From: an uncultured Alphaproteobacteria bacterium
GTDB taxonomy: Bacteria > Pseudomonadota > Alphaproteobacteria > Geminicoccales > Geminicoccaceae
Direction: 5' to 3'
NCBI GenBank assembly: GCA_963787265.1
Contig: CAWBCX010000050.1
Location: forward strand, 118,583-182,582
Length of the DNA: 64,000 nt
Positions 1 to 64,000 of the stretch are shown one piece after another. The position numbers and the translations under genes are program-made. The notes beneath the pieces were generated by a model. The model was not told where the DNA came from. It ran no database searches and saw nothing but the letters and a program-made list of their open reading frames with translations. Position 1 is the first letter of the stretch, and every line of letters starts with the position of its first letter.

Positions 1-207
1 TATGACAGCCTGTTCCGCGAGCTGATGACCTACATGATGGAGGAGCCGCGCAACATCCCGATCTGCCTGGATCTGCTCGCGGTCGCCAAGCATCTGGAGC
101 GAATCGGCGACCATGCCTGCAACATCGCCGAGAAGATCCACTACATGGTTCACAGCGAGCGCATCAACCGCATGCCGTTTCCAGGCCAAGCCAGAAAGCC
201 CGGCTAA
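1..207 (+). CDS. phoU: PhoU phosphate-signalling protein, C-terminal part (5' end outside window)
   Basis: ORF 25..207 stays open in the same frame back to base 1. 'HLERIGDHACNIAEKIHYMV' is the conserved PhoU repeat motif. It lies directly upstream of phoB, as in pst-phoU-phoB operons. Confidence 0.85.
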   Translation, partial: YDSLFRELMTYMMEEPRNIPICLDLLAVAKHLERIGDHACNIAEKIHYMVHSERINRMPFPGQARKPG

Positions 208-339
208 CGGTACGAGCACAAAGGGAGATCCGCTTCCGGACAAACTTGACCGTTTGATTCCGAATGATCATTTTTCTTTGTCTTGGGAGTCAAATGCCCT
301 GTTCACACCGCGAGACCTGATGAATCGAGCTGAACAAGC

Positions 340-1069
340 ATGACAGATCGACCGAGCATGCAGCCTTTGGTACTGATCGTGGAAGACGAAGCCCCGCTTC
401 AGGAACTGCTTGCCTACAACCTGCAGCGGGCCGATTTCGATGTCGAGCAGGCGTTCGACGGCGAGCAGGCGATGAGCCTGACGGTTGAGCACGTGCCCGA
501 TCTCATCCTCCTCGACTGGATGCTGCCGCATATTTCCGGGATCGAGCTTTGCCGTCAATTCCGACGTAAAACCGAGACCGCCAACATTCCGATCATCATG
601 CTGACGGCCCGCGCCGCAGGAAGGGGACCGACTGCGTGGTCTGAACACAGGCGCCGACGACTACGTGACCAAGCCGTTCTCGGTGGAGGAACTGATCGCC
701 CGCATGCGCGCGGTGTTGCGCAGGGTCCGCCCGGCTTTCGCCGAAGAACGCCTGAGCTTTGCCGATCTCACCATGGATCTCGCAGCGCACCGGGTCAGAC
801 GCGGCGACGACGAGGTGCATCTCAGCCCGACCGAGTTTCGACTGCTGCGCCAACTCATGGAACGGCCGGGTCGCGTGTTTTCCAGGGATCAGCTGCTCGA
901 TCTGGTCTGGGGCCATGATCAGGATGTCGAACTGCGCACGGTCGATGCCACGATCCGGCGCCTGAGGCGCGCGCTGAATGAAGGGGGGCGGGCTGATCTG
1001 CTCCGTACCGTACGCGCTGCCGGTTATGCGCTCGACCATGTCGATGTCCATGAGCGCACCATGACCTGA
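340..1069 (+). pseudogene. phoB: Phosphate regulon response regulator PhoB (OmpR family), reading frame broken once near 612-620
   Basis: ORF 340..918 gives the receiver domain ('LVLIVEDEAPLQELL...DLILLDWMLPHISGIELC...IPIIMLTAR') and then turns to nonsense. ORF 665..1069 (+1 frame) gives 'TKPFSVEELIARMRAVLRR' plus the winged-helix domain. The missing 'EGDRLRGLNTGADDYV' reads in the second frame from about 621. Confidence 0.85.
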
Positions 1070-1105
1070 TACCGGCCTTGGCTGCCGAAGGCGGCCGTTG
1101 GCGAA

Positions 1106-1234
1106 CTAGAGCGTTTCCTTACCAGACGACGTCGGCTCCGGCCCGCACCCCCTCCCGACCACCGACAGGGTATTCTCGCATTGGGTGGTCGGGAGGGGGT
1201 GCGGGCCGGAGCCGAATGATCGGAAACTGCGCTA
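1106..1234. repeat. Palindromic intergenic repeat, copy 1 (REP/RIME-like)
   Basis: Perfect 30-bp GC-rich arms at 1134..1163 and 1184..1213 around a 20-nt loop, flanked by 'ctagagcgtttcc' and 'ggaaactgcgcta'. A second copy lies inverted at 8325..8458. It sits between the convergent phoB and TPR genes. Confidence 0.8.
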
Positions 1235-2489
1235 ATGAAGACCGGCGCGTTCCAATCCTTCGATGATACGAGCACGTATGGCGGGGTCCCGATGCGGCAG
1301 AACGGTTCGCCAATGGGCGAGTGAGAAGTTCGGATGCGCTTTCATCGCCAGTTCGGCATGATGGGCCGATTGATCGGGCATGCCCAAACGAGCATAGCTT
1401 GCCGCCAGCAATCGGTGCCCCTCATGGTTGTCGCCGCTCTTCGACAACAGGCTTACAACCATTTCGTCTTCGCCCAGAATGTTGAAGGCGCATGCCAAAT
1501 AGTAGCGGTACATAGCGGCCCGGTCCGGGCGAAGATGGATGGCCATGCCAAGCAATTCAATAGCCTGTTCTGCCTCCCCGTCACTGATCAGGAAATGACT
1601 GAAGTCGGCCAGAATATCCGGATCGTTTGGATTGATGTCGAGGGCACGCCGGTAGGCGGCGTGAGCTTTCTCGTAGTTCCGTTGAATATGGCCGTTCATC
1701 CCTATTTCAGCATGACCCCAGGCCTCCAGCGGATCGAGCTGAATGGCACGTTCGGCAAACTCGACAGCGCGCTCGATCGATCTCTTGGGATCCGATGTCC
1801 AGGCATAGCGGCCATCGAGGTGGTGGGTTCGTGACAAAACCGCATGCCCGCGTGCCGACATGGGATCGAGTTCGACAGGCCTTCAACGCGAGTTGCCTCG
1901 CCCGCTCATTGGCCCGCTGCTGAAACTGCCTGGTGAGATGCTCGGCCATCAAGGTCAAGGGTGTTGCGCTTTCGAACCCGTCATCGGTGTCGTCATGCTG
2001 GTCCAAGCGCGAACGTTCCAGGGCGTCGATCGAGACCGCAAGACCGGTCGCCATCTCCTTGGCGAGATCGTCCTCGACATCCGCCGCCCGATCCCTGCCC
2101 ATCCGATAATGCGAGACCCAAAGCTGCTTGCCGGAGGCGCTGTCGATCAGACGCACCATCGCGTGGAAATTGTCAGTCGTCCATAGAACCGAACCCGTCG
2201 CAAGATAGCGTGTGCGGAGGGCTTGTCCGACGGCGTCCAACGTCGCGTGCCTTTGATGCATCATGTCGCTGGCGCGTCGTCCGGCCAGGGACAGATATCG
2301 AAATCGACTGAGATGATGGGCGACGTCGTCGATAAGCCAGCGCCCGCTCTGCCTTCGCCGACTTTCCTCATCCTGATCGGCAAAGGCCAACAGAGCGATA
2401 GAGGGGTGGTGTGACGTGCGCTTGATGTTTTCAATCAAGAATTGATGATGTTCGTAGAGATTCAATTTCAACATTTTACTTTGCATCAA
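1232..2489 (-). pseudogene. TPR-repeat protein with a TolB-N-like N-terminal module; one frame break near 1877
   Basis: ORF 1707..2489 ('SIALLAFADQDEE...RYLATGSVLWTTDNFHAMVRLIDSASGKQLW') and ORF 1232..1861 (TPR-like 'AIQLDPLEAWGHAEIG...YRRALDINPNDPD') join as '...RQLALKA|VELDPMSARGHAVL' if one base is removed at about 1877. Confidence 0.6.
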
Positions 2490-2654
2490 TGCTCAACTCA
2501 CAATGGGAACCGATAAAATGACGAGAAAGCGTCATCTCATAATCGCCTAGTATCATGCTGTTGCTAGCATTTTGGCAAGAGACGAATGCTGTCGGCCTAT
2601 CAATCTGCCGGAAGAACACGCCCATGCTGCAGTGAACAGCGCTGTCGTCGCCGT

Positions 2655-4365
2655 CTATCGAATGAAAATGGAAGGCGCACTCAGTGTTCCGGGGTCGATC
2701 ACCCCGATCCAGTCCGAAAGCGTCTGCATGGTAATCAGCGGGTTCTTCAAGAGATCGAGCGCTGCTTCCCAGGCCGACTTCGGTGCCGGGAAGCGACGAA
2801 TGACGATCGGATCATCAGCATCTGCGCCGATCTCGGCCCTGGCAAGATCCACCGCCTTGGCAAAGCCGCCGAGTTCGTCGACCAGACCGAGCTCCTTCGC
2901 CTGGGCCCCGGTCCAGACACGTCCCTCGGCGATCTGATGGACATCGTCCTGTTCCAGACCGCGGCCGCGCGCAACGCCTGCCGTGAAGGCATTGTAGGTT
3001 TCATCGAGAAAGGCATCCAGGCGCGCGCGGCCAAGGCTGTTGAAGTCGCTATTGACGCTCCACATCGAAGCATTGGCGCCGCGGCCGACCGTGCCCCAAT
3101 TGACCCCGAGCTTGGTCCAGAGTTCGTCCAGGACGGGTTTGCCGGCGAGAACGCCGATCGATCCGGTCAGCGTGCCAGGGTCGGCAACGATGGTGGTGGC
3201 ATCCATGGCAATCCAATAGCCGCCGGAAGCCGCCACATTACCCATCGAGACGATGACCGGCTTTTTCATGTCGATCGCCCGTCGGATCTCACGGGCAATC
3301 GTTTCGGAGGCGACCGCCGAGCCGCCACCGGAGTCTGATCCTGAAGAGAATAGCGCGCACCTGTTCGTCTTTGACGGCGTCTGCAATGGCCATCGCGACG
3401 GTGTCGGATCCCATGACCAGACCGCTTGGCCCGTCATTGCTATCACCCTGCTGGATCTGGCCAACACCTTCGACCAGCGCAATCACCTCATCGGACGTCT
3501 CATCGGCAGGCACGATATCGGCGAAAACGTCGTGACCAATCAGCTGGGCATCGGATCCAGCCTTGTCCTTGGCGCGTTGGACGATCTGATCCCAATAGCT
3601 CAACCGGTCGACCAACCCATTGTGAAATGCCTCATTGGCACCGTAAGGACCACCATCGATCAGCCGATCAACCGCCTCCAGTCCGAGGTGCCGACCCTCG
3701 GCGATACCGGCGCGAATTTGTTCGTCAAGCGAGGTTGCGAGCCATTCCAGGCTTTGTTGGTGTTCTCGGGTCAGGGACTTTTCGGTGAACATGTTGGCCG
3801 CAGTCTTGTACGGCCCTCGCTTGTCGCCGCTCGGCGTCACACCCACCTGCTTGAACAAGCCCTGCAGCAGCGGCGTCTCCAAATAGAGCCCGGTCAGACC
3901 GACGGCACCGAGCGGTTGCAGATGAATTTCGTCGAACGCTGTGGCGAGATAATAGCCGATCGTGCCCGGCCCGAACTCACCGAAGCTGGTGGAATAGGCA
4001 AAGGCAAACTTGCCATTCGACCGAAAACGCGTAATCGCCTCTCGGATCTCCTGCGTTTGGGCAAAGCCAGGGCCGGCGCCGTCGATACGCGCGATCAGCC
4101 CGGCAATATCGGGACGGCGACCAGCACGATCGATGGCAAGCACGGTTTCGGCCAAGGTGAGGCCGGGCGTCAGATCCAGCGCCGTCAGCGATCCTCGGTT
4201 TGTTGTTTCATCCAGGCCGTCGCGCAGATCCATCGTCAGGATCATGCGCTCGGGCAGATCATCATCACCGGGCAGCAAGACCCAAAGCAGAACACCGACA
4301 GCTACAGTAAAAAGCAGGGTGACGAACCCCAACGACGCCAGGATGCCGACGACAATCCGCTTCAT
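2655..4365 (-). pseudogene. sppA: Signal peptide peptidase SppA (67K type), one frame break near 3335-3340
   Basis: ORFs 3289..4431 and 2655..3482 together give a two-domain SppA ('KDEQVRAILFRI|DSGGGSAVASETIAREI...SMGNVAASGGYW'). The likely start, '[18 protein letters not shown]' at 4365, overlaps the rlmN stop (TGATG). Confidence 0.8.
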
Positions 4366-5510
4366 CAGGCGTTGACGAGTGCCGGGCGGCGTTGACGCTG
4401 ACGCTCGCTGGCTGTTTTGAGCTGGCCGCAAGCGGCGAGGATGTCACGGCCACGGGGCGTGCGGACCGGGGACGGGTAGCCTGCCTTGGCCACAATCCGG
4501 GCAAAGGCTTCGATGCGATCGCGTTTGGAACATTGATAGCCGCTGCCGGGCCAGGGATTGAAGGGGATGAGATTGACCTTGGCCGGCAGACCCTTGAGCA
4601 GGCGAACCAGATCCCTCGCCTCGGCATCGCTGTCATTCACGCCGTCCAGCATGACATATTCGAAGGTCACCCAACGATCCCCCGAGGGATAGGCGCGGCA
4701 GGCCTCCAGAAGGCTGGCGATGTTCCATTTCTTGTTGATCGGCACCAGAACATCTCGAAGGTCGTCTCTGACCGCATGCAGCGATATCGCAAGGTTGACC
4801 CCGAGTTCCCGGCCGCATTGCTCGATTTTCGGCACGATACCAGATGTCGAAAGCGTGATCTTGCGCTTCGGAAAAGCGAGGCCGTTGGGATCCATTGCGA
4901 TCGAGAGGGCCTGTTTGATGTTCTCGTAGTTCAAGAGCGGCTCGCCCATGCCCATAAGCACGATGTGGCTGAGCTTGCGCTGGCCCTTCGGTGTCGGCCA
5001 TTCGTCCAGGCGATCGCGGGCCACCATGATCTGGGTCAGCATCTCCTCCGGCTTGAGATTGCGCACCAAAGGCATCGTACCGGTGTGACAGAACGTGCAG
5101 GCCAGCGAACATCCCACCTGGCTAGAAATGCAGAGGGCCCCACGCTCGACATCGGGAATGTAGACGGTCTCGACGTCCTGATCGTCACGGAACTTGAGAA
5201 GCCATTTGATGGTGCCGTCGGTTGAGCGCTGCTCGCTGATGATCGTCGGACGATCGATGAGGCAGTTTGCTTTGAGCCAGTCACGCAGCCCCGAGGGAAG
5301 GGTCGTCATATCATCGAACGCCTTAACACCTCGATGATAGAGCCAATGATGGATCTGCCGCGCACGCATGCCGGCCTTGCCTTGATCTTCATCGGAAGAG
5401 GCAAGGGCCGCTTCAAGCTCAGCCGGGGTCGAGCCGACCAAAGAAAAAAGTGATGGCGATCGGGAAATAGCGGGCTCGTCCACGGCCGTCACCATCATGG
5501 TATCGACCAA
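4365..5510 (-). CDS. rlmN: 23S rRNA/tRNA adenine-C2 methyltransferase RlmN (radical SAM)
   Basis: 381-aa ORF with the radical-SAM '[11 protein letters not shown]' cluster motif, 'MGMGEPLLN' and the C-terminal '[11 protein letters not shown]'. The exact start among the N-terminal Met codons is uncertain. Confidence 0.9.
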
Positions 5511-6046
5511 TCAGCCGGAACAGGCCGCGACCATGGCGTTGTACGCTTTGGTGAAGCCAAGGAGCGAATAGGTATCTTTCGAGGATGTTCTCTTGCTCGA
5601 TTCGCCTTCCACGATCATGGCTTCTCCTTGACGCATGGCGTCGATCAAGGCGCGGTCTTCGTCGTCATTCTTCGTCCAGGCATGAGGCCCTCCACGCGTG
5701 AACAACGTGAAGACCTTCCCGCCGACAGACACCGAAACATTGCTGCCTTCAAGGTAATTGTAGCCGGGCTGGACACTGACTTCATCGGTCACCGCCGGCA
5801 CTGGCCGCCTGGCAACGAGCACCGCGGGCTTGCCGCGTCTGCGTGTAGTCGCCGGTCTGTTTCTTCGGCTCGCTGACAATGAAGCAGATCTTCTGTCCGT
5901 CTTCATTGACTTCCCAGACGTTCCAGTCGGTATAGCTGCCAAGCGAATAGGGCGTCTGCGCCGAAGCCACAGCGGCAGAAGCATGAACGCCGCAACGAAG
6001 AGACAGGGCGCGTGGAGAGAGGGACAGGAAAGCTTTTCGTCGTCAT
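5511..6046 (-). pseudogene. Invasion-associated locus B (IalB)-family periplasmic protein, two frame breaks (about 5833-5838 and 6028)
   Basis: ORF 5782..5970 ('AQTPYSLGSYTDWNVWEVNEDGQKICFIVSEPKK') and ORF 5511..5984 ('GKPAVLVARRPVPAVTDEVSVQPGYNY...TYSLLGFTKAYNAMVAACSG') join into one IalB-like protein. The signal peptide 'FLSLSPRALSLRCGVHASAAVASAQ' is out of frame with the only upstream ATGs. Confidence 0.65.
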
Positions 6047-6199
6047 GTTGATCATCGATTGGTGCTGTCCAACTCGCCTGTTATGTCGACAAATTTATCG
6101 AGAATTGCAAGCATTCGATCGCATCGACGCGACCTTTGCTGCAAACCTGGATTGTTTTCTACGGCTTGCTACAGGTAAGAGCCAAGCATAAATTGTGGT

Positions 6200-6858
6200 A
6201 TGGATCATAGTCTGCCCGCTACCGTCGACCCGGTCGATCATGTGGCGCTCATGGACGCGATCGTCAAGGATCGAAGTCGATCGGCGTTCGCAGAGCTGTT
6301 CGACGCCTTTGCGCCGAGATTGAAGGCCTATTATCGTAAGGGAGGGCTCGAAGGGGCGCTCGCCGAAGACCTCGTCCAGGAGGTCATGCTCACGGTTTGG
6401 CGCCTTGCGGATAAGTATCGATCGGAGCTGGGCAGTCCGTCGACCTGGATCTTCACCATTGCCCGAAATCGTCTCATCGACCATGTCAGGCGCGAGCGAG
6501 CGCGACAAGGTGATCTGACCGACCCGACGATGCAGCCCGAACCGATCCGACCTCCGATGATCTAATTGACCAGCAGCAACGTTATAGATCCTTGAAGGCC
6601 GCTGTTGAAGCGCTTCCGAAAGAACAGGCGGATATGTTGAAGATGGCGTTTTTCGAGCATAAGGCCGCATAGCGTTATCGCTCCGAATGCGGCCTGCCGC
6701 TGGGCACGGTGAAGTCGCGCATTCGTCTGGCGATGAAACGACTGCGCGACAACCTTGCCGATCCCTTTGAGGCCGATCAGTTGGAGAGGAGTCATGAACA
6801 ACGCATCACCGGCTGTGCCCGAGGAATTGCTGCTGGACTATGCCACCGGGGCCTGTAG
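6200..6858 (+). pseudogene. ECF (sigma-70 family) RNA polymerase sigma factor, at least 3 frame breaks (about 6556, 6667, 6681)
   Basis: ORF 6200..6565 carries region 2 ('DLVQEVMLTVWRLADKY...STWIFTIARNRLIDHVRRE'). Region 4 ('LPKEQADMLKMAFFEHK', 'ECGLPLGTVKSRIRLAMKRLR') is split over two other frames. The 3' end is uncertain. Confidence 0.7.
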
Positions 6859-7506
6859 CGCTGCGATGGACCTTCTCGATGGCGACCCATCTCTCGATGT
6901 CCGAGGATAGCCGCGAGCTTTCCCGCATGCTCGATGGTGTCGGCGGTGTTCTCCTTGAAACATTCGAACATCGACCTCTGGAACGCATTACGGCGCTGTC
7001 GGTTCTCGAAGAAGCGGAACGCGACTCTGGCCCTGACCCCGCGATGCGTTCGGAGGAGGGAAAGCCTGGATCTGCCTCCTATGCCCATGGATCATCTTGG
7101 TCGCCCGCCAAATTTGCAGGCGACACGCCTCCCTTGCCGCTTCAGGCTTATGCGTCGGATTTTTCAAGCGATGACGATTGGCGGCGTTTGGGTACAAGTG
7201 TGGCGGCTGTCAGACTGTCAGCATCGGACATGAAAGAGCGGGCTCATCTGCTTTGGGCCAAGCCCGGGTGCCGAGATTGCGCGCCATCGTCATATCGGGC
7301 GCGAGGTCGTGTCTGGTGTTGAAGGGAGCTTTTTGGGACCAGGGGGTGCGTTATGGGCCGGGCGACATTGCCGTCGGCGAAGACGGCACGGTGCACGCCC
7401 CCACAATCGACGAGAGATCGAATGCGTCTGCCTCGCCGTCACCGAGGCACCGGTCCAGTTCGTTGGCGCGTTTGGCTGGGCGCTCAATCGCTTCTGCCGT
7501 TTCTAG
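6794..7506 (+). pseudogene. ChrR-type anti-sigma factor (zinc-binding N-terminal domain plus cupin), about 4 frame breaks (about 6878, 7268, 7310, 7418)
   Basis: Stitching four frames gives 'MNNASPAVPEELLLDYATGA..MATHLSMSEDSRELSRMLDGVGG...HLLWAKPG|AEIARHRHIGREVV|LVLKGAFWDQGVRYGPGDIAV...|ECVCLAVTEAPVQFVGAFGWALNRF'. From memory this parallels Rhodobacter ChrR. The ATG at 6794 has a GGAGAGGAG RBS. Confidence 0.65.
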
Positions 7507-7567
7507 GCTTGCCTGCCTAACGATCCGGTTGCCGCCTGATGCCCGAGTCTCACCTGATGCCCAAGTC

Positions 7568-7855
7568 TCAAATGCCGTCGACAATCGCCGCGGTACCTTT
7601 GGCCGCGTTCAGGCGCAGCGGCAGTATTTCTTGATATTCCGGCGAAGTATACCAGGTATGGGCGGCGTTTCGGTCGGCAAATTCGATAATCACCACACGG
7701 GGTGCCGACAGCTCCCCTTCCAAAGGCGTGACCTCACCACCGCGAACGAGATAGCGTCCACCATATTGATCGATGGTCGCTGGAACTTTCTCCCGGTAGC
7801 GCTGAAAGCCCTCGGGATCGTGGATGTCGAGCTCTGCCAGAATATAGGCTGCCAT
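7568..7855 (-). CDS. DUF1330 domain protein
   Basis: ORF 7568..7918. The internal start 'MAAYILAELDIHDPEGFQRYREK...' follows a GAGGAGAA RBS. Its size (about 95 aa) and sequence are typical of DUF1330. Confidence 0.75.
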   Translation of the reverse strand: MAAYILAELDIHDPEGFQRYREKVPATIDQYGGRYLVRGGEVTPLEGELSAPRVVIIEFADRNAAHTWYTSPEYQEILPLRLNAAKGTAAIVDGI

Positions 7856-7935
7856 GTGGTTTTCTCCTCGATTAGAACCTATGCTCATCGCCAAGACGAA
7901 CTTATGGACATCCGGCACTGGATGTCACCATTTTC

Positions 7936-8328
7936 ATGGAGATTGGTTTGATGGCCAAAACGGCGGGTGAGCTGGTGAGCGAGGCGAATGCCGGGCTGGA
8001 CAAGATTAACGTCGAGGGTGCCAAGGCCCTTCTCGGCCGTGACGACGTGGTCTTCGTCGATGTGCGGGAGAGCAATGAAGTCGCTCAGGGTAAAATCCCG
8101 GGTGCCGTGCATGTACCGCGCGGATTGCTGGAGTTCATCGCCGACCCTGGGAGCCCAATGCATAACAGCGCCCTGTCTTCCGGCAAACAGCTTGTGGTTT
8201 ATTGCGGCACCGGCGGCCGCTCGGCCCTTGCCGGCAAGACACTCAAGGATATGGGTGCTGCCAAGGTGACCAACATGCTGGGCGGGATCGCTGCCTGGCG
8301 CGAGGCAGGTCTCGATATCGAGAGCTAG
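7936..8328 (+). CDS. Rhodanese-like sulfurtransferase domain protein
   Basis: 130-aa ORF with the active-site loop 'VVYCGTGGRSALAG' (C-X5-R). The start could instead be Met6 at 7951. Confidence 0.8.
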   Translation: MEIGLMAKTAGELVSEANAGLDKINVEGAKALLGRDDVVFVDVRESNEVAQGKIPGAVHVPRGLLEFIADPGSPMHNSALSSGKQLVVYCGTGGRSALAGKTLKDMGAAKVTNMLGGIAAWREAGLDIES

Positions 8329-8458
8329 AGCAGTTTCCGATCATACGGCTCCAGCCCGCCGCCCCCTCCCGACCACCCAATGCGAGGGTAACCTGTGGGG
8401 TAGTCGGGAGGGGGGCGGCGGGCTGGAGCCAACTTCGTTGGGTCAGATAACGCTCTAG
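8325..8458. repeat. Palindromic intergenic repeat, copy 2 (inverted relative to copy 1)
   Basis: Arms at 8348..8377 and 8401..8430 pair with one mismatch and one bulge. Termini are 'ctagagcagtttccgatcat' and 'gataacgctctag'. The loop is the reverse complement of the copy-1 loop. It lies between the convergent rhodanese and lipoprotein genes. Confidence 0.8.
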
Positions 8459-8560
8459 TCTCTCGGCCACAGCGAAGGTTCCCTTGGAAACATCCGTTAC
8501 CCACTGAAGGTCGACGTTCTTTCTTCAAGGGTGGATCAATCAACTGCCATGGTCATGCCA

Positions 8561-9030
8561 CTACAACTCGGGAACCATGATCAGGCTGTTCATGGAACCA
8601 TTGTCGTTGAAGAGGTTGTATTGACCGTCACCGACCTTGTAGACAGTCATGCAGTTTTCTTCGCCGTCCATCAGGGTTTGCCAGGTCACGCAATTGGTAT
8701 TGCCGTCGATCTTCCAGGACCCGGTATCGCTGCCGCGCCCGGATGGTCCTTCCCAATCGATATCGGCAGTTCCGGCGGCATCGAAACTGGCCTTCCACTT
8801 GCGGCCATCAGGCGAAAGGCCATCGATTTCCCGGCCTGAGAACAGGGTTGCAAGCCTTGAACCATCGAGCTGACTGATCTGGCTGTCATGCGCGGGTTGC
8901 GCCTTTTGATTCTGCACGCTCGTGGTGGTGGTGGCGGCAATTTCCGGCGGTTCGTCGGATCCACCGCATGCCGTCAGAAGAGCTGACAAGGCAAGGGTCG
9001 CAACCGGCCAGGGCCTAATGTTTCGAACAT
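8561..9030 (-). CDS. Hypothetical lipoprotein (lipobox 'LLTAC'); the N-terminus may contain a frame break
   Basis: ORF 8561..8989. In-frame upstream sequence reads 'RPWPVATLALSALLTACGG' but has no start codon. The only RBS-preceded ATG (9030, 'MFETL') is in another frame. Confidence 0.45.
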
Positions 9031-9410
9031 GATGGCATTTCCTCTTCCTGCTTGATTGAAAAGCTCGTCCGAATGCTGCGCGATGCCGGGCCGGCCATGG
9101 TGCTCATCGAGGTCAACGCGACGAAAATCACAGCAGAATTCGGGAGCTTACCCTTACTTCGCCCTGAAACTTTCTTAGCAACGACCGCACAACCAAGCTA
9201 GTGGAACGTCCACCACACTTGATACCCTGGTGGTGACACGCAAAAGACCTCGCAACCTATCGGTTGTCATTGGTCCTCTCATCGAAGGCATTCGGAATGA
9301 AATGTCGTCGACATTCCACCAAAGCCCGGCCGGACCGAACGGCATGACATGATCTGATGCTGTTAACGCTGCCATGCCCGGATTTCATCCCGATGCTTTC
9401 AGGTTACGGA

Positions 9411-11051
9411 TCAATCGGTCGGGAACTGGTAGTCTTGAAATTGATCGCGCAGGGTCGTCTTTTGCAGTTTTCCTGTGGCCGTGTGGGGCAGCTCATCGAC
9501 GAAGACGACGTCATTCGGGAGCCACCACTTGGCAACCTTGTCCTTCAGGAATTCGAGGATATCGGCAGGCTCGACCTCCTGGCCCTCGCATTTCACGATA
9601 ATCAGAAGAGGACGTTCATCCCATTTCGGGTGGGCGATGCCGATCACGGCCGCCTCGGCGACGGCCGGATGACCGACCGCGACATTCTCCAGATCGATCG
9701 AGCTGATCCACTCACCACCTGATTTGATGACATCCTTGGCGCGATCGGTGATCTGCAAAAATCCATCGCCATCGATGGTCGCGATGTCGCCTGTGGAAAA
9801 CCAGCCTTCTCGGTCAAAGACCTCCTGATTGGCCTCGTCGTCGTTGAAATAGCCCGATGTGATCCAAGGCCCGCGCACCATCAAAATGCCGGCAGCCTTG
9901 CCATCGTGAGCGAGAGGTTGACCCTGGCCGTCGATGATCTTGACATCGACTCCCCAAAGCGGTCGGCCCTGCTTGAGCTTAAGTTGCTGGCGCTCGGCTT
10001 TGGTGAGATGGGCATGGGCCGATCCGAGCTTATTGATGGCCCCAACCGGGCTCATCTCGGTCATCCCCCAACCATGCAGCACCTCGACGTCATGGTCGTT
10101 CTCGAAGCCTTCGATCATGGAAAGAGGCGCAGCCGAGCCGCCGATGATCACCTTTTGAAGAGCGTTCAGCTTCAGACCTTCTTGGGCACAATGGGCAAGC
10201 AGGCCTGCCCAGATCGTCGGCACGCCCGCAGACAGCGTGACCTTTTCCCGATCCATCAGGCGGTAGAGGCTGGCCCCATCCAGACGGGGACCCGGCATCA
10301 CCATCTTGGCGCCGGTCATCGGGCAGGCATAAGGGGTTCCCCAGGCATTGACGTGAAACATCGGCACCACGGGCAGCAAGGTCTCATCGGCGCTCAAGCC
10401 CAAGGCATTGGGCAAGGCGATGGCCAGGCTGTGCAGGACGGTCGAGCGGTGATGATAGAGGACGCCTTTGGGATGCCCGGTGGTGCCCGAGGTATAGCAA
10501 AGACTGGAGGCCGTGGCTTCATCGAAGCTCGGCCAGACGAAGTCGTCCGAGTGCTCGGCGATGATGGCTTCATAAGCCGAAAGATTGCCGCCGACCGGAA
10601 CCGGCATCGCATCTGGCGACGTCATGATGACGACATGTTCGAGCTTCGGCATCTTGGGCAAGAGCGTCTCGACCAGGGGCCAGAACATCGGGTCGGTGAA
10701 CAGCAAACGATCTTCGGCATGGTTCATGATATAGACGATCTGATCGGCGAACAGACGGGGATTGATGGTGTGGCAGACAGCCCCCATACCCGAGACGCCG
10801 AAATAAATTTCGAGGTGACGATAGTCATTCCAGGCAAGCGTTGCCACGCGATCGCCCGGCTTGATGCCGAAACGTGAGCTCAGCGCGTTCGCCAATTGCT
10901 TGGCGCGGCGACTGATCTCCTGGTAATTGGTGCGATGGGACGGGTCGTCGGCGGTCACCGAAACGACCTCGCGGCGACCGTAGTAATCGGCGGCATGGTC
11001 CAGCAACGACGAGATCAGCAGCGGCCGTTCCATCATCATGCCCTGCATCAT
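9411..11051 (-). CDS. AMP-dependent acyl-CoA synthetase (long/medium-chain fatty acid-CoA ligase family)
   Basis: 559-aa ORF with the AMP-binding motif '[14 protein letters not shown]', 'GWGMTE', 'WFSTGD' and '[15 protein letters not shown]'. A GGGAGG RBS precedes the ATGATG at 11051/11048. Confidence 0.85.
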
Positions 11052-11144
11052 CACCTCCCGGATGAAGGCCGTTTCTCGGCCCGGTTTCAACGGTCGCTTT
11101 TGTCCGTCACCTTGCCCCTAAGACAGCCGTATGCCGATGCGTGG

Positions 11145-11327
11145 TCAGAGACGGACATTGCCTTGGGGCGATTGATAAACGTCGGCAGAACCATGGGGCA
11201 TGCGGCTAAGGACCAAGGCCGCCACGATCGCGATCACAACAGCTGCGACAACGCCGGTGATAAAAGCCTTCATCAAAGATCTCCTGCTCATCGATCGTTG
11301 GAAAGGATGTATCAGATCCTTTGCCAT
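11145..11327 (-). CDS. Possible small single-pass membrane protein
   Basis: ORF with the hydrophobic segment 'AFITGVVAAVVIAIVAALVL'. There is no family assignment and it may not be real. Confidence 0.3.
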   Translation of the reverse strand: MAKDLIHPFQRSMSRRSLMKAFITGVVAAVVIAIVAALVLSRMPHGSADVYQSPQGNVRL

Positions 11328-11333
11328 TTGGCA

Positions 11334-12674
11334 TCAAGGCGTTGTCACTCTCTTCAGGAAGTCGATCAGGTCGGCGCGGTCCTTGACGTTGGGCATCCTT
11401 TGCAGCGGCATTTTCGTGCCCGGAAGGAGGCGGTCAGGCCCGATGTCGAAGAGCCGGTCGATCGTCTGGTCGGTCCAGACAAGATCGCTGTCTTCGAGCG
11501 CTTTCGAGTATCGATAGCCTGGGTGGCTGCCCGCTTTGCGGCCGAACAGGTTATGCAACGTCGGGCCGGCCTTGTGACCGTCATCCGGACCGGTGGTATG
11601 GCAGGCGACACAGGTCTTGAAGAGCTTTTCGCCCTGGCTGGTTTTTGCAACCGGTGCGGCGGATGCGGTTTCGGGCTCAGGCGCAATCTCACCGCTTTCC
11701 GCCGATTTCCTGATGCAAATCATAGGTAAGCACCAGGCCATCGGCGCCGCCGGAAAGAAGTGTTTTGCCATCGGGCGCGAACACCACCGACCAGACTGCT
11801 CCTCGATGACGGGCATAGACTTTCAATCGATCGCCGTCGCCGCGCTTCCAGACGCGCACCGTGCCATCGACACCGCCGGAAGCGACCAAGGCGCCATCAG
11901 CGGACAGAGCAACGGCGAGGACCGGTCCCTTGTGACCATAAAGGGTGAGTCTAGCCCTTGACCTGTCGCGACATCCCAAAGCTGCACGGTTTCATCGACC
12001 GATGAGGTCGCAACCACCTGGCCGTCCGGGCTTTGGTCCAGGCCGGTTACAGCGAAGTCATGGCCATTGATGACCATCACCTGGATGCCATCGGCAACAC
12101 GCCAGAGCTGCAGGCTGCCGTCGGAGGCGCCGGCAAGCAGACGCTCGCCATCCGGTGAAAACGCAACGGCGTTGAGGTTGTCGGCGCCCTTGAATATCCG
12201 GATGAACTCCATGGTTTCAAGGTCCCAAAGACGCACGGTTCGATCCCAGCTGGCTGACGCTGCGGTGCGGCCATCCGGCGAAACGGCGATGGCGACCACT
12301 TTGCCACCATGCCCTTGCAAACGGGCAACGGGTTCTCCCTTGAGCAGGTCCCAAACGCCGACCGTGCCATCGTCGCTTGCAGATAGAGCGCGCTTGCCGT
12401 CCGGCATGAAGGCGACGGCATTGACCGCGGCCTCGTGGCCATGGAGTTCAGCGCGTACCGACTGATCGAGAAGATTCCAAAGGATGATGCTGTAATCGAA
12501 GCTTGCGGTCAGCGCCCTCTTGCTATCTCTCGAAACAGCAATTCCCTTGACCGGCCCGCCATGGGCGTCAAACCCGGCGCGAGCAGGAAGCGGGTTCCAA
12601 GAGACAAACGATATCGCTCCGATCAGAAGATACGTCAGAACGGGCAGATAAGGTCGGGCAAGCCGGTCGAGCAT
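11334..12674 (-). pseudogene. WD40-repeat protein fused to a C-terminal class I cytochrome c domain; two frame breaks (about 11955-11958 and 11695-11715)
   Basis: ORF 11823..12749 has WD repeats ('GHEAAVNAVAFMPDGKRALSASDDGTVGVWD', 'WDRTVRLWD'). ORF 11689..11979 has more WD repeats. ORF 11334..11816 has the haem motif 'CVACHT' and '...GTKMPLQRM'. The N-terminal membrane anchor is 'MLDRLARPYLPVLTYLLIGAISFV'. Confidence 0.7.
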
Positions 12675-12843
12675 GAGGAGCCGCCAATGCTCTTTGGATC
12701 CAAAATCGCCAAGCTCGAAAGCTTGGCTATCCACATCAGTATAGCACAAGTGAGTGCAACCTCACCCCGGCCCAGCGAACGAACTCACCTCCGTGTTCTT
12801 TCAGGAAAGATCCAGCAGGCGGATCGCCTTTGGAAGCAGGGCT

Positions 12844-14166
12844 TCAACCAGGTTGCAGATAACGCCAAAATCGCTCGAAGAACGATGGCTCAGCGCCCGC
12901 ATCAGCCTTGGACGTGCCACCATCCGTCCGGGTGGCGATCGATCGAGAGAGGTCGCTATCGCTCAAATCGCTGTCACGCGGCTTGAACTTTGGGACGGGT
13001 GGACCGTCGGTCCTGGTCAAGGCCGGGTCGGTTTCCGGATCAAGAGGCCCCCCGGCCTGAGAGCCTATGCCTCTCTCCTCGCCCAAAGAAAAGGTATCGA
13101 TGCTGCTGCCCTTGCTACTCTCGCGCTTGAGATTGCTCAAGACTTCTTGAGGAGAGACAGGGGGGTCATTGAAGGGAGTATCAGCCGCGGTGCGGCCGGA
13201 TTCGCCGAGACCCAGTTTTTCGAACCACGCGCCGATCGAGCCACCGAAAGAAGCCCCATTGAGACCTTGATAAGCCAGAAACCCAGCCACGCCCAAGACG
13301 GCGATAACGATCGACGCGGTCAAGCGCCGGCGCTTTCGCACCCGCTGTTGAACCTGCGGAAGATACCCGGTCTGCTGGGGTTGTCGCCGTCTCGGGGAAG
13401 CGCGACGATCCACCTCGGCAGCAGATCTAGGGGCTGCCCGCGCCATCGGCGGCGCCCGGTCGGTGTCAATCTCCAAGGTCGCCTGGGTGCGTGTGAAACG
13501 ACGAGGTCCTGGTTCCACCGTTGCTGGCCTGGCCGGGGGGCCGATCGGCGAGCTCAACGATATATCCGGAGCAACAGGGCGCAATGTCGGCCGCTGTCCC
13601 CGCATCGAGCGCGGTCGCGATGGCGGCGCCACATCTTCATATTCAATCGGCGTTTGTTGGCGGGCTTGGGCCGAGCGAGGTGTTGGCGGGCGGATCTCGC
13701 GCCTTCCGGCAAGCTCAACTTCCGGTCCGATAATCTCCTCATCCTCATTGCTCTGATAGGGATTTGAGGTCCCGATACTTATATCGTCGCTCTCTTCCCA
13801 GACAATCCCGCCATCCTCCGGTGGACTTTGGGCAGAGCCACCGTCGAAAACCCACTCATCATCGGAACAATTGTCCCAGCTTTGCGCCTGCTCGGACCAA
13901 GTTTCCTCTTGATCGGGCCATTCCTCCTGATCCGGCCATTCATCGCTATCGTCCGTCCAGGACGACGTCTCGTCCTTCTGATGATCATCGGAACCGTTTT
14001 GAACATCGGAGAAGATCTGGTCAGCAGGAAAAGGATCGTCGGCATTGCTATAGACACGCATGTCGTCCGGGCGACGATGTCTGATCTTTTCGCGCTCGAT
14101 CGTTAGCCGATCTTCCGAGACCGACCCCGTTGTTCGAGGAAAACGAGGCTTGAAACCACCGCTCAC
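12844..14166 (-). CDS. Hypothetical membrane protein: acidic Trp-rich N-terminus, Pro/Arg-rich linker, one TM helix, about 150-aa C-terminal domain
   Basis: 440-aa ORF with 'SDEWPDQEEWPDQEETWSEQAQSWDN', the TM helix 'LTASIVIAVLGVAGFLAYQGL' and no recognisable catalytic motif. The antisense ORF 12754..13767 looks like a mirror artefact. Confidence 0.55.
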   Translation of the reverse strand: MSGGFKPRFPRTTGSVSEDRLTIEREKIRHRRPDDMRVYSNADDPFPADQIFSDVQNGSDDHQKDETSSWTDDSDEWPDQEEWPDQEETWSEQAQSWDNCSDDEWVFDGGSAQSPPEDGGIVWEESDDISIGTSNPYQSNEDEEIIGPEVELAGRREIRPPTPRSAQARQQTPIEYEDVAPPSRPRSMRGQRPTLRPVAPDISLSSPIGPPARPATVEPGPRRFTRTQATLEIDTDRAPPMARAAPRSAAEVDRRASPRRRQPQQTGYLPQVQQRVRKRRRLTASIVIAVLGVAGFLAYQGLNGASFGGSIGAWFEKLGLGESGRTAADTPFNDPPVSPQEVLSNLKRESSKGSSIDTFSLGEERGIGSQAGGPLDPETDPALTRTDGPPVPKFKPRDSDLSDSDLSRSIATRTDGGTSKADAGAEPSFFERFWRYLQPG

Positions 14167-14469
14167 AAAAGGCGTTCCTTACGTTCGCTGCATCGGGGCA
14201 AAATCTACCTTCCCCACCTTCCAAGGTCATGCGTCACCATTCGAAGGTTATGATAGACAGTTAACGCATGTCATGAGCAAAAAGTTCAGTGACAAGTTGA
14301 CTGGGAGAAGCCGGAATATAGCCGGGAAAGGCGGGCGTCGTCAATTTTCTATTAAAAAGAGATAAAATTTATTATTTTTCTATCAGAAGGATCTTGCGAG
14401 GCTGTTCATTCAAGGGTTTCCGCGGGAATTCCGACGTTTCGTCCTTGCCAACCCCTTTCCAAACCTTGT

Positions 14470-14512
14470 GTCTTGTCGGCAACGCTTGGTCGCCAAGCGT
14501 TGCCGACAAGAC
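14470..14512 (-). terminator. Perfect 20-bp stem / 3-nt loop hairpin downstream of the aminotransferase gene
   Basis: 'gtcttgtcggcaacgcttgg-tcg-ccaagcgttgccgacaagac'. It begins about 30 nt after the stop at 14543. It is followed by only a weak T tract, so the terminator call is tentative. Confidence 0.4.
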
Positions 14513-14542
14513 GATAAAGGAGAGAAATCGAGAACAAGTTGC

Positions 14543-15706
14543 TTAGGCCAGAAAATTTTCAATCCGTTCAACGGCACGCTCGATGTTCTCGATGGAATTC
14601 GCGTAGGAAAAACGAAGATAGCCTTCCCCTTGAGCGCCAAAACTGGTGCCGGCGATGATGGCAACACCAGCCTCCGTCAGCAGGCGATCCTGTAGATCAG
14701 CGGCAGACCTTCCTGTCCCCTCGATGTTGGGAAACGCATAGAAAGCGCCGCCCGGTTTCACGCAACGAAAGCCTGGCAGCGCATTAAGCCGATCGACGAT
14801 CACACCCCGTCGCTCATCGAAGGCCTTCACCATATGATCAACGGCGTCCTGCGGTCCGGTGAGGGCTTCAATTCCAGCATATTGGGTTGCCGCGTTGACG
14901 CAGGAATGGATATTGATCGCGAGCCTGGTGGCATGAGGCACCAACGCCTCCGGCCAGACAGCAAAGCCCAAGCGCCAGCCGGTCATCGCATAGGTCTTCG
15001 ACCAGCCGTCCAGGAGGATCAGCCGATCCTCGATCTCGGGATAGGCGGTAAGGCTGGCGTGGGGCACGCCGTCATAGACCATGCGTGCGTAGATCTCATC
15101 GGACATGACCGCGACGTCCGGATGATCCATGAGGCCTGCGACCAGCTTGTCCAGCTCTTCCTTCGGCACCACGCCGCCGGTGGGGTTGGCCGGGCTGTTG
15201 ACGATGATCAGCCGGGTGGCCGGCGTGATCTTGGCCAGCACCTCCTCGGCGGAGAAGGAAAAACCGTTCTCTTCGTATAGGGGAATAGGGACGGCTTTGG
15301 CGCCGCTGAAGTCGATGACCGAGCGGTAGATCGGAAAGCCCGGGTCCGGGTACATGATCTCGGCGCCCGCCTCGCCGAACATGGTAATCGCCAGATACAT
15401 GGTGACCTTGCCGCCCGGCACGATCACGATCCGGTCGGGATCGACGTTAAAGCCGCGCCGGTCGGCAAGGTCAGCGGCGACCGCCTCGCGTAAAGGGAGA
15501 ATACCATTGGCCGGTGTATAACCGTGGTGGCCGTCTCGGAGTGCTTTTTGGGCCGCAGTGACAATATTTTCCGGCGTCGGGAAATCGGGCTGACCTATGC
15601 CTAAATTGATAATGTCCTGCCCCGCCTCTTTCAGCTTTTGCGCGCGTGCCAAGACATCAAACGCCGTTTCGGTGCCAAGCCGGCTCAAGCTCTTGGCTGG
15701 TCTCAT
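14543..15706 (-). CDS. Pyridoxal-phosphate-dependent aminotransferase, class I/II (AspC-like)
   Basis: 387-aa ORF with 'NLGIGQPDFPTP', 'NSPANPTGGV' and the PLP-lysine region 'DGWSKTYAMTGWRLG'. Confidence 0.9.
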   Translation of the reverse strand: MRPAKSLSRLGTETAFDVLARAQKLKEAGQDIINLGIGQPDFPTPENIVTAAQKALRDGHHGYTPANGILPLREAVAADLADRRGFNVDPDRIVIVPGGKVTMYLAITMFGEAGAEIMYPDPGFPIYRSVIDFSGAKAVPIPLYEENGFSFSAEEVLAKITPATRLIIVNSPANPTGGVVPKEELDKLVAGLMDHPDVAVMSDEIYARMVYDGVPHASLTAYPEIEDRLILLDGWSKTYAMTGWRLGFAVWPEALVPHATRLAINIHSCVNAATQYAGIEALTGPQDAVDHMVKAFDERRGVIVDRLNALPGFRCVKPGGAFYAFPNIEGTGRSAADLQDRLLTEAGVAIIAGTSFGAQGEGYLRFSYANSIENIERAVERIENFLA

Positions 15707-15907
15707 TGATAGAACTCCGTCGTCTTTTTCAGGTTTCTACCCAAGGTCGATTGATTTTACATAAAATTTGAAGCTAAGATTGATTTATTGGTCACTAGCG
15801 CATTGGCAGCCAGATCCTACGTCGAGCATGGGTCTTGAGGCAACAGCAGAACGCCGATGCGACGGCCCTGTTTATGTAGTGATGTAAAGCCATTCTAGCC
15901 AAGAACG

Positions 15908-18016
15908 ATGACTAAAATGAATTGGGAAAGTCGCTTTCATTTGCTCGAGGCCCGTCTCAGCGTCATGGGCCGGGACGCCACTCTGCTGCTTCTTTGGGCT
16001 TTAGCGAGCACCATCGTCATCGTGATTGCCATTGCGCTTACCTGGCAGACGGCCAACCACCTTCTTCATCACGAGCTGCGCGCCAGTGCTTCGGGCTGGG
16101 CGGCGTACCTGGTGAACAATGTGGATGATCTCGAGCAGGTCATGACCACAGGGGAGGTATCGAGCGACAGCCTCAAGGTTTTCCGATCGGCGAGCCGCTT
16201 TGGTCACGTCTTTCGCTATCAGCTGTTCGACCGACGGGGTCGAAGCGTTTATGCCTCCGATGGCCAGCGGCAGGATTATCCGGCCCGTTATCAGCAGCGC
16301 GGCGGGCAAAGCACGCCGTCGTTTCGCGAGGTCGTGAAGGCGAAAAGCCCGATCATCAGGCTGAGAGAACCTGCCCATGACAACCAGGATCTGAGAGATC
16401 TCCCCGAACGCTACGGCCAGATCTACCTGCCCGTTATCGCCAATCGCGATGTGCTGGGGATCGTCGAAATCTATGTCGACCAGACGGACAAGGCCGCTCG
16501 GTACCACCATGTCTTCGTCGTCTTTGCTACCGGCCTCACCTTGTTGATCCTCTTTGCCATGGCTTTTCCGATGGTGATGGTCTGGCGGAAAACCAAACAG
16601 CGCGAGCTTGCCGAGCGTCAGCTGCACGACATGGCCCATACGGACCCGCTCACCAGGCTTGCCAATCGCACCAACTTTCGTGACCGGCTGGGGCAAGCGC
16701 TGGCCGGTGCCAGGGATGGCCAAAGGGTGATCGCCCTTTTCTGGCTCGATCTGGACCGGTTCAAGACGATTAACGACGCGCTCGGCCACCCGGTCGGCGA
16801 TGCTCTGCTCTGTCAGGTTGCGCATCGCCTGCGCCGCACGCTGGCACAGCAGGATGTCGTGGCCCGTCTAGGCGGGGACGAGTTTGCGATCGTGCTCACC
16901 GATTGCCGGGAACGGCGGCATGCAGGCCAGCTTGCGCAACAGCTGATCCGGACCCTGGCCATTCCCTTTGATGTCGAAGGTCATCATGTCGTGATCGGTG
17001 TCAGCATCGGCATCGTGTTTGCCCCCTATGACGGCGATCAGGTGGATGATCTCTTAAAGAAGGCGGATATCGCGCTTTACCGTGCCAAGGATGCGGGTCG
17101 CTCCACCTACCGGTTTTTCAAGCCCGACATGGAGGCAAGGTCGGAGGTCAGACACGCGCTCGAAGAGGATCTTCGGATCGCGATTCACTCGAACCAGCTC
17201 CGCTTGCACTATCAGGCTCAAGTTTGCCTGGATTCGGGCCGGATCACAGGATTCGAGGCGTTGCTCCGCTGGCATCATCCGCGCTTTGGCCACATGCCGC
17301 CAGGCGAAGTCGTGGCTCTTGCCGAGGAAACCGGGCTGATCATGCCGCTTGGCTACTGGGCCCTGCAACAAGCTTGCGCCGACGCCACCACGTGGCCGGA
17401 ATCGATCCGGGTCTCCGTCAATATTTCAGCCGTGCAGTTCAGCCATGCCAACCTGGTCGACCTCGTCAGCGACGCGCTCAGCATCAGCGGCCTCGCGGCT
17501 GACCGGCTTGACCTCGAGATCACGGAGAGCATCGTCATGGCGGACAGCAAGGCGACCATCGCCAAGCTGCGAAAGCTGCGCCGGCTCGGTGTTCATCTTT
17601 CCATGGATGACTTCGGCACAGGTTATTCATCGCTCAGCCGCTTGCGTCATCTTCCATTCAATCACCTGAAAGTCGATCGCTCCTTCATCAAAGAACTTGG
17701 CGGGAATCCCGACGATATCGCCATCGTCCATGCCATCGTTACCCTTGGCCAAAATCTCGGCATGCAGATCATCGCCGAAGGCGTTGAAACCGACGCGCAG
17801 CTCGCCCAGTTGCGCACCGAAGGCTGCGATATCGCCCAAGGCTTCTTTTTTGGCAGGCCCGTCCCTGCGACGGAAATCGGGCGTGAGCTCGCTCGTCATC
17901 ATCCGGTCAGCAGTGTCGGCCTGCACGCCCCGCGCGACAAGAATGCTCCGGTCTGGCAGGCATCGGAAACGACCTCGCCCCTCCCCGCCCCAGCCTTCCA
18001 GGAAGCCATTGGGTAG
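15908..18016 (+). CDS. Membrane sensor diguanylate cyclase/phosphodiesterase (GGDEF-EAL)
   Basis: 702-aa ORF with two TM segments flanking a periplasmic region, the GGDEF motif 'RLGGDEFAIV', and an EAL domain ('FEALLRWHHP', 'LEITES', 'DDFGTGYSSLS'). Confidence 0.9.
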   Translation: MTKMNWESRFHLLEARLSVMGRDATLLLLWALASTIVIVIAIALTWQTANHLLHHELRASASGWAAYLVNNVDDLEQVMTTGEVSSDSLKVFRSASRFGHVFRYQLFDRRGRSVYASDGQRQDYPARYQQRGGQSTPSFREVVKAKSPIIRLREPAHDNQDLRDLPERYGQIYLPVIANRDVLGIVEIYVDQTDKAARYHHVFVVFATGLTLLILFAMAFPMVMVWRKTKQRELAERQLHDMAHTDPLTRLANRTNFRDRLGQALAGARDGQRVIALFWLDLDRFKTINDALGHPVGDALLCQVAHRLRRTLAQQDVVARLGGDEFAIVLTDCRERRHAGQLAQQLIRTLAIPFDVEGHHVVIGVSIGIVFAPYDGDQVDDLLKKADIALYRAKDAGRSTYRFFKPDMEARSEVRHALEEDLRIAIHSNQLRLHYQAQVCLDSGRITGFEALLRWHHPRFGHMPPGEVVALAEETGLIMPLGYWALQQACADATTWPESIRVSVNISAVQFSHANLVDLVSDALSISGLAADRLDLEITESIVMADSKATIAKLRKLRRLGVHLSMDDFGTGYSSLSRLRHLPFNHLKVDRSFIKELGGNPDDIAIVHAIVTLGQNLGMQIIAEGVETDAQLAQLRTEGCDIAQGFFFGRPVPATEIGRELARHHPVSSVGLHAPRDKNAPVWQASETTSPLPAPAFQEAIG

Positions 18017-18021
18017 AAATT

Positions 18022-18645
18022 TCAGGCTTGATGCCGGCCGAGCAGCCGTTCCGCCTCGATCAGATCGTCGGGCCGGTTGGTATTGAAAAAGGGATCATGG
18101 GGCTCGATCGAAAAGGCGACCTCGGCCAACCGATATCGTCCTGTGAAACGATCAACCTTGCGGATATCCTCATCGGTCAGAGCACGGCGCAAAGCGGCGC
18201 CCAGCCTTACCGGCCAAAGCCCGAAAACCGGATGGGAACGGCCTCCCGACCGGGCACAGGCAAGCTCGGCATGCTTCTCATCGAGCGCATGCACCATCCG
18301 GCTCACGAGATCGTCCGGCACGAACGGGGTGTCGGTGGCGACGGTTACGATCCAAGGGCAATCGGGGCGATGAGTTCGCGCCCATTCCATGCCGGTAAGG
18401 ACGCCGGCGAGGGGCCCTGCGAACCCGTCGACAACATCGGATGCAACCGGCAGATCGAAGCCGGCAAAACGGGCAGCGTCACCGTTGGCGTTTAAAAGGA
18501 GGGCTGCGACCTGAGGCCGGATGCGGTCGATGACGTGGGCGAGGATGGGCTTATTCGCCAAGGGCCTGAGACACTTGTCGCCGCCGCCCATGCGCCGCGC
18601 CTGGCCGCCCGCCAGCAGAACACCAACGACGCCCGGGTTCGTCAT
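18022..18645 (-). CDS. mobA: Molybdenum cofactor guanylyltransferase MobA
   Basis: 207-aa ORF with 'VLLAGGQARRMGGGDK', 'DVVDGFAGPLAGVLTG' and 'VATDTPFVP'. Its start overlaps the fdhD stop (ATGA). Confidence 0.9.
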   Translation of the reverse strand: MTNPGVVGVLLAGGQARRMGGGDKCLRPLANKPILAHVIDRIRPQVAALLLNANGDAARFAGFDLPVASDVVDGFAGPLAGVLTGMEWARTHRPDCPWIVTVATDTPFVPDDLVSRMVHALDEKHAELACARSGGRSHPVFGLWPVRLGAALRRALTDEDIRKVDRFTGRYRLAEVAFSIEPHDPFFNTNRPDDLIEAERLLGRHQA

Positions 18646-19523
18646 CGGCGATGATCTCCGGTTGACCCTTTCCGCCGATGGCGGGCGGGTTCGTCGGTGA
18701 CCTCTTTCGGATCGGCATCGAACAGGATCCGATCCTCGCCGGCAAGGGCCAAGAAGCGCCGCCCGCGAGCCCTGCCGATCAAGGTCAGCCCCGCTTGGCG
18801 GGCAAGGTCCACCCCCCAGGCGGTAAAGCCGGAGCGGGAAATCAGAATCGGGATCTGCATCTGCACCGTCTTGATCACCATCTCGCTGGTGAGGCGTCCG
18901 GTGGTATAGAAAATCTTACCCGCAGGGCTCAGTCCCTTCATGAACATATAGCCTGCTATCTTATCCACGGCGTTGTGGCGGCCGACATCCTCCATATAGA
19001 CCAGAGGCTGGTCTCTCTGGCAAAGCACGCAGCCATGAATGGCACCGGCCTTCAGATAAAGGGACGGTGTGGTGTTGATGCTTTTGGTCAAGCTGTAAAG
19101 CCAGGACGTCTTCAGGACTGCAGCGCTGTCAAGCTCTACTTCGTCGAAGCGTTCCATGAGATCGCCGAACACCGTGCCCTGGGCACAGCCGGACGTCCGG
19201 ACCTTTTTCTTGAGCTTTTCCTCGTAATCGGTTTCCCGCGCGGTGCGGACAACGATGACCTCAAGCTCCTCGTCATGATCGATCCCGATGATCTCGTCGT
19301 CGGCACGGAGCATGTTCTGATTGAGGAGATAGCCGACGGCGAGATGATCCGGGTGGTCGCCGATCGTCATCATGGTAACGATTTCCTGACCATTCAAAAA
19401 AAGCGTCAACGGCCGCTCATAGACGACGGCAGCTTCGGCTGGCTTGCCGTCCTGATCGATACCGGCGACCGGCTGGGTCAGCTTTGGATCATCGGGAACA
19501 GGTTTCAAGAGATAAGTGCTCAT
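18642..19523 (-). CDS. fdhD: Formate dehydrogenase accessory sulfurtransferase FdhD
   Basis: ORF 18642..19562. Family motifs are 'TSGCAQGTVFG', 'EDVGRHNAVDK' and 'ISRSGFT'. The likely start is Met14 ('MSTYLLKPV'). Confidence 0.9.
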   Translation of the reverse strand: MSTYLLKPVPDDPKLTQPVAGIDQDGKPAEAAVVYERPLTLFLNGQEIVTMMTIGDHPDHLAVGYLLNQNMLRADDEIIGIDHDEELEVIVVRTARETDYEEKLKKKVRTSGCAQGTVFGDLMERFDEVELDSAAVLKTSWLYSLTKSINTTPSLYLKAGAIHGCVLCQRDQPLVYMEDVGRHNAVDKIAGYMFMKGLSPAGKIFYTTGRLTSEMVIKTVQMQIPILISRSGFTAWGVDLARQAGLTLIGRARGRRFLALAGEDRILFDADPKEVTDEPARHRRKGSTGDHRR

Positions 19524-19638
19524 GGCCGGCACATTGTGAAGCGCCGGTCGTCGATAGGTCAAGTTCAGTTACGGCGCATGCTCAATATCAGGCAACAGGC
19601 TCAGCGCTGAGGTTTCCAGCCAGCGGAAGAAGGATCGT

Positions 19639-20274
19639 TCAGAAATGATAATTCAGCCCCAACTGCAATTGGGTGTTGTAGAGGTCGTCGCCAATAAGCG
19701 TGAACCCCTGCTCTTGCTTCTGTTTCGTCAAATACCAGCTAAAACGCAAAGAAGGCACGATCGATATGGACGGCGTGACGTAATAAGGAATGCCAGCTTC
19801 GGCAAAGGTGGTGAAGACATTTTGGTCCAAGTCTAGGTTCACATCGGTATTATCGGCTGCGACCTTCGCATACCCCAAGCCAGCACCGACATAAGGCACA
19901 AGGACATTGATCGGCCATAAATCGAAAAATATACCACCGGTAACGCTCCAGACCGCCAGTTCCTGTTCGGTAGTCACATTTTGGCCATTGAAGGAAAAGA
20001 CTCGGTCGGCATCCGCCGCCGCATAGGCCACCTCGGCTTCAAGTTTGATATTGGTATCGAGGCGGTAGCCGAACTTGCCGGCGAGTTGGAAGCCGGTGTC
20101 ATACTCGAAATCGACGTCAGCGACATTCTCGATGCCGAGAAAGTCGACATTGGCACTCTGATCAAAAAAGAAGGCAGCACCGCCCGAAGCACCAACATAA
20201 AAGCTCGATTGCGCCATCACGCTGGCCGTTGAAGACAAAACGAGCAATGTCGTGATCAAAATAAGCCGCCGCAT
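19639..20274 (-). CDS. Outer-membrane beta-barrel protein (Omp25/OmpW-like porin family)
   Basis: 211-aa ORF with the signal peptide 'MRRLILITTLLVLSSTASVMA', alternating beta-strand pattern and a C-terminal 'LQLGLNYHF' ending in Phe. Confidence 0.75.
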   Translation of the reverse strand: MRRLILITTLLVLSSTASVMAQSSFYVGASGGAAFFFDQSANVDFLGIENVADVDFEYDTGFQLAGKFGYRLDTNIKLEAEVAYAAADADRVFSFNGQNVTTEQELAVWSVTGGIFFDLWPINVLVPYVGAGLGYAKVAADNTDVNLDLDQNVFTTFAEAGIPYYVTPSISIVPSLRFSWYLTKQKQEQGFTLIGDDLYNTQLQLGLNYHF

Positions 20275-20703
20275 GGTCAGGCTTCCTCCCCGCTCAACAT
20301 GATGAATGAGAACTAAACAGTCTTGACGACAAATTGAACAATCAAAAAATAACCATAGGGCTATTTTTTAAACCTGAAGACTAAAAAATTGAATATTCAC
20401 AGAACCTTTGAGCGTAAAGAAACTGTTAACAATCGCGTTCGCAAAGAAATTCACTCATTTTTTGTTAACCACTCAATGCGTGGTTGATTGTTTTTCATAG
20501 GGAGTAGCGGTCAACCATAAAGAAAAACGATGCATAAACATATTGTTACTTCACATCTGCGACCAAACCATCATCGACGCAACTGTTGCACCGTTACACC
20601 ATTGCAGGAAGAAAGAGAGGAGAGACAGAGTCGATAACGCGCTGTCGCCTGCAGTCAAGATCCGATCTTGCGTCTGGCGGCACCTCGCCTATATCTGAAG
20701 CGT

Positions 20704-20736
20704 CGCGGCCTGGAATGCTCCAGCCGCCTCTTTTTT
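20704..20736 (+). promoter_or_regulatory. Terminator-like stem-loop plus T6, 17 nt upstream of the typA ATG
   Basis: 'gcggcctgga-atgc-tccagccgc' (9 bp with one bulge) followed by 'ctctttttt'. No plus-strand gene lies upstream. It could be a leader/attenuator or the end of a small RNA. Confidence 0.35.
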
Positions 20737-20752
20737 GCCCAGGCCTTTGTCC

Positions 20753-22588
20753 ATGAATCTTCGCAACATCGCCATCATCGCCCATGTCGACCACGGCAAA
20801 ACCACGCTGGTGGATCGGCTGTTCCAGGAGAGCGGCACGTTTCGCGCCAACCAGCGCGTGGCCGAACGGGCCATGGACTCGAACGATCTGGAGCGGGAAC
20901 GGGGCATCACGATCCTGGCGAAATGCACCTCCGTCACCTGGAAGGACACCCGCATCAACATCGTCGACACGCCGGGCCACGCCGATTTCGGCGGCGAGGT
21001 CGAGCGGGTGTTGAGCATGGTGGATGGCGTGCTGCTCCTGGTCGATGCCGCTGAAGGACCGATGCCGCAGACCAAATTCGTGCTCGGCAAGGCGCTGCGC
21101 CTCGGTCTTAAGCCAATCGTGGTGATCAACAAGATCGACCGTCCCGATCAGCGCGCCCATGAGGTGCATGACGAGGTCTTCGATCTGTTCGCCGCCCTTG
21201 ATGCCAATGACGAACAGCTCGATTTTCCGACCCTTTTCGCCTCGGGCAAAGATGGCTGGGCAAGCAAGGAGCCGGTGCGTCCCGTTCATGACGACATGGC
21301 CCCGTTGTTCGACCTGATCTGCCGCCATGTCAACCCGCCGGATGTCGACGAAGACGGCCCGTTTTCCATGCTGGTGACGACCCTGGAACGCGATCCGCAC
21401 CTTGGGCGGCTGCTGACTGGCCGGATCGCCTCCGGCAAGGTTCAGGCCAACCAGACGATCAAGGCGCTGTCCCGCGATGGCAGGATGATCGAGCAGGCGC
21501 GCATCACCAAACTCATGGCGTTTCGCGGGCTTGAGCGCGAAACATTGCAGAAAGCCGAAGCCGGCGACATCGTAACGATTGCGGGCATCGCTTCCGCAAC
21601 GGTTGCGGACACGCTTTGCGATGAGACCGTGCAAACCGCCCTGCCCTCCCAGCCGATTGACCCGCCGACCCTGGCCATGACCTTTTCGGTGAACGATTCA
21701 CCGCTTGCAGGGCAGGAGGGCACCAAGGTCACCACGCGCATGATCGAAGAACGGCTGCTGCGCGAAGCCGAGGGCAATGTCGCGATCCAGGTCCGTCAGT
21801 CCGAAACCAAGGACGCGTTCGAGGTCGCCGGGCGCGGCGAACTGCAGCTTGGTGTGCTGATCGAAACCATGCGCCGGGAAGGTTATGAGGTCGCGGTCGC
21901 CAGGCCGCGCGTTCTCCTGAAGACCGATCCCGAGACCGGCAAGAAGCTCGAGCCGATCGAAGAGGTGGTCATCGACCTTGACGAAGAATTCGCCGGCACC
22001 GTGGTCGAGACCTTAAGTCGAAGAAAAGCCGATCTCGCGGAAATGAAGAATGCCGGTGTCGGTCGTCAGCGCCTGGTTTTCCATGCGCCGTCGCGCGCGC
22101 TTATCGGCTATCACGGCGATTTTCTCACCGCGACCCGCGGCACGGGCATCATGAACCGCGTCTTTCATAGCTATGCTCCGTTCAAGGGCGAGATCGAGGG
22201 CAGGCGAAACGGCGTGCTGATCTCGCTTGAGCAAGGGACGGTCGTGGCCTATGCGCTTTGGAACCTGGAGGATCGCGGGTTCTTCTTTGTCACCACCGGC
22301 GAAAAGGTCTATCAGGGCATGATCCTGGGCGAGCACAACCGCCCGAACGATCTCGAGGTCAACCCGCTCAAAGCCAAGCAGCTTACCAATGTCCGTGCTT
22401 CCGGAAAAGACGATGCCATCCTGCTGACACCGCCGACCAAGCTCTCCTTGGAGCAGGCATTGACCTATATTGCCGATGATGAGTTGGTGGAGATCACGCC
22501 GGCCTCCATTCGTTTGAGAAAGCGCCATCTCGACCCTCATGTCAGAAAGCGTGAAGCCAAACGATCGTCCATCCCGCTCAGCGCCTAA
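20753..22588 (+). CDS. typA: Translational GTPase TypA/BipA
   Basis: ORF 20735..22588. '[21 protein letters not shown]', '[14 protein letters not shown]' and 'NKIDRP' are the G-motifs, and the length is typical of BipA. Confidence 0.95.
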
Positions 22589-22895
22589 CGCTCAAACGCC
22601 GTTGCTCTCTCATGGCGCCTTCCATGGTGCCTTAGCAAATTTTGATCCCTCGAGACCGACACGGCCGACGGCTTGCCGATCATCCCGGCAAGGCCGAAGG
22701 TCATTTCTCCTTCACGATCCTGGGCGAGGAGGGCAGTGGCGAAACGATCGACATGCAGTACAGCATGGCCCCGAAAAGGACCGGCAATTGCTGATCATCT
22801 CCAACTTCAGGGGTTCCGTTCCCGCCCGCTCCTGTCACCGACCAGACAATGATGTGCAGAAAAAATATCTGGCAGGCGCGCGCCCTGGAATGCAC

Positions 22896-24050
22896 TCATT
22901 CGTTGAGCCCGCTGAGCCGCGTTTCGACCTCCTTGATATCCAAGGCGGCAGCCAGATGGTTGAGCTGCCGCTCGGCGCGCCGTGCCGGCAGTTTGCCAAA
23001 ACGTTCGAACGGCATGATGTCGACAGACCAGCGTCGCCCCCCTTGTCGTTTGGGCTGCCAGGTCGCGATCACCTTGCCGCCGCGGAGAATGGTTGGCGCG
23101 ATCCAGCCGGCTATCCGATAGACCCGCTTTCGAAATCTCGGGGCGAGGAATTGACCGGTCTCGGCATGGCCGAGGAGATAGGGGTCGAAATGCGGCAGGA
23201 CCGTGATCCGGTCAGCCGGGGCATCGGCCGCCCGAAGCTCGTCTTCATCCTCCTTGAGCGCAAAGCTCTGTTGTCCATCGACGCTGACGGCAAGAAGCTC
23301 CCTCGCGAGCTTTGACAGCGCAGCACGGGCATCACCGACACCCAGACCGCTGAACTTTGCAAAATCCTGCGCTGTCGCCGGACCGAAGGCCCGAAGATAC
23401 CGACGCACCAGGGCACCCATGAGATCAGCATCTCCATCACCTGGCAGGTCAACCCACTGATCGAGACGAACAAAGGTTGTTTCGCCGGCGCGACGAGGTC
23501 CCTGACAGACCAGACCAAGCGTCGACGCGAGCTTGATGGCACCGCCCCAGGAATGCTCCAACCAGGGCTTGGCCCAATCCCCAAGCTTCGGCGCCAGGCT
23601 CGCGGACAGGTCGGCCCGGCTGTGGGGCTCGGTCATCAGCGTTTCGCAAATGGCATGGCTAAGCCGGTCCACTTGCACCGATGTCAAACCTTCGCTCATC
23701 AGCCATTGCCGGTAGCGATCGGTGAACCGGCGGCGCAAGGCGAGAATCATGGGCAGATCATCAATGCAAAGAAGATGAAGCGTTGCCCGCTGCGCCCAGA
23801 GCTTGACCAATGAGCGATCCTGGTCGAGCTGCGCTCGAATGCCGGCCTCGGTGGTGTCCTTGCTGCGGGCACGGATCTGCAGAACGGCAGCGGACTGCAC
23901 CTGAGCCTGAGCGCCGATCAGACTGCCTATGGCATCAAGGCCGGAGGGCGCAGGCGAGAGAAGATGCTGCCTGTGCAGCCGAAAGGCCAGGGCTCGAGCT
24001 AGTGTTATCGAGAGCACATCACCCGCACCCTCCATGATCGCCATCCTCAA
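22896..24050 (-). CDS. Winged-helix DNA-binding protein, YcaQ/AlkZ-like (DUF1006 family)
   Basis: 384-aa ORF whose overall pattern ('LVKLWAQRATLHLL', 'LVRRYLRAFGPATAQDFAKFSG', 'PHFDPYLLGH') matches my memory of YcaQ-family proteins. Confidence 0.7.
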   Translation of the reverse strand: MRMAIMEGAGDVLSITLARALAFRLHRQHLLSPAPSGLDAIGSLIGAQAQVQSAAVLQIRARSKDTTEAGIRAQLDQDRSLVKLWAQRATLHLLCIDDLPMILALRRRFTDRYRQWLMSEGLTSVQVDRLSHAICETLMTEPHSRADLSASLAPKLGDWAKPWLEHSWGGAIKLASTLGLVCQGPRRAGETTFVRLDQWVDLPGDGDADLMGALVRRYLRAFGPATAQDFAKFSGLGVGDARAALSKLARELLAVSVDGQQSFALKEDEDELRAADAPADRITVLPHFDPYLLGHAETGQFLAPRFRKRVYRIAGWIAPTILRGGKVIATWQPKRQGGRRWSVDIMPFERFGKLPARRAERQLNHLAAALDIKEVETRLSGLNE

Positions 24051-24362
24051 ACCGTTCCGGCACGGGAGATGACACGCTTTCAGAACAACATGCGCGCCAC
24101 GTCGCTGGCCGCCTCGAAAAGAATACCAGAGGGACAGTCTCGTGATGACCCGCCCATGTCAATTGGCCAACAGGCCGCTTTCCCATGATCGGCAGTCATT
24201 CTGCGCGGACGAGCTCTTCGGTCGTTTTTTTCCAGGTAATCTCGCCTATCTCAAACGCTCCAAGATGTTACCCCTTGAACAGGCTGCACCATGACGCATA
24301 CGAAAGAGGGTCAGTGAGATTTGACCACCAGGCTCGAACCAAGCGATCAGGAAGGTCATGGG

Positions 24363-25163
24363 ATGTCGACACCAACAGTTTTCGAACTCTATGCGATCAA
24401 ATACGCCGAGCATCACCGGTCGTCGCGCGAAAATTTCGTGTTTCAGGATATCCATGACGGCCCGATGCCGCTCGACTTTTTCGTCTGGGTCGCGAAATCG
24501 GCCGAGCGCACTTTCGTGATCGACATCGGCTTCGATGAAGCGACCGCCGATCGCCGCAACCGTCCTATTCTTCGAAGCCCCACTGCAGGGCTCGCCATGC
24601 TCGGCGTCGATGCCGCTGCCGTCGAGCATGTCATCGTGACCCATCTTCATTTCGACCACGCCGGCAGCCTGGACCAATTTCCCAAGGCCAGCTTCCATCT
24701 TCAGGATCGGGAGATGAGCTACGCCACCGGCCGCTTCATGTGTCATGCCCGGATCCAGACTCCGTTCGACGTCGAGCATGTCACGGACATGGTACGGCAC
24801 GTCTATGCCGGCAGGGTTGCTTTCCATGACGGCGATCAGATCCTGGACAGCGGCCTCAGCCTCCATCTCGTCGGCGGCCACAGCCACGGCCTGCAGTTCG
24901 TGCGCGTGCATACCGAGCGCGGCTGGGTGGTGATCGCCTCCGATGCCGCGCATCTTTATGCCCATATGGAGAGCGGCAATCCGTTCCCGATCGTGTTCAA
25001 TGTCGGCGAGATGCTGGAAGGGCATCGGCGCTGCCATGCACTTGCGGACAGTCCCGCCCATATCGTGCCAGGCCATGACCCTCTGGTCATGGCGCGTTAT
25101 CCGGCGCCCGCAAAAGAGCTGGAGGGGATAGCTGTCCGTCTCGACGTGCCGCCCAAGGCGTAA
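24363..25163 (+). CDS. MBL-fold metallo-hydrolase, N-acyl-homoserine-lactonase-like
   Basis: ORF 24321..25163 with the zinc motif 'THLHFDHAG', a later 'GGHSHG', and 'PGHDP'. The likely start is 'MSTPTVFELYAIKY'. Confidence 0.75.
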   Translation: MSTPTVFELYAIKYAEHHRSSRENFVFQDIHDGPMPLDFFVWVAKSAERTFVIDIGFDEATADRRNRPILRSPTAGLAMLGVDAAAVEHVIVTHLHFDHAGSLDQFPKASFHLQDREMSYATGRFMCHARIQTPFDVEHVTDMVRHVYAGRVAFHDGDQILDSGLSLHLVGGHSHGLQFVRVHTERGWVVIASDAAHLYAHMESGNPFPIVFNVGEMLEGHRRCHALADSPAHIVPGHDPLVMARYPAPAKELEGIAVRLDVPPKA

Positions 25164-25215
25164 AAGCGTAGAGGATGCTGCCGACAAGATCCGCCTGACG
25201 TATTCGGGCACGGTT

Positions 25216-25560
25216 TCAATCGTGAACCGCCCTGCTGTCGTCAGGCGCCTGGTCACGGTCATTCATGCCGTAATCGCGCACCACCTCGGCGACCCGGAGG
25301 CGGTAGTCCCGAAAGATCGTGCCGCGCCCGGCGGATTGCGCCTGGCGATGCTTTTCCAGGCGGCGCCAGGCCAGGATCGCCTCTTCGTCGCGCCAAAAGG
25401 AGAGCGACAGGATCTTGCCGGGATTGGCCAGGCTTTCGAAACGTTCGATCGACAAGAAGCCGTCGACCTCATCCAGCAAAGGGCGCAAATCAGCGGCCAA
25501 ATCGAAGTAAGTGTTCTTTCGGTCGGCATGGGGTTCGACTTCAAAAATCACGGCGATCAT
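25216..25560 (-). CDS. Antibiotic-biosynthesis-monooxygenase (ABM) domain protein
   Basis: 114-aa ORF with 'MIAVIFEVEP...GFLSIERFESL...LSLSFWRDEEAILAWR', typical of ABM/ferredoxin-like folds. It directly abuts the NIPSNAP stop. Confidence 0.75.
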   Translation of the reverse strand: MIAVIFEVEPHADRKNTYFDLAADLRPLLDEVDGFLSIERFESLANPGKILSLSFWRDEEAILAWRRLEKHRQAQSAGRGTIFRDYRLRVAEVVRDYGMNDRDQAPDDSRAVHD

Positions 25561-25908
25561 TCAACCCTCCTCTGCTGACATCCGACCAACCCGATGAAGC
25601 GTCGACGGTACGGCTTCGAGAAACATCCGCTCCTCCTTCAAGATGAAACGCCTGGAGGCTGCAAACTCGAAATTGATCCGCCCGCCACGATCGGTCTTCA
25701 AACCTGCACGATAGGCTTCATAAGCTGCCAGACTATCGAAGGATATGAGCCCGTAAGCGATATTGTTGGTCCCCTCATGGGGAAGAAAATAGCCAATCAG
25801 ATCGCCGCCGCAACGAGGGATGATCTCAGCCCAAGCGTCGGCATAGGCCTCGAAATCCTCTCGTTTGAACGGGTCGATCTCATAGCGGATAAAACAGGTG
25901 ATGGTCAT
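25561..25908 (-). CDS. NIPSNAP family protein
   Basis: 115-aa ORF with '[23 protein letters not shown]...[29 protein letters not shown]'. Confidence 0.7.
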
Positions 25909-25918
25909 CCATTTTTCC

Positions 25919-26143
25919 TCATAAGCGCCAAAAAGGTTTGGAGATTTCGCGTTGAACGTCTTGATCCGTGAGGCCGATATCGATCAACGTGGCCTCATCG
26001 AGGGTTGCAAGATGATGACGCTGTCGGCTGCGTGCCGACCATCCACGGAGGAGCCTGAGAACACGCCTGAGCCATGAGCGAACCCGGATCGATGGCGGCA
26101 AGTCGACCGTCGATCCGGCGAAAAAAAAACTCTTTGTCGGCAT
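25919..26143 (-). CDS. DUF1127 domain protein
   Basis: The C-terminal '[35 protein letters not shown]' is the DUF1127 signature. The likely start is 'MPTKSFFF'. Confidence 0.75.
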
Positions 26144-26235
26144 CGTCACTACTCCCTTGAGCCGGCGCCCTTTTGGCGCGGCATGATCCATCCTAGCGTG
26201 TTGACCGACGGAAATAGTTTGGTTATCGTCGAACT

Positions 26236-26916
26236 ATGAAAGACGGCCCGGAAATCGCGCGCATCGCAGCACTCATCGGCGATCCCGCGCGCGCCAACAT
26301 GCTGACCGCCCTGGTTGGCGGACAAGCGCTCACCACCAGCGAGCTTTCAACAGTTGCCGGCGTGGGCCTGCCGACCGCAAGCGGCCACCTCGCCAAGCTG
26401 GACGATGCCAAGCTGGTGGTCGTCGAGCGCCAGGGCCGTCACCGCTACTATCGACTGGCCGACGGGGATGTTGCCCATGTGCTGGAATCGCTTATGGGGA
26501 TCGCATCGCGATCGGGCATGACCAGAGTGCGCACCGGCCCGAAGGAGCCGAAATTGCGGCGGGCTCGGGTCTGCTACGATCATCTAGCAGGCGAGCTTGG
26601 TGTTCAGATGTTCGACAGTTTCGATCGTCAGGGGTTTCTCGATATCGGGAAAGAAGCCGTCCTGTTGACCGACAAGGGCGAGGTTTTTTGTGAGCAGTTC
26701 GAGATCGATCTTGCCGGCCTTCGCAAAATGCGCCGTCCTCTCTGCCGTGCCTGCCTCGATTGGAGCGTGCGCCGCAACCATCTCGCAGGAGCCTTGGGTG
26801 CTGCCTTGCTCGATCAGTTCTATCGCCTGAAATGGGCCAGACGGGAAAAAGACAGTCGCGTGGTGCTGTTTACGCCGGAGGGTGCGCACACCTTCGATAA
26901 GCTCTTCAACGTTTGA
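26236..26916 (+). CDS. ArsR-family winged-helix transcriptional regulator with a C-terminal extension
   Basis: 226-aa ORF whose N-terminal 'IAALIGDPARANMLTALVGGQALTTSELSTVAGVGLPTASGHLAKL' is an ArsR HTH. Confidence 0.75.
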   Translation: MKDGPEIARIAALIGDPARANMLTALVGGQALTTSELSTVAGVGLPTASGHLAKLDDAKLVVVERQGRHRYYRLADGDVAHVLESLMGIASRSGMTRVRTGPKEPKLRRARVCYDHLAGELGVQMFDSFDRQGFLDIGKEAVLLTDKGEVFCEQFEIDLAGLRKMRRPLCRACLDWSVRRNHLAGALGAALLDQFYRLKWARREKDSRVVLFTPEGAHTFDKLFNV

Positions 26917-26948
26917 GGACGTCCTTCATTAACGCTTGGGGGCGCCCC

Positions 26949-27548
26949 TCATTCGCGGGGAGCGCGTTTGTTGAGGATGCGCTGCAACGTCCGGCGATGC
27001 ATGTTCAGGCGTCTCGCGGTTTCCGAGACATTGCGGTTACATTGCTCGAACACCCGCTGGATATGCTCCCAGCGCACTCGGTCCGCCGACATCGGATTTT
27101 CTCTTGGCGGCGGCAAACCCGGTCCGGTGCGAAGCAGGGCGGCGACGACATCATCGGCATCGACGGGCTTGGCGAGATAGTCGGCCGCCCCCGCCTTGAT
27201 GGCGGCCACCGCGGTCGCGATGTTGCCGTACCCGGTCACGATCACGATCCGAATGTCGGGACGAAGATCGCGCAGGGTTTTCAAGAGCTCGAGCCCGCTG
27301 CCTTCGGTGAGCCGCATGTCGAGCACGGCAAATTCAGGCCTGTTCTCACGCGCGAGCATTCTGCCCTCGGCCAGGCCCTCCGCCGGCAGGACGACAAACC
27401 CACGACGCTCCATGGCACGAGTAAGGGAGCGACGCAAAGGGGCATCGTCATCCACCAAGAGCAGCTTGCGGCCAGCGCCCGGCTGATCCACAACATCCAT
27501 GCCGATGCCGAGCCCAGCCATGCCGTGGCCGCTTCCCTGCTTATTCAT
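26949..27548 (-). CDS. actR: Redox-responsive response regulator, ActR/RegA/PrrA family
   Basis: 199-aa ORF with the receiver 'LLLVDDD...AVLDMRL' and the near-invariant C-terminal HTH 'NVSETARRLNMHRRTLQRIL' of the RegA family. Confidence 0.85.
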   Translation of the reverse strand: MNKQGSGHGMAGLGIGMDVVDQPGAGRKLLLVDDDAPLRRSLTRAMERRGFVVLPAEGLAEGRMLARENRPEFAVLDMRLTEGSGLELLKTLRDLRPDIRIVIVTGYGNIATAVAAIKAGAADYLAKPVDADDVVAALLRTGPGLPPPRENPMSADRVRWEHIQRVFEQCNRNVSETARRLNMHRRTLQRILNKRAPRE

Positions 27549-27550
27549 CT

Positions 27551-28915
27551 TCAGGCCTCCGGCGCGTGTTTATTGATCGAGGTCACCCAAGAAACAACTA
27601 CTTGAGCGCCTGTCGAAAGATTGTCAAATTGCAGCGTTGCGCCGTTTCGCGCAAGTAAGGTCTGCGCAATGAACACACCAAGCCCCAAGCCACCGATCGA
27701 ATGACGCGTGGAAACATAGGGTTCACCGACCCAATCAAGAACTTCGGGCGAAAAGCCCGGGCCGTCATCTTCGATGATGATGTCGAGGCGATCGACATGC
27801 AGACCGACGGTAATCACGACCGCGCGCGTGGCGAATTGGATGGCGTTGTCGATCAGATTGCCGAGCGCATGCTTCAATTCAGGCGTGGGTATCCAAAGCG
27901 GCTCGGGACGCCCCCCCTTGGCAAAATCCTGAACCTCGACGGTGACGGTAACGCCAGGACGCCGATAGGATTCGGCCAGCGTTTCCAAAAGATTACCAAG
28001 GGGTATCTTGGTGAAGGCTGCATGATCGTCGTTGGTGCGCTCTTTGCTGAGCGACGCCAATATTTCCCGACAGCGCTGACTTTGGCCGACAAGTTCCGCA
28101 ATATCTTCGGCCATCGGGCTGTCGTGGGGAATATTGTTGGCAAGTTCCTTGGCCGTGACCGCAATGGTAGCAAGCGGACTGCCAAGTTCATGGGCAGCGG
28201 CTGCCGCAAGCCCACCAAGCGCCGACATCTGCTGTTCGCGGGCAAGCGCCATCTGGGTTGCCGCCAAGGCGTCGGCCAGACGGCGTGCTTCATCGGCAAC
28301 ACGCCAGGCATATGCGGCAATCAATCCGCTGCTCAGTACCAACGCGACCCAAACGGCCAGAATATAGAGCCCTGGCAACGTAAGGCCTTCGCCAGCCCAA
28401 GGCAGCAAGGACGGGTAGAGGCCAAGAAGCGTGGCGCAGATCGTGACCATAATGCAGAGAAAGATGGTCGTCGTCAGCGACAGGATGGTCGCGGAAAGGG
28501 TAATCGGCACAATCAGGAGCACGGAGAATGGGTTCTGCAGACCGCCGGTCAGCGCCAAAAGGAACGTCAGCTGCAGCAGATCATAGCCGAGGAGCAGCGA
28601 AGCTGCACGTTCGGTAAGCCTGGTCGTCGCACCGAATCTGAGCTCCAGATAGAGATTGATCGCTGCCGAAAGGGCAACCGCCCCCAGAAGGGGAACAAGA
28701 GGGAGGTTGAAGCCGAAGGAAAGATCAACCAGCAAAATGGTGAACCCCTGACCGACGATCGCCACCCAGCGGATCAATGTCAGGGTTCTAAGACGTGCGC
28801 GTCGTTCGCCCGTGCCGACGACGAACCGGGCAAGCCAGCCATTGTCGGCTCGTTTCGAGCGTGCCTGTCCTTTGTACCTGCGCTCGGGCGAGTCATGCAG
28901 CTCCGGTGTGATCAT
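27551..28915 (-). CDS. actS: Sensor histidine kinase, ActS/RegB/PrrB family
   Basis: 454-aa ORF with a multi-TM N-terminus, the H-box 'AAAHELGSPLATI' and the ATPase motifs 'NLIDNAIQF' and 'DDGPGF'. It lies immediately upstream of actR. Confidence 0.8.
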   Translation of the reverse strand: MITPELHDSPERRYKGQARSKRADNGWLARFVVGTGERRARLRTLTLIRWVAIVGQGFTILLVDLSFGFNLPLVPLLGAVALSAAINLYLELRFGATTRLTERAASLLLGYDLLQLTFLLALTGGLQNPFSVLLIVPITLSATILSLTTTIFLCIMVTICATLLGLYPSLLPWAGEGLTLPGLYILAVWVALVLSSGLIAAYAWRVADEARRLADALAATQMALAREQQMSALGGLAAAAAHELGSPLATIAVTAKELANNIPHDSPMAEDIAELVGQSQRCREILASLSKERTNDDHAAFTKIPLGNLLETLAESYRRPGVTVTVEVQDFAKGGRPEPLWIPTPELKHALGNLIDNAIQFATRAVVITVGLHVDRLDIIIEDDGPGFSPEVLDWVGEPYVSTRHSIGGLGLGVFIAQTLLARNGATLQFDNLSTGAQVVVSWVTSINKHAPEA

Positions 28916-29263
28916 GTCGCCGCCTTACTCCCAACCTTCGACAATTCACCAGGATCAGCTGATCGATGAGGCCCGCTTATAGCGGTTCTCGACGAGCGCG
29001 GCTTGGAAAAAAATGAGCCGCCCTCACCAATGCAGGATAGGTGATCCCCGACCATGAAGCGGTGCCATCGCTTCGCACCTGAAAGGCATAACTTGCAAAA
29101 TATCACCGGCTCATTCATGTAGATAAGGCTTTGAGCATCATGAGGTGAATCAAATCTGCCGCGAAGCATGCGGCCAGCAGAACGTGATCATGATCACAGC
29201 GACGATGATGCCTTGTGCTTACCCTGAGAGATATATGTTCCATAGGGCCGAAGGAAAAAGCCC

Positions 29264-29590
29264 ATGCGCGCCTTGACAAGCTTCCTGGCCACCTTGGTCA
29301 TCTTCATGCTGGCTGGCTGCGGCGTCAGCGATCCCTCGGTCGGGACCGGTCCGATCAAATTGGGGGCGGCCGCGGAAAAAGCCTTTGGCGACTATCAGGA
29401 TCGCGTCTATCCGCGCTATTTTGCGGTTGCAGAGGACGGCAGCGCCTATTTCTACAACTATTGCTCGGCTGGACGCTGCCTGCGCACGCCGAAAACTCAG
29501 ATCGTCCGGCAATGCGAAACCTATAGCCAAGGCGTCCCGTGCAAGATCTATGCGAGCAACGGCAACGTCGTCTGGGCTGAAGACGGCTGA
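29264..29590 (+). CDS. Hypothetical lipoprotein
   Basis: 108-aa ORF with the signal and lipobox 'LVIFMLAGC' and four further Cys residues. No family assignment. Confidence 0.55.
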   Translation: MRALTSFLATLVIFMLAGCGVSDPSVGTGPIKLGAAAEKAFGDYQDRVYPRYFAVAEDGSAYFYNYCSAGRCLRTPKTQIVRQCETYSQGVPCKIYASNGNVVWAEDG

Positions 29591-29635
29591 CGGTGCGAAG
29601 ACGGCTGACTGTGCAAGGCAAGGCGCGCCGACGTC

Positions 29636-31027
29636 TCAGATGGTATCGCGCCTGCCGATCGGGCCGGTTTCGAGCGTCGAGCGGACGATATCGAGGGCGC
29701 GGCGCAGACGTTCCCGGTTCCTGGCGGCACTCAGGCTGATACGCACGGCGGCCGAACCATCGGCTGGATCGACGGCGAAGATGAAAGCGGGATCGACCCC
29801 AACACCCCGCAGGCGCAAGGCTTCGACAAAAGATGAGCTTCGCCAAACCTCGGGCAGTTCCAGCCAGAGATGAAAGCAATGAGTATGGCCGCGATAAGCA
29901 AACCCCTCGAAATAGTCGGCGGCGATTTGCTGACGCGCCGCCGTCTCCTTTCGCTGGCGGACAACCAGCTCGTCCGCCGTGCCGTCATCAAACCATTGCG
30001 TAAACACCGCCGCCATAAGCGCCGGGCAGACCAGAAAGAGATCGGCCTGCGCGTCGGCCAGTCGGTTATGGAGCCCTTCTGGCGCCGAGAGCGAGCCGAA
30101 ACGGAGATTGGGCGCGACCATCTTGGAGGCATTGGTGATGTAGACGGTTCGTTTCGGGATCAAGGCTGCAATCGGCAAGGCACGATCCTCGAGGAGCTGG
30201 CCGTAGACATCATCCTCGACCAGAATCAGATCGTGCCGTTCGACGATCCTGGCGATCTTCCGCCGCCTGTCCTCGGACATGGTTGCGGTGGTCGGGTTGT
30301 GCGCCGTCGGGTTGGCGAGCAGAACTTTGGCGTCGGTTTTCCGGCATGCCGCCTCTAAGGCATCGGGCAGAAGACCTTCTTCGTCGATCGCAACCCCTTG
30401 AAATTTGACGCCGAGGCGTGCGCCCACATGCTTCATGCCGCTGTAGACCAGCGTCTCGGTCAATAGCGTGTCGCCCGGACGGGCGAGACCGGCGACGGCG
30501 GTGACGATCGCCTGATGGGCGCCACCGGTGATCAGGGTCGTCTCCGCTGAAAAATCCCCCCCGGTCCTGCTGGCCCAGGCAGCAGCAGCCCGTCGATGAT
30601 CGGCAAGGCCGATGCGCGGGGTATAGGCCAGGAGATCGCCGATCGGCAGATTGCCGCTGGCGAGCTTGATCAACGTTTCGGCAAGCAGATGCTGTCCCGT
30701 CAGATCCGGCTGGCTGTTGACGGTCAGCTTGATGAAATCGTCATCGCCATCGACCACCGGATTGTGAAAATGCCGGGTGAGCCGCTCGCCGCGGACAAAG
30801 GTCCCGCGACCGACCTCGCCTCGAACCAGCCCCCGCCGCTCGGCCAGCCCATAGGCTCTGGTGATGGTGCCGAGCGTCATGCCAAGATGAAAGGCCAGAT
30901 CACGCTGGGGCGGCAATTTTTCGCCAGGCAGCAGCTCGCCATCATTGATTGCGAGGCCGATAGCATCGGCAAGCGCCTGGTAGCGCGGACCATGGTGGTC
31001 GGAGAGATCTGGCCGCCAAATTGTCAT
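29636..31027 (-). CDS. MocR-type regulator (GntR HTH fused to an aminotransferase-like domain)
   Basis: 463-aa ORF with the N-terminal GntR HTH 'LPPQRDLAFHLGMTLGTITRAYGLAERRGLV' and a C-terminal fold-type I PLP domain. Confidence 0.85.
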   Translation of the reverse strand: MTIWRPDLSDHHGPRYQALADAIGLAINDGELLPGEKLPPQRDLAFHLGMTLGTITRAYGLAERRGLVRGEVGRGTFVRGERLTRHFHNPVVDGDDDFIKLTVNSQPDLTGQHLLAETLIKLASGNLPIGDLLAYTPRIGLADHRRAAAAWASRTGGDFSAETTLITGGAHQAIVTAVAGLARPGDTLLTETLVYSGMKHVGARLGVKFQGVAIDEEGLLPDALEAACRKTDAKVLLANPTAHNPTTATMSEDRRRKIARIVERHDLILVEDDVYGQLLEDRALPIAALIPKRTVYITNASKMVAPNLRFGSLSAPEGLHNRLADAQADLFLVCPALMAAVFTQWFDDGTADELVVRQRKETAARQQIAADYFEGFAYRGHTHCFHLWLELPEVWRSSSFVEALRLRGVGVDPAFIFAVDPADGSAAVRISLSAARNRERLRRALDIVRSTLETGPIGRRDTI

Positions 31028-31104
31028 GATAACAATATAGCATTTGACTCGAACATTAAGTCAATGATCAATAGGCATTGTATCTCTATATGAGGGAAAA
31101 TGCC

Positions 31105-31329
31105 ATGTATCAGCGAAATTGTATCCATACAATCACCACGACGAGCATGCCTCCGTCGACCCGTTTTCCCTCATCAGCGAAGCGGTTGCTGATGCTCGTT
31201 CTCGACTGGTCGGCCCGCAGCCGGCAGCGGCGCGACCTTGCGGCTCTCGATGATGTTGCGTTGAAGGATATCGGTCTCAGCCGAAGCGACGTTCATCACG
31301 AAATGTCCAAGCCGTTTTGGCAGCTGTAA
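31105..31329 (+). CDS. DUF1127 domain protein (second paralogue)
   Basis: The C-terminal 'SRQRRDLAALDDVALKDIGLSRSDVHHEMSKPFWQ' is the DUF1127 signature. The ATG at 31105 follows a GAGGGA RBS. Confidence 0.75.
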   Translation: MYQRNCIHTITTTSMPPSTRFPSSAKRLLMLVLDWSARSRQRRDLAALDDVALKDIGLSRSDVHHEMSKPFWQL

Positions 31330-31368
31330 TCAGATCCAGAGCCTCTAGCCTCATCAGGAGCCCTTATC

Positions 31369-32283
31369 ATGCGCCGTCGTTTCATCACCGCCGACGTGTT
31401 CACCGATCAGCCCTTTGGCGGCAACCCGGTCGCCGTCCTGCCCGACGCGGAAGGGCTGACCACGGAGCAAATGCAGAAGCTCGCCAGGGAATTCAATCTC
31501 TCCGAAACCGTGTTCGTTCTGCCGCCCGCAGATGAGGCCCATACGAAAAAACTTAGGATTTTCGTACCGACCGATGAGATGCCCTTTGCCGGCCACCCGA
31601 TCATCGGCACGGCGCTAATTCTCGGTTCGATCGGTCATCTCGACCTAACCGATCCCAAAACTGAGATCGTTTTCGAGGTGAATGCCGGCCCGGTGCCGGT
31701 GACCATTGTCTCGAAGGATGGACAGCCGATCTCGGCCACACTGACGGCCCCCTTGGCCCCCGAGATCCGCGAAGCCACACCGATCGAGAAGGTTGCCGCC
31801 CTCCTGTCCCTCTGGCCTGACGACATCGTGCAAGCTGAATTGGCGTCCTGCGGGCTGCCGTTCTTGCTGGTGGAGGTTCGGGACCAGTCCGTTCTGGCAA
31901 AATCTCGCCTTGATCTCAACGTCGCCGGGCAGATGGATCCGAATGCCTGGGCGCGCTGGCCCCTCGTGTTTACCCATGACGCTGCTGAGGGTTTCGATAT
32001 TCAAGCCCGGATGTATGCGCCTGGCGCCGGCATTCCCGAGGACCCGGCGACCGGCAGCGCCGCCGCAGCGTTAGGCGGCTGGCTTGGCGTCAAAGATCCG
32101 ATGGAAGACGGCATCATCAAGCGCACCATCGCGCAAGGCGTCGAGATGGGACGGCCCAGCCGTCTGGAGATCGAGGTCGAGAAGCGCCAAGGCGACGTGA
32201 TCGCCGTTCGCGTCGGCGGTTCCGCCGTCCTGATCAGCGAAGGCAACATCGAGGTGCCGGTGCTACTACCGACACTGGGTTAG
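31369..32283 (+). CDS. PhzF-family isomerase
   Basis: 304-aa ORF with 'FITADVFTDQPFGGNPVAV', 'FNLSETVFV' and 'MPFAGHPIIGT', which are typical PhzF motifs. Confidence 0.85.
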   Translation: MRRRFITADVFTDQPFGGNPVAVLPDAEGLTTEQMQKLAREFNLSETVFVLPPADEAHTKKLRIFVPTDEMPFAGHPIIGTALILGSIGHLDLTDPKTEIVFEVNAGPVPVTIVSKDGQPISATLTAPLAPEIREATPIEKVAALLSLWPDDIVQAELASCGLPFLLVEVRDQSVLAKSRLDLNVAGQMDPNAWARWPLVFTHDAAEGFDIQARMYAPGAGIPEDPATGSAAAALGGWLGVKDPMEDGIIKRTIAQGVEMGRPSRLEIEVEKRQGDVIAVRVGGSAVLISEGNIEVPVLLPTLG

Positions 32284-32365
32284 CACCGCCAAGCACGCCA
32301 AACCCCAGCGCGCTCAAACACTTCCAAAACCAAACGAGGCCCAGTCAACCCTGAACCCAGTGGGT

Positions 32366-34255
32366 TCAAAAAGCGCCTTTGGCTTGGAGTTCGGCGACCA
32401 CGAGGTCGGCGGCCTCCTCCGGCGTCATCTGCTCGGTGTGGAGGTGGATCTCCGGGCGTTCCGGCGGCTCGTAGGGCGAAGAGATGCCGGTGAAGTTGGG
32501 GATCTTGCCGTCGCGGGCGCGCTGATAGAGCCCTTTGGGGTCACGCCGTTCGCAGGCCTCGATCGAGGCATCGACGAACACCTCGACGAACTCGTTTTCC
32601 TCGAACAAGTCACGCGCGAGGTTCCGTTCACTTCTGAAGGGCGAGATGAAGGACGCCATCACGATCAGGCCTGCATCCACCATCAGCCTGCCGACCTCGG
32701 CGACGCGCCGGATGTTCTCGACCCGGTCGGCATCGGTGAAGCCGAGGTCCTTGTTCAGACCGTGGCGGACATTGTCGCCATCCAGCAGATAGGTGCGCTT
32801 GCCCAGGCTGTGCAGGCGCTTTTCCACCAGATTGGCGATGGTCGACTTGCCGGCACCGGAAAAGCCGGTGAACCAGAGAAGACAAGGTCTCTGCTGGTTC
32901 ATTTTCGCGCGGGAAATCTTGTCGACATCGACCTCCTGCCACACCAGATTGGTGGCGCGGCGCAGGCCGAAGGCGACCATGCCGGCAGCGACCGTCTGGT
33001 TGGAGACGCGATCGATCAGGATGAAGCCGCCAAGCGCCTTGCTCTCCTTGTAGGGTTCGAACGCGATCGCCTGGTCGAGGTTGAAATTGACGAAGCCGAC
33101 CTCGTTCAGCCCGAGTGTGTTGGCCGCCAGATGCTCGCCGCTATTGACGTCCTCCTTGTATTTCAGCTTGGTCACAGCAGCGCCGATCGTCTTGGTGCCG
33201 AGCTTCAGGAGGTAGGAGCGTTCGGGCAGAAGCTCCGCCTGGTCGTCCATCCAGATGAGATGGGCCGCGAACTGATCAGTGACCGGCACCGAGTTTTCGG
33301 CATCGGCGATCACATCACCGCGCGAGATGTCAATTTCTCGGTCCAGGCAGATGGTCACCGCATCCCCGGCCTCGGCGAAGGGTTGATCACCGTCCATGGT
33401 GACGATCCGGCTGATCTTGGCCTGCTGGCTGCCGGGCTGAACGATCACCGCATCGCCCGGACGCACGCGCCCGCTGGCAACCGTACCGGCATAGCCGCGA
33501 AACGTATGATCCGGCCGGCTGACCCACTGCACCGGGAAGCGAAAGGCTTCGCTAGGCGCAGCCTGCACCTCGACATGTTCCAGATGCTCGAGCAGGGTTG
33601 ACCCATCATACCAGGGCAGGGCCTCGCTTCGAGAAAGCACGTTGTCGCCTTTCAGGGCCGAAAGCGGAATGCTGGTGATGTCCTGAAACTCAAGACCTTG
33701 TTCTTCGACAAATCCCTTGTAGTCCTCGACGATCTCGTCGTAACGAGCCTCGCTGTAGTCGACCAGATCCATCTTGTTGATCGCCAGCACCACGTGGCGG
33801 ATACCCAGGAGATCGGCAATGCGGCTGTGGCGCTTGGTCTGCTTGAGCACGCCCTTGCGCGCATCGATCAAGATGATCGCCAGATCAGCGGTCGAAGCGC
33901 CCGTCGCCATGTTCCGGGTATATTGCTCATGTCCAGGCGTATCGGCGACGATGAATTTCCGATGGGCCGTGGCAAAATACCGATAAGCGACATCGATGGT
34001 GATGCCTTGCTCGCGCTCGGCCTGCAGGCCGTCGACCAGAAGCGCCAGATCGAGCTCGCCATCTTGGGTGCCGTGGAGCTTGCTTTCGGTCTCGAGCGCC
34101 TGCACCTGGTCTTCGAGCAGCAGCTTGGCGTCATAAAGAAGACGGCCGATCAACGTGCTCTTGCCGTCATCGACACTGCCGCAGGTGAGAAAACGAAGCA
34201 GCGATTTTTCCAGAGCAGGCGCGCTCGGCGATTCTTTAAGGGCGGTGACGCTCAT
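32366..34255 (-). CDS. cysNC: Bifunctional sulfate adenylyltransferase subunit 1 / adenylylsulfate kinase (CysN-CysC fusion, NodQ-like)
   Basis: 629-aa ORF with the GTPase motifs 'GSVDDGKSTLIG', 'DTPGHEQYT' and 'NKMD', plus the C-terminal APS kinase P-loop 'GFSGAGKSTIA'. Confidence 0.92.
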   Translation of the reverse strand: MSVTALKESPSAPALEKSLLRFLTCGSVDDGKSTLIGRLLYDAKLLLEDQVQALETESKLHGTQDGELDLALLVDGLQAEREQGITIDVAYRYFATAHRKFIVADTPGHEQYTRNMATGASTADLAIILIDARKGVLKQTKRHSRIADLLGIRHVVLAINKMDLVDYSEARYDEIVEDYKGFVEEQGLEFQDITSIPLSALKGDNVLSRSEALPWYDGSTLLEHLEHVEVQAAPSEAFRFPVQWVSRPDHTFRGYAGTVASGRVRPGDAVIVQPGSQQAKISRIVTMDGDQPFAEAGDAVTICLDREIDISRGDVIADAENSVPVTDQFAAHLIWMDDQAELLPERSYLLKLGTKTIGAAVTKLKYKEDVNSGEHLAANTLGLNEVGFVNFNLDQAIAFEPYKESKALGGFILIDRVSNQTVAAGMVAFGLRRATNLVWQEVDVDKISRAKMNQQRPCLLWFTGFSGAGKSTIANLVEKRLHSLGKRTYLLDGDNVRHGLNKDLGFTDADRVENIRRVAEVGRLMVDAGLIVMASFISPFRSERNLARDLFEENEFVEVFVDASIEACERRDPKGLYQRARDGKIPNFTGISSPYEPPERPEIHLHTEQMTPEEAADLVVAELQAKGAF

Positions 34256-35208
34256 CAGAAATAGCCCTCCTGCTTCTTCTTTTCCATCGACCCCGGCTGA
34301 TCCTTGTCGATCACCCGGCCCTGGCGTTCGGAACTGCGGCTGAGCGCCATTTCCGAGAGCAGATCCTGGAGGTTGGCCGCTTCCGATTCGATCGCACCCG
34401 TGAGCGGATAGCAGCCAAGCGTTCTAAAACGCACCATCTTCATCACCGGCGTTTCGCCGTTCTCCAGCGGCAGCCGATCGTCATCGGCCATAATCCACAT
34501 ACCGTCCCGCCAGACCACCGGGCGCTCCTTGGCAAAATAGAGCGGCACGACCGGGATGTTCTCGATCTCGATATAGCTCCAGATGTCCATCTCGGTCCAG
34601 TTGGAGAGCGGGAACACGCGCACGCTCTCGCCCTTCTGCACGCGACCGTTATAGAGGTTCCAAAGCTCCGGACGCTGGTTTCTCGGATCCCAGGCATGGG
34701 CGCGGTTGCGGAACGAGAAAATCCGCTCCTTCGCGCGGGATTTCTCCTCGTCGCGGCGAGCACCGCCGAAGGCCGCATCGAACTGGTATTTGTCCAGCGC
34801 CTGCTTCAAGGATTGGGTCTTCATCACATCGGTATGCACGGCCGAGCCATGGCTGAACGGTCCCATGCCGGCGGCCACCCCATCCTGATTGATGTGGACC
34901 ATGAGCTCCAGGCCGAGATCCCTGGCACGCTGGTCGCGAAACTCGATCATTTCCCTGAATTTCCAGGTGGTATCGACATGGAGAAGCGGGAACGGCAGCT
35001 TCGCGGGATAAAAGGCCTTGAGCGCCAGATGCAGCAACACCGAGCTGTCCTTGCCGATCGAATACAGCATCACCGGCTTTTGGAAACTTGCAGCAACCTC
35101 GCGGAAAATCTCAACGCTCTCTGCTTCGAGGCGCTTCAAATGGGGGGGCATGACGGATAACCTCGGCTTAAGGTCCGTTTCCGTCTGCTCCATTGCTACT
35201 TTCATCAT
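34255..35208 (-). CDS. cysD: Sulfate adenylyltransferase subunit 2 CysD
   Basis: ORF 34255..35229 with the PAPS-reductase-like motifs '[15 protein letters not shown]' and '[18 protein letters not shown]' and a C-terminal 'KKQEGYF'. Its stop overlaps the cysNC start (TGATG). The start after the GGAGAA RBS is preferred. Confidence 0.92.
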
Positions 35209-35672
35209 TGGTTCTCCGAGAACCGACATGTGCGGTCGCTCGCGTGATTAGTTGGGCGTTACCTGTCATTACAACACCGCCATGTCTAAAGCCCGACGCA
35301 GCTTGGCGTCAACGGCATGGCGAGCCGTAATCCTGGTACATTGACTTGAACAAGCCTGACCAACCAAAATTCCCTGCGCGTCTTCGTGATTCGGAGAAAC
35401 CTCGGAGAACCACGCCGCACAATGTCCGTTCAGACTCATCATGGTGTGGCGAGATCGGCAAGCCGTCATTCAAGCTCAGCCGACATCGCCAGACCATGCA
35501 CGAAATGCTCTTTTTTGTCCATAAACCGCCGGGGATTTGTTTCGTTATGCCTAGACCAGGACAGGCCGGTTGGGACAAGACATAAAGCTGTCGGAGGTTA
35601 CTGGGCGAGAAGGAATATTACCCACTCAATCATGGATAAAGATGTCTCCCTGGAGCCCGCTGACCGGGCGCC

Positions 35673-37166
35673 TCATGTCAGGGCGCCAACCTTGGCAATA
35701 GCGGGTTCAGCGGACGTCGCCGAGGCGGCCAGGTGATCATTGATCGCCATCACACCGGCCCCGCCATCGAAACCGACCTCGATCGACAACGCGCCGACAG
35801 CGGATGCTGTTGCCTTGGCAGTCTGGCTTGCCGCCAGATCCTCGGTTGCCTTGGCCATGAGGGCCTTGATCGCCAATGGCGGCAGGTCGCGATGACACTC
35901 CCTCAACACCGCGATCATGCTCGCTGCAAGGGGAAAGGAAGCCTGATCCACATCGCACCAGGCCCACCCTTCGTCCGTTGCCCCGGCACCCCCCGCCTTG
36001 CCCATGCTGCAAAGGGCCGAGCCCGGCTGGGAAGGATGCGTGAAGGCCAGCCCCATCGATCCCCCCTCCGCCTTCCCGGCCTGGCTCCAAAAATCAGGCA
36101 CATGACGTCCGGGGTAAAGGCTGCTGGCAACGGAGGATCCACGCGCCCTGGCCGTTTCGCTTGCAGCGGCCACGCCACCGGCCTTTGCCGCCCCGATGGC
36201 AATCACATCCGGATGTGATGCCGGAAAACTCTGCCAAGTTCGAGGCGCCGTTGCGACCACCAAAATCCCCTCCGCCGCTGCTCGTGCCATTGTCACTTCG
36301 AGAAGTCGAAGATAATTGTGCAGGTTCAAATCGTCGGCTTTCAGCTGATCCCAGCCGACTTGATCGACATCATAGCCCCAGCTGTTGATGATCAAGTCGG
36401 GCTTGGGGAGCGAATCGATCGTGATCAGCATGTCGCCGACCGGGTCGATCAGGCCCTTGATCGGCCGCAAGCGCAGATCGGGCGCGGCTGCAAACAGGCA
36501 GGCCGCCTCACCCGTGCCATGACCATGATCATCCCGAAGCGAATCCGTCTGGTTCGGGCCAAGCAAGGTCGGCAGAACCCGGTAACGTCGCTCGGCAAAA
36601 AAACGATGCCGATAGTGGCCCGTACCGATCAAGGCGGCAACGACGCCATCACCAGTCGCATCGAACGAGGCCAGACCATCGCCCCAGATCGACATGGCAA
36701 GCTCATCGGGCAAGCATCGGCCCGTCTCGCAACCATCGTTCACACCTCGAACCGGCAGGCCGGCATCGTCGGTCAGCCTTGGCGGACAGGCGATAGCAAT
36801 ACCTTCCGCACACCCCGCAAAAGCGCTCGGCAAGTCCAGAAGACGGGGTGTATCGTCTTCATCCGGTGCATAGACATCAATGGAGCGGCCGCGCCCCCCG
36901 GGTTTCGTGGTCTTGCGCAGCCTTACGCCGAAAGCGTCCCTGAATTGCGCCGGCGTGCCGTTGAACGATAGGGCGACGGAATGAAAGTTCGTGATGTCAA
37001 AACCCAGCTGGATCAGGGTATCGGCGACGTGCCGCGCGTCCTCGAGACAAGACGCGAAGGCGCCGGCGCGAGCTGCATCAATCGGCCCCTTCGGATCGAA
37101 CACGGACAAGCCGCCCATCGATCGCATCGAGACAACCGCACCAACGCGCTCGCTAGTCCCCAACAT
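35673..37166 (-). CDS. Subtilisin (S8)-like protein without a signal peptide; the canonical Asp position reads Gly
   Basis: ORF 35673..37172. 'DDHGHGTGEAA' matches the His motif, 'INSWGY' the Asn motif and 'QASFPLAASMIAV' the Ser motif. The expected 'V-A-x-I-D-T-G' reads 'AALIGTGH' (codon GGT at 36624..36626). The ATG at 37166 follows a GAGGAG RBS. Confidence 0.6.
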   Translation of the reverse strand: MLGTSERVGAVVSMRSMGGLSVFDPKGPIDAARAGAFASCLEDARHVADTLIQLGFDITNFHSVALSFNGTPAQFRDAFGVRLRKTTKPGGRGRSIDVYAPDEDDTPRLLDLPSAFAGCAEGIAIACPPRLTDDAGLPVRGVNDGCETGRCLPDELAMSIWGDGLASFDATGDGVVAALIGTGHYRHRFFAERRYRVLPTLLGPNQTDSLRDDHGHGTGEAACLFAAAPDLRLRPIKGLIDPVGDMLITIDSLPKPDLIINSWGYDVDQVGWDQLKADDLNLHNYLRLLEVTMARAAAEGILVVATAPRTWQSFPASHPDVIAIGAAKAGGVAAASETARARGSSVASSLYPGRHVPDFWSQAGKAEGGSMGLAFTHPSQPGSALCSMGKAGGAGATDEGWAWCDVDQASFPLAASMIAVLRECHRDLPPLAIKALMAKATEDLAASQTAKATASAVGALSIEVGFDGGAGVMAINDHLAASATSAEPAIAKVGALT

Positions 37167-37371
37167 GCTCAACTCCTCTTGGAAAAATCACCATGACGCC
37201 CTTGCCGCCGACGGTCAGGCCATCGATCCGCAGGCGTGATGGTGATAAACCAAAATGCATATATTTGCCATGTTGATTTCTCTTTTTAGTTGATTTACGT
37301 TCCTGCGAATTTTCCTTCTGATCCTTGCCCGTCAAGCACGAAATCGAACGATAGCTCGCCTTTGATCTGCC

Positions 37372-37409
37372 AAAAAAAAGAACCCAGAAGATCATCTTCC
37401 GGGTTCTTC
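37372..37409 (-). terminator. Rho-independent terminator (second of a tandem pair) after the CNPC-repeat gene
   Basis: On the minus strand, 'agaacccggaag-atgat-cttctgggttct' is followed by T8. Confidence 0.7.
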
Positions 37410-37416
37410 TCGATAC

Positions 37417-37440
37417 AAAAAAAGCGTCGCGGCGACGCTT
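37417..37440 (-). terminator. Rho-independent terminator (first of a tandem pair) after the CNPC-repeat gene
   Basis: On the minus strand, 'agcgtcgc-c-gcgacgct' is followed by T7, starting about 10 nt after the stop codon. Confidence 0.75.
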
Positions 37441-37449
37441 CGGCAATCG

Positions 37450-37812
37450 TCAGTTGGCGGCGGGCTTGCAGGGATTACACGGGTTGCAAGGATTACAGGG
37501 GTTCGCAGCCGCGCAAGGATTGCACGGGTTGCAGGGATTGGCTGCAGCACAGGGATTGCAGGGCTTCTTGATGGCCGCACAGGCAGGATTGCACGGATTG
37601 GCCGCGGCGCAAGGGTTGCAGGGGTTGGCGGCGGCTGCGCAGGGGTTGCACGGATTGCAAGGATTGCACGCAGCCATGGCGATACCGCCGAAGCTGATGC
37701 CGCCCTGGCTGCCGCTGACACCGTCGGATGCCGTCGGGCTCAGCATCATCATGCCGCCGAACGCAAGGCTGAGACAGGTGGTGGATAGAAGGCGACTTTT
37801 CTGCTGTTTCAT
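37450..37812 (-). CDS. Secreted cysteine-rich (C-N-P-C)n tandem-repeat peptide; no family assignment
   Basis: ORF 37450..37833. The ATG at 37812 lies 6 nt after a GGAGAGG RBS. The Sec-type signal is '[24 protein letters not shown]'. The C-terminal ~73 aa contain 17 Cys and 14 N-P-C triplets with Ala spacers. Repeat units differ by synonymous codons, and tandem terminators follow. Confidence 0.7.
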
Positions 37813-38099
37813 GAAAACCTCTCCAAATCTCATTGATGAACGCCGACCGCAGCCGAAGATGGTTGACGGATCGGCCTAACGACACCTTATCCATGGACGG
37901 AGCTAAATCTAGGCTCGATGGCGCGAGACGCGGTCACGTCTTGTTCACGATCCGGTCAGACGGTCGTGCTGACAGTTCATGGGATGTGCGCCCCGCACTC
38001 GGTTCGTGCTAATGAGCATCGGGTGGCCGACTGAAGGCTGCATCCGGCGTCGCATTCGACTACGCTGCGCATCTGGCCCGGCAGGTGGGAGAGAGATGC

Positions 38100-38848
38100 A
38101 TGACGTTACCCGAAGCGGCGCCCAAACCCGATCAATCCTGGCTCGACGACTACCCGAACGAAACCCTGGAAGCGATGCTCGAGGCTGGCCGCGAGGCGCT
38201 CGAATGGCGGCGCATTCTGACCAAGAGCGGCGACAACATCGTTGGCGACGTCATCAAGCACGAAGGGCCGTTCTACATCCTCGACCATTATCCCAAGGGC
38301 GATGTCTATGATCCGGAGAGCCATGCACAGTGGTACTATCACGCCCATGACAAGAGCGAGCGCCCGGGCGAGCACGGCCATTTCCACACCTTCATGCGCG
38401 GCCGCGGCATGGATGATGGCAGTCAATCCGGTGTCCGCTGCCCGACTATCAGCCGAAATCGGATCCCCATGACCTCATTTGCCATCTGATCGCGGTCTCG
38501 ATGGACAAGAGCGGTTGGCCGGTCGGGCTTTTCACCACCAATCGCTGGGTCACCGGCGAAACCTGGTACGCCGCCCACGACGTCTGCTCGATGCTGGACG
38601 GATTCGACATGAAGATGTCCAAGTCGTCCTGGCCGGTAAACCGCTGGCTGACGGCGATGATCAAACTGTTCCAGCCGCAAATCATCGAACTCGTCGTGCA
38701 GCGCGACGAGCGCATCACCGCGTGGAAGATGAAGCACCCCGATATCAATGTCTATGAGGACCGAAAGCTCGAGGTTACCTCCCAGCTGCCCATCAGCGTC
38801 GACCACCAGGTCGCCCTCCTCGAAGACGCCTTGGAGGCGCGGGCTTGA
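38100..38848 (+). pseudogene. Conserved hypothetical protein (His-rich 'YYHAHDKSERPGEHGHFHTF'); one frame break near 38417-38440
   Basis: ORF 38085..38489 and ORF 38501..38848 join through the second frame as '...PDYQPKSDPHDLICHLIAVSMDKSGWPVGLFTTNRWVTGETWY'. The ATG at 38100 follows a GGGAGAGAG RBS. Confidence 0.55.
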
Positions 38849-38915
38849 CCGTGCTGCGGGCTCTGGAAGCGGCATCGGCCGGACGTTCGGGAGACGGTTG
38901 CGGCGGATACGGTCG

Positions 38916-40094
38916 ATGACGGCCGCAACAGCATCGGCGCTTCGCCAGCAGCAATGGCCGGTGGTCATGGCAGGGCTCGCCTGCTGACCGCGGGCGCGGC
39001 TCGTCCTTGGCGGTGACAGCTGGCGTTATGCAGCCCTGCTGCTGATCGGCGGTCTTCTCGGCATGAGCCTTTATCACGCCGCCTTCGGCTTCACGTCCGC
39101 CTACCGCAACGCCATCGTCCGCAAAGACATCGCCGGCATCACGGCGCAGCTGGTGATGATCGGCCTCGCCATGCTGATGTTCGCGCCCTTCCTCGCAAGC
39201 GGCGAAGCATTCGGCCGGCCGATCGGCGGCGCCGTGGCACCCGCTGGCGTTCGCGTTGCCATCGGCAGCTTCGTCTTCGGCCTCGGCATGCAGCTCGGCA
39301 GCGGCTGCGGCTCAGGCACGCTGTATACGGTCGGCGGCGGCAGCACCCGCATGATCGTCACCCTGATCGCCTTTTGTACCGGTGCCTTTCTCGGCAGCCT
39401 GGATAGCTTCCAGCTTCCCGCCCTGCCAAGCCTGGGCGCCGTGTCCTTCGGCAAGACCTTCGGTTGGCCGCTTGCCATTTTTCTCGCAAACAGCCCTGCT
39501 CGCAGCGATCTGGTTCGCCTTCCGTTGGTGGGCGGGTGCCCGCCCGCAAAGGTCGATTTGGGGGGATGGCCTGAACGCGGAAAAACTGCTGCGCGGTCCC
39601 TGGCCACTTCTGTTCAGCGCCGTCATGCTCGCCGTTCTCAACCTCCTGACCCTGTTCGTCGCCGGCCACCCCTGGACGGTCACGTGGGCTTTCACCTTAT
39701 GGGCGGCCGAGGTCGCCCAGACGCTTTCGGCTGGGACCCCGCATCAACCAGCTTTTGGAGCGGAGGCTTTCCCGGCCGCGCCCTCGAAGGCAGTCTCTTT
39801 CAAGACAATATCACCCTCATGAACATCGGGATCATGCTGGGCGCGCTTATCGCTGCCGGCGCCGCCGGTCGGTTTGCCCCGACCCTCAAGATCCCGTTCC
39901 GTTCCCTCCTCGCCGCCATCATCGGCGGCCTCCTCATGGGCTACGGCGCAAGGCTCGGCTTCGGCTGCAACATCGGCGCTTTCTTCTCAGGTGCGGCCTC
40001 TTTCAGCCTGCACGCCTGGATCTGGATCGCTTGTGCGTTTGCCGGCACCTGGATCGGCGTGAAGCTCCGGCCCTGGTTCGGCTTGCCGAATTGA
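38916..40094 (+). pseudogene. yeeE: YeeE/YedE-family sulfur-compound (thiosulfate) transporter with an in-frame TGA (38985..38987) and a frame excursion between about 39486 and 39728
   Basis: Both halves carry the family motif 'GSGCGSG' / 'GFGCNIG'. The residues between 39486 and 39728 make a sensible TM sequence only in the frame of ORF 39382..39822 ('QTALLAAIWFAFRWW...LLTLFVAGHPWTVTWAFTLW'). Confidence 0.7.
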
Positions 40095-40223
40095 TGCCTG
40101 TGCCCAACGCAGGCAAGCCAAGAAGGCCGACGATCCAACGCCGGCAGCTTCAAGGCATCAAGAGCCGCGCTCAGGGAGAGATTGCCGCCCGCCGCTTGGT
40201 GATCAGCTCGATGTCGCCAACTG

Positions 40224-41207
40224 TCAGCGTCCCATCTTCGGCTTGGAGTAACGGTTGGCCTCCTCGACCAGAGCTTCCGTGTCGGAGTCCTTGTCGACCA
40301 TGACGAACGGCCCGCCCCAGACTTGCGCCACCTCCTCGCCCTTGCTGTGGGCAAAGAAGGCATCGGCAACGGCAACGCCGCTATCGTCGATCGAGCGCAG
40401 CACGGAGGCGGTGAGCCAGCCTTCCTTCATCGCCACGATCTCGTCGCCGGTTCCGCCGAAGCCCATGGTCGCGATCTGATCCGACTTGCCCGCCTGCTTC
40501 ACGGCCTGACCGGCGCCGAGGCCGACCGCGGTCGACACGCCGTAAATGAGATCGATGTCGTCATGCGCGGTCAAAAGGTTCTGGGCGGCATCGAACGCCT
40601 TGCCCCGATCGAAGTCGGTGTGCGGCCCCATGATCACTTCGATCTCGGGATGCTGTTCGATCACCTCGAGGAAACCGCCGCTGCGCTGATCGCTGACCAC
40701 GCCCGGCGCCCCTTGTAGAACCGCAACCTTGCCCTTGCCGCCGAGATGCTCGGCCGCCCATTCGCCGGAAAGACGTCCGCCTTCCTCATGGGAAAACGCG
40801 ACATACATCATCGCGCGCGCTGCCTCGTCCTCATGGGGCTCGAGGAAATTGTAGACCACGGTCGGGATGTCGGCCTGCTTCAGCTTGCGCAGTGCAGGGA
40901 TCGCGGCTTCATACTCGGTCGGGCCGAGAAAGACGTAATCGACGCCTTTGGCGATCACCAATTCGACCTGGGCGAGCTGGCCGGCATGGTCGACGTGGGT
41001 GGCCACCGCCAAAGCCTGGATTTCGTACTCGACCCCAAGCTCGTCGAGCCGGCCCTGGATTGCCCAGAAGACCCGTTCCCACGCATCGGAGATGTCGAAG
41101 GCTGGCGACAGATAGGCGATCCGCATCGGCTCGGCGCGTGCCGCGGGGACGGCTTGGGCAGCACCGATGAGGGCGGCGGCTGCAATCAACAAACGACGGC
41201 TCAGCAT
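40224..41207 (-). CDS. Sugar ABC transporter periplasmic binding protein (CUT2/RbsB-like fold)
   Basis: ORF 40224..41309. The start 'MLSRRLLIAAAALIGAAQAVPAARA' (signal peptide) follows a GGGAAGG RBS 4 nt after the permease stop. Confidence 0.85.
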   Translation of the reverse strand: MLSRRLLIAAAALIGAAQAVPAARAEPMRIAYLSPAFDISDAWERVFWAIQGRLDELGVEYEIQALAVATHVDHAGQLAQVELVIAKGVDYVFLGPTEYEAAIPALRKLKQADIPTVVYNFLEPHEDEAARAMMYVAFSHEEGGRLSGEWAAEHLGGKGKVAVLQGAPGVVSDQRSGGFLEVIEQHPEIEVIMGPHTDFDRGKAFDAAQNLLTAHDDIDLIYGVSTAVGLGAGQAVKQAGKSDQIATMGFGGTGDEIVAMKEGWLTASVLRSIDDSGVAVADAFFAHSKGEEVAQVWGGPFVMVDKDSDTEALVEEANRYSKPKMGR

Positions 41208-41211
41208 GACG

Positions 41212-42252
41212 TTACCTTCCCTGATTGTTGGCGACGCTTTCCTTGAGCTTGCGTCGCGGTAGGAGTGCGAGCAGCGGAATCCGCTGCTCGCGCAAATTCC
41301 CGATGGCAACGGCGATCAGAACGATTACGCCCATCACTACCAGCTGCCAGAAATAATCGACGCCGGCGATGACCAGCGCATTGGTCATCATCGACAGCAG
41401 AAGCGCGCCCATCACCGTGCCGTAAATCGTTCCGCGCCCGCCGAAAAGGCTGGTGCCGCCGATGATCACCGCGGCAATCACGTGGATCTCCATGGCGGTG
41501 CCGATGGTCGCCTGGGTCGAATCGATGCGCGCGATCATGATCAGGCCGCCAAGCGCCGTGACCAGGCCCATGAGGGCGTAGACCGAGACCTCGATCAGGT
41601 TGACCGGCACACCCGCCAGCCTGGCCGCTTCGCGGTTGCCGCCGATCGCGCGCACATGCAGGCCGAACTTCGTATGATTGAACAGCCAGCCGCCGAAAGC
41701 CGCGAAGACGAAGGCGATGATCACCGGAACCGGCAGGCCCAGCACATTCCCCTGACCGAGCCAGGTGATCGAGGCCGGCAGGCCATAATGCATGTTGCCG
41801 GCGGAATGCAGCAGCGCCAGGCCGCGCAGGCTCACCATCATCCCCAGCGTCGCGATAAAGGGCGGTATCTTGACGAAGGCGATGAGAAGGCCGGTCAGGC
41901 AGCCGATGCCGGCGCCGAGCATGAACATGATCAGCACGCCGAGCAGCGGGTTCATGCCTTCTTTGATCAGCTCGAAGCCGATCACAGTGACCAGGGCCAG
42001 GAGCGAACCGACGGAAAGATCGATGCCGGCGCTGGTGATGACGAAGGTCATGCCGACCGCAATGATGATGTAGTACGAGGCTTGAGTCAGAACATTCCCG
42101 AAATTGGCGATGGTGGCAAAACGCGGGTTGATCAGCGCAAAGATGACCACGAGAGACAGGACCACGATGGTCAGCCCGAGCCCCTCGAACAACCAGCGGC
42201 GATCGGCATGCCCGATGGCGCTCGCGGCGGTGATGGCAGGGTCATTCTGCAT
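41212..42252 (-). CDS. Sugar ABC transporter permease (RbsC/branched-chain type)
   Basis: 346-aa ORF that is highly hydrophobic with multiple TM segments. 'GIDLSVGS' is typical of this permease family. Confidence 0.85.
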   Translation of the reverse strand: MQNDPAITAASAIGHADRRWLFEGLGLTIVVLSLVVIFALINPRFATIANFGNVLTQASYYIIIAVGMTFVITSAGIDLSVGSLLALVTVIGFELIKEGMNPLLGVLIMFMLGAGIGCLTGLLIAFVKIPPFIATLGMMVSLRGLALLHSAGNMHYGLPASITWLGQGNVLGLPVPVIIAFVFAAFGGWLFNHTKFGLHVRAIGGNREAARLAGVPVNLIEVSVYALMGLVTALGGLIMIARIDSTQATIGTAMEIHVIAAVIIGGTSLFGGRGTIYGTVMGALLLSMMTNALVIAGVDYFWQLVVMGVIVLIAVAIGNLREQRIPLLALLPRRKLKESVANNQGR

Positions 42253-42270
42253 GACGTCCCAACTCCTCGG

Positions 42271-44620
<2,350 letters not shown>

Positions 44621-44736
44621 GCCGATCTGACGAGGCTTGTTTTTCTAGGACAAACTGCCGCCGGATCACGTTTCCGGCCGGTTCCTTAGATGGCCGGAAA
44701 ACACCCTAATGTCTTGTCAGCCAAGTCCTGGCAAGA

Positions 44737-45229
44737 CTACTTCTCGGCGGTTTCCAAGGTGGGGTGCATCACCATGTCGCCAGGCTTGATACCGAGCAAA
44801 CGGGAGATACCAGCCGGAATCTCCAGCACGGCCCGGACCGGTCCTTCGGAGGCTAAAATAGCCTCGGAATGGGGAACGGCATCATGAGCGATATTGACGA
44901 TCTCGCCATCGGCGCGAATGAACAGCATATCCAGCGGAATATACGTGTTGCGCATCCACATTGCGACCGGCGCCGTGACACCGAAGTCAAACAACATGCC
45001 GTGATCCGGTGCCATATCGCGCCGGTGCATCAAACCGATCCGTCGCTCGTCGGGACTTTTTGCGAGTTCGAACTCGAAACGCAAATTTCCGATCCTCGGA
45101 TGCGATTACAAGCTGGCTCTTCTCCAGGATCTGCCCCGCCTCTTGCGCGATACCGACAAGAGGCAGCAGCGCGATGAAGGCGAACCCGAGCATCCCATGG
45201 AAGGTTCTGTCGAAAACAGCAGCAAACAT
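44737..45229 (-). pseudogene. DUF192 domain protein, one frame break near 45082
   Basis: ORF 44737..45084 ('RRIGLMHRRDMAPDHGMLFDF...MWMRNTYIPLDMLFI') carries the DUF192 core. The signal-anchor part 'MFAAVFDRTFHGMLGFAFIALLPLVG' is in ORF 44987..45289, in another frame. Confidence 0.65.
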
Positions 45230-45298
45230 CAGGCAATCCTTGTTTCTTGATGCCAGAGAGCGAACGGGTATTGCCGACATGAACGCCATGACGAAGTC

Positions 45299-46174
45299 TC
45301 ACCAGACAAAGCGCGGCAAAACCCAGCGGGGTCTCGCACCATATTTCACCGCAAGACCATCGAGAGCGGCCTGCTTGTCCGTTTCGCGTTCGGCCCCCGA
45401 AAACGCGTCTCGATGCACGCCATGAACCAGAAGCATTGTGTCGATCCCGATGCTGTTGCCACCGGCAATATCATGCTCGAGCGAGTCGCCAATGCCGAGG
45501 AGCGCATCCTTGGGCAGATCGCCAAGCTTCTTCAAGCATAGCTCGTAGACCGGCCGATAAGGCTTGCCCACATAGATCACCTTGCCCTCCAACCCCTGAT
45601 AATACCGGGCCACGCCACCCGGCGCCATGCCACGGCCGCCATTCGGGTAGATGGCGACGATATCGGGGTTGGCGCAAATAAGCGGAAGCCCACGCTTGGC
45701 ACCCTTCTCGAGAACCTCGACGAAGGGTTCAAGCTCGGCATAATCCTTGACCCCGGCAAGGTAGAGAAAATCGGCATCGTCGGGGTTGGCGACCACCTCG
45801 ATATCAAGGCCTTCGACATGCGCCTCGTCGTCGCCTCTCGACCAGAGGTAACATCGATGACCGAACCCGGCGATGTCGGGATCGGTTCGATCATGGAGTG
45901 CCTGCCAGCTCGCCTCGCCCGAGGTGACGATCGCATCGAACAGATGGGAGCCGAAGCCCATCTCGTTCAAACGCAGCTCGTTGTGGGCCGCCCGCTTGCC
46001 CGAATTACTCAACAGCACGATCTTCTTGCCTTCGGCCCGCAGCGATGTCAGGCAATCGATAGCATCGGGATAAGGCTCCCCGCCGTCATGAAGCACACCC
46101 CACTGATCGATAATGAAGCCCTGGTAGCGGGCCGCCACATTGGCAAGGCTTTCGGAAAATGTCGTCGAACTCAT
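45299..46174 (-). CDS. HAD-superfamily hydrolase, subfamily IIA
   Basis: 291-aa ORF with motif I 'FIIDQWGVLHDG', 'LLSNSGK' and motif IV 'GDSLEHDIAGG'. Its start overlaps the upstream kinase stop. Confidence 0.8.
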   Translation of the reverse strand: MSSTTFSESLANVAARYQGFIIDQWGVLHDGGEPYPDAIDCLTSLRAEGKKIVLLSNSGKRAAHNELRLNEMGFGSHLFDAIVTSGEASWQALHDRTDPDIAGFGHRCYLWSRGDDEAHVEGLDIEVVANPDDADFLYLAGVKDYAELEPFVEVLEKGAKRGLPLICANPDIVAIYPNGGRGMAPGGVARYYQGLEGKVIYVGKPYRPVYELCLKKLGDLPKDALLGIGDSLEHDIAGGNSIGIDTMLLVHGVHRDAFSGAERETDKQAALDGLAVKYGARPRWVLPRFVW

Positions 46175-47469
46175 CAGATAACGCTTCCTTTGTCGAAAAA
46201 AGGCTTGCGGGCAAGGCGGGCGGCACCGAACGCCGCTTCCGTGGTGTCGGGCACCGTGACCTCGACGCCGAGCCGTGCCCGGCGTATCTCTATCCAGGCC
46301 TTGTTGGCAGCACCGCCTCCCACGGTTCGCACCGATCGGAGCGGTCCAGCCCCAAGGGCTCGAAGTTCCTTATAAGCGCGTGCCTCGATCGAAGCGATCC
46401 CTTCCAGCAACCCTTGCAAGAACCGGGCATCACTTACTGGCCTGGGTTCCGTGACCGATTCTTTTTGGGGATCGCTGATCGGAAAGCGTTCGCCGACATC
46501 CGGGAGCGGATAATAGTCGAGGCCGGTCGGTTGATGGGGGCGAAGTTCGGGCATGAGCCGGTTCATGGTCTCGACATCAAAAAACCGAGCCAGCGCCTGG
46601 CCGCCGCTGTTCGACGCGCCGCCCGGCAGCCAGAGATCACCGAGCCGGTGGCTGTAGACCCCGGATGCCGGATCGAAAAGCGGCCGGTCCGCCAGTTGCT
46701 TGACCACTAAGGTCGAACCAAGCGAGGTGACGGCATCGCCGGGCTCAACGGCACCGGTGGCCAGAAAAGCGGCGACGCCATCGGTCGTCCCGGCAACGAT
46801 CAAGGTCGTTGGGGGTAGATCGAACGCAGCCGCCATGTCCTTGGTGATCGGACCGATGCCGGAACCCGGCACCAAAACCTCCGGCAAGAGTTCGCCGCGT
46901 ATGCCGAGCTTAGCAAACCAGGCGGGCCAGCGATCGGCGATCACGTCATAACCGAGCTTCAGCGCATTGTTCTGATCCGAGATCCCGAAGCGGCCGGACA
47001 GCCTGGCCGCGATCCAATCCGCCTGATGCAGCGCGTGGACCGCCGTATCCGCCTCGTTGTTCCCGGTCAGATATAGAAGCTTTGCCAGCGCGGAGCTTGC
47101 CCCGGTGGCGCCACTTTCCGGCGAGGCCGCGCTCTTGATGAGATCGGCCTCAACAACGGCACGGGTATCGTTATACATCAAGCCCGGGCCAAGCGGCATC
47201 CCGCCTTCATCGGTGAGAAGGAGGGTCCCGGAAGTGCCGTCAACGGCGATGGCGCCAACCGCGCGACGATCGATCCGATCGAGCAGACCCAACAACGCCT
47301 TCTCGACAGCCGACCACCATATCGACGGCTCCTGATCGATCAGAGCACCGTTGCGCTTCGGCGACGGCATCGGGACCGAAACCTGATCCACCGGCCGGCC
47401 CTGATCGTCGATGGCCGCCGCCCGACAGCCGCTGGTGCCGACATCGATCCCAAGATAAAGAGTGTCCAT
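46174..47469 (-). CDS. FGGY-family carbohydrate kinase
   Basis: 431-aa ORF with the N-terminal 'LGIDVGTSGCRAAAID' and a C-terminal 'VGGGAANKAW'. Confidence 0.8.
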   Translation of the reverse strand: MDTLYLGIDVGTSGCRAAAIDDQGRPVDQVSVPMPSPKRNGALIDQEPSIWWSAVEKALLGLLDRIDRRAVGAIAVDGTSGTLLLTDEGGMPLGPGLMYNDTRAVVEADLIKSAASPESGATGASSALAKLLYLTGNNEADTAVHALHQADWIAARLSGRFGISDQNNALKLGYDVIADRWPAWFAKLGIRGELLPEVLVPGSGIGPITKDMAAAFDLPPTTLIVAGTTDGVAAFLATGAVEPGDAVTSLGSTLVVKQLADRPLFDPASGVYSHRLGDLWLPGGASNSGGQALARFFDVETMNRLMPELRPHQPTGLDYYPLPDVGERFPISDPQKESVTEPRPVSDARFLQGLLEGIASIEARAYKELRALGAGPLRSVRTVGGGAANKAWIEIRRARLGVEVTVPDTTEAAFGAARLARKPFFDKGSVI

Positions 47470-47576
47470 ATCCTTGGCGGTACAACGCTAGATCCTCTTC
47501 GGTCAACCCAACGGTTGACCTGATCGGCCAATCATGTCCAAGCTAACGTGATAAAGTCATCAGGGAGAACTCGACA

Positions 47577-49115
47577 GTGGCGGCAGCGTTGAGCACCGGG
47601 CTCAGCATTGGGCTTGACGTAGGCACGAGCGGCGTCAAGGCATTATTGGTGACGAGCGATGGCCGTGTCGCAGCGAGCGCAACCGAAGACTATCCGCTCC
47701 TGACCCCGAAACCTGGATGGACCGAACAGGAACCGGAAAGCTGGTGGCAGGCAAGTTGCCGCGCACTCAAATCCCTTGCCGCCCAGGCGCCAGGCCAGGT
47801 CGAAGCGATTGGCCTGACCGGGCAGATGCACGGCGCGGTCTTCTTGGATGCCGACGGCACCGTCATCCGCCCGGCTCTTCTTTGGAACGATCAACGTACG
47901 GCGGATGAATGTGTCGAGATCGAGAACGAGGTCGGCAGGCAACTTCTCCGTAAGACCACCGGCAACCCGGCACTGACCGGCTTTCAAGCCCCCAAGATCC
48001 TGTGGCTCCGAAACCATGAACCCGAGGCCTATGCCAGGCTCCGCCATGTTCTCCTGCCGAAGGACTTCATCCGCTATCGTCTATCGGGCGCCCTTGCCAC
48101 CGATGCCTCCGATGCTGCGGGCACGCTGCTCTTGGATCTCGCCAGACGCGACTGGTCCGAAGACATTCTGCACGCCCTCGGTATCCCGCGCGATTGGCTG
48201 CCGAGGGTCTACGAAGGCCCCGAGGTGACAGGCCATGTCAGCGTCGATGGTGCGAAGGCATCAGGGCTGCCGGAAGGCTTGCCGGTGATCGCCGGCGGCG
48301 GCGACAATGCGGCAGCCGCGGTCGGTTCCGGCGTCGTCAGCGAGGGGAGCGGCTTTGTTTCGCTTGGGACTTCGGGTGTGGTGTTCGTTGCGTCGGAGAA
48401 ACCGAAAACCGACCCTGATGGCGCACTCCATGCGTTTTGTCATGCCGTACCCGGCCGATACCACCTGATGGGTGTCATCCTCTCGGCGGGCGGCAGCCTT
48501 CGCTGGTTTCGGGATGTGATCGCGCGCGAGACGATCGCTGCCGCCCGGCAACGAAACATCGATGCCTATGATCTGATTTTCGAGCAAGCTTCCAAAGTCC
48601 CCCCCGGCGCCGACGATCTCTTCTATCTCCCCTATCTTGCCGGCGAACGCACACCCCATATGGACCCCTACGCCCGTGGCGCCTTTGCCGGCCTCAGCCT
48701 TGCCCATGATGAGCGGCACATGGCACGCGCCGTGATCGAAGGCATCAGCTTTGCCATCAAGGATTCGCTGGTGCTCATGGATCGCCTCGGCGTCTCACCG
48801 GATCAACTCTATGCGGTTGGCGGCGGTGCGCGAAACTCGACATGGCGTAGCTGGCTTGCCTCCATTCTCGGTGTTGGTCTGCAGCGACCGGAAGTTGAAG
48901 AGGGTCCGGCAATGGGGGCTGCTCTCCTCGGTGCGGTCGGTGCCGGCATTCATGCGGACGTCGATGCCGCCGTGACGGCCGCGGTTCGCCATCAAGGCCA
49001 GATCGAGACACCGGAACCAGACCTCCAAGCCTGTTACAACGACGTTTACCAGCGCTTCATCCGACTTTATCCGGCGCTTAGGGACACCGGCATCTGGCAC
49101 AAGGGGAAAACCTGA
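47577..49115 (+). CDS. xylB: Xylulokinase-like FGGY kinase
   Basis: 512-aa ORF with a GTG start after a GGGAGA RBS. It has 'GLDVGTSGVKALL', 'PGWTEQEPESWW', 'NDQRT' and 'GGGARNSTWR'. Confidence 0.75.
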   Translation: MAAALSTGLSIGLDVGTSGVKALLVTSDGRVAASATEDYPLLTPKPGWTEQEPESWWQASCRALKSLAAQAPGQVEAIGLTGQMHGAVFLDADGTVIRPALLWNDQRTADECVEIENEVGRQLLRKTTGNPALTGFQAPKILWLRNHEPEAYARLRHVLLPKDFIRYRLSGALATDASDAAGTLLLDLARRDWSEDILHALGIPRDWLPRVYEGPEVTGHVSVDGAKASGLPEGLPVIAGGGDNAAAAVGSGVVSEGSGFVSLGTSGVVFVASEKPKTDPDGALHAFCHAVPGRYHLMGVILSAGGSLRWFRDVIARETIAAARQRNIDAYDLIFEQASKVPPGADDLFYLPYLAGERTPHMDPYARGAFAGLSLAHDERHMARAVIEGISFAIKDSLVLMDRLGVSPDQLYAVGGGARNSTWRSWLASILGVGLQRPEVEEGPAMGAALLGAVGAGIHADVDAAVTAAVRHQGQIETPEPDLQACYNDVYQRFIRLYPALRDTGIWHKGKT

Positions 49116-49239
49116 TCGCCCGACCGGTGTTTGCTTGAGCCCCGCAGTTGACACGTCAATTCGAGACACGTAGCGTTCTGAACACTTAATGAACAAATTT
49201 CCAGTTAAGACGATCTTCTTTTAGAGAAGGGGGGCAATT

Positions 49240-50208
49240 TTGGCACAGCTGAAGGAGGCGGAGACGGACTTGGCCGTTCGGGCAGCCTGGTTGTCCTATG
49301 TTGGAGGTTATACCCAAGAACAAATCGCACAGCGCCTCGGCGTTTCGCAAGTCAAGGTTCATCGCTTGAGTTCGCTCGCGCAGGATCTGGGGTTCGTCAA
49401 AGTATCGATCGAGCACGAGCTTGCCAGCACGGTGGCGCTGGAAAACCAGCTGATCGAGCTCTATGGCCTGAAGAACTGCATCCTCGTGCCGACAATGGAC
49501 GATGGGGCTGATCGATATGGCGGGACCTTGGCAGCGCTTGGAACAGCTGGGGCGAGGTTCTTAAGTCGTTTTCTTGACCGGGAACCGGCGACAACGATCG
49601 GAATCGGCTGGGGAAAAACCCTGTCATCGATGGCCGCGACGTTGTTGCGCAAGCCACGGCCGAGCAATCGTTTTGTTTCCGTTCTTGGCTCGCTCACCAG
49701 ACATGCCGCCGCCAACCCTTATGATGTAATCCACCAGCTTACCTGGAAGACCGGGGCAGAGGGGTTCATCATGCCCGTGCCCTTCATTGCCGATGCGGTG
49801 ACTGATCGTGACCTGCTCATGAGCCAAAACAGTCTCAGTAAAATCGTGACCCTTGCCAAGAATGCAGACCTTTACATCCTAGGCATCGGCGGTTGTGGCC
49901 CGGAAGCCAGCGCTTTTGAGTCCGGCCAAGTGACCAAGTCGGAATTGGACGCTCTCCAGGACGCAGGCGCTGTTGGCGACCTGCTCGGGCAATTCTTTGA
50001 CGTCACGGGAAAGCTGGTTGATTGCGAATTCAATGATCGCATCTTAGGGCTCGATTTGGACGCCCTGTACGGTCGACAAGTGACCGTGATCGCCGGTGGC
50101 CCTGGCAAGCTGCCTGCCATCAATGGAGCTTTGCAGATGCGGGTGATCAGCACCTTGATCACCGATGAAACCACCGCACAAAATTTGCTGCGCTACCATC
50201 CTATCTAA
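49240..50208 (+). CDS. SorC/DeoR-type sugar-binding transcriptional regulator
   Basis: 322-aa ORF with a TTG start after AAGGGGGG. The N-terminal HTH is 'AAWLSYVGGYTQEQIAQRLGVSQVKVHRL', followed by a sugar-phosphate-binding domain. Confidence 0.8.
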   Translation: MAQLKEAETDLAVRAAWLSYVGGYTQEQIAQRLGVSQVKVHRLSSLAQDLGFVKVSIEHELASTVALENQLIELYGLKNCILVPTMDDGADRYGGTLAALGTAGARFLSRFLDREPATTIGIGWGKTLSSMAATLLRKPRPSNRFVSVLGSLTRHAAANPYDVIHQLTWKTGAEGFIMPVPFIADAVTDRDLLMSQNSLSKIVTLAKNADLYILGIGGCGPEASAFESGQVTKSELDALQDAGAVGDLLGQFFDVTGKLVDCEFNDRILGLDLDALYGRQVTVIAGGPGKLPAINGALQMRVISTLITDETTAQNLLRYHPI

Positions 50209-50284
50209 AAGTAAAAGAAGACCAACGGAATTAACTGGGCTAATCGAAGCGTGAGTGACGCCTAAAAAGAGAAGGGAGACGACG

Positions 50285-51721
50285 ATGTCGAAAAAGCTAG
50301 AGGATATGATCCAGGCCTTCAGCAAAGGCCGTATGGGACGCCGCGAATTCTTCACCCGCGCGGCCGCTTTCGGGGTCAGCACCGGCACGCTCAGCTATAT
50401 GCTGAACCGGTCTATAAGCCAGGCCCTTGCTGCCGACTTCGACTGGAAGAAGCATGACGGCACGGCGATCAAGCTCTTGTTGAACAAGCATCCCTACACC
50501 GATGCCATGATCGCCAATCTCGACAATTTCAAAGCGATGACCGGTATGGAGGTCTCCTATGACGTCTTCCCGGAAGACGTCTATTTCGACAAGGTCACCG
50601 CAGCGCTCAGCTCCGGCTCCACCGAATATGATGCTTTCATGACCGGAGCCTATCAGACTTGGCAATACGGACCTGCCGGCTGGCTGGTCGATCTCAACGA
50701 GTATATCGGCAACCCCGAACTCACCAATCCGAACTACAACTGGGAGGACGTGCTCCCCAATCTCCGCGCCTCGACGTCCTGGTCTGGTGTGCCCGGCGAA
50801 GAGCTTGGCGGCGAAGGGGCGAAGCAATGGTGCATACCCTGGGGCTTCGAGCTCAACTCCATTGCCTACAACCAGCCGGTGTTCGACAGGCTGGGTCTGA
50901 CCCCGCCGAAGGACCTCCCCGAATTGCTGGAGACCGCCGCACGCATTACCAAGGATGCGGACGGCATGTATGGCATCGGCGTGCGTGGATCCCGCTCGTG
51001 GGCGACCATCCATCCGGGTTTCCTCTCGGGCTACGCCAATTACGGCGAGACCGACTTCACCATGGATGGCGGCAAGCTCAATGCCGCGATGAACTCGGAG
51101 GGGTCGAAGGCCTTCCATGAGCTTTGGGTCAAGATGATCCAGGACAGCGGGCCGAAGGACTGGTCGACCTACACCTGGTATCAGGTCGGCACCGATCTCG
51201 GTGCCGGTGCCTCCGGCATGATCTTCGATGCCGATATCCTGGGCTACTTCATGAATGGCGGCGACAATGCGGAAGCCGGCAACCTCGCTTATGCGTCCTT
51301 CGCCGCCAACCCGGATGCGGCAGCCCCCACGCCGAACGTCTGGATCTGGTCCCTCGGCATGAGCGCCTTTTCCGAAAAGAAGGAAGCCGCCTGGAACTTC
51401 ATGCAATGGGCGTCGGGCGCTGAGCACGGACTCTTCGGCGCCCAGAAGATGGACTTCGTCAACCCGGTCCGCCAGTCGGTCTGGGACGATCCCGAGTTCC
51501 AGGAACGAATTGCCGCCAGCTATCCGGGCTATCTCGAGCAATATCAGGAGAGTGCGCCCGGCTCGAAGATCTACTTCACGCCACAGCCGCTCTTTTTCAA
51601 CCTCACCACCGAATGGGCGGCAAGCCTGCAGAAGATGGTGGCGAAAGAGGTGCCGGTCGGCGAGGGGCTCGATCAGCTCGCCGAGAGCGTCGATCGCCAG
51701 CTTCGCCAGGCCGGCCTGTAA
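50285..51721 (+). CDS. ABC transporter extracellular solute-binding protein (CUT1 family) with a Tat-type signal
   Basis: ORF 50255..51721. The ATG at 50285 follows a GGGAGA RBS. It has the twin-arginine 'GRREFFTRAAAFGV'. Confidence 0.85.
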   Translation: MSKKLEDMIQAFSKGRMGRREFFTRAAAFGVSTGTLSYMLNRSISQALAADFDWKKHDGTAIKLLLNKHPYTDAMIANLDNFKAMTGMEVSYDVFPEDVYFDKVTAALSSGSTEYDAFMTGAYQTWQYGPAGWLVDLNEYIGNPELTNPNYNWEDVLPNLRASTSWSGVPGEELGGEGAKQWCIPWGFELNSIAYNQPVFDRLGLTPPKDLPELLETAARITKDADGMYGIGVRGSRSWATIHPGFLSGYANYGETDFTMDGGKLNAAMNSEGSKAFHELWVKMIQDSGPKDWSTYTWYQVGTDLGAGASGMIFDADILGYFMNGGDNAEAGNLAYASFAANPDAAAPTPNVWIWSLGMSAFSEKKEAAWNFMQWASGAEHGLFGAQKMDFVNPVRQSVWDDPEFQERIAASYPGYLEQYQESAPGSKIYFTPQPLFFNLTTEWAASLQKMVAKEVPVGEGLDQLAESVDRQLRQAGL

Positions 51722-51999
51722 AAACGGGCTCGTTGCACGCAGCCGGACGGCGGCATGTCCCGTTCGCCGTCCGGCTGCGATTGCCCCGTCTCAAGAAGAC
51801 CGGAGCCCGCTGGTTTGATCTCACTACATTGTCAAAGAACGCTCTTTGAAGGATAGGCTTCGCCAACCTGCTGGCCAGCCATGGCCGCAGAAACGCCATC
51901 GATCGTCGTCATCACCTTGCCACGTTAAGGTAACCAAAGTGTTAATGAGGTCAGTTTTTGCGAAATGCGATATCGGCGGCGGCCGCACGGAGGCCTGCC

Positions 52000-52929
52000 A
52001 TGGCGACTGAGGCGGCCTCCGCTCGCGCTGCCCCTGCCTCGAAGCGCCCGTTCATGCGCGCGGCCCTGCCTTATTTGCTAAGCCTGCCGGCGCTTTTGGT
52101 CTGCATCGGCATTCTGATCCCGTTCGCCACCGCGGTTTACTACTCGCTGCTTCGCTACAATCTCGCTTTCCCCCAGATGCGCGGCTTCATCTGGTTTCAG
52201 AACTACATCGACTTCTTCAGCGATCCCGCATTCTGGAATACCATACGCGTCTCACTGCTCTACACGGTCTTCACCGTCGGCGCAGAGCTGCTGCTCGGCC
52301 TCGGCATCGCCCTGTTGCTGAGGCGGCGCACGTTACTGAACGACGTCATGAGCCTCCTTCTCATCATGCCGCTGATGATCGCGCCGGCGATCGCCGCCTT
52401 GATGTGGAAGCTGATGACCAACCCGAACTTCGGCATTCTCAGCTATCTCGCCAGTCTTATCGGCCTCGAAGATTTCCGCTGGGCCTCCTCGCCCTCGACG
52501 GCGCTCTTGACTGTTGTTCTGGTCGACGTCTGGGTCTACACGCCGTTCATGATGATCCTTCTGCTCGCGGGCCTTCGCGCGCTTCCAAAGCAGCCCTTCG
52601 AGGCGGCCGAGCTGGACGGCGTGCCCCGGAGCTTCGTATTCTTCCGCATCACGCTGCCAATGCTCACGCCCTACATCATCACCGCGACCCTCTTCCGCAT
52701 GCTGGAGAGCATCCAGCAATTCGATATCATCTACGCCATGACCCAGGGCGGCCCCGGCGACACGCTGATGGTGTTCCAGGTGCAAAGCTATCTCGAGCGT
52801 TTTCAGTACACCAATGTCGGCCGCTCGGCCGCCCTTTTGATGGTGCTCTGGGCCATCACCTTCGTGTTATCCAACATCTTCATCAAGCAATGGTTAAAGC
52901 TGCGCGAACAGGCGAGGGGGACAGGCTGA
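52000..52929 (+). CDS. Carbohydrate ABC transporter permease (MalF/UgpA-like)
   Basis: ORF 51958..52929 is hydrophobic and carries an EAA-loop 'FEAAELDGVPRSFVFFRITLP'. The ATG at 52000 follows an ACGGAGG RBS. Confidence 0.85.
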   Translation: MATEAASARAAPASKRPFMRAALPYLLSLPALLVCIGILIPFATAVYYSLLRYNLAFPQMRGFIWFQNYIDFFSDPAFWNTIRVSLLYTVFTVGAELLLGLGIALLLRRRTLLNDVMSLLLIMPLMIAPAIAALMWKLMTNPNFGILSYLASLIGLEDFRWASSPSTALLTVVLVDVWVYTPFMMILLLAGLRALPKQPFEAAELDGVPRSFVFFRITLPMLTPYIITATLFRMLESIQQFDIIYAMTQGGPGDTLMVFQVQSYLERFQYTNVGRSAALLMVLWAITFVLSNIFIKQWLKLREQARGTG

Positions 52930-53786
52930 TGCAGCGCGACGCGACGCGTGCGCGTATCCTCAGAGGCGCTCTTCTTACAGGGGTCGGCCTCTTCTTTCTG
53001 TTCCCGATCTTCTGGGTCTTTTTGATGTCCTTTCAGACCAATCAGGACATCCTGCGCATGCCGCCATCCCTCGTCTTCACGCCCACATTCGAGAACTACG
53101 TCGCCTTGATCTCGGGCAAGCTCGAAACCAATGCCGGCACCCTCGAAATCAAGTTCATGGGCAACCTCCTGAACAGCTTCATCCTGGCCGCGTCCTCCGT
53201 TGCCCTTTCCATCATCCTCGCCATCCCGGCGGCCTACGCGTTTGCGCGCTACAAATTCCGCCTCGGCGAGCACATCGCCTTCATGATTCTCTCCTTCCGC
53301 TTCGCCCCGCCGCTCCTGGTGCTGGTGCCGCTCCTCACCTACTTCCAGACCATCGGCCTGGTGGACACCTATATCGGCCTGATCTGGGTCTACCAGTTGA
53401 TCACGCTGCCGCTGATCCTCTGGATCACCCGTGGCTATTTCGAGGATGTCAGCGAGGACATCGAGCACGCCCACCGCATCGACGGCCATGGCTGGCTGAA
53501 GACTTTTTTGAAAGTGGCCGTACCGCTGGCGCTTCCAGGGATCGCCGCAGCGGCCCTGCTCGCCTTCATCTTCGCCTGGAATAATTTCGTGTTCGCCCTG
53601 ATTCTGGCCTCCGCCGACAAGCAACCCGTAACCGTCGGTGCGCTCGCTTTCGTCACTGCCTCAGGCATTCAGTACGGCCAAATCGCGGCGGCTCTCATCC
53701 TCTCGATCATCCCGACCCTGGCCTTCGCCATCGCCGCCCAGCGCTATCTGGTCGAAGGTCTTTCGCTTGGCGCAGTCAAGGGTTAA
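52929..53786 (+). CDS. Carbohydrate ABC transporter permease (MalG/UgpE-like)
   Basis: This is the in-frame tail of ORF 52404..53786 starting at 'MQRDATRARILRG'. It has the EAA-loop 'IEHAHRIDGHGWLKTFLKVAVP'. Its start overlaps the previous stop. Confidence 0.85.
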   Translation: MQRDATRARILRGALLTGVGLFFLFPIFWVFLMSFQTNQDILRMPPSLVFTPTFENYVALISGKLETNAGTLEIKFMGNLLNSFILAASSVALSIILAIPAAYAFARYKFRLGEHIAFMILSFRFAPPLLVLVPLLTYFQTIGLVDTYIGLIWVYQLITLPLILWITRGYFEDVSEDIEHAHRIDGHGWLKTFLKVAVPLALPGIAAAALLAFIFAWNNFVFALILASADKQPVTVGALAFVTASGIQYGQIAAALILSIIPTLAFAIAAQRYLVEGLSLGAVKG

Positions 53787-53790
53787 GCGC

Positions 53791-54912
53791 ATGAGCTTTC
53801 TTGTCCTCAACCGGATCACAAAAAAATTTGGACGGGAGACCGTTCTCAATGGTGTCTCGCTCGATGTCGATGCCGGCGAAACGGTCGCGATCCTTGGTCC
53901 TTCCGGGGCCGGCAAGACCGTCCTACTCCGCCTGATCGCCGGTGTGCTTGATCTTGATGAAGGCGATATCCGAATCGGCGGCAAAAGCGTGACAGCCGAA
54001 CCGCCGGAAGCACGAAAACTCGGCATGGCATTCCAGAACTTCGCCCTCTACCCGCACCGCACCGCGTTCGAAAATATCGCGAGCCCGCTCCGCGCCCTTA
54101 AAGCCAGTGAGGCCGACATTCGGCAAGACGTCCACCGGGTCGCCGAACTCCTGCGGATCGACCATGTCCTCAGCCATCTGCCCAAAGCGCTCTCCAACGG
54201 CCAGAAGCAGCGCACCTCGCTCGCTCGCGCTCTGGTGCGCGGCCCGAAACTGCTGCTGCTCGACGATCCGCTCAGGAATGTCGACGCCAAGCTCCGCTAC
54301 GAAATGCGGGTCGAACTGCCGCGCCTTTTGAAGCAGGCCGAGGCCACCGTCCTCTATGTCACCCAGGACTACAAGGAAGCCATGGCGCTCGGCGACCGCG
54401 TGGCGGTTCTCACGGACAAGGGGTTCGCGCAAGTTGACACGCCGGCCAGGATCTACCGCCATCCCGTCTCGACCAAGGTGGCGAAACTCCTGGGCGATCC
54501 GACCATCAACCTTCTTCCCGCCCGTCTGCGCTCGGACCATCAGGGCATCGCCGTCGATCTCTTCGGCCGGCGTATGCAGCTGACATCACTGCCGCTTTCC
54601 GTCTCCGGCAGGTCCTGCCTGATCGGCATCCGCCCGGAGCACATCAAGGTGACCATGGGCGAGGTTGATGGCGGCACCAGCCAGATCGCCGAGCTAGATG
54701 CGGTAACACCTTTGAACGTGCGCTCCGTGCTTCTGCTGCGGACACCTGACGGCGGCGAGTTGCTGGCATCCTGCTCCGAAGCCGAAGCCGCTCGCTTTCC
54801 CCGCGGCCACGGCGCTGTTTCGCTCGATATCGCAGAGGACAACCTTCTCGCCTTCGATGCCGAAAGCGGCGAGCGCCTGGGTCAGCGATCCGCTGGAGAA
54901 AAGACACTGTGA
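53791..54912 (+). CDS. ABC transporter ATP-binding protein (MalK/UgpC-like), first of two
   Basis: 'MSFLVLNRITKKFG', Walker A 'GPSGAGKT', the degenerate signature 'LSNGQKQ' and Walker B 'LLLLDDP'. Confidence 0.85.
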   Translation: MSFLVLNRITKKFGRETVLNGVSLDVDAGETVAILGPSGAGKTVLLRLIAGVLDLDEGDIRIGGKSVTAEPPEARKLGMAFQNFALYPHRTAFENIASPLRALKASEADIRQDVHRVAELLRIDHVLSHLPKALSNGQKQRTSLARALVRGPKLLLLDDPLRNVDAKLRYEMRVELPRLLKQAEATVLYVTQDYKEAMALGDRVAVLTDKGFAQVDTPARIYRHPVSTKVAKLLGDPTINLLPARLRSDHQGIAVDLFGRRMQLTSLPLSVSGRSCLIGIRPEHIKVTMGEVDGGTSQIAELDAVTPLNVRSVLLLRTPDGGELLASCSEAEAARFPRGHGAVSLDIAEDNLLAFDAESGERLGQRSAGEKTL

Positions 54913-56057
54913 GCACCCTCGTCCTCGACCAGGTGACAAAGATCTACAAGGTCAAACGCGCACCAGATGTTCTGGCCGTCGACGCCGTCGACATGACGGT
55001 CGAAGACGGTGAGATCGTCGGCCTTCTCGGCAGCTCCGGCTGCGGCAAAACCTCGACGCTGCGCATGATCGCTGGTTTCGAAGATGTCACCTCGGGCGAA
55101 ATCCGGGCAGGCGACCGGCTGCTGAACAACCTTCTGCCGGCGGCCCGCAACATCGCCATGGCGTTTGAGGGCTATGCGCTCTACCCGCCGCTCCGGATCC
55201 GCGACAATATCGCCTTCGGCCTCCTTCGAGACCGCCGTCCGCGCCCGGACGCGGATGCCAAGGTCAAAGAAATCGCCAAGCTTCTGGAGATCGAAGACAT
55301 TCTGGACCGCTACCCGCCCAACCTCTCCGGCGGCCAGCAACAACGAACCTCGCTTGCTCGCGCCCTTGCCCGCCCTGCCGACGTGCACCTTCTCGACGAG
55401 CCGATGTCCCAGCTCGAGCCGCAGCTCCGCGCCATTCTGCGCGCCCGGATCAAGGACTATCTGATCCATAACCAGCTCACCACCGTCTTCGTCACCCACG
55501 ACCAGACCGAAGCGATCGCCCTCGCCGACCGCATTGCCGTCATGGACGAAGGCCGCCTCCAGCAATACGGCACAGGCGACGATCTCAAGGACCGCCCCGC
55601 TAACCTATACGTCGCCTCGTTCATCGGCGAACCGCCCATGAATATCTTCATCACCAGGGTGACTGATGGTGACGGCGCCCAAAGCCTCCAGGTCGAGCAC
55701 CCGAATGACATGGCAGGTCCCATCATAGCGTTGCCGAGGGCCACGTTGACCGACCTTCAAGTCGGCAGAAAGCTAGCGCTTGGTATCCGCCCCCACCAAA
55801 TTCGGCTCGGGGCCGAGCCGGCTCTTGGTCCGGTGTTGAAGGGGCGGGTAACCTCCAACCAGTGGCTCGGCGATCAAACCCATATCGGCATCGAAACCGG
55901 CGGCCAGCTGACGATCGCCGTCTCGGACGGCAGCGTTGAAGCGCCGATCGACAGTTTGATCGAGATCACGCTGCCGCTCACGGCCCTTCATCTGTTCGAC
56001 GGCGACAGCGACGTTGCCCTGCACCATGGTCTGGCCGCCAAGGAGGCCGCAGCATGA
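54909..56057 (+). CDS. ABC transporter ATP-binding protein (MalK/UgpC-like), second of two
   Basis: 382-aa ORF with a GTG start overlapping the previous stop. It has Walker A 'GSSGCGKTS', the signature 'LSGGQQQ' and Walker B 'VHLLDEP'. Confidence 0.85.
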   Translation: MSTLVLDQVTKIYKVKRAPDVLAVDAVDMTVEDGEIVGLLGSSGCGKTSTLRMIAGFEDVTSGEIRAGDRLLNNLLPAARNIAMAFEGYALYPPLRIRDNIAFGLLRDRRPRPDADAKVKEIAKLLEIEDILDRYPPNLSGGQQQRTSLARALARPADVHLLDEPMSQLEPQLRAILRARIKDYLIHNQLTTVFVTHDQTEAIALADRIAVMDEGRLQQYGTGDDLKDRPANLYVASFIGEPPMNIFITRVTDGDGAQSLQVEHPNDMAGPIIALPRATLTDLQVGRKLALGIRPHQIRLGAEPALGPVLKGRVTSNQWLGDQTHIGIETGGQLTIAVSDGSVEAPIDSLIEITLPLTALHLFDGDSDVALHHGLAAKEAAA

Positions 56058-57619
56058 GTCCCGCCCAAGATATCTTGATTGGTCTGGATGCAGGCACCTC
56101 GGTCATCAAAGCGGTTGCCTTCACCCTCGATGGCCATCAAATCGACAGCGCCGGCGTGCCGAACAAGGTGGACTATCTGAACGACGGCGGCGCCGTCCAA
56201 GATGTCCGCCGTACCTGGGCCGACGCTGCGCAGGCTTTACTATTGCTCGCCCGGAAAGTTCCCAATCTCGCGCAGCGCACAGCCGCGCTGGCAATCACCG
56301 GCCAGGGTGACGGTACGTGGCTCATCGATAGAGAGGGCGAGCCGGTCGCCCCCGGCTGGCTGTGGCTGGACGGCCGAAGCGCCCCCATCATCGAGGCATG
56401 GCGCGCTTCCGACATCGGCCCAGCGTTGCAAAACATCACCGGCACCGCCATCAACCCCGCGATCCAGAGCGGCCAGATCACTTGGCTCAAACAGCACCAA
56501 CCTGAGGTCATCGGCAAGGCGGCCACCGCTTTTCATTGCAAGGATTGGCTTTATTTCAAGGCGACCGGCGAGCGTGCAACCGATCTGGCCGAGGGTGTCT
56601 TCACCTTCGGCAATTACCGCACCCGCGCTTACGATGACGCCGTGCTCGAACTCTTGGATCTCCAGGATATCGCCCATCTCCGCCCGGACATCGTCGAAGG
56701 CAGCCAGCACCACGCCTTCTTGACCAACGAAGCCGCTGCGGCCACCAGCCTCTTGGCGGGAACACCTGTCGTGCTCGGTCCACTCGATGTGATCTCCACC
56801 ACCCTTGGCGCCGGCGGCTATGAACCCGGCTGCAATGTCGGCATCTCGATCCTCGGCTCCACCGGCATGCACATCCGCATTTTTCACCACGTCGACGACG
56901 TGGTGATCTCCGACGAGCAGGTCGGCTACGTCATGCCGTTTGTCGTGCCCGGCACCTTCGGCGGTTTTCAGTCCCACATGGCCGCCACCCTTAACATCGA
57001 CTGGCTGGTTAGCCTCGCTATCCGATTCGCCGAAGATGCCGGAACTAGAAGCATCGACGTCCGCGACGTCCTCCTGCGCTTGGATCAGCAAGCGGGCGGC
57101 GCCCGCCCCGGAACTTTACTTTTCCATCCCTTCATCTCTGAAAATGGCGAACGCGGCCCGTTCGTCGAACCGAAGGCCCGCGCCCAATTCCTCGGCCTGT
57201 CGACCCGCACCGGCCCCGGCGACCTGATGCGCGCCATCTATGAAGGTATGGCCTTTGCCGGCCGCGACTGCTACCGCGCTCTCAACCACAAACCCGACGA
57301 AATCCGTCTGGCAGGCGGTGCCGCCAACAGCGTGCTTTGCCGGAAAATTCTGGCCGCCTCCGTCGGTGCCCCTGTTCGCATCGTCAACCGGCCCGAGGCG
57401 GGCGCCGCAGGTGCCGCATTGACCGCGGCGGTCGCGATTGGCCAGTACCAAAATATCGCTGACGGCCTTCGCGACTGGGTCGCCCCCTATCTCGGCGATC
57501 TGGAGCCGGTCGATCAGCAATTGGCATCCACCTATGATGAACTGTTCCCGGCCTACCGCGACGGCTACCGGCAAATGGGCAGCGTCTGGCAGGCACTGCA
57601 TCACTCGGTTCGGGGGTAA
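56054..57619 (+). CDS. FGGY-family carbohydrate kinase
   Basis: 521-aa ORF with 'IGLDAGTSVIKAVAF' and a C-terminal 'LAGGAANSVL'. Its ATG overlaps the upstream stop (ATGA). Confidence 0.85.
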   Translation: MSPAQDILIGLDAGTSVIKAVAFTLDGHQIDSAGVPNKVDYLNDGGAVQDVRRTWADAAQALLLLARKVPNLAQRTAALAITGQGDGTWLIDREGEPVAPGWLWLDGRSAPIIEAWRASDIGPALQNITGTAINPAIQSGQITWLKQHQPEVIGKAATAFHCKDWLYFKATGERATDLAEGVFTFGNYRTRAYDDAVLELLDLQDIAHLRPDIVEGSQHHAFLTNEAAAATSLLAGTPVVLGPLDVISTTLGAGGYEPGCNVGISILGSTGMHIRIFHHVDDVVISDEQVGYVMPFVVPGTFGGFQSHMAATLNIDWLVSLAIRFAEDAGTRSIDVRDVLLRLDQQAGGARPGTLLFHPFISENGERGPFVEPKARAQFLGLSTRTGPGDLMRAIYEGMAFAGRDCYRALNHKPDEIRLAGGAANSVLCRKILAASVGAPVRIVNRPEAGAAGAALTAAVAIGQYQNIADGLRDWVAPYLGDLEPVDQQLASTYDELFPAYRDGYRQMGSVWQALHHSVRG

Positions 57620-57622
57620 GCC

Positions 57623-58711
57623 ATGGCCGAAGTCAAAAAAGTCACGGTGATCGGCGACAATTTCATGCTGCCGGACGCGTTCATCGCTTCCCTGAACCGT
57701 CTCGAGGGTCAAGAGTTTATCTTCCGTCAGGACACCCAGCCCTGGCCGGACATCGACATGACCCACGGTTACCATGTTGACGTTCATGCTGATACCGCAG
57801 GCCGCACAGGTCACGCCGACCTCGCAGATCTGAAGGAATATTTCGGCACGCCCGAGGACGTCATCCCGCTCATCCACGACGCCGACATCTATATTGGCCA
57901 CCTCGCCCCAATCACCCAATCCGTCCTCGATGCCGCCCCTAACCTCCAGCTCATCGGTATCTCCAGAGGCGGCCCCGTCAACATCGACATGGCGGCGACC
58001 CGCCGCAGAGGGATACCCGTTGTGAATACGCCCGGCCGCAATGCCGGCGCCGTGGCCGAGTTCACTATCGGCATGATCCTCAGCCAGACCCGCCTGATCA
58101 CCATCGGTCACGCCGCCCTTGCCACCACCGGCGACTGGAGCGGCCACCTCTATCGCGCCGACACCACAGGCCGCGAACTCGCGGAAATGACCGTCGGCAT
58201 CATCGGCTACGGCCATATCGGGACCAAGGTCGTCCGCCATCTCAAATCCTTCGGCTGCCGCATCCTGGTCAACGACCCCTACGTTCAATTGTCTCCACAG
58301 GACCTCGATCATGGAGTCCGGCAAGTCTCGCTGGAGACCCTGCTGAGCGAGGCGGACGTGGTCACCATGCACCCCCGCGTCACCGCAGAAACCACAGGCA
58401 TGATCGGCAAGGAGCAATTCGCCGCCATGAAAGACGGCGCCTACTTCATCAACACAGCACGCGGTCCGCTGGTCGATTACGACGCGCTCTACGAAGCCCT
58501 TGCCGCAAAAAAACTGGCGGGTGCCGGCCTTGAGACCTTCGCCATCGAGCCCGTCCCTCCGGACTGGCCGCTCCTCAAACTCCCCAATGTCACGCTCACC
58601 CCGCACATCGCCGGCGCCTCGGTGAAAACCGTCACCAACGCCGCTGACATGCTCGCCGAAGAGGTCCGCCGTTTTCTGAAGGGCGAGCCGCTGATCAACC
58701 TCGTTCCCTAG
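57623..58711 (+). CDS. D-isomer-specific 2-hydroxyacid dehydrogenase family oxidoreductase
   Basis: 362-aa ORF with the NAD motif 'VGIIGYGHIGTKV', 'NTARG' and the catalytic 'TPHIAG'. Confidence 0.85.
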   Translation: MAEVKKVTVIGDNFMLPDAFIASLNRLEGQEFIFRQDTQPWPDIDMTHGYHVDVHADTAGRTGHADLADLKEYFGTPEDVIPLIHDADIYIGHLAPITQSVLDAAPNLQLIGISRGGPVNIDMAATRRRGIPVVNTPGRNAGAVAEFTIGMILSQTRLITIGHAALATTGDWSGHLYRADTTGRELAEMTVGIIGYGHIGTKVVRHLKSFGCRILVNDPYVQLSPQDLDHGVRQVSLETLLSEADVVTMHPRVTAETTGMIGKEQFAAMKDGAYFINTARGPLVDYDALYEALAAKKLAGAGLETFAIEPVPPDWPLLKLPNVTLTPHIAGASVKTVTNAADMLAEEVRRFLKGEPLINLVP

Positions 58712-58741
58712 TCAACATCTCGTTTCTCGGAGATTTCACCC

Positions 58742-59452
58742 TTGCCCAAACTGCCTTCCTCAAAATCGCATGCCCTGCGTCAGGGCATTATTGATACCTG
58801 CCTCGAGATGAACGCCTCCGGCCTGAACCAGGGCACTTCCGGCAATGTCTCGGCCCGCGTCGAGGGCGGTATGCTCATCACGCCGTCCGGCATGCCGTAC
58901 AGGCAGATGAAACCCGCCGACATCGTCTACATGAAGACCGACGGCAGCTACACGGGCGACCTCGTCCCCTCCACCGAATGGCGCTTCCATCTGGACATCC
59001 TGAATACTCGTCCCGACGTCCAAGCGATCGTTCATGCCCACCCCACCTTCTGCACCACGCTCGCTATCCTTGGCCGCGACATCCCACCCCTTCACTATAT
59101 GATCGCTGTCGCCGGTGGCCCCGACATCCGTTGCGCCGACTACGCCACCTTCGGCACCGCCGAACTTTCAAAAAACGCGATCAAGGCGCTCAAAGACCGC
59201 AAAGCCTGCTTGCTTGCCCACCATGGCATGATCGCGACCGGAACCGATCTCGCCAAAGCCCTGTGGCTTGCCGTCGAAACCGAAACGCTCGCCAAACAGT
59301 ATTACTACACCCTCCAACTAGGCGGTCCGCCCCTTCTGCCCGACGCCGAAATCAAGAACGTCATGGAGCGCATCAAGAACTATGGCCCGAGGTCCGACGC
59401 GGACGGCGATGACTCGACGAAGCCCAAGCGGGTGAACGCGAAAAGCCGTTAG
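58742..59452 (+). CDS. Class II aldolase/adducin-family protein (aldolase, epimerase or decarboxylase)
   Basis: 236-aa ORF with a TTG start after a GGAGA RBS. It has 'GTSGNVSAR', 'PSTEWRFHL', 'HAHPTF' and 'LAHHG'. Confidence 0.85.
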   Translation: MPKLPSSKSHALRQGIIDTCLEMNASGLNQGTSGNVSARVEGGMLITPSGMPYRQMKPADIVYMKTDGSYTGDLVPSTEWRFHLDILNTRPDVQAIVHAHPTFCTTLAILGRDIPPLHYMIAVAGGPDIRCADYATFGTAELSKNAIKALKDRKACLLAHHGMIATGTDLAKALWLAVETETLAKQYYYTLQLGGPPLLPDAEIKNVMERIKNYGPRSDADGDDSTKPKRVNAKSR

Positions 59453-59579
59453 CGTCCTGATCCTGGAGCTCCTTCTACCAGGTTAAGGTTACCAAGGGGT
59501 CAAGCGACGGGCACCGGGGAGAGCGTGCGAACAACCTGATCCCGCACCGCTGAGATCACACCATGCCACGCAACAAATG

Positions 59580-60050
59580 TCAGATACGAACGCAGGCTGG
59601 TTTGAACGCTTCGGAGAGGTCCAACATGGATTGGGGGGGCACATCCTCGTAAAGCCGGATTTTACCATCCCGGTCGGAAACATAGACCTCCTTGTAGAAG
59701 TCATGGAGGCGGGCAATGGCAAAAGTTGCCGGCTTCTTCGGTGGATATTTTATCGCCATGATGTAGATCTTGGGCGTTGCGTCTTCTCTATGCTCATCAT
59801 CACGGCAATAGGCCGCCATCACAAAGGTCTGGACCGATGCATGGGCGTGGTGCTCAGCGAAAACCGTCTGAACCACCTGAAGTCCATCTTGCTCGTCCCG
59901 AAAGGTCAGGGTTCGTTGCACATCACCAAGAATCTCAGGCATGCGGTTGACGAAGATGAAATCATCTTGTCCACCCAAGACCGGTGCGATGGCCAAGCCG
60001 ATCGAGATTCCCAAAACGACAGAGATTCTCACCAGACCTCCCCGTGCCAA
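59580..60050 (-). CDS. Hypothetical membrane-anchored protein in an AT-richer patch
   Basis: 156-aa ORF with the N-terminal hydrophobic segment 'ISVVLGISIGLAIAPVLG'. No family assignment. Confidence 0.4.
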   Translation of the reverse strand: MARGGLVRISVVLGISIGLAIAPVLGGQDDFIFVNRMPEILGDVQRTLTFRDEQDGLQVVQTVFAEHHAHASVQTFVMAAYCRDDEHREDATPKIYIMAIKYPPKKPATFAIARLHDFYKEVYVSDRDGKIRLYEDVPPQSMLDLSEAFKPACVRI

Positions 60051-60156
60051 GACAGTTCAAGGTTCTGAAATAAGGGCCTCGCCTCCTTTGATATGAACTT
60101 GTCGATATCGATTTCCTGCTCGGGCGAACTTAAATCAAGATATTCATTTTAAAGGC

Positions 60157-60645
60157 TTATGCCAGAGCTTCCGGTGCGATCAACATGTTGTAGGAGACGG
60201 GTTCGTGGTCGAGGCCGATAGCGAGGAGCGTTGCGCAGCCGGCATGGCGATTGCTGCGCCGGTTGAAGCGGAAGACGAACTCGTTGAGACAGGTCTGGAT
60301 ATGAGCGCGGCGCAGGCCGTGATAGACGCCGAGCGCCCAGGTTTTGAAGTTGGCGAAGACCCGATGGATCCAGGGCAGGACGATGTGGGCGGCCATGGGA
60401 CCGACGACATGGGGCTCGTGCCTGACGTCCTTGGCGCCGGGATAGGCGGCCCAGCCATCGGTTTTGGCGGTGGCGCCCTTGGCGAGATTGTCGGCAAGAA
60501 AGGCGTGAAGACTGATTGCCGAGAAGTCCTTGATCTCGGTGAGACGGATGCGGCCAGGTTTGCCATCTCCGACCTCGACCGTACCGACGATCAGGAGCTT
60601 GCCTTGGGCGCTTCGGCCGCCGCCGCCGGCAACCGCATCGCCTAT
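60157..60645 (-). mobile_element. IS1595-family transposase, C-terminal remnant (N-terminal zinc-ribbon part missing)
   Basis: ORF 60157..60753. 'GKLLIVGTVEV...TDGWAAYPG...HEPHVVG...VLPWIHRVFANFKTWALGVYHGLRRAHIQTCLNEFVFRFNRR' matches my memory of the IS1595/ISXO2-like DDE domain. Confidence 0.65.
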
Positions 60646-60795
60646 GTCACCACATCCGGGCTCACCGGACGGTCGGGAATAAGCCTTCAAAAAGGCATTC
60701 AGGTCAGCGATGACGAAATGGCTGGCATCAACATCCGGCGCGACGATTTTCATGGCGAGTGGAAATACACAATCAGCCCAAGAAAATCATCTCTG
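60646..60795 (+). mobile_element. ISAzo13-family transposase, extreme C-terminal remnant
   Basis: The tail of ORF 60205..60843, 'QKGIQVSDDEMAGINIRRDDFHGEWKYTISP', resembles the conserved '...FHGEWNYTI' C-terminus recalled for ISAzo13-like transposases. It abuts the IS1595 remnant. Confidence 0.45.
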
Positions 60796-61183
60796 TTGAC
60801 CTCAAAAAGTAACGCACAAATCTTTCATGAATCGATCCGATAATTTCGCGTCAGATCTTAACGAACGATATGCCGCCGCAAACACCGTCAAACAGACGCA
60901 ACGATAGGGCCTCCATCCATATTTCGCCCGATAGGGGCAGATCTCAAAGCCTCATCATCCTCCTTCTCTTCTTCTCCTACCCAACGAGAACATCCCCTCC
61001 AGCGCTTTCAGCATGACCCGATTGTCCGTCCGCCCCTCGACGATCGCTCTCCGCATCTGTATCCATTGCGCATGAAAGAGCAAGCGGCTTAGTCCGGCCG
61101 ACAACCAAGCCGATTCTCGGCCGTTCTGCGATCCAAGGTGTATGCTGGCTCAACTTCCATGCCGTTGCGAGGTTCTGGTGCCG

Positions 61184-63433
61184 ATGCCATTCCGTCGAAG
61201 CCTTCTCTTTCTGCTAGCCTCGCTTATCTTCGTGCCGGCTGTCTGCGCGCAGGGCTGGTCCGATGATCCGGGCATCGAGGCTCGGGTCGAGATATTGCTG
61301 AAGCAAATGACACTGGAGGAAAAGCTCGGCCAGCTCAGCCAGTATTCCGGCGGAGTGCCGACCGGTCCCGGCACCGACCGCGGCAGCTATGAGGAGATGA
61401 TTGCCGCCGGACAAGTTGGCTCCTTTCTCAATGTGAGCGGCGCCAAAGCCAATCGCTACCAGAAAATTGCGGTCGAGCGGTCGCGCCTCAAAGTCCCACT
61501 GATCTTCGGCCTCGACGTCATCCACGGTTACCGCACCATCTTTCCCACCCCGCTCGCGCTATCGGCGTCCTTCGATCCGGCGCTGGTCGAACGAGCGGCT
61601 CGGATTGCGGCGATCGAAGCGCGGGCGGACGGCATACGCTGGACGTTCTCCCCCATGGTCGACCTCGCCCGCGACGCGCGCTGGGGCCGCATCACCGAAG
61701 GGGCCGGCGAGGACGCCTATCTTGGATCGGTCATGGCCCGCGCCTATGTCCGCGGCTACCAGGGAACGTCGCTGAGCGAGCCCAGCTCGATCCTTGCCTG
61801 CCTGAAGCACTATGTCGGCTACGGTGCCGCGGAAGGCGGGCGCGACTACAACACGACCGAAATCCCGGAACGTCTGTTGCGCAACGTCTACCTGCCGCCC
61901 TTCAAGGCCGGCCTGGATGAAGGGGCGGCGACGGTCATGAGTGCGTTCAATGCGCTCAACGGCATTCCGGCCTCGGCAAACGCCTTCACCCTCCGCCAGA
62001 TCCTGCGCGAGGAGTGGCAGTTCAAGGGGTTCGTGGTCAGCGACTGGACGTCGATCGCCGAGACGATCGCCCACGGCACGGCGATCGACGGCAGAGAGGC
62101 GGCGCGAAAATCGATCACCGCCGGCGTCGACATGGACATGGAAAGCGATCTCTACCGCACCGCTTTGGCGAGCGAAGTCAATGCCGGCAAGGTGTCGGTC
62201 TCGACGATCGACCGAGCCGTCCGGCGCATCCTGCGCGTCAAGGTCGAAATGGGCTTGTTCGAAAACCCCTACGCCAAGATCGAGCCGGAAAAAATGCTGC
62301 TGCCCGAGTACCGGCGACTGGCTCGCGCAGCCGCGGAAAAGTCGTTTGTTCTTCTGAAGAACGACGGCGTGCTCCCTCTGCTACCGGGCGCCCGCATTGC
62401 CTTGATCGGGCCGCTGGCTGACAGCGCCCAGAACATGCTCGGCGCCTGGAGCGCCAAGGGCCAAGCCAAGGACGTGATCACATTGCGCGCTGCACTGTCG
62501 GACAGGCTCGGCGCGGGGTTGGCCTATGCAAAGGGCACGAACACACGCGACGGGTCCGAAAGCGGCTTTGCCGAAGCGGTTGAGGCTGCCCGGCAGGCCG
62601 ACGTTGCCATTCTCGCCCTAGGCGAGAGTGCATCCGATATGACCGGCGAGGCCGCTTCGCGGACGGAACTCGATCTGCCTGGAAACCAGCAGGAGCTGCT
62701 GGAGGCGGTCGCGGCAACTGGCAAACCTGTCGTGGTCCTGGTGTTCAGCGGCAGACCGCTCGTGCTCAGGCGGGTCGCCGCGCAGGCAAGCGCCATTCTG
62801 GCGACCTGGTTTCCCGGCACCGAGGCGGGTCCAGCGCTGGTACGCACTCTTTATGGAAACAACAATCCGAGCGGCCGCCTGACCGCGAGTTTCCCACGCT
62901 CGGTCGGACAGCTGCCACTCTACTACAATCAGCTCAGCACTGGCCGACCGCTGCCTTCGGGGTCCGATCCTGGCGCGACCAGTCCGACGGCAAAGTATAC
63001 GTCACGCTACATCGACCAGGCTAACACGCCGCTCTATCCGTTCGGGTTCGGGCTCTCCTATACGACCTTCGATTATGGGCCAGTGGAGCTCGAAGCGTCG
63101 ACTTATACAGCCGAAGAATTGAATGCCGGCAAGGCGCGCGTCAAGGTCAGGGCCGACATCACCAACAGCGGCAGGCGCCGGGGCGAGGAAGTCGTGCAGC
63201 TCTACATCAGCCAGAGCGGCACCAGCGTTGCCCGTCCGGTACGTGAGCTGAAGGGTTTTCAGCGGATGTTCCTGAAGCCCGGCCAAACCCGGACAGTCGA
63301 ATTTGCGCTCGGACGCGAGGAGCTGGCGTTCTGGAACATCGACATCGAAAACGTCGTGGAGCCGGCCAAGTTGAACATCTGGGTGGCCGGAAGCTCGGTG
63401 GCTGGAAAGCCGGCGAAACTGACCATCGAGTGA
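61184..63433 (+). CDS. bglX: Periplasmic beta-glucosidase, glycoside hydrolase family 3 (BglX-like)
   Basis: ORF 61142..63433 with the signal 'MPFRRSLLFLLASLIFVPAVCA', 'KHYVGYGAAEGGRDYN', the nucleophile region 'GFVVSDW', and a C-terminal fibronectin-like domain. Confidence 0.9.
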   Translation: MPFRRSLLFLLASLIFVPAVCAQGWSDDPGIEARVEILLKQMTLEEKLGQLSQYSGGVPTGPGTDRGSYEEMIAAGQVGSFLNVSGAKANRYQKIAVERSRLKVPLIFGLDVIHGYRTIFPTPLALSASFDPALVERAARIAAIEARADGIRWTFSPMVDLARDARWGRITEGAGEDAYLGSVMARAYVRGYQGTSLSEPSSILACLKHYVGYGAAEGGRDYNTTEIPERLLRNVYLPPFKAGLDEGAATVMSAFNALNGIPASANAFTLRQILREEWQFKGFVVSDWTSIAETIAHGTAIDGREAARKSITAGVDMDMESDLYRTALASEVNAGKVSVSTIDRAVRRILRVKVEMGLFENPYAKIEPEKMLLPEYRRLARAAAEKSFVLLKNDGVLPLLPGARIALIGPLADSAQNMLGAWSAKGQAKDVITLRAALSDRLGAGLAYAKGTNTRDGSESGFAEAVEAARQADVAILALGESASDMTGEAASRTELDLPGNQQELLEAVAATGKPVVVLVFSGRPLVLRRVAAQASAILATWFPGTEAGPALVRTLYGNNNPSGRLTASFPRSVGQLPLYYNQLSTGRPLPSGSDPGATSPTAKYTSRYIDQANTPLYPFGFGLSYTTFDYGPVELEASTYTAEELNAGKARVKVRADITNSGRRRGEEVVQLYISQSGTSVARPVRELKGFQRMFLKPGQTRTVEFALGREELAFWNIDIENVVEPAKLNIWVAGSSVAGKPAKLTIE

Positions 63434-63904
63434 GTGGGCGGCTGCTTCTGGATTACGATCCGGACACGGAGAGCCGCTCCCCGATAGCCGGACAGTAACG
63501 TAAGCTAGAGAGCCGTGTCTGTTGGTCGCCGAGTTGAGGAGACCGACGATGTCGAAGCGGAACTAATACAAGCCAGAACGGCAAAGGTGGCTCTCGAGTT
63601 ATCTTGATCATGACGATTTATAGCAACCTCTTTCGTGGCGGCATTTGAACTACAACGTCATGGTTGTTTGAAGAAGCTCATAGGTCCGTGACCTAGTCGA
63701 TCCGGCAGCCCTTTAACGTCGCACCCATTTGATTGACTTGTTTCGAATTTCTTTCCTACACTTCCTATCGGGTCAAGAGAAGCTGCGCGGACGACCTCCG
63801 TGTGGAGCCTCATGGTTCCGCCGATCATAACAATACCGAACCGGCGAAAACATCGCGGCGGCCCGCAATCAAAGATCGCTCAGTGATCTGTCAGGGAGGT
63901 AGTA

Positions 63905-64000
63905 ATGAAGGTCCAGCTCTATCATCAGATGATGGCCATGCAAGCCAATCGTCGCTCGGTTCTGAAAGGCGCTGCCGGCGCCGCGGCGGTTCTTGGATCG
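63905..64000 (+). CDS. Start of a secreted (Tat-like signal) protein, probably a solute-binding protein; 3' end outside window
   Basis: The ATG at 63905 follows a GGGAGG RBS. It encodes 'MKVQLYHQMMAMQANRRSVLKGAAGAAAVLGS'. Confidence 0.45.
   Translation, partial: MKVQLYHQMMAMQANRRSVLKGAAGAAAVLGS

Follow-up and report, generated by a model that had tools for sequence, protein, structure and literature searches.

Bufferins (Buf1/DUF2282, Buf2) and oxazolins (Buf_EGKCG) are MNIO-modified, periplasmic copper-binding RiPPs (PMC12452194, PMC11626156). A survey of MNIO systems reported fusions of Buf1, Cytochrom_C, and FGE-sulfatase domains, as well as oxidored_molyb genes in oxazolin clusters (PMC12452194). 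We compared these and other systems with a peptide gene found in a 64-kb window (the whole stretch of DNA analyzed), whose product carries an array of Asn-Pro-Cys (NPC) units. As in bufferins and oxazolins, an N-terminal Sec signal, here predicted, stands in place of a leader peptide; short Cys repeats occur in variable number, in products whose size extends from that of a peptide to several hundred residues, with dozens of Cys; cytochrome c, FGE-sulfatase, and oxidored_molyb domains are occasionally fused to the product or encoded nearby; and the gene of a cytoplasmic, putative metalloprotein (DUF6969) adjoins the precursor gene. However, there is no sequence similarity: the repeat has the form NPC(NPC)AA(A/K), with neither EGKCG nor the 4/6-Cys bufferin domains, and the signatures of DUF2282 (Buf1), Buf2 (6/12 Cys), and EGKCG repeats are absent from the peptide. 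Moreover, MNIO (DUF692/MbnB_TglH_ChrH), DUF2063, and DoxX were not found in the Pfam lists of the sampled related loci, no MNIO partner family was present among the annotated neighbor clusters of 80 and 49 further loci, and DUF6969 has a different fold.

Classical metallothioneins are characterized by a low mass, a high Cys content, and few aromatic residues or His. The peptide resembles metallothioneins (SmtA/BmtA) and phytochelatins in being small, with more than 20% Cys, CxxC spacing, and almost no aromatics or His (17 Cys and no His, Phe, Tyr, or Trp in a tail of 73 residues), and in its predicted disorder without ligand. In contrast to the cytosolic metallothioneins, it is predicted to be secreted, its Cys mostly follow Asn-Pro, its family is nearly devoid of CxC and CC motifs, and the arrays are often fused to heme domains. 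It also differs from SmtA/BmtA in matching no bacterial metallothionein Pfam model, in having no His ligands, and in being predicted to be disordered, whereas SmtA/BmtA adopt a zinc-finger-like fold.

Csp1 and Csp3 also carry many Cys thiolates, and Csp1 is exported to the periplasm; however, Csp proteins are four-helix bundles with Tat export, whereas the NPC peptide has a Sec-type signal and a tail that is predicted to be disordered, with Pro at every third residue and, in its AlphaFold model, no helices from which a Cys-lined bundle could be built. Periplasmic metal sponges of the PcoE/SilE type, which use Met and His ligands and whose genes lie in metal-resistance operons, are likewise small, secreted, and intrinsically disordered, with repeated ligand motifs, but the NPC peptide has Cys, in a sulfur and heme context. 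Unlike the precursors of SCIFF/ranthipeptides and other radical-SAM RiPPs, NPC genes have no adjacent maturase-type radical-SAM gene in any neighborhood list.

SoxA and TsdA form a family of Cys-ligated cytochromes (PMC4423706). Like SoxYZ/SoxAX and TsdA, the NPC array would offer a periplasmic thiolate (location predicted) that could accept thiosulfate by oxidative conjugation; relatives of the peptide include a putative SoxA/TsdA-type heme domain (at threshold) with a conserved Cys aligned to the SoxA heme ligand; and, as in Sox systems, YeeE-type transporter genes lie nearby (cf. SoxT). SoxY, in contrast, folds into an Ig-like structure, has one Cys, located in the GGCGG motif at its C-terminus, and pairs with SoxZ, whereas NPC proteins present a disordered array of 6–44 Cys. 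No SoxY domain or GGCGG motif was found in the peptide, and no soxB, soxCD, or soxYZ genes were seen in the sampled neighborhoods. The original prediction had assigned the peptide to no named family, and this was borne out: Pfam and NCBIfam scans gave nothing usable, and the defining features of SmtA-type metallothioneins, bufferins, SCIFF, and Csp are missing.

The peptide gene and the NPC family

The peptide gene (Table 1) was confirmed as a true coding gene for a Cys-rich repeat peptide, exported according to its predicted Sec-type signal. The ribosome-binding site, the signal, and the two consecutive hairpin-plus-T-run terminators, from which a discrete transcription unit had been proposed, were all present. 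Folded jointly, the terminators reached -39 kcal/mol (z = -6.2), and none of 200 shuffles was equally stable. From N- to C-terminus, the peptide comprises an MKQQKSR n-region followed by a 17-residue hydrophobic core (a signal predicted by heuristic reading), a Gly/Ser linker, a conserved pre-repeat element (IAMAAC), and the repeat tail. Counted from the Ala that precedes the first tail Cys, the tail is composed of A19 C17 P17 N16 K3 I1 and contains 14 NPC triplets, which agrees with the original count of about 73 residues, 17 Cys, and 14 N-P-C.

Table 1. Features at and around the peptide gene, in window coordinates.
Feature	Coordinates	Strand	Basis
(NPC)n peptide CDS, 120 aa	37450..37812	-	sequence, counts, codon usage, homologue architecture
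GGAGAGG ribosome-binding site, 5 nt 5' of ATG at 37812	37818..37824	-	direct reading
Intrinsic terminator 1: 9-bp G+C-rich stem, 3-nt loop, U7 run	37414..37441	-	folding
Intrinsic terminator 2: 17-bp stem, 3-nt loop, U8 run	37372..37411	-	folding
Triple direct repeat phased at 11 bp (TCACG-N6-TCACG-N6-TCAG), between the divergent genes; candidate site	37934..37959	.	conserved alignment block
DUF6969 pseudogene, divergent from the peptide gene, one frameshift near 38426-38438	38100..38848	+	Pfam match in two halves (frame 3, then 2)
YeeE/TsuA-family sulfur-compound transporter gene, decayed, 3' of DUF6969	38916..40094	+	Sulf_transp, TsuA/YedE models
Subtilase-like divergent protein, 499 aa, 3' of both terminators	35673..37172	-	Peptidase_S8 E 2.5e-4 (below cut-off); QhpE-like E 1.2e-4
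cysD	34255-35229	-	sulfate activation; context only
cysN/cysC fusion	32366-34255	-	sulfate activation; context only

Codon usage in the gene is mixed (AAT 9/AAC 7; CCG 5/CCT 5/CCC 8; TGT 5/TGC 13), the DNA repeats are degenerate (67–88% matches) with periods of 9, 18, 27, 30, and 36, all multiples of 3, and indels are in frame, so that, as had been proposed, it is the peptide and not the DNA that is conserved. GC content by codon position was 0.50/0.66/0.72, with a high third position, as in the adjacent genes. Across the six frames of the window, the peptide gene was the single ORF with at least two NPC; since it carries 14, a chance origin of the repeat is excluded. A longer ORF starting at 37833 would add MRFGEVF, an extension seen in no homologue. 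The frame is open in the orthologues of three Geminicoccales/Geminicoccaceae genomes, where differences consist of in-frame indels. The AlphaFold model (mean pLDDT of 46.8) predicts that the peptide is intrinsically disordered. An Rfam search of the whole window gave no matches.

Other readings of this segment were rejected. An antisense ORF (37454-37879) is a mirror artifact of the repeat. Neither a non-coding satellite nor an antisense gene would account for indels that keep the frame, for a signal peptide, ribosome-binding site, and terminators, or for same-frame read-through fusions into heme domains. The peptide is not read as a lipoprotein, since a lipobox is missing and orthologues have Tyr in place of the early Cys. 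A leader-like RLLSTT motif, suspected of being conserved within the signal peptide, was discarded (just 45 out of the 240 members), as was Fe-S cluster binding via CxxCxxC, which is implausible for a Sec substrate.

The peptide had been described as an orphan. This did not hold, as one search returned 454 homologues and a profile search yielded 522 family clusters at 50% identity, with conserved synteny. On the evidence of their sequences, NPC arrays form a family of more than 500 clusters, occurring alone or fused to periplasmic heme proteins, which no Pfam or NCBIfam model covers and which is undescribed in the searchable literature. Full-text searches for repeat strings, for DUF6969/PF22308, for P460 with cysteine-rich, and for YeeE with rhodanese and DUF302 retrieved nothing relevant. 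Members were found in Alpha- and Gammaproteobacteria and in Methylomirabilales. The family is composed of 22% Cys, 0.1% His, and 0.5% Phe, Tyr, and Trp together, and members have 6–19 Cys, even and odd numbers both being common (57/44). A basic n-region and a hydrophobic core are common to the predicted signals of the homologues; the signal peptides themselves fall into unrelated classes, with no common leader.

The conserved unit is N-P-C, in which 82% of family Cys are found. The original prediction had instead emphasized CXXC spacing, which does not extend to the Thalassospira members: their ANPCAANPCAA repeats have C-x4-C spacing and no C-x-P motif. Among homologues, conservation of frame, Cys spacing, and synteny had been put forward as a check on the peptide; the frame is open and synteny is kept, but Cys spacing and copy number vary.

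Heme-domain fusions and gene neighborhoods

In relatives, NPC arrays are also fused to cytochrome P460-family domains, to putatively Cys-ligated heme domains of SoxA/TsdA type (at threshold; for example, 4504-5499 of locus L067), and to DM13 domains. The P460 family was the commonest fusion partner (29 out of the 49 NPC-centered loci). All nine P460 fusion tails matched PF16694 (best E 6.6e-9), although the first member fell below the cut-off at 20.3 bits, and their PDB profile matches comprised only three P460-family structures (E about 0.01). Judging by sequence, these tails belong to the P460 family, as they carry its CxxCH near the C-terminus, with FCxxCH invariant. The SoxA/TsdA-type domain scored 27.1 bits against PF21342, for a cut-off of 27, and its best PDB match was SoxA 1h31, with a weak E of 0.023. 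The Cys of its DEMVQFCM motif, invariant in six out of six complete sequences, aligns with SoxA Cys114, which we take to be the heme ligand in the SoxAX structure.

In the window, the DUF6969-YeeE operon has undergone four inactivating lesions, i.e., the DUF6969 frameshift (Table 1) and, in the YeeE gene, a stop codon in frame near 38985 plus two frameshifts (near 39490 and near 39725), versus none in about 5.8 kb of flanking genes. The cysDN genes adjoin the locus here and in two out of three related Geminicoccales/Geminicoccaceae genomes, and PAPS_reduct and GTP_EFTU + APS_kinase domains were matched in an orthologous locus. The subtilase-like protein has no signal peptide, its catalytic Asp is replaced by Gly, one conserved Ser position is also lost, and its gene is syntenic only in Geminicoccales/Geminicoccaceae genomes. 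On these grounds it was rejected as a leader protease, and any role with the peptide is uncertain. The direct repeats are conserved in alignment with three orthologous loci, and their pattern occurs only once in the window (chance expectation, 0.03 matches; 3 out of 100 shuffles reach one match); they may represent a site for a response-regulator-type factor.

Recurrent neighbors of NPC genes were the cytoplasmic DUF6969, YeeE-type transporters, periplasmic rhodanese, FGE-like proteins, and class I cytochrome c. DUF6969, intact in orthologues, was the most frequent non-fused partner, present in 6 out of the 11 sampled NPC contexts (window included) and in 19 out of the 49 NPC-centered loci; conversely, an NPC gene was found near DUF6969 at 30 out of 80 DUF6969 genome loci. 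A YeeE-type gene adjoins DUF6969 in the window and its orthologous loci, and was found at 9 out of 30 DUF6969 loci with NPC versus 1 out of 50 without, although enrichment p-values for such counts overstate the case, as the loci are phylogenetically non-independent. In a metagenome scan run with the consensus repeat, the 49 NPC-centered loci included YeeE (10 loci), a two-domain periplasmic rhodanese (3 loci), and DUF302 (7 loci). FGE-sulfatase-like proteins were observed at 18 out of 30 DUF6969+NPC loci and 13 out of 49 NPC-centered loci, and class I cytochrome c at 17 out of 30 DUF6969+NPC loci. Thalassospira lucentensis and T. profundimaris have genes for an NPC peptide, an FGE-like protein, DUF6969, and cytochrome c.

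The FGE-like neighbor matched PF03781 (E 3.6e-40). The two catalytic, Cu-binding Cys of formylglycine-generating enzyme, whose substrate motif is CxPxR, are not conserved in these proteins (CGVC in locus L079, a single Cys in L090, absent in L159); an FGE acting on a C-x-P motif was thus rejected, the motif itself being missing from Thalassospira peptides. Two recurrent contexts had no sulfur genes: DedA with an FAD oxidoreductase and a histidine kinase, and a two-component system with SCO1 and MsrP, SCO1 being present in a few NPC loci only. A mercuric reductase identity was rejected for the FAD oxidoreductase, which lacks a pair of C-terminal Cys and falls short of the cut-off for MerA. Another recurrent periplasmic neighbor, of about 165 aa, shows weak, below-threshold similarity to cupredoxins, of whose ligands it keeps only the Cys. 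In locus L088, PF01964 (ThiC_Rad_SAM), about 3 kb from the NPC gene, corresponds to the thiamine biosynthesis enzyme ThiC.

The DUF6969 family comprises more than 5000 clusters. It contains many invariant His, Asp, and Glu, located on adjacent strands (QWYYHAHD, GEHGHFHTF), and its structure model is confident (pTM 0.84). The model had no fold match in the PDB (best E 1.4), and no PDB sequence match was found either; identification as a cupin, guessed from an HxH...E motif, was backed by neither the model nor the fold search. Under a strict composition filter, no Cys-rich ORFs other than NPC proteins were found near DUF6969.

Candidate functions of the NPC array

The exported array probably acts in the periplasm through its many thiolates, with its capacity set by the number of NPC units and with one module used either free, as in the window, or tethered to periplasmic heme domains. 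The option best supported by genomic context, and overlooked in the original prediction, is that thiosulfate-derived or sulfane sulfur is accepted or carried at the multiple sites of the array, because of the YeeE transporter, the periplasmic rhodanese, the SoxA/TsdA-type heme fusions, and the adjacent cysDN. We favor this role tentatively, rating it somewhat below an even chance. In some relatives, the fused SoxA/TsdA-type Cys-ligated heme would oxidatively conjugate thiosulfate to the thiolates and hand two electrons to cytochrome c; alternatively, sulfane sulfur could be delivered by the periplasmic rhodanese. The loaded carrier would work beside the YeeE-type importer and, putatively, the cytoplasmic, His-rich DUF6969. 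YeeE-like proteins import sulfur in an alphaproteobacterium (PMC11582611). Because the DUF6969-YeeE operon has decayed in the window genome, the peptide here would either function without it or be a remnant.

Several observations argue against a sulfur carrier. We know of no sulfur role for the P460 family, which is the commonest fusion partner; two recurrent NPC contexts have no sulfur genes at all; and the SoxA assignment comes from weak scores. Moreover, known carriers (SoxY with its GGCGG motif, TusA, DsrE) bear no resemblance to the peptide, DsbA would be expected to oxidize CNPC pairs in the periplasm, and the partner operon is pseudogenized in the window.

Among the roles originally proposed, that of a soft-metal buffer in the periplasm is the best placed, though rather unlikely; the metal would chiefly be Cu(I), and perhaps Cd, Zn, or Hg. 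The peptide would be a metallothionein-like sponge that folds only around metal-thiolate clusters, which would make it a functional analogue of bufferins and oxazolins. Its composition, with 22% Cys, Lys present, and almost no His or aromatics, and its predicted disorder without metal are consistent with this, and a variable repeat number suits a capacity role. In addition, the FGE-like proteins, class I cytochrome c, and, in one context, SCO1 with MsrP recall bufferin and oxazolin clusters, and the neighbor of about 165 aa is weakly similar to cupredoxins. However, the copper-linked assignments (FGE-like Cys pair, cupredoxin-like protein, SCO1) are all weak or rare, and no cop, cus, or mer genes lie near NPC genes. 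Free thiols are poor Cu ligands in the oxidizing periplasm, and known periplasmic metal sponges rely on Met/His ligands or on modified Cys. A metal buffer would also leave YeeE, rhodanese, and the SoxA-type fusions unexplained.

Bufferin and oxazolin precursors carry Sec signals and are modified by MNIO enzymes; by analogy, the peptide could be a RiPP-like substrate whose NPC Cys are modified before export by DUF6969 or after export by the FGE-like protein. We consider this improbable, and find it equally doubtful that DUF6969 is a new type of cytoplasmic metalloenzyme modifying the NPC Cys of Sec-signal peptides and cytochrome fusions before export. A Sec signal, variable Cys repeats, and long precursors have a precedent (PMC12452194); DUF6969 is the top non-fused neighbor, its invariant His/Asp/Glu and confident model without PDB fold match point in the same direction, and the small NPC gene often lies 100–200 nt 5' of DUF6969 on the same strand, in precursor-before-enzyme order. 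On the other hand, at 50 out of the 80 DUF6969 loci no NPC gene lies within about 6 kb, the Azospirillum DUF6969 is the last gene of an Mla-like transporter operon, several NPC contexts are devoid of DUF6969, and in the window the peptide gene is preserved although its DUF6969 neighbor is a pseudogene. The top neighbors include no MNIO, DUF2063, radical-SAM, or leader-peptidase family, the unrelated signal-peptide classes leave no shared leader, and the subtilase-like neighbor has no catalytic Asp.

A sacrificial, cytochrome-coupled thiol/disulfide redox buffer of the envelope, scavenging HOCl, H2O2, or NO-derived species or serving as a disulfide reservoir, appears quite improbable. Some contexts do contain MsrP with a two-component system, or an RclA/MerA-related FAD oxidoreductase together with DedA; others have a universal stress protein, or else AhpC/Redoxin, DsbD_TM, and a sigma/anti-sigma pair of the ECF type. 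Domains of the P460 family bind NO or hydroxylamine, and the occurrence of odd as well as even Cys numbers speaks against a fixed disulfide architecture. These stress-type contexts are nevertheless a minority, with none in the window, the family is not accompanied by a conserved, dedicated source of reductant, and neither the Asn-Pro preceding Cys nor the YeeE/rhodanese links would be explained.

Lastly, it is very doubtful that, in a family functional elsewhere, the gene in this genome is a partnerless, no longer useful remnant, as the lesions of the operon and an irregular tail (NPAC, IKKPC) lacking the CxAECPNPCNPCCPNPC element of the closest relatives might suggest. The ORF, which has a strong ribosome-binding site and two terminators, is undamaged, 14 NPC units are retained, and many family members occur without DUF6969 or YeeE.

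Significance of the NPC family

To our knowledge, bacteria have not been described as placing large arrays of free Cys in the periplasm, and each of the recently recognized exported Cys-rich systems (bufferins, oxazolins, Csp1) began a new line in copper biology. The NPC family combines more than 500 clusters, a strictly conserved three-residue unit, three kinds of periplasmic redox-domain fusion, and a DUF6969 partner of unmatched fold; the family, its fusions, and the DUF6969 partnership are neither annotated nor discussed in the searchable literature. As the family occurs alone or heme-fused and is linked to sulfur-transport genes, we infer that the NPC peptide is a candidate new periplasmic thiol carrier or buffer. 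The association with NPC genes gives DUF6969 its first functional lead, and culturable carriers such as Thalassospira make NPC function directly testable. If DUF6969 modifies NPC Cys, the family would be a second, MNIO-independent class of ribosomal periplasmic thiol-derived chelators or carriers; if NPC arrays bind metal or are modified, the bufferin paradigm would extend past MNIO enzymes. If, instead, NPC arrays carry sulfur, they would represent a new kind of extracytoplasmic sulfur carrier, tied to YeeE-type import.

Organization of the peptide gene and its locus

The window peptide begins with MKQQKSR, followed by a 17-residue hydrophobic core and a Gly/Ser-rich linker with IAMAAC at its end, and its 73-residue tail (A19, C17, P17, N16, K3, and I1) carries 14 Asn-Pro-Cys (NPC) triplets. 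The original prediction was exact, by sequence and counts, for the position of the gene, its 14 NPC triplets, and its 17-Cys tail. It also stated that synonymous codons are mixed across repeat units, which codon counts for Asn, Pro, and Cys confirmed (the repeat DNA is only 67-88% alike, with all periods multiples of three), and that two consecutive hairpin-plus-T-run terminators follow the gene; folded jointly, these reached -39 kcal/mol (z = -6.2). Third-position G+C of the gene was 0.72, as in neighbouring genes, and no other window ORF, in any frame, contained at least two NPC triplets.

An alternative start at ATG 37833 was rejected, as it lacks a ribosome-binding site and its extra residues are missing from all homologs. 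An antisense ORF of 141 aa with GLQGLHG repeats (37454-37879, plus strand) was dismissed as an artefact mirroring the NPC repeats; the same mirror ORF was present in two related loci (L049 and L106), where it could be miscalled as a gene.

Features of the window and of related loci (L and P numbers denote loci and sequences outside the window)
Feature	Locus	Position	Strand	Remarks
NPC peptide CDS	window	37450-37812	-	120 residues, read from sequence
Ribosome-binding site	window	5 nt upstream of ATG 37812	-	GGAGAGG, from sequence
Terminator	window	37414-37441	-	hairpin + U-run, 3' of peptide gene
Terminator	window	37372-37411	-	hairpin + U-run, 3' of peptide gene
Three direct repeats, 11-bp phased	window	37934-37959		TCACG-N6-TCACG-N6-TCAG, divergent intergenic region
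Subtilase-like protein	window	35673-37172	-	499 aa, downstream of peptide gene
DUF6969 pseudogene	window	38100-38848	+	one frameshift near 38426-38438
YeeE-like pseudogene	window	38916-40094	+	in-frame stop near 38985; frameshifts near 39490, 39725
NPC-P460 fusion	L039	3461-4714	-	also L022, L017, L087, L118
NPC-SoxA/TsdA-like fusion	L067	4504-5499	+	also P0017, P0033, P0039, P0060, P0069
Context II, DedA (VTT) + FAD oxidoreductase	L003; L094; L090	4571-8912; 4588-8891; 12081-14388
Context III	L092	4998-10036		OmpR-type two-component system, NPC peptide, SCO1/SenC, MsrP
Periplasmic protein, ~165 aa	L006; L088	6349-6858; 6438-6920	+	conserved, no Pfam family
Periplasmic FGE-sulfatase-domain protein	L079; L090; L159	4906-5778; 9386-10216; 8519-9544	+	adjoins NPC gene

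The peptide gene, the subtilase-like gene, cysD, and cysNC are intact in the window, the last two adjoining the locus as they do in two of three relatives. The four lesions of DUF6969 and YeeE lie within ~2 kb, versus none in ~5.8 kb, a pattern better explained by local gene decay than by sequencing error. The 11-bp-phased repeats, conserved in three orthologous loci and occurring once in the window, may be a response-regulator-type site. The subtilase-like protein scored under the Pfam cut-off, has no signal peptide, and carries Gly where the catalytic Asp should be (IGTG, invariant across four orthologs); synteny of its gene is confined to Geminicoccales/Geminicoccaceae genomes. We regard it as a probable pseudo-protease and set it aside as a candidate leader protease.

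A family of NPC peptides and haem-protein fusions

The peptide had been described as an orphan; this was overturned by 454 homologs in a word-seeded search (E <= 0.01) and by 522 clusters at E <= 0.001 (147 at E <= 1e-10) in a full HMM search of 1.84 billion representatives. Neither Pfam nor NCBIfam holds a model for it, and a full-text literature search found neither the repeat nor DUF6969 in any searchable paper. Members commonly comprise a signal peptide, a short linker, [VI]Q[LIV]AAC, and NPC(NPC)AA(A/K) units, often with Asn last. The CxxC spacing, from which the original prediction had argued for possible functions, is absent from Thalassospira members (ANPCAANPCAA), and the conserved unit is NPC itself. 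Among 101 small members, Cys number ranged from 6 to 19 (median 13; even in 57, odd in 44), Asn-Pro preceded 82% of Cys, Cys-Cys spacing was mostly 3 and 6, and composition was 22% C, 22% A, 20% P, 19% N, and 7% K, with His and aromatics virtually absent. The signal peptides are of several unrelated classes, consistent with generic Sec export. AlphaFold, using a 60-sequence alignment, predicted disorder (pLDDT 46.8). The nearest orthologs, from Geminicoccales/Geminicoccaceae genomes, retain an open frame, their indels being in frame, so that this group is the probable source of the window.

The commonest metagenomic form of the repeat is a fusion in which arrays of up to 44 NPC units lie N-terminal to a cytochrome P460-family domain. 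These proteins (330-440 aa) have two NPC blocks parted by a conserved CFVPRLxTAA; their tails matched PF16694 in 9 of 9 cases, and PDB profile matches were P460 proteins only. Arrays also adjoin, at one end or at both, a single-haem SoxA/TsdA-type domain (PF21342, score at threshold), whose closest PDB match was SoxA (1h31); the Cys of the domain's invariant DEMVQFCM aligned to SoxA Cys114, a haem ligand. Fusions to DM13 and LysM also occur. The array's fusion to folded haem proteins speaks for a periplasmic site of action, linked in cis to redox chemistry, and disfavours a classical small RiPP.

Gene neighbourhoods and DUF6969

The peptide gene diverges from a DUF6969-YeeE operon in the window and in the two Geminicoccales-type loci examined. 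At two more distant loci the peptide gene and DUF6969 are codirectional, the former 114-135 nt upstream, and one of these loci also carries periplasmic rhodanese, YeeE, and DUF302; a gammaproteobacterial locus comprises a SoxA-type cytochrome, DUF6969, a 160-aa periplasmic protein, the NPC peptide, and DUF302. An NPC gene lay within ~2.5 kb in 30 of 80 DUF6969 genome loci. Loci with and without it, which are phylogenetically non-independent, differed in YeeE (9/30 versus 1/50), FGE-sulfatase-like proteins (18/30 versus 11/50), and class I cytochrome c (17/30 versus 7/50). Among 49 metagenomic NPC-centred loci, each at least 4 kb, we found the P460 fusion (29), DUF6969 (19), FGE-like proteins (13), the ~165-aa periplasmic protein (11), YeeE (10), histidine kinase (9), DUF302 (7), SoxA-type cytochrome (6), FAD oxidoreductase (6), DedA (5), and a pair of 144-aa and 181-aa periplasmic proteins in SCO1/MsrP context (4, with MsrP in two and SCO1 in one).

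Three contexts recurred. Context I, of which the window locus is a reduced form, comprises DUF302, YeeE, (rhodanese), the 165-aa protein, (FGE-like), NPC(-P460), and DUF6969. Context II combines DedA, an FAD oxidoreductase (MerA/RclA-related, C-terminal Cys pair missing), the NPC peptide, and a histidine kinase; in L003 and L094 the DedA/oxidoreductase pair immediately precedes the peptide gene, and the kinase lies downstream of that gene, whereas in L090 the pair is ~4.5 kb downstream and no kinase was seen. Context III unites a two-component system, the NPC peptide, two periplasmic proteins (Cys-containing in L092), SCO1, and MsrP.

DUF6969 (more than 5000 clusters) is a cytoplasmic protein of ~245 aa, confidently modelled (pLDDT 81, pTM 0.84), with invariant His/Asp/Glu on neighbouring strands; in the PDB it had neither a fold match (best E 1.4) nor a sequence match. 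In Azospirillum (L020-L065, ~position 6001), it ends an Mla-like ABC transporter operon, with an ABC_trans_aux lipoprotein upstream, DUF2336 next, and no NPC gene within about 6 kb. There is a small chance that it modifies the Cys of exported proteins, as an enzyme of a new kind.

Possible roles of the thiol array

The most likely specific role, proposed tentatively and at less than even probability, would be a multi-site acceptor or carrier, with thiosulfate-derived or sulfane sulfur taken up on many array thiolates. This reading is suggested by two kinds of neighbour that are assigned with confidence and enriched near NPC genes, YeeE-type transporters and periplasmic rhodanese, and by one fusion partner that seems to belong to the enzymes coupling thiosulfate to a thiolate; SoxA family members oxidatively conjugate thiosulfate to another thiolate (PMC4423706). 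Against it, sulfur genes are missing from contexts II and III, SoxA was assigned on a threshold score, and CNPC pairs would be open to DsbA oxidation; the P460 fusions are left unexplained.

A metallothionein- or bufferin-like Cu(I) buffer, possible at perhaps one chance in a few, fits the composition and parallels bufferin/oxazolin clusters, which include cytochrome c, FGE-sulfatase, and oxidored_molyb (PMC12452194). However, copper-linked assignments are weak: the ~165-aa protein has sub-threshold cupredoxin similarity only and keeps the copper-ligand Cys position, its His and Met ligands being lost, and the FGE-like neighbours do not conserve the two catalytic Cys of true formylglycine-generating enzymes. 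The nearest known kind is that of Sec-exported Cys-repeat metallophore precursors (oxazolins, bufferins) and metallothioneins, yet the NPC peptide lies outside each by sequence signature or partner enzymes, having only the design principle in common; MNIO, DUF2063, and maturase-type radical-SAM families did not turn up among the annotated neighbours at the 80 DUF6969 and 49 metagenome loci.

It is unlikely that the peptide is a RiPP-like substrate of DUF6969, slightly more so that it is an oxidant or redox buffer, and least probable that it is a remnant in the source genome. These readings do not all exclude one another. What is well supported is the general picture of an exported poly-thiol array, disordered and variable in capacity, that acts via its thiolates.
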